Shown: one piece after another, positions 1 through 40,451 of the stretch
Layout of the letters: every line of letters starts with the position of its first letter
Position numbering within the stretch: position 1 is the stretch's first letter
Position numbers and translations under genes: made by a program
Source of the DNA: a virus
Length of the DNA: 40,451 bases
IMG/VR virus record: IMGVR_UViG_3300025263_000044
Direction: 5' to 3' (one strand)
The notes under the pieces: model-generated
Seen by the model: only the letters and a program-made list of their open reading frames with translations
What the model was told of the DNA's origin: nothing
Database searches by the model: none

Positions 1-786
1 TTCGTTGACCTGGATGGTCGAAACGATGAGCTCGGCCAGCTTGGTGTGGTCGGACATTGGTAGCGCTGCTTCGCCCAGCAAAGCCTTCCAGTTATCCTTG
101 ACGGATTGGTAGCAGGAGCCACTTTCTTCTACCAGCAGGTGGAACACGTGGTAGCTACGGCTGGCCATCGTCAGCAGCTCGGCCGAAGTCAGGTCGCGCT
201 CAATATCGTCGCCGAAGATAGTTTTCACCTGCTCTTTGGTCAGGACCTTGTGCGGGTTTTCGTCGCCAACGGTGAACAGGTAGCCTTTTTTCTGGCGCTT
301 TTCGAAGCAGTCGATGGAGGTATGCCGGGCAGCGAAGTACCAGGCCAGGTGGTAGCTTTCCCCACCATTGGCGCCGCCGTGACCTTCCAGCCAGACTTGG
401 CTCAGCTGCGTTGCAATTCGGATGTCGGCTTCGAATTGCGTCACCTGCAGCGGCGCCTGGTCGGAGTACGCATCGCCCACACCCATGCACATGATGTGCG
501 GGTTTGCCACCGGTCGGCGCTTGAGCAGTTCTTCAACCAGCACGCCCATACCCTTGCGGATTAGCGCGTCCGACAGGATGCCCATCGAGCCCGTTACATC
601 CGAAGCCACGACGATGGCATGCGAATTTGGGCTGTCCGCCGAGTCGCGGGACTCACGCATCGCTACTCCCAGCGGGTTCAGCGTAGGGTGAATTTTGCTC
701 TGGCTGAATACCTGCTGCGTCGATTTCGCGCGGGTATTTGAAGAGAACTGGTTCCAGTCCGAAGAATTCCAATTACCACCACCCAT
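1..786 (-). CDS. vWA-domain protein (runs off left edge of window)
   Basis: Not in the ORF track because it is partial. ATG at 786 with RBS AAGGAG; translates MGGGNWNSSDW...AIVVASDVTGSMG (MIDAS-like DxTGS)...QVTQFEAD...GGANGGESY...LFTVGDE and stays open to position 1. Confidence 0.8.
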   Translation of the reverse strand, partial: MGGGNWNSSDWNQFSSNTRAKSTQQVFSQSKIHPTLNPLGVAMRESRDSADSPNSHAIVVASDVTGSMGILSDALIRKGMGVLVEELLKRRPVANPHIMCMGVGDAYSDQAPLQVTQFEADIRIATQLSQVWLEGHGGANGGESYHLAWYFAARHTSIDCFEKRQKKGYLFTVGDENPHKVLTKEQVKTIFGDDIERDLTSAELLTMASRSYHVFHLLVEESGSCYQSVKDNWKALLGEAALPMSDHTKLAELIVSTIQVNE

Positions 787-796
787 GATTCACTCC

Positions 797-1843
797 TTAA
801 GGATATAGGGTTTCGTGAGTCAGGTTCATTTCCACGAACTTGCGCTCACCAAAAGCGTCAATGAGGACGCGCTCCTGCCACTCGCGGTAGGTGGCCACCG
901 CACTCTGATGAGTGCTCATCTGCAGCCAGTCGACCAGGGCGGGTGGCACCGCCGAATCTTTCGCCAGGCGTACACCCGACGTATCGCCAAGCAGCTCGCG
1001 GCCCAGCGCTTTAATCATTTCCATGTCGGTGCGGCTATCGCCGACCTTCTTTTGCAAAACTTCTGGCGGGGCGCACAGCACCATGCGCTGTGAAGCCGCC
1101 TTCAACGGCTGGCCCAGTCCGGCCGCGAACCACCAGCCGCCCAACAGGCAGGCGCTATGGTGCTTTGGCGAGATAAATACGGAGTCCAAGGCGATTGCGT
1201 TGTGGGCCACCTTGCCTTGCAGCTCCAGGTAGCAGGCGATGTTGAGCAGCCGGCTGATGACCCAGGCCGCATGCCGCGCAGGCATCTTGCCTTTGTAATA
1301 ACTTAGTACATCTTGCAGGAGCAACACGTCTGGCGTCTTGGTCACAACCAGGAGCGCGCCGGTAGGAGTTTCAATCTTCTTGGCGATGGACGGGAAATAG
1401 CGTGAGAACTCGGCACGCATCGCGTCATTTGCGTAGGAGAGGGCGCCCAGTTGGAGCTCAGCTTGCGCCAGCAAGTCAAGGTTGTCGCGTGGGATGTCAA
1501 ACCCTACAGCTGTACGGCTCACATACATGGTCCCGACATCGAGCGCCATCTTGCTCGAATAACGCAATTCGAAATTGGCGCCGGCAGTGCTGGTAATACG
1601 AAGAAGGCCTGGGGTCTCCCAGTTACCGTTCTCAATCTTCTTCTCGGCGGCCGATAGTAACGCACCAACGCGCTTGAACACTTCACCCGCCAACGGGTCC
1701 TTGTTGCGGTCGGTATGCCACTTCTGAAGCAGCGACCTGGCTACCTTTTTCACCGCAGCGAGGTCCGGGGCTGCGAAAAGGCGCTCGGGCACCAGTTCAG
1801 GGATGGCCAGAATGTCGTCTGCGGTAAGGGTTAGGTGGTCCAT
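797..1843 (-). CDS. J-domain-like plus degenerate Ser/Thr kinase-like fusion protein
   Basis: N-terminus has LLQKWHTDRN (J-domain HPD variant). C-terminus has a kinase-like core with degenerate catalytic motifs (VAHNAIALDSVFI, LLGGWWF). Lies 10 bp upstream of the vWA gene on the same strand. Confidence 0.65.
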   Translation of the reverse strand: MDHLTLTADDILAIPELVPERLFAAPDLAAVKKVARSLLQKWHTDRNKDPLAGEVFKRVGALLSAAEKKIENGNWETPGLLRITSTAGANFELRYSSKMALDVGTMYVSRTAVGFDIPRDNLDLLAQAELQLGALSYANDAMRAEFSRYFPSIAKKIETPTGALLVVTKTPDVLLLQDVLSYYKGKMPARHAAWVISRLLNIACYLELQGKVAHNAIALDSVFISPKHHSACLLGGWWFAAGLGQPLKAASQRMVLCAPPEVLQKKVGDSRTDMEMIKALGRELLGDTSGVRLAKDSAVPPALVDWLQMSTHQSAVATYREWQERVLIDAFGERKFVEMNLTHETLYP

Positions 1844-1941
1844 TATTTATTTCTTAGTTGCGATTTACGAATAAGTATAGGAGCGCGGGGCCGGCAATGC
1901 AAGGAATTTCGTTTCAGTAACTAAGGAGCATTACCTGAGCT

Positions 1942-1969
1942 TTGCATTATACATCTTCTACGGTATACT
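1942..1969 (+). promoter_or_regulatory. sigma70-type promoter
   Basis: TTGCAT-16 bp-TATACT upstream of the RBS and GTG at 1986. Confidence 0.55.
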
Positions 1970-1985
1970 AGCCACAGGAGATTTT

Positions 1986-2513
1986 GTGCGAACTTTCGAA
2001 CCCATGGCCGCTGCTGCTCGAGCTATCCAGCTTGCGCGCGCAGGGCAGAGCCCTTCATTTGACGACGGACCGGTCGGCGACATCGAGCGCGATGCGCTGG
2101 CCGAAGGCATTCCATTGTGGCTCGAAGCTAAGGCGGGAACCTTGTACCTGGCTGCGAATGCCTCCTGGCCCGGACTATTCAAGATTGGCTGTACACGGAA
2201 ATCCGTCGAAGCTCGAATGCGCCAGTTGAGTGGCGCCGGCGTCGCAACACCATGGATTCCATACCATTCGTGGCCGTTGCACGATGCACATGGCCTTGAG
2301 GCTCAAGCACACAGGGCGTGTGGTGGCTGGCGAATGAAGGGGGAGTTGTTCCACGCGCCGGCCGAAGTGTTGAAGCAAGCCATTGACACGGTGATTGCTC
2401 GCGACCGCCAGCTGCTTGCCCACAATTTGTCGAATTTCCTGCCTAATTCCTTTGATACTTCTCCAGCCGAGCCGCACATCCCCGGCAATGCACTTTTGGC
2501 AGCTCCATGCTGA
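1986..2513 (+). CDS. T5orf172/MUG113-type GIY-YIG domain protein
   Basis: LYLAAN..WPGLFKIGCTRKSVEARMRQL..GVATP..LEAQAH..GELF pattern; RBS ACAGGAG. Confidence 0.75.
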   Translation: MRTFEPMAAAARAIQLARAGQSPSFDDGPVGDIERDALAEGIPLWLEAKAGTLYLAANASWPGLFKIGCTRKSVEARMRQLSGAGVATPWIPYHSWPLHDAHGLEAQAHRACGGWRMKGELFHAPAEVLKQAIDTVIARDRQLLAHNLSNFLPNSFDTSPAEPHIPGNALLAAPC

Positions 2514-2558
2514 TTACCTATACCCCTTTAGGCAAAAATTCATTTATAGGAGCTATCC

Positions 2559-4328
2559 ATGGAAACTAAAGTCCCAGCAGGGGAGCCTGCACTGCGCCTC
2601 CAAGCGCATTCCGAGTACAGCTATGTCCCGCGCACCAAAGAAAACGCCGCTGCCGCTGGCGCCGACGTAACTGTCGCGTTTGCAGCTGATTTCACTACCG
2701 CGGGCGAGCGGCTTACCAAGAACGCGGCCGGTAACCGCTACATTGGCATTCCTTTCGGGAGCGATGTTGAAGCTGCCGCAGGCACCCTTTGTTCGTTCAT
2801 CATTGCGAAAAAAGGGAATACGCTCAACGTAGCCGGCAACGGCATCTACACGATGGCCGAGCACGGCGTAAGCCAGGCACGGTGCAATAAATGGGTGTAC
2901 GACGTTCTGGCACGCGTAACCGCACTGGTGAAGCTCACGCTCATCCGGAGCGGCGGGCAAACCGGGATTGACCAAGCTGGCCTGGTCGCCGCGCTGGCGC
3001 TGGGTATCCCCGCCTTGGGGCACTACCCAGCTCGATTCCGTCGACGCAACGAGAAAGGCATCGAATTCACTTCCACGTCGGAGGCAATTCGTGCTGAACT
3101 TGAAGGTCAGGTAATGGCACTGAAGGAGCCAGAAGGCTACACTTTCCACGTTGACGGCACACTGCCGACGGCGCTGGACGGTGAAATCTTCGTCTTCGGG
3201 TCGAACCTGGCCGGCCGACACGGTAAGGGCGCCGCTTTGGTGGCGCGCGAGCAGTTCGGCGCGCTAGAAGGTGTTGGCCCAGGTCGCCAGGGTCAGAGCT
3301 ATGGCATTCCTACCAAGGATGGCCGTCCGCTCCCTGGTATCCCGAAGCCTTCATTCAATGACCCCAAGCAGACCCTGTCGCTGGAAGCTATCAAACCGTT
3401 CATCGCAGAGTTCCTCGCTTATGCGACGGCGCATCCAGGCGAACGCTTCTTCGTTACCCGCGTAGGCTGTGGCCTTGCCGGATTCGATGATGCTGACGTG
3501 GCCCCACTATTCCTGTCGGCACCAGCCAACTGCAACTTTCCTGAAGCATGGAAGAAGTGGTTGGGTGAGGCTCCGCAAGAGCTGGCTGTTGCGAAAGCAG
3601 CCAACATCTGGAGCGGTGCTTCTGGACTTCCTGGCGCCCTGACAAACATGTCGGAGCGTGCTCGGGAGAAGGGATGCATCAAGAACGCCTACCCAGTGAA
3701 GGTCAATGGTGTGGTGTACCCGGATTCGGAGGCGGCTTACCAGACGCTGAAGGTGAAGGGAAACGATGACTACAACGACTGCCTGATGGTTGACCTCATC
3801 GCGCTGAAGTTCATCCAAAACCGCATCCTGTTTGACCGTGTCACCCAAAACGGCGGCGTGCTGTGGCTGGAGAAGTGCAGTCACTTTACCCAGGCACAGT
3901 CTGAGCGGTTCCAAGCCTGGGAAGGTCAGGGCCGCGGGTCTCGGTTCATCCGAAACCTCATCGACGGGTATGTAAAGGCGAAAACTGGCGTTGGTCCCCG
4001 GACTCACGTTGTTCACGTCAAGCAGGCTCCGTACGACGAGTACATCGGCCGGCGGATGAGTGCTGACTTCCCAGAGTCGGTACTGCACAATCCTTACAAG
4101 TCCAGTGAAGTAGGTTCCGTTGAGAAAGCAGTCGAGCTGTTTTATGCGCGGCTGACGTCCAGTCCTGAGCTGATGGCCAAGGCTCGTGCACTAAAAGGCC
4201 GGACTATCGGTTGCTGGTGCAAGGACCGCAGTGATGTTGCTCAGCTGTGCCACGGTGACGTAATTGCCGCAGTCGCTGAAGGTCGCGAGTGGGTTGCCCC
4301 AAAAGCAATTCAAGCTGAGCTGTTCTGA
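2559..4328 (+). CDS. Multidomain protein: SLOG (YpsA/MoCo-carrier-like) + A1S_2505-type macro-like + NADAR-like + DUF4326
   Basis: YVPRTKEN, LNVAGN and RSGGQTGID (SLOG); EIFVFGSNLAGRHGKGAA..SYGIPTK..FVTRVGCGLAG; YPVKVNGVVYPDSEAAYQ (NADAR-like); YIGR..NPY..LKGRTIGCWCK..CHGDVI (DUF4326). Confidence 0.7.
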   Translation: METKVPAGEPALRLQAHSEYSYVPRTKENAAAAGADVTVAFAADFTTAGERLTKNAAGNRYIGIPFGSDVEAAAGTLCSFIIAKKGNTLNVAGNGIYTMAEHGVSQARCNKWVYDVLARVTALVKLTLIRSGGQTGIDQAGLVAALALGIPALGHYPARFRRRNEKGIEFTSTSEAIRAELEGQVMALKEPEGYTFHVDGTLPTALDGEIFVFGSNLAGRHGKGAALVAREQFGALEGVGPGRQGQSYGIPTKDGRPLPGIPKPSFNDPKQTLSLEAIKPFIAEFLAYATAHPGERFFVTRVGCGLAGFDDADVAPLFLSAPANCNFPEAWKKWLGEAPQELAVAKAANIWSGASGLPGALTNMSERAREKGCIKNAYPVKVNGVVYPDSEAAYQTLKVKGNDDYNDCLMVDLIALKFIQNRILFDRVTQNGGVLWLEKCSHFTQAQSERFQAWEGQGRGSRFIRNLIDGYVKAKTGVGPRTHVVHVKQAPYDEYIGRRMSADFPESVLHNPYKSSEVGSVEKAVELFYARLTSSPELMAKARALKGRTIGCWCKDRSDVAQLCHGDVIAAVAEGREWVAPKAIQAELF

Positions 4329-4356
4329 CGTAATTCATGGGCAATTGCCCACTCTA

Positions 4357-4390
4357 AGCCCTTGTCTTTCGACAGGGGCTTTTTCTTTTT
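4357..4390 (+). terminator. Rho-independent terminator
   Basis: AGCCCTTGTC-TTTC-GACAGGGGCT followed by a T-tract. Confidence 0.8.
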
Positions 4391-4445
4391 GTGGCATTTC
4401 ATGGTATACTAAGCGGCGTTACTACTATATTTGCAAGGAACTCTT

Positions 4446-4925
4446 ATGCGCACTTCGTCGCCAATCGACGCGGTGGCTAATGCCATCAATCACGCGGCAC
4501 TCGTCGCGCTGCCCGATATTACCTATCTCAAGAATGACCATGCCGCTCTGCGGCGCTTGACTGCAGCCGAGCGCATGGCCGCCATGAGCAGTGACTCCCG
4601 ACCTCAGGTAGAAGCAAAACGCCGGCCGGAGTTGGGCGAGTGCGAAGTGTACGCGATGTTCATGCAAATCTGGGGCTCTACGGCCCTGGGATTCGGAGGC
4701 CTGGGTGGCGCGGCTATGACCAGTGCGTATACCGTCATTGTACAGGGGCCAAGTGCGCATCTTGCGGTGTACTGGTCAGGCCGACTGGCCTACGTCATTG
4801 ACACGAAAGCTCAGACGGATGAACAGCGGGAAGCCTTCCTCTCTGACGTACAGAATCGCCATACCTGCAGCGCGATGGCAGCGGGAGAGCGCTACGGCGC
4901 CATGAAGCCGTCACCACAGAAGTAA
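4446..4925 (+). CDS. Hypothetical protein
   Basis: ATG at 4446 with AAGGA RBS; TGGTATACT -10 element upstream; FMQIWGSTALGFGG motif. Confidence 0.65.
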   Translation: MRTSSPIDAVANAINHAALVALPDITYLKNDHAALRRLTAAERMAAMSSDSRPQVEAKRRPELGECEVYAMFMQIWGSTALGFGGLGGAAMTSAYTVIVQGPSAHLAVYWSGRLAYVIDTKAQTDEQREAFLSDVQNRHTCSAMAAGERYGAMKPSPQK

Positions 4926-5046
4926 TCGCAAGACCAAGCAGCATTCGCAACCAGGAATTGCACAATCGTCCTTTCTCCCTATACGGATTCGTTGGAAAAA
5001 TCAACTGTCGGCCTCGAGCCGCCCTTATAGGAAAGGAAATACACAA

Positions 5047-5286
5047 ATGACAATTCTGATTAGTGACCGTTCGGCTCGCACCAGCGTACTGCTGGCCGCG
5101 GCGATGTTGATGTCGGTGAAGTCTCCAGTAGCAGCCGCTGCAGAAGGCAAACCGCTCGTGCTCAGCACCGTGGAGCGCTTTGACGTTGATGCGGCGCCGT
5201 GGGCGTTGGATTACGACGAGCGCCGGACAGCGGTTAGCTACGGCCCGCCCAAGCGCGGCAAAAAAGGCAAGGTTCTCCGCTGGTAG
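5047..5286 (+). CDS. Small hypothetical protein with basic C-terminus
   Basis: Strong RBS (AAAGGAAAT); ends KRGKKGKVLRW; first gene of a + strand operon. Confidence 0.6.
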   Translation: MTILISDRSARTSVLLAAAMLMSVKSPVAAAAEGKPLVLSTVERFDVDAAPWALDYDERRTAVSYGPPKRGKKGKVLRW

Positions 5287-5303
5287 TTGAGCCTTCACAA
5301 ACA

Positions 5304-5813
5304 ATGACTTCAACTGGACGCAACATGATTGATTTGAATGCCCTGGGTGTGCAGCACTCAGCCTGGGTGGAGCGCATGGGTTGGCACAACACCACGGTGC
5401 TGGAACGCATGGCGTTGATTGCCTCTGAAATTGGGGAGGCGACATTTGAGTGCCAAGGAATCTGTGTTCGAGACCGTTTTGGTGAAGAGCTTGCCGACGT
5501 CATCTTGCGCTGCGTTGACCTGGCACATACCGAGAGGATTGACCTCAATAGCCAAGTTGCGAAGGCGCTCATGAACCTTGAGTGGTTTGGGGAGACCCTT
5601 GAGCAGCAGATGGCCGAAGTTTTCATCGAATGGTCCAAGTGGTGCAACACCGCCCGCAAGGCGGTCTTGGGAGCTGAGTTCAGCGATGGTATGGGCGTGT
5701 TTGTTGCCCGTGTCATCAATGTAGCCGGCAGTCATCGCATCGACCTCTCTCGCGCGATTCAGTTGAAGTTGAAAAAGAACGCAATAAACGGCACTCGCGG
5801 CCGTACTTTCTGA
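5304..5813 (+). CDS. MazG-like nucleotide pyrophosphohydrolase
   Basis: ALIASEIGEA..EELADVILR motifs; C-terminal K.KKN..R. Confidence 0.75.
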   Translation: MTSTGRNMIDLNALGVQHSAWVERMGWHNTTVLERMALIASEIGEATFECQGICVRDRFGEELADVILRCVDLAHTERIDLNSQVAKALMNLEWFGETLEQQMAEVFIEWSKWCNTARKAVLGAEFSDGMGVFVARVINVAGSHRIDLSRAIQLKLKKNAINGTRGRTF

Positions 5814-5824
5814 TAGGAGTAATT

Positions 5825-6478
5825 ATGCAAAAAGTAGTTGGATTGGTCGGGCTGCGTGGCTCCGGCAAGGATACGGCAGCGCAGTTCCTCGTTGCACATG
5901 GCTGGAACCGCATCGCCTTCGCGGATGCGCTGTACCTGGAAGTGGCGAAGGCTTTCGGCGTCACCGTGGAGTTCTTCAATCGTCGGGAGACGAAAGAAAC
6001 CCCACTGCCTGAGCTGGCGCTGAAAAACTGCCAGGACCACCTGTTCGTCGCCGTCATGCTGGCCGATGCTGGCTTGAAGTTGGGTGTCACGGATGGCCGC
6101 AAGGTCTCGGCATTCCTTCGCAAGCCTCGCAGCCCACGTGAAATCATGCAGAAGTGGGGCACCGAATACCGGCGCAACACCTTCCGCGATGACTACTGGC
6201 GTGACCAGGTCCTGAAATACGTGAAGGCGCATCCGGAAAGCAATTTCGTCATCACCGACGTTCGCTTCCCGGATGAGGCGCGCCTGGTGGAAACTCACCT
6301 TCAAGGTCAGCTCGGTCGCATCAACCGCCCCGGCCTGCCTGGGTCGGATGACAAGGCTTTGCTGCACTCATCCGAAGTTGCCATGCTCGATTATCCTATC
6401 GAGCATCAATTCCTCAACGAGGAAGGCGAAGACGGCCTCGGGAAGTTCCGCTCCGCAGTCCTGAAGGCATATCACTAA
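5825..6478 (+). CDS. Deoxynucleoside monophosphate kinase (phage T4 gp1-like)
   Basis: GLRGSGKDT P-loop, FADAL, SPREIMQKWGTE, VITDVRFPDE, HSSE. Confidence 0.88.
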   Translation: MQKVVGLVGLRGSGKDTAAQFLVAHGWNRIAFADALYLEVAKAFGVTVEFFNRRETKETPLPELALKNCQDHLFVAVMLADAGLKLGVTDGRKVSAFLRKPRSPREIMQKWGTEYRRNTFRDDYWRDQVLKYVKAHPESNFVITDVRFPDEARLVETHLQGQLGRINRPGLPGSDDKALLHSSEVAMLDYPIEHQFLNEEGEDGLGKFRSAVLKAYH

Positions 6479-6490
6479 GCATCACCTCTC

Positions 6491-6516
6491 GGCGCCCACA
6501 AGTTGGGCGCTTTTTT
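6491..6516 (+). terminator. Rho-independent terminator
   Basis: GGCGCCCA-CAAGT-TGGGCGCT followed by TTTTT. Confidence 0.75.
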
Positions 6517-6526
6517 CATCCAAAAC

Positions 6527-6555
6527 TTGCACAAATGCAGGCTTATCAGTATACT
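6527..6555 (+). promoter_or_regulatory. sigma70-type promoter
   Basis: TTGCAC-17 bp-TATACT. Confidence 0.55.
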
Positions 6556-6584
6556 AAACCATACGAACTGTAAGCCTTTAACCC

Positions 6585-6992
6585 ATGCTGCATCTTTCCG
6601 CAAATAACCACCGAAATCACGCTGCATTTTTGGCAGCGCAAAACCCATCTCCCTTGCTTGAAGCGGTTCGAGCCTTGCCTTGCTGGCCAAAATTTCCTTA
6701 CCGCGCTGTCGAAGTATCGCTGCCTGATGGCAGCAGCTTCCGTCTGCGCGCGCCGGACCTGGCCTTCAAAGCTATCGGATTCATCAGCCCGCCGGGAGCG
6801 GAGCCAATGCACCACCTGGTGGAGCAAGTGATTCCACTCGTTCAGGAGAGTCCTGAGTTTTTGCTGGAGATTGCATCCCGGCTTTCTTGGCCTGAGGCCC
6901 GCGCACTGGCGTGTGAGGCCTTTTGGCGGTCTCCTTGCGCGATGTTGGCCCGTCCGTTCAAACACCAGGCCCGCATGAGCCTACGCGCTTAA
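6585..6992 (+). CDS. Hypothetical protein
   Basis: 135-aa ORF downstream of a promoter; RBS is weak. Confidence 0.45.
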   Translation: MLHLSANNHRNHAAFLAAQNPSPLLEAVRALPCWPKFPYRAVEVSLPDGSSFRLRAPDLAFKAIGFISPPGAEPMHHLVEQVIPLVQESPEFLLEIASRLSWPEARALACEAFWRSPCAMLARPFKHQARMSLRA

Positions 6993-7032
6993 CTGTATTT
7001 AGCACCACGGCCGGAAACTTCACTGAATCCAC

Positions 7033-7061
7033 TTGACGTTAACTTAACTCGTGCGTATAAT
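7033..7061 (+). promoter_or_regulatory. Near-consensus sigma70 promoter
   Basis: TTGACG-17 bp-TATAAT. Confidence 0.8.
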
Positions 7062-7067
7062 GTGAAT

Positions 7068-7188
7068 CATGCTTTTGGTAGTTCTGTTTGTTTCCTCCGT
7101 GGTCGGCAACGACCGGGTCAATTGGATTGAGCGTAGCTCTCCTTGAGACTTTTCGCCCGATGAGCTTTTGTTCATCGGGCTTTTTTTT
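7068..7188 (+). ncRNA. Candidate ~120-nt small RNA (or leaderless 25-aa micropeptide mRNA)
   Basis: Bounded by a strong promoter and terminator; CU-rich anti-SD-like motifs TTCCTCC and CTCTCCTT; hairpin GGTCG-GCAA-CGACC. Confidence 0.6.
7155..7188 (+). terminator. Rho-independent terminator
   Basis: GCCCGATGAG-CTTTTG-TTCATCGGGC followed by T8; the convergent HU gene ends at 7198. Confidence 0.85.
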
Positions 7189-7197
7189 GCCTAGAGT

Positions 7198-7476
7198 TTA
7201 GCTGCCCTTCACCTTAGCTTTGAGCGCGCTGCCGGCGGTAAACTTCGGCAGGGTCGACGCTTCAATCGCAATGGACTCCCCAGTTTGAGGATGGCGGCCG
7301 GTACGTGCGGCGCGCTTCGACGTCGCAAACGTACCGAACCCAACGAAGGTCACCGACTCGCCGCCGGCGACGGCATCGCCAATCGACTCCAACAACGAAT
7401 CCACCACGCTACCGACAACCTTCTGCGATTGGCCAGTTTTCTCTGCGATTTGCGCTACCAGCTCAGTCTTATGCAT
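7198..7476 (-). CDS. hup: HU family DNA-binding protein
   Basis: MHKTELV..GFGTF..RAARTGRHPQTGE..PKFTAG..LK; RBS AAGGAG. Confidence 0.93.
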   Translation of the reverse strand: MHKTELVAQIAEKTGQSQKVVGSVVDSLLESIGDAVAGGESVTFVGFGTFATSKRAARTGRHPQTGESIAIEASTLPKFTAGSALKAKVKGS

Positions 7477-7728
7477 AAATTTCTCCTTTGAATACTGTGC
7501 ATATTAAGCAGTTGAATCTGCCCAGCACAAATATCACGAATCTATGCGCTATACAAGAGTGCAGCTGACGTCGCTGTGCTTCTTGAGAGGAAATATCTAT
7601 GAATGACCTGGTGAACGACTTTGTGGCCAACTACGAACGTCACGAACAAAACATTGACACCTATGAGGTGGTCGACGTTGGTGAGCCCGACGACGACGCC
7701 GAGCCAGACGAATAAGCAAATGCGCTCC

Positions 7729-7759
7729 AAACCCTTCAAGTCATCTTGAAGGGTTTTTT
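7729..7759. terminator. Intrinsic terminator hairpin
   Basis: AAACCCTTCAAG-TCAT-CTTGAAGGGTTT followed by TTT. Confidence 0.65.
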
Positions 7760-7781
7760 CTTTAGCTCATGACTTTGCGTA

Positions 7782-8231
7782 TCAGCAGTTGAAGCGGGCC
7801 GAGCAGCTGCGGATTAGCTCCTCAGCATCGGCCGGCAGGCCGGGCCCCAGCCTGGCCACCCGCGCGCGTAGCGCGTCGAGCGACCTTGGCGCGATACCTT
7901 CCTCGAGAAGCGGAGCAAACCGCACACGCGCGCCCATCAAATGCAGCTCATCGAAGTTGCCCATCGAATCCAGCTCAAACCAGGCAATATCCGTGATGTC
8001 GCAGTCGAGTGTCTGACACACGGCCTCCGCATATTTCTCGGCGCCATTCGTCACCGATACACCAGGGTTCCAGGGATGGTCCGCCAGCACACACCACCCA
8101 AGGCCTTGATACCTTACGACGATGGCCGTCACTCCTGGTTGCCCGGTTTGCTCTCCCGTAATCGCGACGTTGTATTGCACCGCTGCGCCCATATTCGGCT
8201 GTAGCAGATGTATCGAAAGCACTGAAGCCAA
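7782..8231 (-). CDS. Hypothetical protein (start uncertain)
   Basis: 149-aa ORF with AGGAGG upstream; NPGVSVTNGAE motif. Confidence 0.55.
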   Translation of the reverse strand: MASVLSIHLLQPNMGAAVQYNVAITGEQTGQPGVTAIVVRYQGLGWCVLADHPWNPGVSVTNGAEKYAEAVCQTLDCDITDIAWFELDSMGNFDELHLMGARVRFAPLLEEGIAPRSLDALRARVARLGPGLPADAEELIRSCSARFNC

Positions 8232-8379
8232 TCATCCTCCTAAAACAACTGTGGCTGCGCGCAGGATTTGGGTATTTCTACCCTATACATCCTCGCAGGC
8301 AATATTTTCGTGAATGCGCGGTTACATAGAAGGCATTAGCCCTCGATGTCTGCCCGCGCGCTAAATTATGGAGTTAATC

Positions 8380-9186
8380 ATGGCAGAAATCAAACCGACT
8401 GAATCCCCTGACTGGTACGACCTGTTGGTGCAAGCCGTAAAAGAGCCTGGCCAACTGGCTGCGGCACAAAAGTACTTTCACACCTACAGCTTAGCCAATC
8501 GTTGGCTGGCCGCTACGCAATTGCGTGCATATGGCCTTCCACTGACGCCAATCAACACCTTCAAGGGCTGGCTTAACGCAAAACGTCCAGTGCAAGCCGG
8601 ACAGAAAGCTAGCATCAAGCTGATTATGCCGGTTCCTATTCGTGGCAAGAAGGAGGGCGCAGAAGGTACCGATGAACGGGGAGAGGTTATCTTCACGTAC
8701 TTCGCACTGAAGGCTCACTGGTTCCACATGGGGCAAACTGCCGGCGAGGAATTTACGCCTGAAGATATCACCCGTGGTGACTGGCTCATGACGGCCGCTC
8801 AAGATTTCCTGGAAATCAAAGAGCAACCGTTCGAGTTCAGCAGCGTGTCGGACAAGCGCCTGGGCTGGGCAAAAGGTCGTGAGATTGCGGTCTCGCCACT
8901 TGAAACCCACCAAGCCTTTGGGCGCCTGCGTGAAATGGCTCGTGTGCTTCTGGGTCATACCGACGTTACGCCTAGCAAGGCGGTGCCGATGGAACAGGAG
9001 CTGCGTGACATCGAAGCGGACATCACCGCCTACTTGGCCGCTGCAACCTTGAACTTCTCCGGCATGGAAGAAGCCCGCCTGCGTCTGCAGATGAACCTCG
9101 ATGGCAAGAAGCTGCGTATCCCCGACAAGTGCGCGAACCGTGCTTTCGGCGCGGCGGACAAGCTTATCAATGCCGGTTACTGCTAA
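8380..9186 (+). CDS. ArdC-like antirestriction/ssDNA-binding protein with degenerate zincin domain
   Basis: YSLANRWL..TFKGW...RPVQAGQKA..I..P matches the ArdC N-domain. C-terminal LREMARVLLGH..DIEAD occupies the usual HExxH position. GGAG RBS before ATG at 8380. Confidence 0.7.
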   Translation: MAEIKPTESPDWYDLLVQAVKEPGQLAAAQKYFHTYSLANRWLAATQLRAYGLPLTPINTFKGWLNAKRPVQAGQKASIKLIMPVPIRGKKEGAEGTDERGEVIFTYFALKAHWFHMGQTAGEEFTPEDITRGDWLMTAAQDFLEIKEQPFEFSSVSDKRLGWAKGREIAVSPLETHQAFGRLREMARVLLGHTDVTPSKAVPMEQELRDIEADITAYLAAATLNFSGMEEARLRLQMNLDGKKLRIPDKCANRAFGAADKLINAGYC

Positions 9187-9195
9187 GGAGCCGAC

Positions 9196-9828
9196 ATGGG
9201 TATGCGAAGCATGAACGTTCTGGTTGTGGCGCCAATGCATAAGCCGACCGCAGAAGCCTTGAAGTTTTTGGCAGGCGGCGAGCTACCCGCCCGGGAGGGT
9301 GGTGTTGGCTGGGTTTGGGAGACGAACATCTCCCCGCTCTGGGCACGGCATAGCGTAGAAGACTTGAAGGAAGAGGTGGCCATACTTTCGTGGCTGCTGT
9401 CAATTCCTGCGAGTGACTACTTGCTGGTTCGCGCTGGTGAAGAACTGGGCACATTGGGTACGTTGAAAGACCACCCATTCGATGGCGATGCGCAATTCGA
9501 AAGTGTTGTGAAGAGCTACATCGAAGAGATGTCCGAACTCGAGCGTAAAAATGCAGAAGCGCCTGTCGAGGTTGGAGGCAAGACCTGGTATCGAGGCCAC
9601 CCGCCGCACATCGGCTGGTACCTCGCAAATCCAACTTGCACCGATTTGACTTGGCGCTACTGGACCGGTATTACCTGGAGCACGGCTGGTTTGCGCGGCG
9701 ACACCGTCGAGCAAGCCAACGTTACGGCCAAGGAACCCGAAAACGACAAGGCGATAGCAATGCTGCGTTGGAGCGACTTCTGGCCGGAAGGTCTGCCGCT
9801 TAATCGCAGCTGCCTTCCACCGAAGTAA
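9196..9828 (+). CDS. Hypothetical protein
   Basis: AAGGAG RBS; co-oriented with the ArdC-like gene; PPHIGWY..WRYWTG.WS motif. Confidence 0.7.
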   Translation: MGMRSMNVLVVAPMHKPTAEALKFLAGGELPAREGGVGWVWETNISPLWARHSVEDLKEEVAILSWLLSIPASDYLLVRAGEELGTLGTLKDHPFDGDAQFESVVKSYIEEMSELERKNAEAPVEVGGKTWYRGHPPHIGWYLANPTCTDLTWRYWTGITWSTAGLRGDTVEQANVTAKEPENDKAIAMLRWSDFWPEGLPLNRSCLPPK

Positions 9829-9902
9829 TTCGTCAAAACAAGTTGAAGTTGAACTCTACAACCCGATTCGTTCGGGTTGTTCTTTGAATAGGTGGATGAC
9901 AT

Positions 9903-10121
9903 ATGAGTCTGTTGACTATTTACGCACGTCGCGAGCCGACGACTGATTCGGTGGCGTTGGCGCATGGCTGCGCGAACAAGAAGGACACGGTGTTTTACCG
10001 CGATGCTGAATGTCAGGATGTCATGGCACGCAAGCCATGGTTCCAGTCAGGTCATCCGCGCCGGAACAGCAAGTCCGTCATGCTCAACTGCTGGCGCTGG
10101 AATATCCAGTGGGTGCACTAA
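9903..10121 (+). CDS. Small hypothetical protein
   Basis: 72 aa; GGTGGA RBS. Confidence 0.55.
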   Translation: MSLLTIYARREPTTDSVALAHGCANKKDTVFYRDAECQDVMARKPWFQSGHPRRNSKSVMLNCWRWNIQWVH

Positions 10122-10132
10122 GCGAGGCTGTC

Positions 10133-10375
10133 ATGCAAAAAGAATTTCTAGTTGAAATCCGAGTAAAGGATTGGGTGCACGTTCCTGACGGCGAAAGCCG
10201 CGTAGTCACCTACGAAGAAGTACTTTCGTCTGACGAAGTTTCCGCGCGATTTGCTGGTTTCGACCAGTTCGAACGTCGCAGCAAATACGAGCCCGTCCTG
10301 CGTCGACAGCTGGAATCCCGCAAGCTAAGCCTGCAAGACTGCTGCGCGCCGGACGCCGTAGAAATCAGTGACTAG
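10133..10375 (+). CDS. Small hypothetical protein
   Basis: GAGG RBS before ATG at 10133 (MQKEFLVEIRV...). Confidence 0.6.
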   Translation: MQKEFLVEIRVKDWVHVPDGESRVVTYEEVLSSDEVSARFAGFDQFERRSKYEPVLRRQLESRKLSLQDCCAPDAVEISD

Positions 10376-10444
10376 CCTGGGCACAGCCGCGGCCCAGTCA
10401 AATTAAACAACTGGGCTGCACGCCCATTCCCTAAGGAATCTGAA

Positions 10445-10714
10445 ATGAAAACTTCCGTATACATTGTGCCGGCTATGTCGGACCGTCCTGGGTCATGCCG
10501 CATTGTGGCCAAGAATGCTGAGGTAAAGTCGCCTCGCGCGGACTATCGCAGCAATCCAGGGGCCTGGAAAGAAATTGGCCTTCTGAACGCCCTCGGCCGC
10601 CTGGTCAGCCTCGATGCTGACAGCGTGGACATCGTGGACGAATTGAAGTCGGCTGAGCCTTTGTCGGCTGGCATGTTCTTTAAGGTAGATGACGTCCAGG
10701 TCGCTACCTGCTGA
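10445..10714 (+). CDS. Small hypothetical protein
   Basis: AAGGA RBS; followed by a terminator. Confidence 0.65.
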   Translation: MKTSVYIVPAMSDRPGSCRIVAKNAEVKSPRADYRSNPGAWKEIGLLNALGRLVSLDADSVDIVDELKSAEPLSAGMFFKVDDVQVATC

Positions 10715-10729
10715 CGTCGAAGTATCTCC

Positions 10730-10756
10730 AAGGCCGTCGCATGACGGCCTTTTCTT
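10730..10756 (+). terminator. Rho-independent terminator
   Basis: AAGGCCGTC-GCAT-GACGGCCTT followed by TTCTT. Confidence 0.75.
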
Positions 10757-10951
10757 ATTGCGTTTTAAGATTCACAGACAGATTTTTCACTTGCGGATAA
10801 ATAATTGAAATTTTTTATTGCAGAAACGCGTTAACCTCATTGGAGTTTTCAGCCAACTGCTTTTCATTCATAGCAAATGTAGCTTTTTTCGACCAACTAC
10901 TCGCCTATACAAAGTTAGGACAGAGTTGTCTGATTAAGGAAAAGGTAACAT

Positions 10952-11473
10952 ATGAGTAACATGAAAACCGCGAGTTTGGCGGAGTTTGATAGGCTATCTA
11001 CAATGCTGTTGGACTTAGCGAAAGTTGAGTACCAGTCCAGCGTTGAACTGCCTACCAAACTAGTCGCAATGGGGTATGACCCTAATGCGCCGGTACAGCC
11101 AGGCTATCGCTTTAGTCTAATCCCGGTAGCAGAGATGATGTCGGCAGCTCCAGGCGTACCTGAAGAAGTCGTACTCGCAACGCTAATCGAGAAATTGGCT
11201 AATGACCCGGAGGTACTTGTGGTTGGCTTCGTAGCTGAGGCCTGGCGCGTACAGTACAGCCCAGCAGTGCGTAAACAGCTTGGCAACCGGTTGACCCCAG
11301 AAACGGCGTCCAATCGACAGGAGGTTCTTTTATTAAACCTGCGGTCGGCTGATTGTGTGGCATTAAAAACCTGCCCGTTAGTACGGGAAGGCACGACAAC
11401 GTTAATTGGGGAAGGAGAGCTTGTCTTTAATCCTCGCGCGCATAGTGCGGGAATTGAACGGCATACTCACTGA
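10952..11473 (+). CDS. Hypothetical protein
   Basis: AAGG RBS; VGFVAEAW..RQEVL motif; AT-richer codons. Confidence 0.65.
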   Translation: MSNMKTASLAEFDRLSTMLLDLAKVEYQSSVELPTKLVAMGYDPNAPVQPGYRFSLIPVAEMMSAAPGVPEEVVLATLIEKLANDPEVLVVGFVAEAWRVQYSPAVRKQLGNRLTPETASNRQEVLLLNLRSADCVALKTCPLVREGTTTLIGEGELVFNPRAHSAGIERHTH

Positions 11474-11505
11474 CCCTGGAGGAATATTCAAAAAGTACGA
11501 ATCTC

Positions 11506-11574
11506 AAAAAAGCCACTATTGCAGTGGCTTTTTCGTTTCTTTTTATAGAAAAAGCCGACCCGGAGGTCGACTTT
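11506..11574. terminator. Paired bidirectional terminators between convergent genes
   Basis: AAAAAAGCCACT-ATTGC-AGTGGCTTTTT and AAAAGCCGACC-CGGA-GGTCGACTTTT. Confidence 0.75.
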
Positions 11575-11587
11575 TGAGATGCTTACG

Positions 11588-12181
11588 TTAAATGCCCAAT
11601 AGGACATCACGCTCACGAATTACATACTCGGCATAACCGGAAGCGTTCCCTGAATATTTGACCAGTGCTGGAGCCAGCTCGCCTTTCTCCTTGATGTACT
11701 CTTGGAGAATTTGCGCGCCAACGCGAACATTTACCTTCGGGTCGAATAAGGATTCCTTCTCCTTCACTTTTTCAGGATGATGTCGGCGAACCACCTGCAT
11801 CAGTCCCTGAGCGCCGTAACCACTTTCTGCTTTTGGTTTCAGGCTGCTCTCCTTTGTCATAATCGACAAGATGAGCTCAGGTTGAACTTCTGGACGCTTT
11901 TCCGACTCACGCCAGGCCAGGTTCACGTACTTGCGAACCACATCCTTCTGTTGCTTGTATTTCGCAGCCAGGTAATGGGTGATGGCCTGCTTCCGCAGCT
12001 CTACCGACTTCTGTTGACGCGGGGCTTTGATGACTCCGGTTACTGCATGCTGGGTTGGCATCGGCGCCGGCTCCGGCTGCAGTATGGTGACAAAAGTCCA
12101 AAGTAAGGCAGCTGCCAGGACCAAGCCCGAGATAGCGAAAATTACCTGATTGCGGACACAACGTTTGACTAAAAATTCCAT
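11588..12181 (-). CDS. Lytic transglycosylase (SLT domain) with N-terminal membrane anchor
   Basis: LILSIMTKESS..GAQGLMQV..LFDPKVNVRVGAQIL..Y..LVKYSG; AGGAGG RBS. Confidence 0.9.
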   Translation of the reverse strand: MEFLVKRCVRNQVIFAISGLVLAAALLWTFVTILQPEPAPMPTQHAVTGVIKAPRQQKSVELRKQAITHYLAAKYKQQKDVVRKYVNLAWRESEKRPEVQPELILSIMTKESSLKPKAESGYGAQGLMQVVRRHHPEKVKEKESLFDPKVNVRVGAQILQEYIKEKGELAPALVKYSGNASGYAEYVIRERDVLLGI

Positions 12182-12296
12182 GATTATTTCCTCCTACCTG
12201 CGTATAGCTGAACGCGATGCAATCACAGAATATTGTTGGCATATTTGGTCTTTTCAGGTATAATTGCAAAATACAATAAACCGCACGGAGTGCTCG

Positions 12297-12800
12297 ATGG
12301 CCAAGAAGATTGAACAAGGTAAGACTTACCTCTTTACCAAGTCAGGTAACAAAGTCCGAGTTATCGAGCCAGCCGCACCTTATCTTGGCCAAGCTATGTG
12401 GGAAGTTGAGCGTGTGGATGGTGCCAGCGCAGGCAAACGAATGGATGTCCCGGCAAGCGCCTTGAAGGTGCTGCCTGAGAAACACACCGTTGCGGTGCAT
12501 ACGTCCTTGGGTAAAGCCACGTTGGAGTTGGAGCGCGAGGGGCGCACGTTCAACGTGGTTGACTTCCGTGTGGAAGCTTCGCCAGAGCAGGGCCTTGTTC
12601 TCGCCTTTGAGCCACGAATGGCCGGGTTTAAAAATCTGGATGCGGATTCGGACATCGCTCAGTGCTTCGACTTGTCGACGAAGGTCAGTTACGGCAAGGT
12701 GGTGCTGGGCAGCAGCGAAATGCGAGCTAGCTCCATTGAAGAGCTCCAGCAGGTGCTGAAGCTGGCCCGCATGCATGCACTGAATCACGAGTCGGTTTGA
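12297..12800 (+). CDS. Hypothetical protein
   Basis: GGAG RBS before ATG at 12297; TATAAT upstream. Confidence 0.6.
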   Translation: MAKKIEQGKTYLFTKSGNKVRVIEPAAPYLGQAMWEVERVDGASAGKRMDVPASALKVLPEKHTVAVHTSLGKATLELEREGRTFNVVDFRVEASPEQGLVLAFEPRMAGFKNLDADSDIAQCFDLSTKVSYGKVVLGSSEMRASSIEELQQVLKLARMHALNHESV

Positions 12801-13291
12801 TTGGGTCTGATGTGACTACCGTATATGGAACTTGCACAATCTGCGGCAAACCTGTTGTTGCAGGGCAGCCGCGGTACACGGTCACAGAAAACCACTACGA
12901 CTGTGAATATCCGAATGGCTATGTCTCTCCCCTGGATGAGGTCAAGCAAGCGGAGAAAAAGATGCTCGAGGCGACAGGTAAAAAGCCTCGGGCAACGCCG
13001 TGCCGGCCCGGTGACGGCCCAGTTGCAAAGCGCGTGGCTGCGCGGCTGGCAACGCTGTTCAAAGACGAATATGACTGGGACATCGACCCGGCCTCAATGA
13101 GCTTTTGGGTTCAAGCGCCCGCACATCGGGGTCCGCGGTTCGACCTGGCTGTGTGGGGTTGTTCATTTCCGCATCCTGAGCTCCCTAAGCTGAAGGTGAG
13201 CGCGCATAGCTGGGACTCGATGACCCGGCTGTTAAAGCGCGAGAAGCTTGCGCTCATGCCAGATGGGGCCTGGTCATTTGATGTTGGCTAA
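12797..13291 (+). CDS. Hypothetical protein with N-terminal CxxC..HxxC zinc-finger-like motif
   Basis: CTICGKP..HYDC; overlaps the previous stop codon by 4 bp. Confidence 0.55.
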   Translation: MIGSDVTTVYGTCTICGKPVVAGQPRYTVTENHYDCEYPNGYVSPLDEVKQAEKKMLEATGKKPRATPCRPGDGPVAKRVAARLATLFKDEYDWDIDPASMSFWVQAPAHRGPRFDLAVWGCSFPHPELPKLKVSAHSWDSMTRLLKREKLALMPDGAWSFDVG

Positions 13292-13355
13292 CTAAGGTCC
13301 GTAACTACCAAAGTCAACGCGATACCGACAACTGAGAAACGAAAGAGAGAAGAAG

Positions 13356-14363
13356 ATGGGTGGAAATGCACTGAGCGTCCCGTCGACGCGCCTGGACAAA
13401 AAAAGCTACGAGCTGGTTTCGGCACAATGCGTCGCTCAGCTGCGAGCGGCCATGCCGAACAGCCGCATCGCAGTAATCGAGGCTTACGGCGCCAAGGAAA
13501 GCTTCGGCGACTGTGATATCCTGGTTGCGACTCCAAACTATGACCCGTATGCGGCCGCTGCTGCCTTGGGTGGTGTTGAGGTTGTCCGAAACGGGCCAAC
13601 GACCTCGGTTGGCATCGTAGTTCCAGAAGGTATGGGAACAGGCCTGTTCCAGGTCGACCTTATCTACAGCGACGCCGCCTCCTTTGACTACGCCCTGGCA
13701 TACTATGCTTATAATGACCTCGGCAATCTCATCGGCCGCACCGCTCACCGTGCCGGCCTGAAGCATGGCCATGAGCAGCTCACGTACCCAATCCGGAATA
13801 ACGACCGGAAAGCGCGCGACATCTGTTTGACGAAGGATTACAACGAGGCGCTTCGCTTCCTGGGTTATGACCCAGACCGATTTAATCAGGGCTTCAACAC
13901 CCTGGAAGAAATCTTCGAGTACGTGACAAGTTCCGCGTACTTCAACCGGGAAATCTTCCTACTGGAAAACCGCAACTACAAGTCGCGTGTACGTGACCGT
14001 GACCGCTACACCTACACCGAGTTCCTCAAGTACTGTGAGGCCCGACCAGACTTGCCTGCCTATCAGTACCCTGAGGATAAGGCCGAGTGGCGCCCACGCA
14101 TCGCCGAGCACTTCCCTGCGTTTGAAGGCGCGTATGCGGCCGCGATGGCGGACATCGCAGGGTTTGAGCAGGCCCGGAAGCGATTCAATGGCGAATGGGT
14201 AACCCAAGTCACTGGTCTGCAAGGGAAAGAGCTGGGCATTCTGATGAGTCGCTTCAATGACTCCTTTGACTCGGCAGCCGCAAAGCAGGCGTATCTCCTG
14301 GTGGCTAGCCAGGAAGACCTCGAGCAGCGTGTGAAGGCGCTCCACGTCGCGCTGATGGCTTGA
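13356..14363 (+). CDS. Pol-beta-superfamily nucleotidyltransferase (phage type)
   Basis: MGGNA start, KESFGDCDILV (G-DxD), FQVDLI, YNDLGNLIG. Confidence 0.7.
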   Translation: MGGNALSVPSTRLDKKSYELVSAQCVAQLRAAMPNSRIAVIEAYGAKESFGDCDILVATPNYDPYAAAAALGGVEVVRNGPTTSVGIVVPEGMGTGLFQVDLIYSDAASFDYALAYYAYNDLGNLIGRTAHRAGLKHGHEQLTYPIRNNDRKARDICLTKDYNEALRFLGYDPDRFNQGFNTLEEIFEYVTSSAYFNREIFLLENRNYKSRVRDRDRYTYTEFLKYCEARPDLPAYQYPEDKAEWRPRIAEHFPAFEGAYAAAMADIAGFEQARKRFNGEWVTQVTGLQGKELGILMSRFNDSFDSAAAKQAYLLVASQEDLEQRVKALHVALMA

Positions 14364-14430
14364 CTTCTGGCGCTTGGCGGCCACAGCGCACGGCCAAGCG
14401 TACAATACGCAGCCAACTACTGGAGGTGTT

Positions 14431-15321
14431 GTGAGTGACTCGTTAATAGTTCGCGTAAACGACGAGCTGGTGCTCGAAGCTGGAACTGTAGCCTTTGCCG
14501 GGGAGGGCGCCACGCGCGAGCGCATCATCAGCCCACCGACCGTGACAATGTTCGAGCAGCTGCTGGCCTACCTGGATACCAAAACGCTGTCTGCGCCGGC
14601 TCCAGTTCCAAGGGGTAACCAAGAGGGAGTCGTGGCGGCCGCATTGTGTCTACGATGGGGCAGCTACTTTGCAGTTCTGGCTGACCAGTCAAAACCACTG
14701 TGGCGCCCTGCCAGAAAGGCTGCGCTTGAGGGCATATCGCGTATTAGTGACGCGGAGATGGCACGCATCAATATTGAAGCGTCTGCCGCAATTGCGGCAC
14801 TGGTGGACATCTTCCGATTGGACAGGCACCGCTTTGACGAACTTGTCGCCAAGACGCTGGCCTGGATTCCTTTGCCGCAGAAGAAGGTCTCCGCCGAAAA
14901 ACAGACCTTCTTCTTTGCGTTGTCATTGCCGGAGGCGCGCCAAATGCTGTCAGCACAGGAGATGGCCGCTCCTCTCGATGCGAACCTTGCCGAGCACACC
15001 AGTCGATTGTTTGGCAATGCGCTTGTGAACTTTGCATGGCGTAATGGGCCTGTTGAAGACATTCATGCGGGTGAAGTTCCTTTGGACCTCCCGTTGAACC
15101 TTTGCAGGATTTCTTCTGGCGAGGTTCGCGACCTGGTGCGAAATAGTGCCGCTCGCTTCCAGGTAGGATTCAACGCCTGCTGGCAATTCTGCGGCGAGCC
15201 GCCAGAGACCGAATGGTCGGCGCAGGTTTGGCCATACACACAAGCCGCAATGTTTTCAATCACGCCAAGCGATTGGTCGCTTACTGAGACTAGCCGGGAG
15301 ATTCGGGAGACAGTCACCTAA
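14431..15321 (+). CDS. Hypothetical protein
   Basis: GGAGG RBS before GTG at 14431; AWRNGPVEDIHAG motif. Confidence 0.65.
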   Translation: MSDSLIVRVNDELVLEAGTVAFAGEGATRERIISPPTVTMFEQLLAYLDTKTLSAPAPVPRGNQEGVVAAALCLRWGSYFAVLADQSKPLWRPARKAALEGISRISDAEMARINIEASAAIAALVDIFRLDRHRFDELVAKTLAWIPLPQKKVSAEKQTFFFALSLPEARQMLSAQEMAAPLDANLAEHTSRLFGNALVNFAWRNGPVEDIHAGEVPLDLPLNLCRISSGEVRDLVRNSAARFQVGFNACWQFCGEPPETEWSAQVWPYTQAAMFSITPSDWSLTETSREIRETVT

Positions 15322-15442
15322 TACCTATCGAAGCCCGTCTAATTGCGGACGGCTCTTTTGGTGCCTACCTGCTCTGGTAGATGTTTTGGCCTATACGCCT
15401 CAGTAGGACAAACCATTTTAGGCACAATACAAAGGAGCAAAC

Positions 15443-16579
15443 ATGACCACTTACACGATTAAAAAAGACGGCGAAACCCTGGGCGAAAAGCAGGATTTGG
15501 TCGGTGCAATTGCACTTGCCGATGAGCTGCTGGACCAGGTGCCCGCCGGCACCCTTGCCACGTTAGTCATCGAGAAAGATGAGTACCACGTCCTAGCGGT
15601 AACGAATCGGCGCATCATCGGGTTGCTTACCAAGCAACAATGGGAAGGACATCGTGGCGATGAAGCTGTTCCTATCGGCAGGGTGGAATTCGATGCAACC
15701 GACGCGGTGCTGCTGATGAATTATCAGCAGTTGATTGAGCTGCAGGATGATGACGATAAAACGGATGAGCTTGGCCTGGCGCATGTTGAATGGGCGGGCC
15801 CTTGCATTGTCAGAGTCGTCAGCTCAATCTGCGCATATTTCGGTATCGAGGACCTCCGCGACTTGCCGGAATCAGCACTGAAATTCGCTCGCGAGCGCGT
15901 CAACCCAGTCCCTCCGACTGAAGAAGTCGTTACGCTGACCATCAAGGTTCGCGCACGTGTAGCACCTGGCGCCGATATGAACGATTTCGTCAACGAGTTG
16001 AGCTACATCGTAAAATCCAATACGGAAGGCGTTATTGTTCGCAGCACGGAAGTCGTCGGCAACCAGGATGAGGTTGACGGCCTCGTTACACGGGTCAAAG
16101 CTTCGATGGGCGATTCGCCGGCCAAGGCTGCTTTCGAGTTGGATTCGATTGCACTGCTGCGGCCTGCCACCGCCCGCCTGACCGAGCTGAAGGCGAATCC
16201 AGCCAGCGCGCAGTTGCTCACCGAGCGTGACGACTTCGCAAAGCTACTGGCAGATGCTAACGTCGTTCTAACCCGGTACGACCGAGCAATTGCGGGTGAG
16301 CCGCAAGGCTATATCAGTATCGGCACCGCTTTGCCACTCATTGGCGAAGTAATGATGCAGGACGTCGTCGGCGAATACGATTCGGTCGAAGAAGTTCCTG
16401 AATGGGCGTGGGTTGAGGCTGTTTCCAGTTACGCGCACACCAAAAACGGGACTGAAGGTGGTCCATGGGAGTTCATCGTGAATCTCTCCATGACCCTCAC
16501 CGATATCCCTGAAAGACTGGTGCCAGTGTTCATGGAGGCTCGTGATAAGGGCCTGTCATACCTGGTGTTCAATCAGTAA
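15443..16579 (+). CDS. Hypothetical acidic protein
   Basis: 378 aa; AAGGAG RBS. Confidence 0.75.
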   Translation: MTTYTIKKDGETLGEKQDLVGAIALADELLDQVPAGTLATLVIEKDEYHVLAVTNRRIIGLLTKQQWEGHRGDEAVPIGRVEFDATDAVLLMNYQQLIELQDDDDKTDELGLAHVEWAGPCIVRVVSSICAYFGIEDLRDLPESALKFARERVNPVPPTEEVVTLTIKVRARVAPGADMNDFVNELSYIVKSNTEGVIVRSTEVVGNQDEVDGLVTRVKASMGDSPAKAAFELDSIALLRPATARLTELKANPASAQLLTERDDFAKLLADANVVLTRYDRAIAGEPQGYISIGTALPLIGEVMMQDVVGEYDSVEEVPEWAWVEAVSSYAHTKNGTEGGPWEFIVNLSMTLTDIPERLVPVFMEARDKGLSYLVFNQ

Positions 16580-16584
16580 AACTC

Positions 16585-16617
16585 AAACCCCGGTAGCTTA
16601 AGAGCTCCGGGGTTTTC
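16585..16617. terminator. Bidirectional terminator
   Basis: AAACCCCGG..AGCT-TAAG-AGCT..CCGGGGTTTT between convergent genes. Confidence 0.7.
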
Positions 16618-16630
16618 TTGAATGGTAGGC

Positions 16631-17680
16631 TTAGCGGTCCATACTGCTGGACGTGCGCGGCGCGGCCGGCGCCGGTGCTTTGCTTTCCACCGATTTCTGC
16701 GCGCCAGCTTCTGCGCTAGCAAACTTCGCTGAGACAGCCGAGCTCACTTTCGCCACATCCTGGAGCGTCGCCTTCGAGCCATCCAGTTTTACCAGCTCCG
16801 AAACGATAGCATGGGCTTTGGCGCTCATAGCTGGATTAGGATGGCTCACGCCTTCGACCAGGGCCTTGCCGAACCGGCCGATACGCTCTTGCTCAGCAGA
16901 CATGGGCTGCTTAGCTACTGCTTCCATCACCTGGGCCAGCGGCTTATGTCCGTGCTCTTGCTGAAGCTTGGCGCCGAAGTCACGCTGGGCAATTTCCTTC
17001 AGGACCGAAAGGGCGTTCTGTGCGGGGCCCGGTTGCGCGCTGAGCATGTGGAGGCTTCGGATGGTCGGGTTGCGCTGCTCCTGCATCAGGAAAGACTTCA
17101 CCTGCGCCTCATTGCTCGGGCCTACCTTGTTCATCTGCATCACGACCGCACGCCGGATGGCGATATCCGGCCGGCCGCGGTAGACGAAAAGGTCCTGTGG
17201 TCGGTTAGGGGCGCCATCTTGTGTCCGGGTGGGGACGTTCGATTCGTACAAGTTGCGCTTGATGAAGGTCTCGAGCTTCTCTTCAGCGCGGCCGCGGTCA
17301 CGGCTATTACCCGCATCAGCCATCGCACGCACATAGGGCTCCAGTGCTTTCTCGGCTTCTTTGACGCTCATGGACGGGGCCTTCTTTCCATCGAGAGCTT
17401 GCTCGAGGCCGAAGTCCTGGTAAAAGCGGGTCTGCTCCCGGTCGACCTTGTAAGAGCCGATGAAAGCCATCTTCTCGCTCCAGTTGTGCGTATAGCTGGC
17501 GGCTACCTGGGGCAGCAGCGAACCATGCATAGTATCGGAGGAGTAACTTCCTGAAGTCTGGTCTGGCCGGCGAGTGCCGCGGTAAAGGGTTGCGTCCTGG
17601 AGCAATGGCTTTCCCGCTTTCAGGTTATCCTCAAGCAGCGACATCAAATCTTTCGGGGTTTCGTTGTTTTTAGCTTGCAT
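16631..17680 (-). CDS. Hypothetical protein, possible ADP-ribosyltransferase-like N-domain
   Basis: 349 aa; TLYRG..HGSLLPQVAASY..LYES pattern; low-complexity C-terminal tail. Confidence 0.6.
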   Translation of the reverse strand: MQAKNNETPKDLMSLLEDNLKAGKPLLQDATLYRGTRRPDQTSGSYSSDTMHGSLLPQVAASYTHNWSEKMAFIGSYKVDREQTRFYQDFGLEQALDGKKAPSMSVKEAEKALEPYVRAMADAGNSRDRGRAEEKLETFIKRNLYESNVPTRTQDGAPNRPQDLFVYRGRPDIAIRRAVVMQMNKVGPSNEAQVKSFLMQEQRNPTIRSLHMLSAQPGPAQNALSVLKEIAQRDFGAKLQQEHGHKPLAQVMEAVAKQPMSAEQERIGRFGKALVEGVSHPNPAMSAKAHAIVSELVKLDGSKATLQDVAKVSSAVSAKFASAEAGAQKSVESKAPAPAAPRTSSSMDR

Positions 17681-17745
17681 AGGGGCAACTATTTGACAAA
17701 TTTATGGTATAATCAGTATAGGGTTCTAACACCTTGGAGTTAACT

Positions 17746-18141
17746 ATGACAACCTCAATTTTTCAATCACTTGGCCTCGATGTTCTGTCGGTCACGGGTG
17801 GCGTTTACCATCTGCGACGCAGCGCGGCACACACCAACGCCGGCACTGAAGTCGTAGGCCTGCTGCTGTCCGACGACCTGCCGCTCACCAAAAAGACGCG
17901 CAGCGTTAAGCTGTTTTTGCAGGACGTTGTTGACAATGTTCCGGCGGCGCGCATCGTCTCACACTGGCAGACGCTGGACGCTCGCCGATTCGAAGAGTCC
18001 GGACTGGAGCCTCTCGTGCTGGACCTGGTCGAGGCACAAATCCCCGAGCACCCCACTGAACAAAACTACACCCGTCCCGACAGCGCACGCCAGCGGCATG
18101 CCGTCCGGCTGGTGAATGGAGAGGTGGTTTGCTACAACTGA
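17746..18141 (+). CDS. Hypothetical protein
   Basis: GGAG RBS; TGGTATAAT -10 upstream; overlaps the start of the ARH gene. Confidence 0.6.
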   Translation: MTTSIFQSLGLDVLSVTGGVYHLRRSAAHTNAGTEVVGLLLSDDLPLTKKTRSVKLFLQDVVDNVPAARIVSHWQTLDARRFEESGLEPLVLDLVEAQIPEHPTEQNYTRPDSARQRHAVRLVNGEVVCYN

Positions 18142-19049
18142 TTTCCAACCTGGCACCACCTTGGCAAGACGCTGTTCATGCGGCCTTGATGGGTGATGCT
18201 TTTGGTGTGCCGCACGAATTCAAGGCGGGACATGCTGTTCCGTACAAGGAAGGGCTCTCTATGGTCCTCCCAGACAGCTACCCTAAAACATTCCCTTGGA
18301 TTCCCTACGGTACCTGGTCCGACGACGGCAGCCAGATGATGGCTTTGCTAGACGTATTAGTGACCAGGGAAGGGCGCTATGATGGCGCCGCGTTCGGTGC
18401 CAACCTCTTGGCCTGGTTGCGAAATGCACAGTTCCAAGCCGGCGGGTCCGTGTTCGACTGCGGCATGCAGACCCGGATGGCGCTGCAGCTGCTCGAGGAA
18501 GGGAAATCATTCATTCCGACCAGTCCTCATTGTGGCAATGGCAGCTTGATGCGCGTCTTGCCCGTCGCGGCTTTGCCTGATACCTATGGTGTCAGCCAGG
18601 CTGATGCTCTGCGCGCGGCGATGGCGCAATCGGATATCACACATCCGCAGGCAATGGCACGGGTAAGCTGTGCGCTGTATGTCGACCTGGCTTGGCAGAT
18701 TCAAAAAAATGGTGCCAGTAATGGCGTGCGTGCTTTGCTGCCCGCGGCCGGAGACAAGCTCAACGAACTTAAGCTGCTCTCCCCGGCAGAGGAAGAGGCT
18801 CAGTCCTATATTTTGACGTATGGTGCGAGCAACATGCCCACCAATTCTGGACATGTGGTTAACAGCCTTTGGTCAGCGTTATGGGCGATTGACCAATCCC
18901 GAAGCCTCAGCGAGACGCTGCGTAATGCTGTCAGCTCGGGCGGGGACACTGACACGGTCGCCTGCATTGCCGGCGGCCTGGCCAGTTTGGTATTCGGTTG
19001 GGATGAAACGGCGCTCGAATGGCGCCGTCAGATGAACTATTCAGCCTAA
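18129..19049 (+). CDS. ADP-ribosylglycohydrolase (DraG/ARH family)
   Basis: GDAFGVPHEF, WSDDG, GNGSLMR, ITHP, GGDTDTVACIAG. Confidence 0.92.
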   Translation: MLQLISNLAPPWQDAVHAALMGDAFGVPHEFKAGHAVPYKEGLSMVLPDSYPKTFPWIPYGTWSDDGSQMMALLDVLVTREGRYDGAAFGANLLAWLRNAQFQAGGSVFDCGMQTRMALQLLEEGKSFIPTSPHCGNGSLMRVLPVAALPDTYGVSQADALRAAMAQSDITHPQAMARVSCALYVDLAWQIQKNGASNGVRALLPAAGDKLNELKLLSPAEEEAQSYILTYGASNMPTNSGHVVNSLWSALWAIDQSRSLSETLRNAVSSGGDTDTVACIAGGLASLVFGWDETALEWRRQMNYSA

Positions 19050-19054
19050 GCGCG

Positions 19055-19375
19055 TTAGTCCAAGAGGCTGCCGAGGACGGCGCCTGCTACCTCAATAGCT
19101 CCCACAACTACATCGCCGGCCAGGTGAGCGGCGCCAGCTGCGAGGTCAGCAACACCCGTGGCCACGGCGCCCAGCCCATCTGCAGCCATCGAAAGCAGGT
19201 CAGGGGAGTCGGTGACGACGTCGCCTGCCACGTCCAGGAGCTCGCCAGCAACGCTCTCCTTTTCCTTCTTCACGGAGTCACTGTTGAGCACCTCCTGTGT
19301 ACGCGTGCTGAATTCCTGCAGCTGCTCGGAGGTTAGGTATGGCGGAGCGGCGCCAGAGCCATCCTTAAGGGTCAC
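19055..19375 (-). CDS. Hypothetical Ala/Gly/Asp-rich protein
   Basis: Coupled to the rnhA stop (GTGA overlap). Confidence 0.55.
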   Translation of the reverse strand: MTLKDGSGAAPPYLTSEQLQEFSTRTQEVLNSDSVKKEKESVAGELLDVAGDVVTDSPDLLSMAADGLGAVATGVADLAAGAAHLAGDVVVGAIEVAGAVLGSLLD

Positions 19376-20028
19376 GCGGCCTCCGCAAAGACGTCACCTC
19401 GAGCTGCGACCGCTCGGTTCGCCAGCTCGTCGCAACGTTCGTTCAGCGGGTGTCCGTTGTGGCCGCGAACCCAGGTTACATTCACCTTGCGCTTGTCGGC
19501 GACGGCGAGCAGCGCCTGCCAGAGCTCCTTGTTTTTAACGGGCTCTTTAGTGGAAGTTTTCCAGTTGTTGCGGACCCACCCGAAGCGCCACTCGGTCATG
19601 CCCTTCTGCACATACTGGCTGTCGGTAATCAGTTCGACCTCGCTGCCTTCCGGCGTTCGCTTCAGTCCTTCGATGGCCGCAGTCATCTCGGCGATGTTGT
19701 TCGTCTGGACGCCGATGTAGCCGCCGCCGGCAAACATCTCGACGCCGTTGTCCAGCACGATTACGCCCCAGGCCGCCGGCCCAGGATTGCCTTTCGAGGC
19801 TCCATCGGTCGACACTACAAAAGGACCGGTGCCCTGGGGACGAGCTTGAGTTACAGGTGCGGCGGCAGGCTTCATGACTGCATGCATTTTGGCCAGGGCA
19901 TCCTGCGCCAGCTTCTCACACGCTTCACGGTCACGGTTGTAAGTGCCATCGGGGCGGCGAGGGGACGCGATAAGTTCCAGGTTGGCTTGTGCAATTGCCA
20001 GTGCTTCTTCCAGTTTTTCAGTGGTCAT
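19372..20028 (-). CDS. rnhA: Ribonuclease HI with N-terminal extension
   Basis: TDGASKGNPG, TNNIAEM, TDSQYV, PVKNKELW, WVRGHNGHPLNERCDELA. Confidence 0.93.
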   Translation of the reverse strand: MTTEKLEEALAIAQANLELIASPRRPDGTYNRDREACEKLAQDALAKMHAVMKPAAAPVTQARPQGTGPFVVSTDGASKGNPGPAAWGVIVLDNGVEMFAGGGYIGVQTNNIAEMTAAIEGLKRTPEGSEVELITDSQYVQKGMTEWRFGWVRNNWKTSTKEPVKNKELWQALLAVADKRKVNVTWVRGHNGHPLNERCDELANRAVAARGDVFAEAA

Positions 20029-20031
20029 CTA

Positions 20032-20478
20032 TTATTTCTCTTCGTCAGGGTGCTTCTCGGAGTGTTTCTTTTTCTTGTGGTCGGCCTTTGCGCGGTCAAC
20101 CAAACGGCTCAAGGTAACCGACATCGCAATCAGCTCCCAGCCAATGATGCCCGCGTTGATGAAGGTTCCTTTGAAGCCGGCCAGGGTCAATAGGCCCGTA
20201 GCCAGGTTACCCATCAGCATTGCCAGCAAGAGAATGGCCATGGGCGTCGGACGGGTGAACAGACTCATCATCCCGAGGAACGCGCCGCAGGTCAGCATCG
20301 TCACCAGGGCATTGAAGCCGTCAGGGTCGACCACGTCGCGGAGCAAGCGGCTGACCACGAACAGGGTCATGAGCAGATACATGGCGCCTCCGCGCTCGGC
20401 AGGCAAGCCGCGGCCATCATGGCGGAAAGTCATGATGCGGAAACTGTGCTGCAGGATGGCGCCAGCGATAGTTAACAT
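20032..20478 (-). CDS. Membrane protein
   Basis: About four hydrophobic segments and a basic tail. Confidence 0.65.
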   Translation of the reverse strand: MLTIAGAILQHSFRIMTFRHDGRGLPAERGGAMYLLMTLFVVSRLLRDVVDPDGFNALVTMLTCGAFLGMMSLFTRPTPMAILLLAMLMGNLATGLLTLAGFKGTFINAGIIGWELIAMSVTLSRLVDRAKADHKKKKHSEKHPDEEK

Positions 20479-20557
20479 TTTCGTTCTCTTTTCGAAATTT
20501 CGTGTAAATGACGATGTTTCATAGTATACTACAAATTCTCAAAAAAGGACAGATGCC

Positions 20558-21199
20558 ATGCGCAAGAAATATCCTCGAACGCTCCATGTACCATTCTCTC
20601 CTGGGGCGACCTCGGACGACAAGGTACTCAAGTCGCTTGCGCACCTCCAGGGAAAGGAAGTCGTCATTACCATCAAAATGGATGGGGAAAACACAACGCT
20701 TTATCGTGACGGCTTCCACGCAAGGTCCCTCGACAGCCAGCACCATCCCTCGCGCGACTGGTTGGCGCGCTTCCATGCTGAGATGGGCTACAACATCCCG
20801 GCGGAGTGGCGTATCTGCGGGGAGAACCTGTACGCCAAACATTCGCTGGAATACAAAGATTTGCCGCACTACTTCATGGCATTTTCGGTTTGGCACGAGG
20901 TCGGCGGCCGTGACTACGCAATGTCATGGGACGATACGGTAGAGGCCCTTGCCTTGTTGAACCTGCAGAGTGTGCCGGTGCTATATCGCGGAGAATTCAG
21001 TGAGGCTCTACTTCGTAGCCTGATTGCGCAATTGGACTTGACCCAGAATGAAGGGCTTGTTATCCGCCTGGCAGAGAGTTTTGCATACGAAGATTTCACG
21101 CGCTCGGTGGCCAAGTGGGTGCGCAAGGGGCATGTCCAGACTGATGAGCACTGGATGCACGGAACCATTGTGCCGAACAGGTTGAAGGCCATGACATAA
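20558..21199 (+). CDS. ATP-dependent RNA ligase (Rnl2-like family)
   Basis: KYPRTLH..SPG..DD, motif I KMDGEN, CGENLYAKHS, EGLVIR, AKWVR. Confidence 0.88.
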   Translation: MRKKYPRTLHVPFSPGATSDDKVLKSLAHLQGKEVVITIKMDGENTTLYRDGFHARSLDSQHHPSRDWLARFHAEMGYNIPAEWRICGENLYAKHSLEYKDLPHYFMAFSVWHEVGGRDYAMSWDDTVEALALLNLQSVPVLYRGEFSEALLRSLIAQLDLTQNEGLVIRLAESFAYEDFTRSVAKWVRKGHVQTDEHWMHGTIVPNRLKAMT

Positions 21200-21217
21200 C
21201 GGTCGACGACTCCAATC

Positions 21218-21242
21218 AAGCCGCCAACAAGGCGGCTTTTTT
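21218..21242 (+). terminator. Rho-independent terminator
   Basis: AAGCCGCC-AACAA-GGCGGCTT followed by TTTT. Confidence 0.8.
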
Positions 21243-21252
21243 ATTGCCGGGC

Positions 21253-21280
21253 TTGCTAAAATTCGAATAAATGGTATACT
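21253..21280 (+). promoter_or_regulatory. sigma70-type promoter
   Basis: TTGCTA-16 bp-TATACT with TG extension. Confidence 0.55.
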
Positions 21281-21337
21281 ATGAAATAGCACTTTCAGCT
21301 ACTCGCCCACCTGGGTATTATTCCATAGGAACACCAA

Positions 21338-22141
21338 ATGAAAAAGACTATCTTCGCCGTCGCCGCGTTCATGTCCGCCGGCGCCGCACTGGCCAATCCC
21401 TTCGACCGCTTCGAACAACCAGCGCCAGCTGCCCGCGCGGCATTCAGCTACGAGCTGAGTGTGACCAACCACCGCGAGACCTACGAGGAGTTCATCGACG
21501 GTGACAAGGTCATGCAAGAAAAAGCATGGATGACCGGTGTTAAGGGCGGCATCACTCGCACGCTGGGTGACACCGGTGGCGCGGTAGTGGTCACTGGCGA
21601 ATATGCGCTGGGCAAGGCCAAGTACACCGGCTCCTACCAGGATGGCAACTACGGCGACCTGCACTTCTCCGGCCTGGACCGCAGCCTGATTGAAGTCACC
21701 GGTATGTACAAGCACACCGCACCAGTCTGGAATGGCGTTACGGCCGGCCTGGGCCTCGGTTATCGCCGCCTGGTCGATAACCTGCAAGACGCAGGTCCTG
21801 CGGGCTACAAGCGTACCAACGAGCGCAGCTACCTGATTCTGTCCGTTGAAAAAGCTGTGCAGGTTCAAAACTGGACCATCGTCCCTGGCGTCCAATACAA
21901 GCATCTGCTGTCCAGCAAGCAGTCCTCCGACCTGGGCCAACGCGTAACCGTGAAGCAGCCCGACGGCTTCGGTGCTGAAATGTCGATTTCCTTCGTGCGT
22001 AAGGGTGACGGCTCCTCGACCGCCATCACTCCATACTTCCGCGTGTGGGATATCAAGGATTCCGAAACTGACCGCCTGGGCCTCTACGAGCCGCGCAATA
22101 AGACCCAGGAAGTTGGCGTCGCGCTGACCTACAAATTCTGA
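21338..22141 (+). CDS. Outer-membrane beta-barrel protein
   Basis: Signal peptide MKKTIFAVAAF..ALA; alternating beta-strand pattern; C-terminal LTYKF; strongly biased codons. Confidence 0.8.
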   Translation: MKKTIFAVAAFMSAGAALANPFDRFEQPAPAARAAFSYELSVTNHRETYEEFIDGDKVMQEKAWMTGVKGGITRTLGDTGGAVVVTGEYALGKAKYTGSYQDGNYGDLHFSGLDRSLIEVTGMYKHTAPVWNGVTAGLGLGYRRLVDNLQDAGPAGYKRTNERSYLILSVEKAVQVQNWTIVPGVQYKHLLSSKQSSDLGQRVTVKQPDGFGAEMSISFVRKGDGSSTAITPYFRVWDIKDSETDRLGLYEPRNKTQEVGVALTYKF

Positions 22142-22157
22142 ACGAAGGGGCCTGGCC

Positions 22158-22499
22158 ATGAATCCTGTACTGCTTTTCTCGATTCTCGCGCTGCTGTCCG
22201 CGGCCGCGACGCTGAAACTTACTGACCGTGGCCTGGTTCGGCTGCTGGGCCTAGCCAGTCTCATGCTGGCGGTGCCGGCTGTGGCGTTCATGAGCACATG
22301 GTTTGATTGGCGTGTTGAGCTGGGCGCGCATCCAAGCGCGATGGGCTACACCTTGGTCAGCCTGGCCGGCGTCGGCGCCATTTTCATGATGGCAGTGTGC
22401 CTGTCCGCAATCCTTCGCCTGGTGCTTGCTGGAGTGAACGCTTTGCGTGGTAAGCCAACGCTTTTCGTGAAAGTTAACGTAAAACTTGACAAGGTGTGA
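22158..22499 (+). CDS. Small membrane protein
   Basis: Three hydrophobic segments. Confidence 0.55.
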   Translation: MNPVLLFSILALLSAAATLKLTDRGLVRLLGLASLMLAVPAVAFMSTWFDWRVELGAHPSAMGYTLVSLAGVGAIFMMAVCLSAILRLVLAGVNALRGKPTLFVKVNVKLDKV

Positions 22500-22514
22500 G
22501 TCAGGCGCTATACT
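22486..22514 (+). promoter_or_regulatory. Consensus-like sigma70 promoter of the tmRNA gene
   Basis: TTGACA-17 bp-TATACT. Confidence 0.85.
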
Positions 22515-22520
22515 AATCTC

Positions 22521-22920
22521 AATCGTTGTAATTCCTCTGGGATACAAAAGTTGCTGGAAGGGAGCATCGGAGCTCCCCACCTCCACCAACTGCACATTAT
22601 TACAGGTGTGGGAACCCGACAGAGACTTCAACTGCAGATACCGACTGGAATGGAAGGGACTTTGCAGGAGTGGATAAGACCACTTGAGAGTAGCGAACTA
22701 ATGGGGGCGCGCGGTTCAAGTCCGCGATAGTGTGCAGCTGATGGGGGTGAATTGGATTCGACAGTGGCTGGAAACAAAGGCGGCAACGGCGGGAACGTGA
22801 CTTCCCGGCAGGCTTTGCCCTGCGCAAAAGAGCAAACTTCAAGTGCAAATGACGACACTTTCCTGATGGCTGCTTAAGCCATTCGGGTCGCGCTTACCTC
22901 GGAACAGAAATGCGCAACTA
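22521..22920 (+). ncRNA. ssrA: Circularly permuted two-piece tmRNA: acceptor piece ~22521-22588, intervening segment 22589-22742, coding piece 22743-~22920
   Basis: The 3' end CACCTCC-A-CCA (22578-22588) lies upstream of the 5' end GGGGGTGAATTGGATTCGAC (22743). They pair as a 7-bp acceptor stem with G3:U70. CAGTGGCT and AGTTGCTG form helix 2. Tag frame 22845-22877 encodes ANDDTFLMAA*, with the stop in an ATGGCT..AGCCAT hairpin. Confidence 0.9.
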
Positions 22921-22946
22921 AGCCCAGGCTCCGGCCTGGGCTTTTT
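22920..22946 (+). terminator. Rho-independent terminator of ssrA
   Basis: AAGCCCAGG-CTCCGG-CCTGGGCTT followed by TTT. Confidence 0.85.
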
Positions 22947-23013
22947 CATTGGAAGTTCTGGAATGAAAACAGCCCGGAATCCGAAGGATACCAGGCTGCT
23001 GAGAAGAGTCCGA

Positions 23014-23274
23014 TTATGCAGGCGTAACCTCTGGCACGTCATACGACAGTGGAACGACACAGCCGACATTCCAGCAGGACAGCACACGGAAGTCCTGGTG
23101 TCGGGTCGATTTCAAGCTGCGATGGATGACCACGTACCAGCCGGAATGCGTATGGCACTGGCCAGTGTGAAAATTGCGATGCTTATTCGTCCAGTCCTGC
23201 AACGCCTGGCTACCGAATACCATTTTCGGCGTGTCCGGGTCATTTGCAAGTTCGAGAATGCGTTCTTTGTTCAT
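23014..23274 (-). CDS. Small hypothetical protein
   Basis: AGGAG RBS before ATG at 23274 (MNKERILEL...). Confidence 0.55.
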   Translation of the reverse strand: MNKERILELANDPDTPKMVFGSQALQDWTNKHRNFHTGQCHTHSGWYVVIHRSLKSTRHQDFRVLSCWNVGCVVPLSYDVPEVTPA

Positions 23275-23379
23275 GTCTGCTCCTATTAAATTGTCCTCGA
23301 TGATTGGGTGCCACACCGGCGTATAGCGTCCTCGGCTGCCGGCAAAGAAAAAGTCCCTCAACTAGTGAGGGACTGAGAA

Positions 23380-24028
23380 TTACTGTCGACGCGCAGCTTT
23401 TCGAGCCTTCGAGATTTCCGAAGAGGCGCCGGCTACAAATTCAGCGAAGCGCTTGCCAGTAGTGTTGTCATCATCCTGCCCCATGTATGTGATTGGCTCG
23501 AAGAGGATGCTAAGTGCATCCAATCCCTTAAGCGCATACATTCCGTCCAACACTTTCGAGCAATGTTCGAGGAAAGCCGATACTGGTGCGCCACCTTCGA
23601 TGACCAGGTCAACAGCAGCTTCGATGTCGCTCCGGAAGGGCCAGTAGGACACGCGAGTCAACTCGCTGTCCATGTTGAAGTGCAGTCGGTTGCGGAAGTT
23701 GTCCTTCTTGAAAAAGCGTTTGCCGGCATCCTCAACGTCAGCCAGTTCTGCACGCAGTTCCTCGAAAGCCGTTTGGAAGTACGATTCGCGTGCGTAGAAG
23801 GCAGAACCATCACGCGCACGAATTCCTTCGGCCACCGCAACCTGGAACCCACATCGAGGTTGGCTTGCTTGCATACTGGCGAATGGCGTACCGCTTATGC
23901 TCGGTGTCGCCGAATCGAACAGTTGCCTCAGCGTAGGAAGCCGCCTGCTGCACAACTGCGATGCGGCAGCGGTCGTTGCGCGCGATGATTTGGCCGGAAG
24001 CCATGCATTTGATATTAAAAGAACCCAT
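23380..24028 (-). pseudogene. Probable frameshifted or internally deleted hypothetical gene
   Basis: An RBS-preceded start at 24028 (MGSFNIKC..SMWVP) stops at 23810. Protein-like sequence continues in another frame (..SYFQTAFEELR..GQDDDNTTGKRFAEFV) to 23380 without its own RBS. Confidence 0.55.
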
Positions 24029-24139
24029 TATTTACCTCAGAATTGTTGTTTGAACCTGTTTTGGTATAGCATTTGCTGGCATTTGGTGGTATACTACATA
24101 GTAACACTTCCCAAAACGGACTTAACTTTAGGAGTAAAC

Positions 24140-24547
24140 ATGTCCCGTGTAACCGCATACAAAGCATCCGACGACTCCCTGCACCTGGATAAGAAGGCCT
24201 ACCTGGCCCATGAATCCAACCTGGTTGTTGCCAAGAAACTGCGTTCCATCATCGGCGGCCTGGTCAACGGCGCCACCCCAGAAGAAAAAGCTGCGACCGC
24301 AAACGACGTCCACGACTTCATCGTCAACGGCATCGGCCTGAACACCCTGCGTGAACTTTTCGCATTCAAGTTCGTGCCGGGCGCCGAAGACGGTGACGGT
24401 GCAGGTGCAGGCACCGGTGCGCCAGTTGGCAACGAAGCTGCGGCCGCAGGTGACGATGCCGCTCCAGCGCCAGCAGCAGGCGAAGGTGATGCCGCTGCGC
24501 CGGCCGCCGCTGCTCCAGCTGCGGTCGAACAAACCGACGGCATCTAA
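24140..24547 (+). CDS. Hypothetical protein with Ala/Gly/Pro low-complexity tail
   Basis: AGGAG RBS; TGGTATACT upstream; highly biased codons. Confidence 0.75.
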   Translation: MSRVTAYKASDDSLHLDKKAYLAHESNLVVAKKLRSIIGGLVNGATPEEKAATANDVHDFIVNGIGLNTLRELFAFKFVPGAEDGDGAGAGTGAPVGNEAAAAGDDAAPAPAAGEGDAAAPAAAAPAAVEQTDGI

Positions 24548-24568
24548 CGCTGTCAGCGAGGAAAAACC

Positions 24569-25024
24569 ATGACGACCATTCTCGAAAATCGCCAAGCTCG
24601 CCATCGCTACTTCATTGAAGAGCGCCTGGAGGCTGGTGTGGTGCTCGAAGGCTGGGAAGTCAAGGCTATCCTCGCAGGGCGCGCAAATTTCAATGGCGGT
24701 GGTGCCTTCATCCGGATTACCAACGGGGAAGCCTGGTTGGAGTCAATGACAATCACTCCGCTCTTGATGGCGAACATGGGCCGCCTGGCGCCTCGTACGC
24801 CGGCGCGCGCCCGCAAACTTCTGCTAAGCCGTGCAGAGCTTACCAAGCTCTCACGCAAGGTGGCCGAGCGGGGCTACACCATAGTCCCGCTCGAAGTCAC
24901 GCTCAGTACGAAAAAGAAGCTCAAGCTTCAAATCGGCCTGGCAAAGGGCAAGAATCACGCGGATAAGCGTGAAACCGTCAAGCAGCGTGACCTGACCCGG
25001 GAGCTCTGCCGTGAAATTCCGTGA
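24569..25024 (+). CDS. smpB: SsrA-binding protein SmpB
   Basis: NRQARHRYFIEERLEAGVVLEGWEVKAI, RARKLLL, GYTIVPL, IGLAKGK..DKRE. Confidence 0.95.
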   Translation: MTTILENRQARHRYFIEERLEAGVVLEGWEVKAILAGRANFNGGGAFIRITNGEAWLESMTITPLLMANMGRLAPRTPARARKLLLSRAELTKLSRKVAERGYTIVPLEVTLSTKKKLKLQIGLAKGKNHADKRETVKQRDLTRELCREIP

Positions 25025-25388
25025 CGAATACGAACTCCGAGTTGTAAAGCAAATCTTTTGCTGGCTGACCTTCGCGCTCGGCGCGTACATTGCGGCGCTA
25101 ATACTGCTCGTGCCAGGCTGCCCCACGGTGCCTGCTCATTGGAAGGTTGAGACAACCGACGTACATGGAAAGTTTGAATACTGCCTCTCCGTGAAACGTA
25201 TCGCAGGCCGGTTTGCCTCCTATAGAATCGAGCCCGATTCTGTCTGTGGTACGGATAAAGTAGCACTGCAGACTTTGGCTGATAAATTACAGGCCCAGTC
25301 GCACGCGGAGCTAGATGCCTGCACCACGCGTTACCTGCAAAATCCAAATGCGCAACTCGTGACGCGAGTCCGTTCCTGGTTCGAATGA
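25011..25388 (+). CDS. Hypothetical membrane-anchored protein
   Basis: N-terminal hydrophobic helix; paired cysteines; start uncertain. Confidence 0.5.
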   Translation: MKFRDEYELRVVKQIFCWLTFALGAYIAALILLVPGCPTVPAHWKVETTDVHGKFEYCLSVKRIAGRFASYRIEPDSVCGTDKVALQTLADKLQAQSHAELDACTTRYLQNPNAQLVTRVRSWFE

Positions 25389-25516
25389 TGCCTCTGATTC
25401 TGGCTATACTCAGTCTCAACTTGATGTCGCCATGATGTAGCCCTCCTCCTTTAAACGACGTGAAAAACCCCTGGGTTGTCCAGCGGGTACGCACGCCTTT
25501 TTGAAGGAGAATACCC

Positions 25517-25795
25517 TTGCGCTACATTCGTTTCAGCAATGCTGCCGTCGCCCTCGACGAAGTACCTGCAGTTCGCCATACCCCTCCAAAATCTATTGAG
25601 CCACCCGCACAAACTTACTGGGCGCTCAACCCGTTGCGCCGGCCGCGCGGCGCCTACGTTGCATTGCGCGTCAAAGGCGACCAAATCTGGGTCGGCATCA
25701 AAGCTGGCACGGTAATGACCTGGTACAAAGCAGACCAGGTGCTCACCAAGACGGAAGCCGCCTTCTGGTTTCCGCGCGCGCAGTTCACTCGCTAG
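25517..25795 (+). CDS. Small hypothetical protein
   Basis: AAGGAG RBS before TTG; followed by a terminator. Confidence 0.55.
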   Translation: MRYIRFSNAAVALDEVPAVRHTPPKSIEPPAQTYWALNPLRRPRGAYVALRVKGDQIWVGIKAGTVMTWYKADQVLTKTEAAFWFPRAQFTR

Positions 25796-25802
25796 CCGCG
25801 TG

Positions 25803-25840
25803 AATAAGCCCCGCACGTCAATGACGTCGGGGCTTTTATT
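25803..25840. terminator. Bidirectional terminator
   Basis: AATAAGCCCCG..ACGTCA-A-TGACGT-CGGGGCTTTTATT between convergent genes. Confidence 0.7.
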
Positions 25841-25863
25841 GAGTGAGGTTGCAGCCTACTGCG

Positions 25864-26136
25864 TCAGGTGTAAATGGTGCTGTTGAAGGGCACTGTTTCG
25901 CCTGTAACTGCATCGATTTTATTGGAAGCAGTAATCATCAGGTCATCAGGGTCGCCTTGGCAGCGCGCAATCGCAGCTGCTAAGTTTTCTGGCATGCCCG
26001 GCTCCGTGCAGCGATACGCCCAGTAGCAAACCAGGTCGCGCCGTTCTTTGGCGTCCAGCTGGTCGGCTACCATGACCGTGTCTACGGCCTCAGCAAAGCG
26101 CAGTAATGCCGCGTGCGTCAGATTCTTGAAGTCCAT
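25864..26136 (-). CDS. Small hypothetical protein
   Basis: GGAG RBS; 90 aa. Confidence 0.6.
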   Translation of the reverse strand: MDFKNLTHAALLRFAEAVDTVMVADQLDAKERRDLVCYWAYRCTEPGMPENLAAAIARCQGDPDDLMITASNKIDAVTGETVPFNSTIYT

Positions 26137-26280
26137 GAGTCTCTCCGAATATTTCCATTAAATTGAATGTGGCCTACCTTTCCGTATAGTCGCTGGCGCA
26201 GGATTGAAATTTGCATGCCGCACTTGGCATTAATGCCATTGCACTATATACTTGCGTCACTTCAATAAAAAGGACCTACT

Positions 26281-27012
26281 ATGCTACTTGCATCAGTTTT
26301 GGCTATTCCATTGTGGGTGAGCATCCTGGGGTACTTCCTCATCGGCACGCTCTGGGCGTTCATCTACTTACCTCGTTCCATCTCGCTTCAGGCCGCACGC
26401 TACCGCACCTGGCGCGACAGCGTTACCGAAGGCCGACCTCTTCGTGAGGTGCTGGGCGCCGAGTCGACCAGTGATGGCAAGACGCTTCATCCGACCAAAT
26501 TTCAGCAGATGCGAGACCATCCTGACCGCGGCGGCGGCTTCACTGAGCGCCAAATCCTGGTTGCCTTCATGGCCAATATCGCGTTTTGGCCATGGAAACT
26601 AATCAAGAAGGTGGTTCTAAACGTGGCGCGAGCAATCGAAAAAGTGCTGCAGCGTGTACTCGATTGGCTTGAACTCCTGCTGACTAACCTGTGGGACAAA
26701 GTTCTTTTGCCGCTCCTCAAGCACATTGGTCGTGCAATCCGTCACGGGCTACGGGCCTTGCGCAGCGGGTTGCGTTGGATTGTTCGCATTGTGCGCACGG
26801 TCTGGAACAGCTACGTCGTGCCGGCATACCGCGCAATGGTTCGTACCTTGCGCAAGTGGGCTGATTTTATTTGGAATCAAGTATTGCGCGCGGTGTATCA
26901 CTGGGTCTACCGCCACGTCACTGGGGTCTACCAGGCGATTATTCAGCTTGCCAACCGTGAGGCTATCGCAGACATGAAGATGCTCAATCCCGACTCCAAG
27001 GAGGAAAAATAA
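26281..27012 (+). CDS. Membrane protein
   Basis: N-terminal TM segment, IAFWPW motif, long amphipathic Trp/Arg-rich repeats. Confidence 0.7.
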   Translation: MLLASVLAIPLWVSILGYFLIGTLWAFIYLPRSISLQAARYRTWRDSVTEGRPLREVLGAESTSDGKTLHPTKFQQMRDHPDRGGGFTERQILVAFMANIAFWPWKLIKKVVLNVARAIEKVLQRVLDWLELLLTNLWDKVLLPLLKHIGRAIRHGLRALRSGLRWIVRIVRTVWNSYVVPAYRAMVRTLRKWADFIWNQVLRAVYHWVYRHVTGVYQAIIQLANREAIADMKMLNPDSKEEK

Positions 27013-27833
27013 TGCTTTCGATGTTTGCTGCGGAGGTAATCCTCCTGTTATGGCCAGCTCTGCTTGTTTTCGTAGTGCTTTCTGTACTCGTTATTCCGGA
27101 CCGCTTCCGTGCCGGATATGACTGGTTGCATACCCTCTTAGGATGTATGGTTGTTTTGACCGTCCTATGGGTGTATCCGGTAGTGTATGCCGTCGATAAG
27201 CTGTTTCCGACTGAAGCTGAATTTGGCTTCATTGAGCGTGCGTTCCATGCATACGCCATTGCCGGAGCGCGACTATCGCTCCTGAGTTCGCCTATGGCGC
27301 TCGCATTCCTGGCTGCGTATGCAACTGCTGGATTGGTTTGGGCCGTTGTCCACTTCTGGATGTATGCACGCCGGCTGGGACAGGAATACGTCTTTGAGCG
27401 CGACCTGTGGTTGCGCGACAACCAACTGGAAACTCTCGCAAACCTGACGTCCGAGCAGCGTCAAAGCTTTGAAGGCGTAGTCTTGGCCAAGGTGCGGAAT
27501 AACATGCTCTATGACGGCGCATTCCCGCTCCGGCCGCTGCAGCAGAAGCGCTTCTTTGCCGCAAACTTCATCCTGTGGCCCGTGACGCTCCTGGCCTATT
27601 TTGTCGGAGACCTGGCTATGGATGTAGCCCGCCAGGTATGGTTCGCGGTGCGCGGTCGGATTCGCCGCTACTGGGAACGGAACATGGCGGAATATCTGGA
27701 AGACGAAGCGATTTGCGTGGCTTACGCAGCGGAGCTTGCTCAGATGGCAGCGCACAAGAAGGACAAATCAATGGTTCGCAGCATCATTGACTCCGTCACG
27801 CCCGACTGGCTGCCGGGCAGCAGCCGACACTGA
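27012..27833 (+). CDS. Membrane protein (paralog-like to the upstream gene)
   Basis: TAATG coupling; Y..GLVW and FILWP motifs. Confidence 0.7.
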   Translation: MLSMFAAEVILLLWPALLVFVVLSVLVIPDRFRAGYDWLHTLLGCMVVLTVLWVYPVVYAVDKLFPTEAEFGFIERAFHAYAIAGARLSLLSSPMALAFLAAYATAGLVWAVVHFWMYARRLGQEYVFERDLWLRDNQLETLANLTSEQRQSFEGVVLAKVRNNMLYDGAFPLRPLQQKRFFAANFILWPVTLLAYFVGDLAMDVARQVWFAVRGRIRRYWERNMAEYLEDEAICVAYAAELAQMAAHKKDKSMVRSIIDSVTPDWLPGSSRH

Positions 27834-27863
27834 AAATAGACGGGGAGGGCCGGCCGGAGTACA

Positions 27864-27879
27864 CTGTGTTTTTATCCAG
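27864..27879. promoter_or_regulatory. LexA (SOS) box
   Basis: CTGTGTTTTTATCCAG fits CTG-N10-CAG; overlaps a TACACT -10 element, 13 bp before ATG 27893. Confidence 0.7.
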
Positions 27880-27892
27880 TAGTTTTCCGGCC

Positions 27893-28198
27893 ATGGCGCG
27901 CAGCAGACTCCCCGACTTCGTTTCCCCATCCACCGCCGAGCTTCGCGCGCTCTGGCGCGCCGCCGGGCAGGCCAGCAATCCGGCTACCACACGCCTGCTC
28001 ATCTCAGAAATTATTCGCACTCGGGAACTGATTGCCGAGTTGGACGGCTTTTGCGTTGTTGTTCAACGGGCCTGGTCGGAAGAGGCACACTCCAAGCTTG
28101 TTGCTTTAGAGAAAATGCGAGGCATGTTCGCTCGCGAGCGCATCGTTCAGGGGGTATTGTCGGGCGAGCCACCGGCAGCAGACACGCCCGAAAGCTGA
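27893..28198 (+). CDS. Hypothetical protein, likely SOS-regulated
   Basis: ATG directly after the LexA box; ELRALW..RLLISEIIR helix motif. Confidence 0.6.
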   Translation: MARSRLPDFVSPSTAELRALWRAAGQASNPATTRLLISEIIRTRELIAELDGFCVVVQRAWSEEAHSKLVALEKMRGMFARERIVQGVLSGEPPAADTPES

Positions 28199-28633
28199 TT
28201 ACATCCCTGGGCAGAGCGTCCGGGCCATCTGCACATGCCGAAGCTCGACTGCAGTCGGATTGAGCGCTACAGCGCGCTCATAGGCCCCGCGCGCGGTCGT
28301 GCAGTCATACAGGGTCGCGCTTACGAAAGCCAGGTCGGCCTGAGCGTCTGCATTGCTTGGGTTAATGCGAATCGTCGACAGCAAGACGCCTTGCGCATTT
28401 CGGTAGTCTTTCATGCGCATGAAGGCGCGGCCTAGCGCACCCATCAGGGGACCATCAGACTGGTTTACTGACTGGATGAGCTGCTGGACACCATTCTGGT
28501 AATCCGGAGGCTTTGGGGCGTGGTACTGGATGAACCGAATCTTCTCAACGAAGAAATCGTCAGGGGTGTTGGCAGCCAGGGCGCCGGCGGAAATCATCGC
28601 GCCGGCCAGCGCCAGCATTACTTTTTTGAGCAT
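28199..28633 (-). CDS. Exported TPR-repeat protein
   Basis: Signal peptide; LGRAF..YRNA..IRINPSNADAQ..YERAVALNP. Confidence 0.75.
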   Translation of the reverse strand: MLKKVMLALAGAMISAGALAANTPDDFFVEKIRFIQYHAPKPPDYQNGVQQLIQSVNQSDGPLMGALGRAFMRMKDYRNAQGVLLSTIRINPSNADAQADLAFVSATLYDCTTARGAYERAVALNPTAVELRHVQMARTLCPGM

Positions 28634-28676
28634 TAGGAGGCATTTTCAAAGTGACAATGCCTCCGTATAGCGCGGG

Positions 28677-29300
28677 TCAGCTACCGCTTTTGCGGGTGAG
28701 CAGCGCATGGCCAGCCGGCGTTACATGCAGGTGCCCCTGGCGCGCTTCAAAGTAGCCGCGGTCAATCAGCAGTTGAACGATGTCCTCGCGAATGCGACGC
28801 TGGTTGACCAGCTTATGCACGTGTTCCTCGGCCGCCATCTTGAATTGCGCCAGCTTCTTCTCGATGACGTCGAACACCGGGTCCCACTCGCCTTCAAATC
28901 GGATAACGGTGCCGGCGAAGTTGTGCGCGTTCGCCCACTCAGGCTTGTCGTCAACCAGGAAGTCGCGCCAGGTGCCTACAGCGCCCTTGTCTGGGGCGAT
29001 GATGACCTTGTCGTGCAGCATTGGAAGCTTCTCGACAACGCAAAGCAGCTTTTCAGTCGCGGCATGTGGATTCGCTTGTGGAATTTTGGTGAGACCAAAC
29101 GGGTCCAGGCCTAAAGCTACCGCGCGCTCGATGGCCGCTAAGGCACCGGGCAGCGGCTCCAGGTCGCGATACGCGCCAGGCTGTACCTTGAACTCCTTTG
29201 GGGTCATGCCGCGCTTTGCGGCCGCAACGCTGAAGCCAAGCAACGTGTCATCAAAATCGAAGTAGACGCGCGGTACGTCTGCATAAGTTCGTGTGCCCAT
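28677..29300 (-). CDS. HAD-family 5'(3')-deoxyribonucleotidase-like phosphatase
   Basis: VYFDFDDTL, LEPLPGA, TEK, DK, FLVDDKP. Confidence 0.8.
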   Translation of the reverse strand: MGTRTYADVPRVYFDFDDTLLGFSVAAAKRGMTPKEFKVQPGAYRDLEPLPGALAAIERAVALGLDPFGLTKIPQANPHAATEKLLCVVEKLPMLHDKVIIAPDKGAVGTWRDFLVDDKPEWANAHNFAGTVIRFEGEWDPVFDVIEKKLAQFKMAAEEHVHKLVNQRRIREDIVQLLIDRGYFEARQGHLHVTPAGHALLTRKSGS

Positions 29301-29326
29301 AGATTTCTCCTTGAATTCTTGATTGC

Positions 29327-29887
29327 TTAGGCCGCCAAGCGGCCCGCGGTACGCCAGTTCACATGCGGGCTCGGCCGGCGATGGACCCTAGCCTCTGGCT
29401 CAACAGCCTCACAGACGCTTTCTGGGCTATGAGGCCACACCGACAGGAAGGCGAATTGGCGATGGAACAGGTTCATGTCAGCGACCACCTGGACGGAAGT
29501 AAAGGCATGCTTGCTGGCTTCGGTTGGCGTGGTGTGGGCCATGACGAGTGGGTCCAGGCGCATCACCATATCTGGAGTGTCCGGAGTAGGTAGGCGCAGA
29601 ACGCGGTCCGACTCGCTTGGCACTGGAATGCGATGGACCACCACATCCACGCGAATCTTGCTTGCAACGAGCCAGTAGAGCGCGTTCTTCAGCCCGGTGG
29701 CCAGGCTGGCGTCGGCGTGCGAGGACTGGTAGAGCTCAAAACCCTGGGCATCGCGAAGTCGAAGGCTTACTGCGCCGGCCGGCGCCGAGGTCACTTCGCC
29801 CTCCAGCACTCGCTGGACAGCTCCTTGTTTCACACACAGCGTCAGGCCGACACGGTCAGCGGACGAAGACAGGATGAGCACATTCAT
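29327..29887 (-). CDS. Hypothetical protein, weak acetate-kinase-N-domain resemblance
   Basis: AAGGA RBS; MNVLILSSS..VVVHR pattern. Confidence 0.5.
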   Translation of the reverse strand: MNVLILSSSADRVGLTLCVKQGAVQRVLEGEVTSAPAGAVSLRLRDAQGFELYQSSHADASLATGLKNALYWLVASKIRVDVVVHRIPVPSESDRVLRLPTPDTPDMVMRLDPLVMAHTTPTEASKHAFTSVQVVADMNLFHRQFAFLSVWPHSPESVCEAVEPEARVHRRPSPHVNWRTAGRLAA

Positions 29888-30016
29888 CGGTAATTCCTTG
29901 CAGATTTTTGAAATCGCAGTATACCAATGATTGCGGCAAATGCCAAGCATATGCGATAAAGTTGGCACTTTAAGCATTACACGCTATACTACGCGGACTC
30001 AATTTGACATTATCCA

Positions 30017-31123
30017 ATGCCTATTATCGCCTCCGCGAGGCCGGCTGTCGACCTCCCACTAGACCTTTGTACCCCTGCTCTTCAAGCTGGTTGGCGCGGC
30101 GCCACAGCGTCACGGCCAGGTGAAATGTTGTTTGGTGCGGCCATGCTGCAGCTGGCGGAAATCACCATCCCCGTGCGCCTCGTGGTAAATACCCGAGAGA
30201 GCATGTTTCAGTCGCATACGCAGTTACAAGCCGACGTGCGTAATTCGATGTACGTGGAACAATTCATCGTTTTGGAAGGGTTTAGCGCTGCGGAGGTAAA
30301 GTATTATCGCAACCGGTATCGTAAGTTTCGTACGCATCGCATTTCCGTTGGTACATTCCAGGCGTATCTGGAATGGCTACAGACCAGGTTAGGTCCTCTT
30401 GGGACGCAACCCGTTGACTCGCCTGTTCGACAATTTACAGAGCATTTACTCTGCGCTATGAATAGGGCTGAGCCCGTAGAACTTGTTCCGCTCGAGAGGA
30501 TTATCAAGAAAACCGGCATCGACAAGCAACTTCAACAGGGCGCCTTGGGCGTTCAGTCCATCGCCACGCTCTTAGGTCATACACTGGGCGCATGTCTAAT
30601 CGAGAATGTAGAGCAGGTAAAAAGCTACCAGGCCCAAGGGTTCGATTTATTAGTACAACCCAATCACGGTAGAGAAAAACTGAAGGTCGAAGTGAAAGCT
30701 GAAAGCTACAACACCGGCAACATAGTGCTGGAAACCTTCAGTTGCTACTGGGATAAACGTACAGACTCACCACACAATACGCAAACGCTGGGGTGGTTCG
30801 CCACCTCGAAGGCCGACGTCCTTGTAACGATTATCTGGCTGACAGGGGATGTGCTGATAATGGACTTGAACAGGGTCCGGCAGTGGGTCAAGGAAACACC
30901 GGAGCCATTGGAGCTTCGGATGGGCACCGTCCCCAACCAGAACTATTGCAGCCAGTTCTACCTAACCCCGATAGAGCGCATCATGGCTGAAGTGCCAGGT
31001 GTAATTCATCTTCAGCTTGCTGACTGGCTTCCCGCACTTTATGGAAAGCAGTTCAAAGAGAAATGCAAAGTGGCCGCGAGCCTTGCGCGCGGGACACTTC
31101 CCCCACAAAGGCTGGGCGCTTAA
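30017..31123 (+). CDS. PD-(D/E)XK nuclease-domain protein
   Basis: QGFDLLV..KVEVKAE..TGNIVLE..GWFATSKAD. Confidence 0.65.
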   Translation: MPIIASARPAVDLPLDLCTPALQAGWRGATASRPGEMLFGAAMLQLAEITIPVRLVVNTRESMFQSHTQLQADVRNSMYVEQFIVLEGFSAAEVKYYRNRYRKFRTHRISVGTFQAYLEWLQTRLGPLGTQPVDSPVRQFTEHLLCAMNRAEPVELVPLERIIKKTGIDKQLQQGALGVQSIATLLGHTLGACLIENVEQVKSYQAQGFDLLVQPNHGREKLKVEVKAESYNTGNIVLETFSCYWDKRTDSPHNTQTLGWFATSKADVLVTIIWLTGDVLIMDLNRVRQWVKETPEPLELRMGTVPNQNYCSQFYLTPIERIMAEVPGVIHLQLADWLPALYGKQFKEKCKVAASLARGTLPPQRLGA

Positions 31124-31124
31124 A

Positions 31125-31358
31125 TCACTTTCGGCTGCCGGCCGTGAAGAAGCCGTTTGTGTACGCGGCCTTCAGTCGTTGGAAGACCTGCACGGCTATT
31201 TCTTCACTGCTCTGGAAGGGCATCTCGAAGCCGGACACCTTGAACATCGGGCGGCCCGTGATTGGGCCAGGGCGATGCTCAATTTTGATGCCTTCTGGGA
31301 CGACGAATGGGACAGGTGGTTCGGCTGGTACAGCCGCGGCTTTGGATTGAGTGGACAT
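31125..31358 (-). CDS. Small hypothetical protein
   Basis: ATG at 31358 downstream of a TTATACT -10 element. Confidence 0.45.
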   Translation of the reverse strand: MSTQSKAAAVPAEPPVPFVVPEGIKIEHRPGPITGRPMFKVSGFEMPFQSSEEIAVQVFQRLKAAYTNGFFTAGSRK

Positions 31359-31429
31359 GTTAACGAGGTGTGATGCTGAAAGTTCACTGTAGTATAACAC
31401 AGATACCGCAATTAGCACCAGTTCAATAG

Positions 31430-31460
31430 AAAAGGGCACCGTAGGTGCCCTTTCTTTTTT
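31430..31460. terminator. Terminator of the ter operon (bidirectional)
   Basis: AAAAGGGCACC-GTA-GGTGCCCTTT. Confidence 0.75.
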
Positions 31461-31661
31461 CTAGCGGCCGGGAATCCGGTTGGACCCTGGTGCGTGGCCG
31501 AAGTGATAGCCCTTGCAGAACTTGCAGTGGTAGACGTTGAACCAACTGCGGTCGCCCTTGGCGGCCTTCAGCTTGCGAATCCCAGCTTCAGTTTCAGCAG
31601 CGGAGGTGAACCGCTGCTTGCCGGCGCAGCTCTTGCGGCGTAAACGTCGCTTACTTGACAC
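31461..31661 (-). CDS. Small basic Zn-ribbon-like protein
   Basis: CAGKQRF..YHCKFCKGYHFG; overlaps the vWA stop. Confidence 0.6.
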   Translation of the reverse strand: MSSKRRLRRKSCAGKQRFTSAAETEAGIRKLKAAKGDRSWFNVYHCKFCKGYHFGHAPGSNRIPGR

Positions 31662-32451
31662 CAGCCGCCAGCCACTGCAGCAGCTCGTCGCTGAACAAGG
31701 CCTGGTTGAGCTCTTCGTCGGACATCTCGACGAATTGTTTCAGGTTCTTGACAGGCACGAAACCGGTATTGCTGAAGGCGTCACCGATTTTATCCAGGAA
31801 CGGGAAGGTGGAGCCGCCGTTGGTCACGCCCAGGAACAGGAAGTACACTTCGTCCTTGCGAGCTTCGGACTCTTTCAATACCTGCATGGTCCGCACTTTG
31901 TCCGTGTTGTCGCCATCGGTGATAACGATGACCAGGGAACGCTTCTTCGCGCCTTTGACGACTTCGTCTTTCTTGCCCATCAGACCACCGAAGAAACCTG
32001 CTTTCTTGACGGTGTCACCGGCCCAGCCAAAGTGCTTCAGCATACGTTCCAGCACGTAGCTGTAGTCGGTACCGCCGTTGTAACCAGGCGTGCGGCCGCG
32101 GATGTCTTCCGGGATGCCGCGTGGGTAGTTGTCGATGTTCACGCCGAAAAATTGCTGCGGCAGGTAACCGTAGTAGTTGTGGGCATCAACCGAGCCCAGT
32201 TCGTGCACGCCAGCGGCGCCGTCCGAGAACGTGAACACGTCGAGTTTCTTGTCTGGGTCGAAGGTAAAGCCCCATGGCGCCAGGCGAGTCAGCAGGCTGT
32301 CGGTAATGCCGATGCGATGCTCGTCATCGAACGAACCAGACACGTCCATGGCCACGCCCACTTCCAGTGCTGGAGGGGTCACGATGCCAACCTTTTGCAG
32401 GCACAGGGACAGAGCTTGCGACGACTTTTCGAGATTCAGTTTCATGCTCAC
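31651..32451 (-). CDS. vWA-domain protein (TerF C-terminal vWA type)
   Basis: VAMDVSGSF MIDAS, GGTDYS, VITDGD, YFLFLGV. Confidence 0.85.
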   Translation of the reverse strand: MSMKLNLEKSSQALSLCLQKVGIVTPPALEVGVAMDVSGSFDDEHRIGITDSLLTRLAPWGFTFDPDKKLDVFTFSDGAAGVHELGSVDAHNYYGYLPQQFFGVNIDNYPRGIPEDIRGRTPGYNGGTDYSYVLERMLKHFGWAGDTVKKAGFFGGLMGKKDEVVKGAKKRSLVIVITDGDNTDKVRTMQVLKESEARKDEVYFLFLGVTNGGSTFPFLDKIGDAFSNTGFVPVKNLKQFVEMSDEELNQALFSDELLQWLAAGVK

Positions 32452-32453
32452 GT

Positions 32454-33482
32454 TTAAACTTTCCTTTGAATGAATTGCACAATATCAGTCAGCTTTTCTA
32501 CAGCGAGATATCGCTGCGTATCGCTGGGTTTGGCGGAGAGCCCCGCCAGTTGGCTGTAGACGGCCGGCAGCTGGAGAAGTACTCCGTCCTGCACGAGCGT
32601 CATGATTTCCTGCACGCGCTCCTTATCGAGCGTCAGCATTTGAAGCTGTTCCAATACCAGCGCTTGCGAGCCCGTAATCGAGGTCAGGCGAGCCACCAGC
32701 AACTGGCCAACTTGAGCATCCATCTGGTCAAGCAGGTATTCCGCAGCCAGGGCATTCGCCTGCAGGGCCTCGCCAGCTTCATGGTTGTCTTTCGACAGCC
32801 TTTCCAGCTCTGAAACGTTTGCGGCCAAGATGCTGCCTGCGGAAGAAAGCAAGGATTCCAGCTGGCGAACTTCACCGACCACCGAACCCCAAACTTTCGC
32901 GACTGGCTTGCGGAACAGACCGCCGTCCATCGACTCCAGAACTTCTTGCAGCAGTGATTGCAGCCGAGACAAATGCTGCGTAACGTTGCGAACAGCAGAA
33001 GATTGCATCAGGTCCAGGCGTTGCTTTACCAAGTCCGTCAACGATTCCTGCGCTATTACACCGAAGCGCAACCAAGCGGATGAGTCCATTGCCTGAGGGC
33101 TGACGCCGGCCAGTACAGCTTGCGTGCGTACCAGCATGTCGCCAACAGTTCCAGGAAAGCGCTTAGCCAGGGTGTCGAATTCGACTTCCATTGGTTTTCG
33201 TTGCGTACCGGGCAAGGCCGAAGCTTTCACCGGTTCCACCGCAACTATCGCTGTCGCGGGTGCTGAAACAGGCAGGGCAGTCGGTTTCGGTTGCAGCGGG
33301 ACACTTGCCGGCATCGGCGCAGGTGCTGCCCCTGGCAATGCGGTAGGCTTCAAGGCCGTCGGCGTAATTACAGGGGTGGCAGTCCTAGGGCCTCCGGAGT
33401 CCGGGCTACCCAGTCGTGTCGGCTTCACAGCAGAGCCAGTTTCCTGGGTGCCTCCACCGATGATGGTTGCCTTAATGGACAT
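32454..33482 (-). CDS. Pro-rich N-terminus plus helical TelA-like accessory protein
   Basis: KPTALP repeats followed by a coiled-coil with a GGLFRK motif; inside the ter operon. Confidence 0.6.
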   Translation of the reverse strand: MSIKATIIGGGTQETGSAVKPTRLGSPDSGGPRTATPVITPTALKPTALPGAAPAPMPASVPLQPKPTALPVSAPATAIVAVEPVKASALPGTQRKPMEVEFDTLAKRFPGTVGDMLVRTQAVLAGVSPQAMDSSAWLRFGVIAQESLTDLVKQRLDLMQSSAVRNVTQHLSRLQSLLQEVLESMDGGLFRKPVAKVWGSVVGEVRQLESLLSSAGSILAANVSELERLSKDNHEAGEALQANALAAEYLLDQMDAQVGQLLVARLTSITGSQALVLEQLQMLTLDKERVQEIMTLVQDGVLLQLPAVYSQLAGLSAKPSDTQRYLAVEKLTDIVQFIQRKV

Positions 33483-33500
33483 GTCGAAGGCCCGTGCCGA

Positions 33501-34136
33501 TTAGGAGAAGTGGCCCAGCACTTCGTTGAAGTCGCTGTTGAAGCCGACGCCGATGTTCGCGTAGGACGAGCCGGCTGCATCAATCATGATGGAACCCATC
33601 TGAACACCGATGAATTCGCCAAACTGCTCGGACAGCGAGACGTTCAGCAGCTCTTGGCCGGCACCGTTCTCGATGATGACGCGGGCATTCTTGACGTTAC
33701 GGAAGGTGCGACCGGCATTCTGCGGGTGAATCATCGCCACCAGCGGGATTTCGATTGCACCACCTGCTGGCGGGGTCAGGCGGTCCGGCTGGATGGAGAC
33801 CCATTCGTCGTCGCCGGCCTGGTTGCCGTCGGTCGCATCAGGGCTGTGAACCAGCGCGCCGTTGTAGATGGAGAAGGTCTTGTCAGCTGCCAGCGGCAGG
33901 GAGCCTTGGCTCTCGCCACGGATGGTACGCTGCACATTGTAGGTCGACAGGATGTCGCCCAGGCTCGATACCTTGGCGCCGGCGCCGGTGTTTTGAGCTA
34001 CCAGGGCATGCAGGTCGATATCGGTGTCACCTTCCCAGGACAGGCGGGCCTTGAAGCGTTCACCCTTGTTCAGGTTCAGTGCGAGTTTCTGGGCGACGTC
34101 GCCAGGTTTGCTCAGGTTCAGTTGCAGTGCAGTCAT
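33501..34136 (-). CDS. terD: TerD-family stress protein
   Basis: LSWEGDTDIDLHAL..YN..LVHSPDATDG..GDDE..TFRNVKNA; AAAGGA RBS before ATG 34136. Confidence 0.75.
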   Translation of the reverse strand: MTALQLNLSKPGDVAQKLALNLNKGERFKARLSWEGDTDIDLHALVAQNTGAGAKVSSLGDILSTYNVQRTIRGESQGSLPLAADKTFSIYNGALVHSPDATDGNQAGDDEWVSIQPDRLTPPAGGAIEIPLVAMIHPQNAGRTFRNVKNARVIIENGAGQELLNVSLSEQFGEFIGVQMGSIMIDAAGSSYANIGVGFNSDFNEVLGHFS

Positions 34137-34164
34137 TTTTTGTCCTTTCGACAGTGACGGTGAA

Positions 34165-35367
34165 TTAGTAGTTCTGCGGCGCAGCAGAGTTAATTTGCTG
34201 GCCCAGGTCCATGAGGTCCTTACGGGTTTGCGAAATAGTGGAGCGAGCTTCATCGAACTTCACGCGATTCGTCTCGCGAGCGGTATTAACGATGGCTTGC
34301 ATTGCCTGAGAGTCGGCCACGACTTTTTTCAGGTCATTGGCCTGCGACAGGCGGTTGTTTCCTGGCGCAGAGGCTGCGGTAGTAACAACCGTGCCCATCA
34401 TGCTCGAGCGCGCCGCTTGAAGATGCTGGTCCAGCTGAGCGTTTGCCTCACCCAGCCGCTGAACGTTTCGAACCAGATGAGCGCCATGGATGCCAATCAG
34501 GGTCATTCGGATGCTGCCGAAGCGGTCACCCATGGTGATGGTCAGCTCTTGCATCGTCGAAATGCCTGCGTTTTGCAGCTGGCGCAGAATCAGTGCTTCG
34601 GCCGGCAGGCGGGTCAGCATTGCTTCGCGGCTCAGTGCCACGGATTCCAAAGCTTGCAGCTTGTCGTGGATTTCCTGCTGCACCATAGTGTCCTTGTCAG
34701 CCGCGGCCAACAAGGCAGGCGCTTGGGCTTGCGCTTTGGCCAATGCGTTGTTCAGGAACAGCACTTCTTCACCAAAGGCGATGAAGGAATTGCGGTACTG
34801 GGCCTTGATAGCATCCATGCCACGCAGTTCTTCGGCCAGCTTGCCAATCTCGGTATTGAGCTTTCGCTCCATGCCGACAACCACATCCGACAGCGACTTG
34901 GACTTTGCGCGGGCGGTACGACCCAGTTCTTCGTATGCACGGTCCAGGCCGCGCTGCAGGGCTTTTTTGCTGAACAGGCCCAGGATTCGGTCGCCTAGGC
35001 TAGGCTTCGCCGACAGAATCTGCTCTGCCAGCTCACCGATACGTTCCTTGGCGATTTCTTCCGACAGGCTATCGACCAGCTTGAAGATTTGCGGGTTTTC
35101 GTTCTTGTTAATGCGGTCCAGGAACGAGTCCAGGGCGCGATTCAGGTTATTGGTTGGCTCCTGGCCCATCATCGCAATGTGCTGGGCAGGAGTGGTGGCG
35201 AATTCGAACTTCTCCACACGAGCCTGGATGGCCGACAGCTGTTGCGGTTCCAGGTTCAGCGGGAAGTTCTGAGGCAGTGCCAGTGCTACAGGCATGGCCG
35301 GCAGGGTGCTGGTAACCATGCCTGCGCCAAGGCCCAGGCTCGTAGGAGTCATAGTGGTGACGTTCAT
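34165..35367 (-). CDS. Toxic anion resistance protein (TelA/KlaB family)
   Basis: 400-aa coiled-coil with LGLF and IRQLQNAG motifs; ter context. Confidence 0.7.
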   Translation of the reverse strand: MNVTTMTPTSLGLGAGMVTSTLPAMPVALALPQNFPLNLEPQQLSAIQARVEKFEFATTPAQHIAMMGQEPTNNLNRALDSFLDRINKNENPQIFKLVDSLSEEIAKERIGELAEQILSAKPSLGDRILGLFSKKALQRGLDRAYEELGRTARAKSKSLSDVVVGMERKLNTEIGKLAEELRGMDAIKAQYRNSFIAFGEEVLFLNNALAKAQAQAPALLAAADKDTMVQQEIHDKLQALESVALSREAMLTRLPAEALILRQLQNAGISTMQELTITMGDRFGSIRMTLIGIHGAHLVRNVQRLGEANAQLDQHLQAARSSMMGTVVTTAASAPGNNRLSQANDLKKVVADSQAMQAIVNTARETNRVKFDEARSTISQTRKDLMDLGQQINSAAPQNY

Positions 35368-35393
35368 GTAGGTTGGTCCTTGGGCTTGATTGC

Positions 35394-36146
35394 TTAATCG
35401 ATTACTGCGTCGGCTACAACTTCAGCCACAGCACCTGCTGCACCCGCAGATTCTTTGCTGGTCAGCAGCTTGTGGATGTGGACGGCGCCAATCACAGCCA
35501 GGAAGCCAGCCGCTTTGAAGCACAGGTGGGTGTACTGGCCAGCGATGCCATGCAGCCCCTCGATGTAACCGGACAGCAGCGGGTCGGAGATGACCATTTC
35601 AGCACCCACCCAGCCCAGCAAGCCTGCGCCGACCCAGATGATGATTGGATACTTGTTCATCAGGCCCATCAGACCGTTGGCACCGAACACGATTACCGGG
35701 ATGGACAGTACGATACCCGCGATGGCGTACATGGTGCTGTGCGCGCCAGCGCTGTTTGCGGCAGCGGTTACAGCCAGCACGTTATCCAGGCTCATCATAA
35801 AGTCGGCCACGATAATGGTCTTCACGGCGGTGAATACGCGGTCAGCGGCGGTCACGTTGTGGTCGTCTTCGTTGGCGACCAGCAGTTTGTAGCCCAGGAA
35901 CAGCAGGTAGGCGCCGGCCACCAGTTTCACGTAGGGCACGCCCATCAGGAAACCGGCGAATACCAACAGCAGGGCGCGCAGGCCTACAGCGCCAGCAGTA
36001 CCCCAGATGACAGCTTTAGTGCGAACTTCTTTCGGCAGGGCTGCGCAGGCCATCGCAATCACGATTGCGTTGTCGACGCCCAGCATGATGTCGATGCCGA
36101 TAATTTTGAAAATGGCGCCCCAGTCGATGGTGGACAAAAATTCCAT
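35394..36146 (-). CDS. terC: TerC/YjbE family membrane protein
   Basis: IDIMLGVDNAIVIA..IIVADFMMSLDNVLAV..SIPVIVFG. Confidence 0.92.
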   Translation of the reverse strand: MEFLSTIDWGAIFKIIGIDIMLGVDNAIVIAMACAALPKEVRTKAVIWGTAGAVGLRALLLVFAGFLMGVPYVKLVAGAYLLFLGYKLLVANEDDHNVTAADRVFTAVKTIIVADFMMSLDNVLAVTAAANSAGAHSTMYAIAGIVLSIPVIVFGANGLMGLMNKYPIIIWVGAGLLGWVGAEMVISDPLLSGYIEGLHGIAGQYTHLCFKAAGFLAVIGAVHIHKLLTSKESAGAAGAVAEVVADAVID

Positions 36147-36185
36147 AGATTTCCTCTGTGGTTAGTTAAGTTATGGAGAACTTTC

Positions 36186-36214
36186 AGTATATCGTAGACA
36201 GCATAAAACGTCAA
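36186..36214 (-). promoter_or_regulatory. sigma70 promoter of the ter operon
   Basis: Minus strand TTGACG-17 bp-TATACT. Confidence 0.7.
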
Positions 36215-36363
36215 GCTAATCCCTGCTAATAGTGGATATTCTCGAACGCTTCGAATTTAGTATACCACGGAAAGCATCAATTCATAAGCACTGCCCGCCA
36301 TCGGCTTCGCTCGCGACGCTATACACACGGCAGGCACCTGCCTGAATCTAGAGGAAGCTCAAA

Positions 36364-36642
36364 ATGCTAAAGTACATCGTGACGCCATTTATCTGTTTTG
36401 CTGTAGTGGGCATCGCATTTGCGCAGGCGCCCGCCGCGCGGCACACGAAACCCGAGTTCGAGCCGCGCACCCCGGTCAGTGCTGCTGCCCACATCCACGC
36501 ACAGGCTCAAAAGCCTGAGCTGCACATCTCTGTGGCTAAACCCCAGCGTCTTGACCTGGCTACCGGACGTGAGAGCATTCGGCCGCAGCTTCGCAAGGAG
36601 ATTCACGCAGAACTTCGCAAAGATGTAGCAATCGAGCGATAA
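36364..36642 (+). CDS. Small exported protein
   Basis: GAGG RBS; signal peptide ending AFA-Q. Confidence 0.6.
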   Translation: MLKYIVTPFICFAVVGIAFAQAPAARHTKPEFEPRTPVSAAAHIHAQAQKPELHISVAKPQRLDLATGRESIRPQLRKEIHAELRKDVAIER

Positions 36643-36677
36643 GCCTCGCGCCGGTACGCTACCGCGTAGTCGCAAAG

Positions 36678-36700
36678 AAAAAGCCCCTTTTCAGGGGCCT
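36678..36700 (-). terminator. Terminator after parC
   Basis: AAAAAGCCCC-TTTTCA-GGGGCCT on the + strand, so the U-tract is on the - strand. Confidence 0.65.
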
Positions 36701-36704
36701 AGTG

Positions 36705-39122
36705 TTAGATGTCTTCAGCATCTCCGAAGTCGACAGTCGGCACAGGGTTGCTTTCCGGCGCCGGTTTCTCTGGAGCTGGTGGCAGCACGGTCACAACAGC
36801 AGCGCCCAGAGTCGCCTGCATGCCCAGCGCAACAGCCTTGTCCGGCAGGGCGGCGCCCGCACGTGCACGCTTCCCTCGATGAGCCTGCAATTCCTTCCCG
36901 GTGAGTGTCGCCTGGGTCAGCTTCTTCTTTCCGGCCGGCGTGGTCGCCACCACCAGTTCAGCCACTGGCCGTTCGTACGCGACAGCGACCGTCAACGTAT
37001 CCTTGCCGTTCAAGCTCATCAACTGCATGCCGCGGCCTTTGGCCATCTGCTTGAGTTCCGCCAGCGGGAACACGAGCACTTTGCCGGCGCTCGAGCCAAC
37101 GGCAATTTCGCCACCCTGGTTCACGGCAGGTACAACTGATGGCGGCAACACCTGCTCACCGGATTCCATAGTCATGACGGCCTTACCGGCCTTTTTGCCA
37201 GTGACCAGCTCGGCGCCCGGGCAGATGAAACCATACCCGCCACTGTTCGCCAGGAAGTAATACGCGTTCGAGTCCAGTACGAAAGCGTGCGCCAGCTTGT
37301 TTGCCCCGAACTCGACGAACGAAGACAACGGAGAGCCATCCCCGCGGCCGGTAGGGAACACCGAGGCCGAAACGTTGTAGGCCCGACCAGAATGGTCAAG
37401 GAACACTACCGTGTGAGCGCTGCGGGTCTCGATGATGGTCAGCGCTTCATCGCCGGGCTTCCAAGTAAGCGCGGACAGGTCGGCTTTGTGGCCAACACGC
37501 GCGCGAAGCCATCCGGACTTGGAGATGATGAGGGTGACCGGGTCATCACTGGCCGCCACCACCGACGAGATGGTGATGCGCTCCGCAGACTCGATGAGCG
37601 TGCGCCGCGGGTCGCCAAACTTCTTGCGGTCTGCGGCAATTTCTTCAAGAATCTGGGTCGTCATTGCCGCACGGTTGTCGAGCAGCCCCTGCAAGAATTC
37701 GCCCTCGCGTTGTAGCTCGCCCATTTCGCCTTCGAGCTTAATGCGCTCCAGGTTGGCCAACTGGCGCAGGCGAATTTCCAGGATGTCGGTGGCCTGTATA
37801 TCGGACAGGCCGAACTTCATCATCAGTTCATCTTTGGGGTCTTCGGCACTCCGGATAATGCGGATGACCTCATCGATGTGCAAGAACGCGGTCATGCGGC
37901 CGGCCAGGATGTGCATGCGCGCGTGCACCTGTGCAAGACGGTGCTGTGTGCGGCGGGTGACCGTCAGGAAACGGAAGTCAATCCACTCTTGCAGGACCGA
38001 CATCAGTCCCTTCTGGCCTGGCTTGCCGTCGCGGCCGAGGGCCACCAGGTTCATTGCAAAATTCGATTCGAGACTGGTGTGGGCAAGCAGCACCTGCATC
38101 ACCTCATCCGGCGCCAGACGCGAACTGCGTGGTTCTATTACCAGACGTACTGGGTCCTTTCCGTCCGACTCGTTGTTGATTTTGTCGACGACCGAAAGGA
38201 CCAGCGTTTTCAGGTTGAGCTGGTCCTGGCTCAGGCTTTTCTTGTCCTTCTTGATTTGCGGATTGGTCAGGGCCTCGATTTCGGTCATGACGGCTTCGGT
38301 CGACGTGCCAGGTGGCAGCTCGGTGATGACGATTTGCCACTGGCCACGAGCCAGTGGCTCCACCTTCCAGCGTGCGCGCGTGCGCAGCGAACCGCGGCCG
38401 GTTTCGTATGCTTTAGCGATTTCCGCAGTTGGCGATATGACCTGAGCACCATTCGCAAAGTCAGGCCCAGGCATGATGGCCAGGATGTCAGCAAGGCTCG
38501 CATTCGGATTGCGAATAAGGTGCTCGCACGCCAGCGCTACCTCGGTGAGGTTGTGACTAGGGATTTCTGTTGCCATACCCACCGCGATACCGCTGGCGCC
38601 GTTGAGCAGAATCATCGGCAGGCGAGCAGGTAGGACACTCGGCTCCTGCTGCGTTCCGTCGTAGTTGGGCACGAAATCTACGGTGCCCATATCCAGCTCC
38701 CCCAGCAGTAATTCCGACAGCTTTGTCAGTCGTGCTTCGGTATACCGCATCGCTGCCGCGCCGTCACCGTCGCGCGAGCCGAAATTGCCCTGGCCGTCGA
38801 TAAGTGGATACCGCAACGTGAAGTCCTGAGCCATGCGCACGGCCGCGTCATAGACCGACGAGTCTCCATGCGGGTGGTAATTGCCGAGCACCTGTCCAAC
38901 CACAGCCGCGCATTTACGGTGCTTCGCGGTCGCGGTCAAGCCCATGCGGTCCATCGCATATAGGATGCGGCGCTGCACTGGCTTTTCGCCATCAGCAACG
39001 TCCGGCAATGCGCGGCCCAGCACAACGCTCATCGCGTAGTCGAGGTAAGCCTGTTCTGCATAGGCGCCCAGGTCAACCCGGGTTTCTTGCGTATTGGGCT
39101 CGAGATTGATGATTTCGGTCAT
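36705..39122 (-). CDS. parC: DNA topoisomerase IV subunit A
   Basis: [26 protein letters not shown], catalytic AAAMRYTE, beta-pinwheel CTD with no GyrA box seen. Confidence 0.95.
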
Positions 39123-39143
39123 GATTAATACTTTCGCAATGAA

Positions 39144-39923
39144 TTACTTCCCGGCGGCTCGGCGAGCGGCTTTTGCTCTTGTGATTTCCGCTTGCGCCTC
39201 AACGCGGTCGGCTTTACGCGCTTCAGCCAGGTCAGCGGACGAAATTGGCGTGAAGCGGCTCGGCCATTCAGGCGCAGGACGCGACCACTTTTCGCCCGGC
39301 TCGAACGGCCAGACGTGGGCGTAGTTGACCAACTCGGTCAGGTCCTCGGTGGACTTGGAGATGGATTCGAACTGGTAGATGCCACCATCTTGATGCCGAT
39401 ACAGCTGACCTGGCTGAAGCGTTCCTTGATAGACGAGCGCACGGTTTTGCACCAACTGAATAGCTACGCCGGCTGGACGGTCATCCTCGTTGACCTCGGC
39501 CAGGTCTTGTAAGACAGCCATGAGGGTCGCACCGTGCGCCAACGCAGCCTTGAGCGTGTTCCACAGGTCAGTGGTCCGTTGTGTCACGTGATAGGCTTCG
39601 TCGACGAGCACGAACGTGCCGTCCGCCATCTCAGGTAGTTGCAATTGCGATACGGTTAGCGGTGAGTCCAGGTCTTCAAGGTCAAACACATTGAAAGGCA
39701 TTGTGCCGAACTTTTGGACGGTGTAATGGCCCATCGCATGTACCTTGGTGCAGGTGCCGCCAAGGCATTTAGCCAAGCTGGCGTACGACCGGCCGCAGTC
39801 AAGCACTACGACATTTCGACCTGCGGCCAGGTTGTCGACGACGCGCTGCGTGGCAAAGATGTGCTTACCGGAGCCGGACCGGCCGATGATAAAGGTGCTC
39901 TTGGAAGATTCGATGAGTTTCAT
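39144..39923 (-). CDS. VirB4/HerA-like P-loop ATPase fragment fused to DUF1653
   Basis: GRSGSGKH Walker A, VLDCGRSY, LVDEAY Walker B; C-terminal YRHQDGGIY..STED..VNY..WSRP..RF. Confidence 0.65.
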   Translation of the reverse strand: MKLIESSKSTFIIGRSGSGKHIFATQRVVDNLAAGRNVVVLDCGRSYASLAKCLGGTCTKVHAMGHYTVQKFGTMPFNVFDLEDLDSPLTVSQLQLPEMADGTFVLVDEAYHVTQRTTDLWNTLKAALAHGATLMAVLQDLAEVNEDDRPAGVAIQLVQNRALVYQGTLQPGQLYRHQDGGIYQFESISKSTEDLTELVNYAHVWPFEPGEKWSRPAPEWPSRFTPISSADLAEARKADRVEAQAEITRAKAARRAAGK

Positions 39924-39935
39924 TGGGTAACACTT

Positions 39936-40451
39936 TCACTTATTGGTTTTGCTTATCAGGTACTTCTGTGAACCGAACAGTCCGCAGGTGAACAACCGCC
40001 AGTCGAGTTTGCTTAAGCTGCGGTATAGCGCGGCAGCTCGCAATTGATTCAACACCCACGGGTTAGGGATGAGCACATCCGTCGCCACGACCTCGAGTGG
40101 TCGACCAAACCATGCAGCCAGAAATAGGCCCACCGCAGCCGAGCGCGAAGCGCCATACTGACAGTGAACGGTCAGCGGGGCGCTGGCGTGCAAAGCGCTG
40201 AATTCCAGGCAAGCCCGGGCATGTGCAAGAGACATCACAGTAAAACCGCCGCCTTCGCGGTCAGTATCGTGAAAGCCCAGACGGAGTACGTCCGCATAGG
40301 CATCCAAGGAAGCTGGCGATTGCCTTGGGTTCGTGATAGAGATGCAGACCTCACCCGCGAAGGGCTTCCGCGATTCGGCGGTGCCGCGCGGCAGCACACG
40401 AATGACCCGCAGTTCCTCTATTTCGTGGGCGTTGCTTATCAATTCTTGCAT
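39936..40451 (-). CDS. Protein-tyrosine/dual-specificity phosphatase-like protein (start may lie outside the window)
   Basis: ISIT, LRLGFHD, VHCQYGASRS (CX5R), PNPWV. Confidence 0.8.
   Translation of the reverse strand: MQELISNAHEIEELRVIRVLPRGTAESRKPFAGEVCISITNPRQSPASLDAYADVLRLGFHDTDREGGGFTVMSLAHARACLEFSALHASAPLTVHCQYGASRSAAVGLFLAAWFGRPLEVVATDVLIPNPWVLNQLRAAALYRSLSKLDWRLFTCGLFGSQKYLISKTNK

Follow-up and report, generated by a model that had tools for sequence, protein, structure and literature searches.

A tRNA-like acceptor and T-arm module in the spacer of a permuted phage tmRNA gene

The permuted tmRNA gene

The window (the whole stretch of viral DNA analysed, 40,451 nt) is a phage-like contig. 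It contains a permuted (two-piece) tmRNA gene on the plus strand at 22524–22877, which matches the Rfam model RF04321 with 85.5 bits (cut-off 47, E 3.7e-15), the alignment covering model positions 1–213 of 213. Starting at the 5′ end, the gene and its surroundings comprise the following.

22486–22514 (+): sigma-70-type promoter of the tmRNA precursor (TTGACA, 17 nt, TATACT), 11 of 12 consensus matches
22524–22588 (+): acceptor piece of the tmRNA, from the RF04321 alignment
22560–22577 (+): the T-arm of the tmRNA piece itself, GGGAG-CATCGGAG-CTCCC, with a non-canonical 8-nt loop
22578–22584 (+): 3′ strand of the tmRNA acceptor stem, CACCTCC, with discriminator A22585 and encoded CCA at 22586–22588
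22589–22742 (+): intervening segment (spacer) of 154 nt, an unaligned insert of the RF04321 match that is not part of the mature tmRNA
22743–22877 (+): coding piece of the tmRNA up to the tag stop, from the RF04321 alignment, with mature 5′ end GGGGGTG
22920–22946 (+): intrinsic terminator, a 10-bp stem and then a run of T, from the sequence
24569–25024 (+): smpB, encoding the protein partner of tmRNA (PF01668, E 2.6e-45)

The acceptor stem of the tmRNA is formed by GGGGGTG (22743–22749) pairing with CACCTCC (22578–22584), after which come A22585 and the CCA. It includes the G3.U70 pair that is the rule for tmRNA acceptor stems. The tag reading frame extends from GCA at 22845 to TAA at 22877 and encodes ANDDTFLMAA before the stop; it has the alanine resume codon at its start and the hydrophobic end plus stop that are looked for in a tag, and the changes found there in close relatives (22847 and 22874) are synonymous. 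Two promoter-like sites are seen in the region, compared with 0.4 expected from shuffled sequences. The tmRNA is not called by ARAGORN at default settings, and the deviant loop of its own T-arm likely accounts for this.

The smpB gene lies 1.7 kb downstream of the tmRNA gene. Its relatives at 12 viral loci have 42–50% identity, and a tmRNA is located within the flanks of just one of them (L012), where it is permuted and has room for a short spacer only. A permissive Rfam search of six of these 12 loci found no tmRNA.

The structure of the spacer

The spacer contains the following elements.

22590–22600 (+): 5′ strand of the closing stem, CTGCACATTAT, from sequence and fold
22603–22618 (+): D-arm-like hairpin CAGG-TGTGGGAA-CCCG, found by ARAGORN at relaxed threshold and weak when taken alone
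22619–22709 (+): about 90 nt of hairpins in place of the anticodon and variable arms, from predicted folds
22632–22638 with 22661–22667, 22669–22684 and 22691–22700 (+): internal hairpins, from the sequence
22710–22726 (+): canonical T-arm CGCGG-TTCAAGT-CCGCG, adjoining the 3′ strand of the closing stem
22727–22737 (+): 3′ strand of the closing stem, ATAGTGTGCAG, from sequence and fold
22738–22742 (+): CTGAT leader preceding the mature 5′ end, of the YTGAT type common to other phage permuted tmRNAs

The original prediction had placed an 11-bp stem, a T-arm and a TA dinucleotide resembling tRNA positions 8 and 9 within this segment, and every coordinate is verified. Ten of the base pairs of the closing stem are Watson–Crick and one is U.G (22597/22730). 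The pairing of 22594–22600 with 22727–22733 makes an acceptor-type stem of 7 bp, to which 22590–22593 contribute a 4-bp extension. This stem is joined directly to the 5-bp stem of a T-arm with a GTTCRANYC loop; all five T-stem pairs are Watson–Crick and the loop GGTTCAAGTCC is complete. The acceptor-like stem and T-stem give a stack of 13–16 bp, compared with 12 bp in tRNA. After T22601 and A22602, which take the place of tRNA positions 8 and 9, the strand continues into the D-arm-like hairpin. This occupies the position of a tRNA D-arm and has GG in its loop, with three of four pairs formed and one A.C mismatch, and is not common to the analogous spacers of other loci. At the 3′ side G22734 would be the discriminator and, as predicted, no CCA follows it.

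Folded alone, the spacer forms the closing stem and the T hairpin at −51.8 kcal/mol (z −2.9, with 3 of 200 shuffles as good), and the same two elements are present in the fold of the 424-nt precursor (z −3.8, with none of 100 shuffles as good). The three hairpins proposed for the interior (CTGCAGA/TTTGCAG, AGTGG-ATAAGA-CCACT and TAG-CGAA-CTA) all exist in the sequence. The minimum-free-energy fold includes those at 22632–22667 and 22669–22684, with the 22691–22700 region paired otherwise.

T-arm-like hairpins were counted using a loose definition, that of a 5-bp stem with five pairs formed and a loop of [TG]TC[AG]A... There are four in the window, on both strands together. The chance that one would end precisely where the 3′ strand of the closing stem begins is about 4e-5, and that one would occur anywhere in the spacer about 0.005.

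Comparison with tRNA and other RNA species

The original prediction had looked to Rfam for confirmation of the tRNA-like character of the spacer, and this was not forthcoming; the tRNA covariance model RF00005 has no match within 22585–22745 at E up to 10. ARAGORN at default settings finds no tRNA in the spacer, and with thresholds reduced to 80% it forces a tRNA-SeC(tca) whose anticodon stem is poor and which contains a 47-nt 'intron'. An anticodon arm (5-bp stem and 7-nt loop with U33) is absent from the spacer by fold, Rfam and ARAGORN, as had been predicted. The single Rfam match within the spacer is to mascRNA-menRNA (RF01684), and is non-significant (T-arm only, 13.2 bits against a cut-off of 42.5, E 3.3).

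The acceptor-type stem begins with the pairs A-U, C-G, A-U and U.G and lacks G3.U70, and there is no match to a tmRNA-family model within the spacer. With G3.U70 and an encoded CCA both absent, the module is evidently not an alanine acceptor like tmRNA.

Several other identities for the spacer were rejected. A self-cleaving ribozyme or a riboswitch was set aside, since a search of Rfam with E values up to 10 gave no such match. An integration-site remnant duplicating the 3′ end of the tmRNA was likewise set aside, as the strand 3′ of the spacer T-arm is unlike CACCTCCACCA. Finally, 17 of 21 bases are alike between the spacer (22625–22645) and the start of the tag (22836–22856), where the spacer opens a 17-codon frame with GCA. 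The p value is about 0.04 with dinucleotide shuffles, the lowest among 32 such tests, and with both G3.U70 and a tmRNA-model match missing from the spacer a nested mini-tmRNA was judged to be a product of chance.

Close variants and relatives

The exact pattern of T-arm plus stem of the window spacer has no match in viral contigs. A blastn search with the tmRNA of the window against 199 loci matched the conserved 5′ end alone, and a distant blastn search with 22400–23000 against phage GenBank records gave no match. A pattern in which the CCA is separated from the 5′ end by 135–165 nt has one match in metagenome contigs (L200), with an unrelated type of spacer lacking closing stem and T-arm, and none in genome contigs. 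As no homolog of the window spacer was found, covariation was tested on analogous families only.

None of the 14 sequencing runs found for the region is an RNA run. Contigs from four DNA runs provide close variants of the window only. In a close variant the 154-nt spacer has three changes (22662, 22663 and 22702), compared with three in the 200 nt of the mature pieces, albeit with small numbers. The nearest relative of the tmRNA, L321, is the sole viral contig with the unusual T-arm that the window tmRNA has as its own. Its spacer is 127 nt long with a closing stem of 14 bp, and has no T-arm.

Spacer modules in other phage tmRNA genes

Degenerate tRNA-like modules are found in about eight differing spacer designs of viral contigs, and it is this recurrence that is new. 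In each the T-arm abuts the closing stem; the most complete is nearly a full cloverleaf and the most reduced a bare T-loop. A T-arm or T-loop motif is located at the 3′ strand of the closing stem in L102/L175/L201, L174/L299, L370, L354 and L358; in L231; in L202; and in L173. In the spacers of L110/L216 and L129/L158 the module sits one level further inside, and in L150/L199/L366 the T-loop motif is kept without a T-stem. Rfam confirms a permuted tmRNA in all seven of the module-bearing loci tested; clan competition with the tmRNA models may mask tRNA matches within the spacers, so that this run is uninformative on their tRNA-likeness.

At default settings ARAGORN calls a tRNA-Val(gac) in the L110 spacer, but its position 33 is G and not the U33 of tRNAs. 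The L202 spacer resembles a tRNA of the L110 type with a 53-nt insert. The cloverleaf of L110, L202, the window (acceptor, D-like arm and T-arm) and the bare loop of the L150 type may thus be arranged as a graded series.

The frequency of the module was examined in an unselected sample of 35 unique phage permuted-tmRNA spacers of at least 40 nt, which were not chosen for a T-loop. A T-arm lies within 2 nt of a stem strand in three of these, compared with 0.08 expected from shuffling the interiors, and the module is missing from the other 32. A closing stem of at least 7 bp is present in 30 of the 35, typically beginning 0–1 nt past the CCA and stopping 4–5 nt short of the mature 5′ end. The tRNA acceptor/T geometry that was claimed originally is therefore borne out by the T-arm abutting the stem, but not by the 11-bp stem alone, which is not specific to tRNA. 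Many relatives have spacers of just 3–19 nt, and the length varies from 3 to 146 nt inside one tmRNA clade.

Covariation is seen as compensatory changes in an analogous family, A1 (five sequences). Both sides have changed in 6 of the 15 pairs of the closing stem and T-stem, and 94.6% of cells are paired compared with 84.9% in shuffles, 1 of 500 of which is as high. The loop GGTTCRA.TCC is invariant, while the adjoining hairpins turn over. The closing stem of L150/L199/L366 has been wholly rewritten (seven pairs, both sides) with the T-loop motif constant. Within the L102/L174/L370 family conservation extends to the interior loops AGTATGGTACT and CYGGATCGTATGCCRG, and one stem covaries from CCGG/CCGG to CTGG/CCAG; the L102 spacer scores 23.2 bits with RF01684, under the cut-off of 42.5. 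Comparing L102 with L370, the spacers have 81% identity, the acceptor pieces 61% and the coding pieces 64.5%, as might be expected of a unit that is selected in its own right or passed from gene to gene. L354 and L358 show the reverse, with 72% identity in the spacer and 99% and 87% in the mature pieces.

The non-canonical T-loop GGCAGTA is found in the T-arm belonging to the tmRNA itself in a clade that includes L102, L174, L110, L202 and L231, within which the module is present in a minority of long spacers. Carriers of the module with canonical T-loops of their own are L370, L354, L358, L129, L173 and L150. There is no correlation across loci by which the spacer T-arm might compensate for a deviant T-loop. 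At five viral loci, and in seven of seven genome matches, a tRNA gene lies about 20 nt upstream of an ordinary tmRNA.

Discussion

The acceptor/T module that was predicted within the spacer is very unlikely to be fortuitous, given an expectation of about 4e-5 for its position and its recurrence in unrelated spacers. We favour its interpretation as a degenerate tRNA serving as a handle for RNase P and RNase Z, because T-arm modules recur at one place in several unrelated spacers, with compensatory changes in one family; this is a tentative choice that falls a little short of probable. RNase P would cleave where the module begins (22593/22594), giving an acceptor piece with its CCA and a 5-nt tail that would be trimmed by exonucleases. 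A second RNase P cut would fall at 22742/22743, where the mature tmRNA starts, and RNase Z or exonucleases would trim 3′ of G22734. Both pieces of the tmRNA would thereby be set free, and the spacer would come away as a tRNA-like species about 141 nt long. The predicted site at 22593/22594 would fall within a helix; positions −1 to −4 would be base-paired, an unfavourable situation for RNase P. The module may have originated as a genuine tRNA gene between the tmRNA halves, for example by tandem duplication of a tRNA–tmRNA unit, that subsequently shed its decoding parts and retained those read by the processing enzymes. The tRNA genes lying just upstream of ordinary tmRNA genes offer a path for such a capture. 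As an RNase P/RNase Z signal, originally proposed to mature the tmRNA, the module has the best support of the readings, but it is not required for maturation in general because most relatives, including L321, are without it. It is evidently dispensable for the permuted-tmRNA family.

Processing in this manner has a parallel in mascRNA of MALAT1, and MEN-beta (RF01684), where a tRNA-like fold without a decoding anticodon lies inside a longer transcript. RNase P cleavage at the start of mascRNA forms the 3′ terminus of the RNA that precedes it, and the small RNA is freed by RNase Z. The window spacer is predicted to be processed in the same style, as an analogy of mechanism only; these RNAs are eukaryotic, nuclear and unrelated in sequence, and the RF01684 scores are far under the cut-off. 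Neighbouring stable RNAs are also separated by tRNA enzymes at the spacer tRNAs of bacterial rRNA operons and in mitochondrial tRNA punctuation, but those are working tRNAs, whereas the decoding half has gone from the window module.

Two-piece tmRNAs are known in Alphaproteobacteria, some Betaproteobacteria, Cyanobacteria and marine phages (RF04321, RF01849-51; PMC9004378). The window shares with them the gene order, G3.U70, the encoded CCA, the tag reading frame, a stem that closes the spacer and a short leader ahead of the mature 5′ end. The spacer of the Rfam consensus is about 30 nt and unstructured, in contrast to the structured 154 nt of the window, and most of the phage spacers examined are plain hairpins to which that of the window adds a T-arm and a D-like arm. 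The statement that no tmRNA of such architecture had been described was too strong. PMC11915505 reports one permuted tmRNA (GCA-2688965__sp002688965.2), there called unique, whose intervening sequence holds an intact tRNA-Ala, so that a tRNA-shaped element is similarly placed between acceptor and coding pieces. From what is described there, the window element differs in having no anticodon arm or tRNA-model score, in its length of about 141 nt, in its location on a phage-like contig, and in that degenerate versions are seen in several phage lineages.

It is unlikely, though worth serious consideration, that the module is a decaying relic, a former spacer tRNA gene that erodes neutrally, its stem being kept as a generic closing stem and its T-arm not yet decayed. 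This would accord with the sporadic distribution and very rapid turnover of the spacers (3 to 146 nt in one clade), the lack of a T-arm in L321 as the nearest relative, the cloverleaf of L110 already without U33 and the lack of a detectable tRNA-model score in the window spacer. Against it, the T-arm of the window is perfect despite replacement of the entire anticodon and variable region, and the T-stem of the A1 family undergoes compensation around an invariant loop as adjacent hairpins turn over. Neutral decay is also at odds with the unaltered T-loop motif next to the rewritten closing stem of L150/L199/L366, and with the enrichment of T-arms at one exact position (3 versus 0.08 expected).

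Another minor contender is that the excised tRNA-like RNA (about 141 nt) is a third stable product with its own function, release by tRNA enzymes being just its route of biogenesis; it would bind a factor that recognises tRNA or tmRNA, for instance SmpB, EF-Tu, the CCA-adding enzyme, a modification enzyme or one of the defence proteins of the host. The conserved interior loops and covarying stem of L102/L174/L370 exceed the needs of a processing handle, the L102/L370 spacer is more conserved than the mature pieces, and the spacer of the close variant has changed no faster than those pieces, all of which point in this direction. L354 and L358 have the opposite pattern. There is some precedent in the phage T4 RNAs RNAC and RNAD, small RNAs of unknown function (PMC9697503), and in the TLD-only tmRNA-like gene of mycobacteriophage DS6A, said in PMC4131195 to inhibit tmRNA. 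The latter resembles the window module as a phage acceptor/T-arm RNA without coding capacity that is tied to trans-translation, but it derives from tmRNA and stands as a gene by itself; the window module is nested in a functional tmRNA gene and is without G3.U70, CCA or a tmRNA-model match. A third RNA could not be a tmRNA-like alanine acceptor, with neither G3.U70 nor an encoded CCA. Nor could it be the decoy for anticodon nucleases of the original prediction, which is implausible for an RNA having no anticodon arm. A rather more doubtful version is that the spacer might be a swappable cassette, released by RNase P and RNase Z, giving rise to a stable anticodon-less tRNA mimic (about 141 nt in the window) that would engage the host tRNA- or tmRNA-binding machinery in infection, with three RNAs from each precursor.

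A structural role is improbable. Here the T-loop, which is a tertiary module of general use, would cap the spacer helix, or help the precursor transiently to fold, or substitute for the deviant T-loop of the tmRNA when tRNA enzymes or chaperones (such as TruB and TrmA) engage the precursor. The non-canonical 8-nt loop of the window tmRNA, the GGCAGTA loops of the L102, L174, L110, L202 and L231 clade, and the loop motif retained without a T-stem in the L150 family are consistent with this, but the module is present in L370, L354, L358, L129, L173 and L150 despite their canonical T-loops, and in only a minority of the long spacers of the clade with deviant ones. That the T-arm is a meaningless chance hairpin beside a generic closing stem is very improbable; the window does have three further T-arm-like hairpins by the loose definition and its spacer has no homolog to reveal conservation, but against this stand the position-specific expectation of about 4e-5, the recurrence of the arrangement in about eight unrelated spacer designs and the covariation in family A1.

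The spacers of permuted tmRNAs have so far been regarded as disposable. According to PMC11915505 and PMC3985003 permuted precursors are cut by tRNA-processing enzymes, and for the separation of the pieces PMC3985003 names 'probably RNase P and tRNase Z', no more. An acceptor/T module that recurs and covaries at one set place in phage spacers offers a concrete signal for processing that can be tested. It hints as well at how such modules may have evolved, with a tRNA trapped between the halves on duplication of a tRNA–tmRNA unit and then pared down. The finding bears on annotation, as ARAGORN overlooks the window tmRNA entirely, and in the pipeline of PMC11915505 tmRNA calls that overlap tRNAs are rejected unless strong and permuted. 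If the processing handle is real, it would be a bacterial or phage counterpart to the trick of MALAT1 and mascRNA, and if the excised RNA is stable it would be a third product of phage tmRNA genes.

The permuted tmRNA gene

At curated threshold the window matches one Rfam family only, the circularly permuted tmRNA RF04321 (+ strand, 22524–22877), which scores 85.5 bits where the cut-off is 47. In every respect that defines a permuted tmRNA, this gene is ordinary.

Features of the tmRNA unit and smpB
22486–22514, +: near-consensus promoter, 11/12 matches
22560–22577, +: own T-arm of the tmRNA, with a non-canonical 8-nt loop, CATCGGAG
22578–22588, +: 3′ end of the acceptor piece, CACCTCC-A-CCA (sequence, RF04321 alignment)
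From 22743, +: 5′ end of the coding piece, GGGGGTG (sequence, RF04321 alignment)
22845 (GCA) to 22877 (TAA), +: tag frame, reading ANDDTFLMAA*
About 22920–22943, +: intrinsic terminator, flanking the unit together with the promoter
24569–25024, +: smpB (PF01668, E 2.6e-45)

From sequence and alignment, GGGGGTG forms a G3.U70 acceptor stem with CACCTCC. ARAGORN called neither tRNA nor tmRNA over the 40 kb; the unusual 8-nt own T-loop is the likely reason that it missed the tmRNA gene. The own T-loop of one viral relative (locus L321) is AGTCGGAG, and in a large clade of viral sequences (about 130 stretches) GGCAGTA takes the place of TTCRANY.

The surroundings look like those of a large phage, and this phage-like contig encodes its own SmpB together with its own tmRNA. 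SmpB relatives (42–50% identity) occur on IMG/VR contigs as long as 524 kb; no tmRNA was found within the fetched flanks of 11 of 12 viral relatives. Just upstream of the tmRNA are an ADP-ribosylglycohydrolase (18129–19049), RNase H (19372–20028, minus strand) and an RNA ligase (PF09414, 20558–21199). An RNA ligase adjoining tRNA-like genes is reminiscent of phage tRNA-repair systems. The neighbourhood also includes dNMP kinase, 5′ nucleotidase, SLT lysozyme and a T5orf172 domain protein, and many ORFs match no family. A tellurite-resistance-type cluster on the minus strand (31651–36146; vWA-TerF-like, TerD and TerC, with two unassigned ORFs in between) is unusual cargo to find next to topoisomerase IV/gyrase subunit A (36705–39122).

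Structure of the spacer

The spacer between the acceptor and coding pieces (22589–22742) carries a degenerate tRNA. The feature is real, and the original prediction described it correctly, with every coordinate in agreement with the sequence. The spacer is closed by an 11-bp stem (22590–22600 with 22727–22737) containing one U.G pair, and a canonical T-arm, CGCGG-TTCAAGT-CCGCG (22710–22726), abuts the 3′ strand of that stem, the two together forming the module discussed here. T22601 and A22602 come after the 5′ strand, and G22734 is not followed by CCA. Folded by itself, the spacer yields exactly this closing stem and T-arm at minimum free energy (−51.8 kcal/mol, z −2.9), and both also form within the 424-nt precursor (z −3.8). 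With relaxed thresholds ARAGORN finds a D-arm-like hairpin, CAGG-TGTGGGAA-CCCG with one mismatch, at 22603–22618. As predicted there is no clear anticodon arm; to make one, ARAGORN must accept two mismatches and a forced 47-nt intron. Given the missing arm, the proposed decoy role against anticodon nucleases is not credible. The suggested Rfam search of the spacer alone found neither tRNA nor tmRNA at E up to 10; its single hit was the T-arm of the mascRNA model (13.2 bits).

A nested tag is unlikely. A 17-codon frame running from GCA to TGA opens in the segment 22625–22645, which resembles the resume-codon region of the tag (22836–22856) at 17 of 21 bases. The likeness is probably due to chance, since p is only about 0.04 by shuffling, the lowest of 32 tests.

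Spacer T-arms and closing stems in other phages

A search for the T-loop motif 5–35 nt upstream of a tmRNA 5′ end gave 98 viral loci, in 27 of which ARAGORN called a permuted tmRNA. In 10 of these (six distinct sequences: L102/L175, L174, L110/L155/L172, L129/L158, L150 and L173) the T-loop lies inside the spacer and is not that of the own T-arm. A truncated locus, L199, is an eleventh case, and later scans added L370, L354, L358, L366, L231 and L202. Rfam confirmed a permuted tmRNA in all seven representatives tested.

Comparison genes were also fetched from IMG/VR, using the conserved tmRNA 5′ end and, for one clade, its own T-arm. Among the 35 unique spacers of at least 40 nt, a count that left out a few loci with non-fitting 5′ ends (L216, L202 and L321 among them), 30 are closed by a stem of 7 bp or more. 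The stems begin 0–2 nt after CCA and end a few nucleotides before the mature 5′ end, usually followed by a YTGAT leader. Taken by itself the 11-bp stem is therefore no tRNA geometry but the standard build of phage tmRNA spacers. In 3 of the 35, a sample not selected for the T-loop, a T-arm lies no more than 2 nt from the 3′ strand of the stem, against 0.08 predicted by interior shuffling; two of the three are mutually homologous.

In alpha-type phage spacers the closing stem is kept in both sequence and pairing, TAGACACAC ... GTGTGTCTA TGAT; L201, L222, L229, L231, L241, L299 and L354 are among many viral loci with a sequence-conserved stem. Such conservation hints at a sequence-specific processing site.

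Two-sided changes occur in two analogous families. In that of L102, L174, L370, L354 and L358, both sides have changed in 6 of the 15 pairs of closing stem and T-stem while the T-loop is invariant, and 94.6% of cells are paired compared with 84.9% in shuffles (1 in 500 as high). In L150, L199 and L366 the closing stem is rewritten, with seven pairs changed on both sides, and the motif AAGGTTCRAATCCAAACT is intact.

Possible function

In PMC11915505 and PMC3985003 the cutting of permuted precursors is attributed to enzymes of tRNA processing, RNase P and tRNase Z being the probable ones. If RNase P cut only at 22742/22743, the acceptor piece would keep a structured tail of 154 nt. With A22594 as position +1, the module could direct a second RNase P cut 5 nt beyond CCA, leaving so short a tail that the usual 3′ exonucleases could remove it. 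Its 3′ side might be finished after G22734 by RNase Z or exonucleases, the spacer departing as an RNA of about 141 nt that resembles a tRNA. We tentatively favour this role as a processing handle. The module would act like the MALAT1-mascRNA element and the spacer tRNAs of rRNA operons, which serve as models of its action, and it is a member of neither family.

The module may not be necessary. Within one tmRNA clade, spacer length varies from 3 to 146 nt, and a T-arm is absent from most. L321 (a 310-kb contig) is the only viral contig to share the peculiar own T-arm of the window tmRNA; its 127-nt spacer is closed by a 14-bp stem and lacks a T-arm. No homologs of the window spacer were found in viral, metagenome or genome contigs, and the stack of acceptor-like stem and T-stem is 13–16 bp across instances, not 12. 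These observations make its necessity doubtful. In close variants on metagenome contigs from soil and plants, the spacer differs at 22662, 22663 and 22702 only, one change strengthening an inner pair and one breaking a pair; closing stem and T-arm are untouched, the three sites being too few to show covariation. A different long spacer type (143–170 nt, starting AAACTTGGGCAGATAAGCC) is conserved across four loci, the viral L020, L034 and L052 and L200:2513–2655, with neither closing stem nor T-arm; L020 and L034 match no Rfam family besides tmRNA at E up to 1.

That the module is a neutral relic of a tRNA is unlikely, being weakened by the perfect T-arm in the window and by the covariation in other spacer families. 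A stable RNA with a function of its own also seems rather doubtful. The spacers L102:610–699, L174:610–697 and L370:339–428 form one family with invariant interior loops, which favours such a product, as does the 81% spacer identity of L102 and L370 against 61% and 64.5% for the mature tmRNA pieces; L354 and L358 show the opposite pattern. The L102-type spacer may, these data suggest, be a cassette that tmRNA genes exchange or that is selected in its own right. A folding aid tied to deviant own T-loops is quite improbable, since module and deviant loop are uncorrelated. A chance hairpin is barely credible; the window has four loosely defined T-arm-like hairpins on both strands, giving an expectation of roughly 4e-5 at the exact spacer position.

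Possible origin of the spacer tRNA

Spacers form a graded series. That of L110 holds a 70-nt cloverleaf called as tRNA-Val(gac) by ARAGORN at default settings, with G at position 33. L202 seems to carry this same tRNA enlarged by a 53-nt insert, its T-loop being 8 nt long. The window spacer retains acceptor, D-like arm and T-arm, and L150-type spacers retain the loop alone. Among 330 further loci ARAGORN called a permuted tmRNA in 109, and a nested tRNA in the L110-type sequence only (four loci). No tmRNA of this architecture was thought to have been described. One precedent exists, a permuted tmRNA with an intact tRNA-Ala in the intervening sequence, termed unique in PMC11915505, which would be the undecayed end of the series. 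A recurring, degenerate, phage-borne module was not found described in the literature searched.

In five viral loci (L106, L107, L111, L133 and L147) an ordinary tRNA gene precedes the one-piece tmRNA gene by about 20 nt, and one does so at a similar distance in all seven hits of a genome-wide scan (L442–L448, Kiritimatiellia and Lentisphaerae assemblies, none permuted). These tRNAs (Asn, Gln, Gly, Glu, Ile or Met) apparently form one unit with the standard tmRNA gene. The accepted route to permutation is tandem duplication followed by loss of the outer parts (PMC3978253). If such a tRNA–tmRNA unit were duplicated in tandem and lost its outer parts, the tRNA would land exactly in the spacer.
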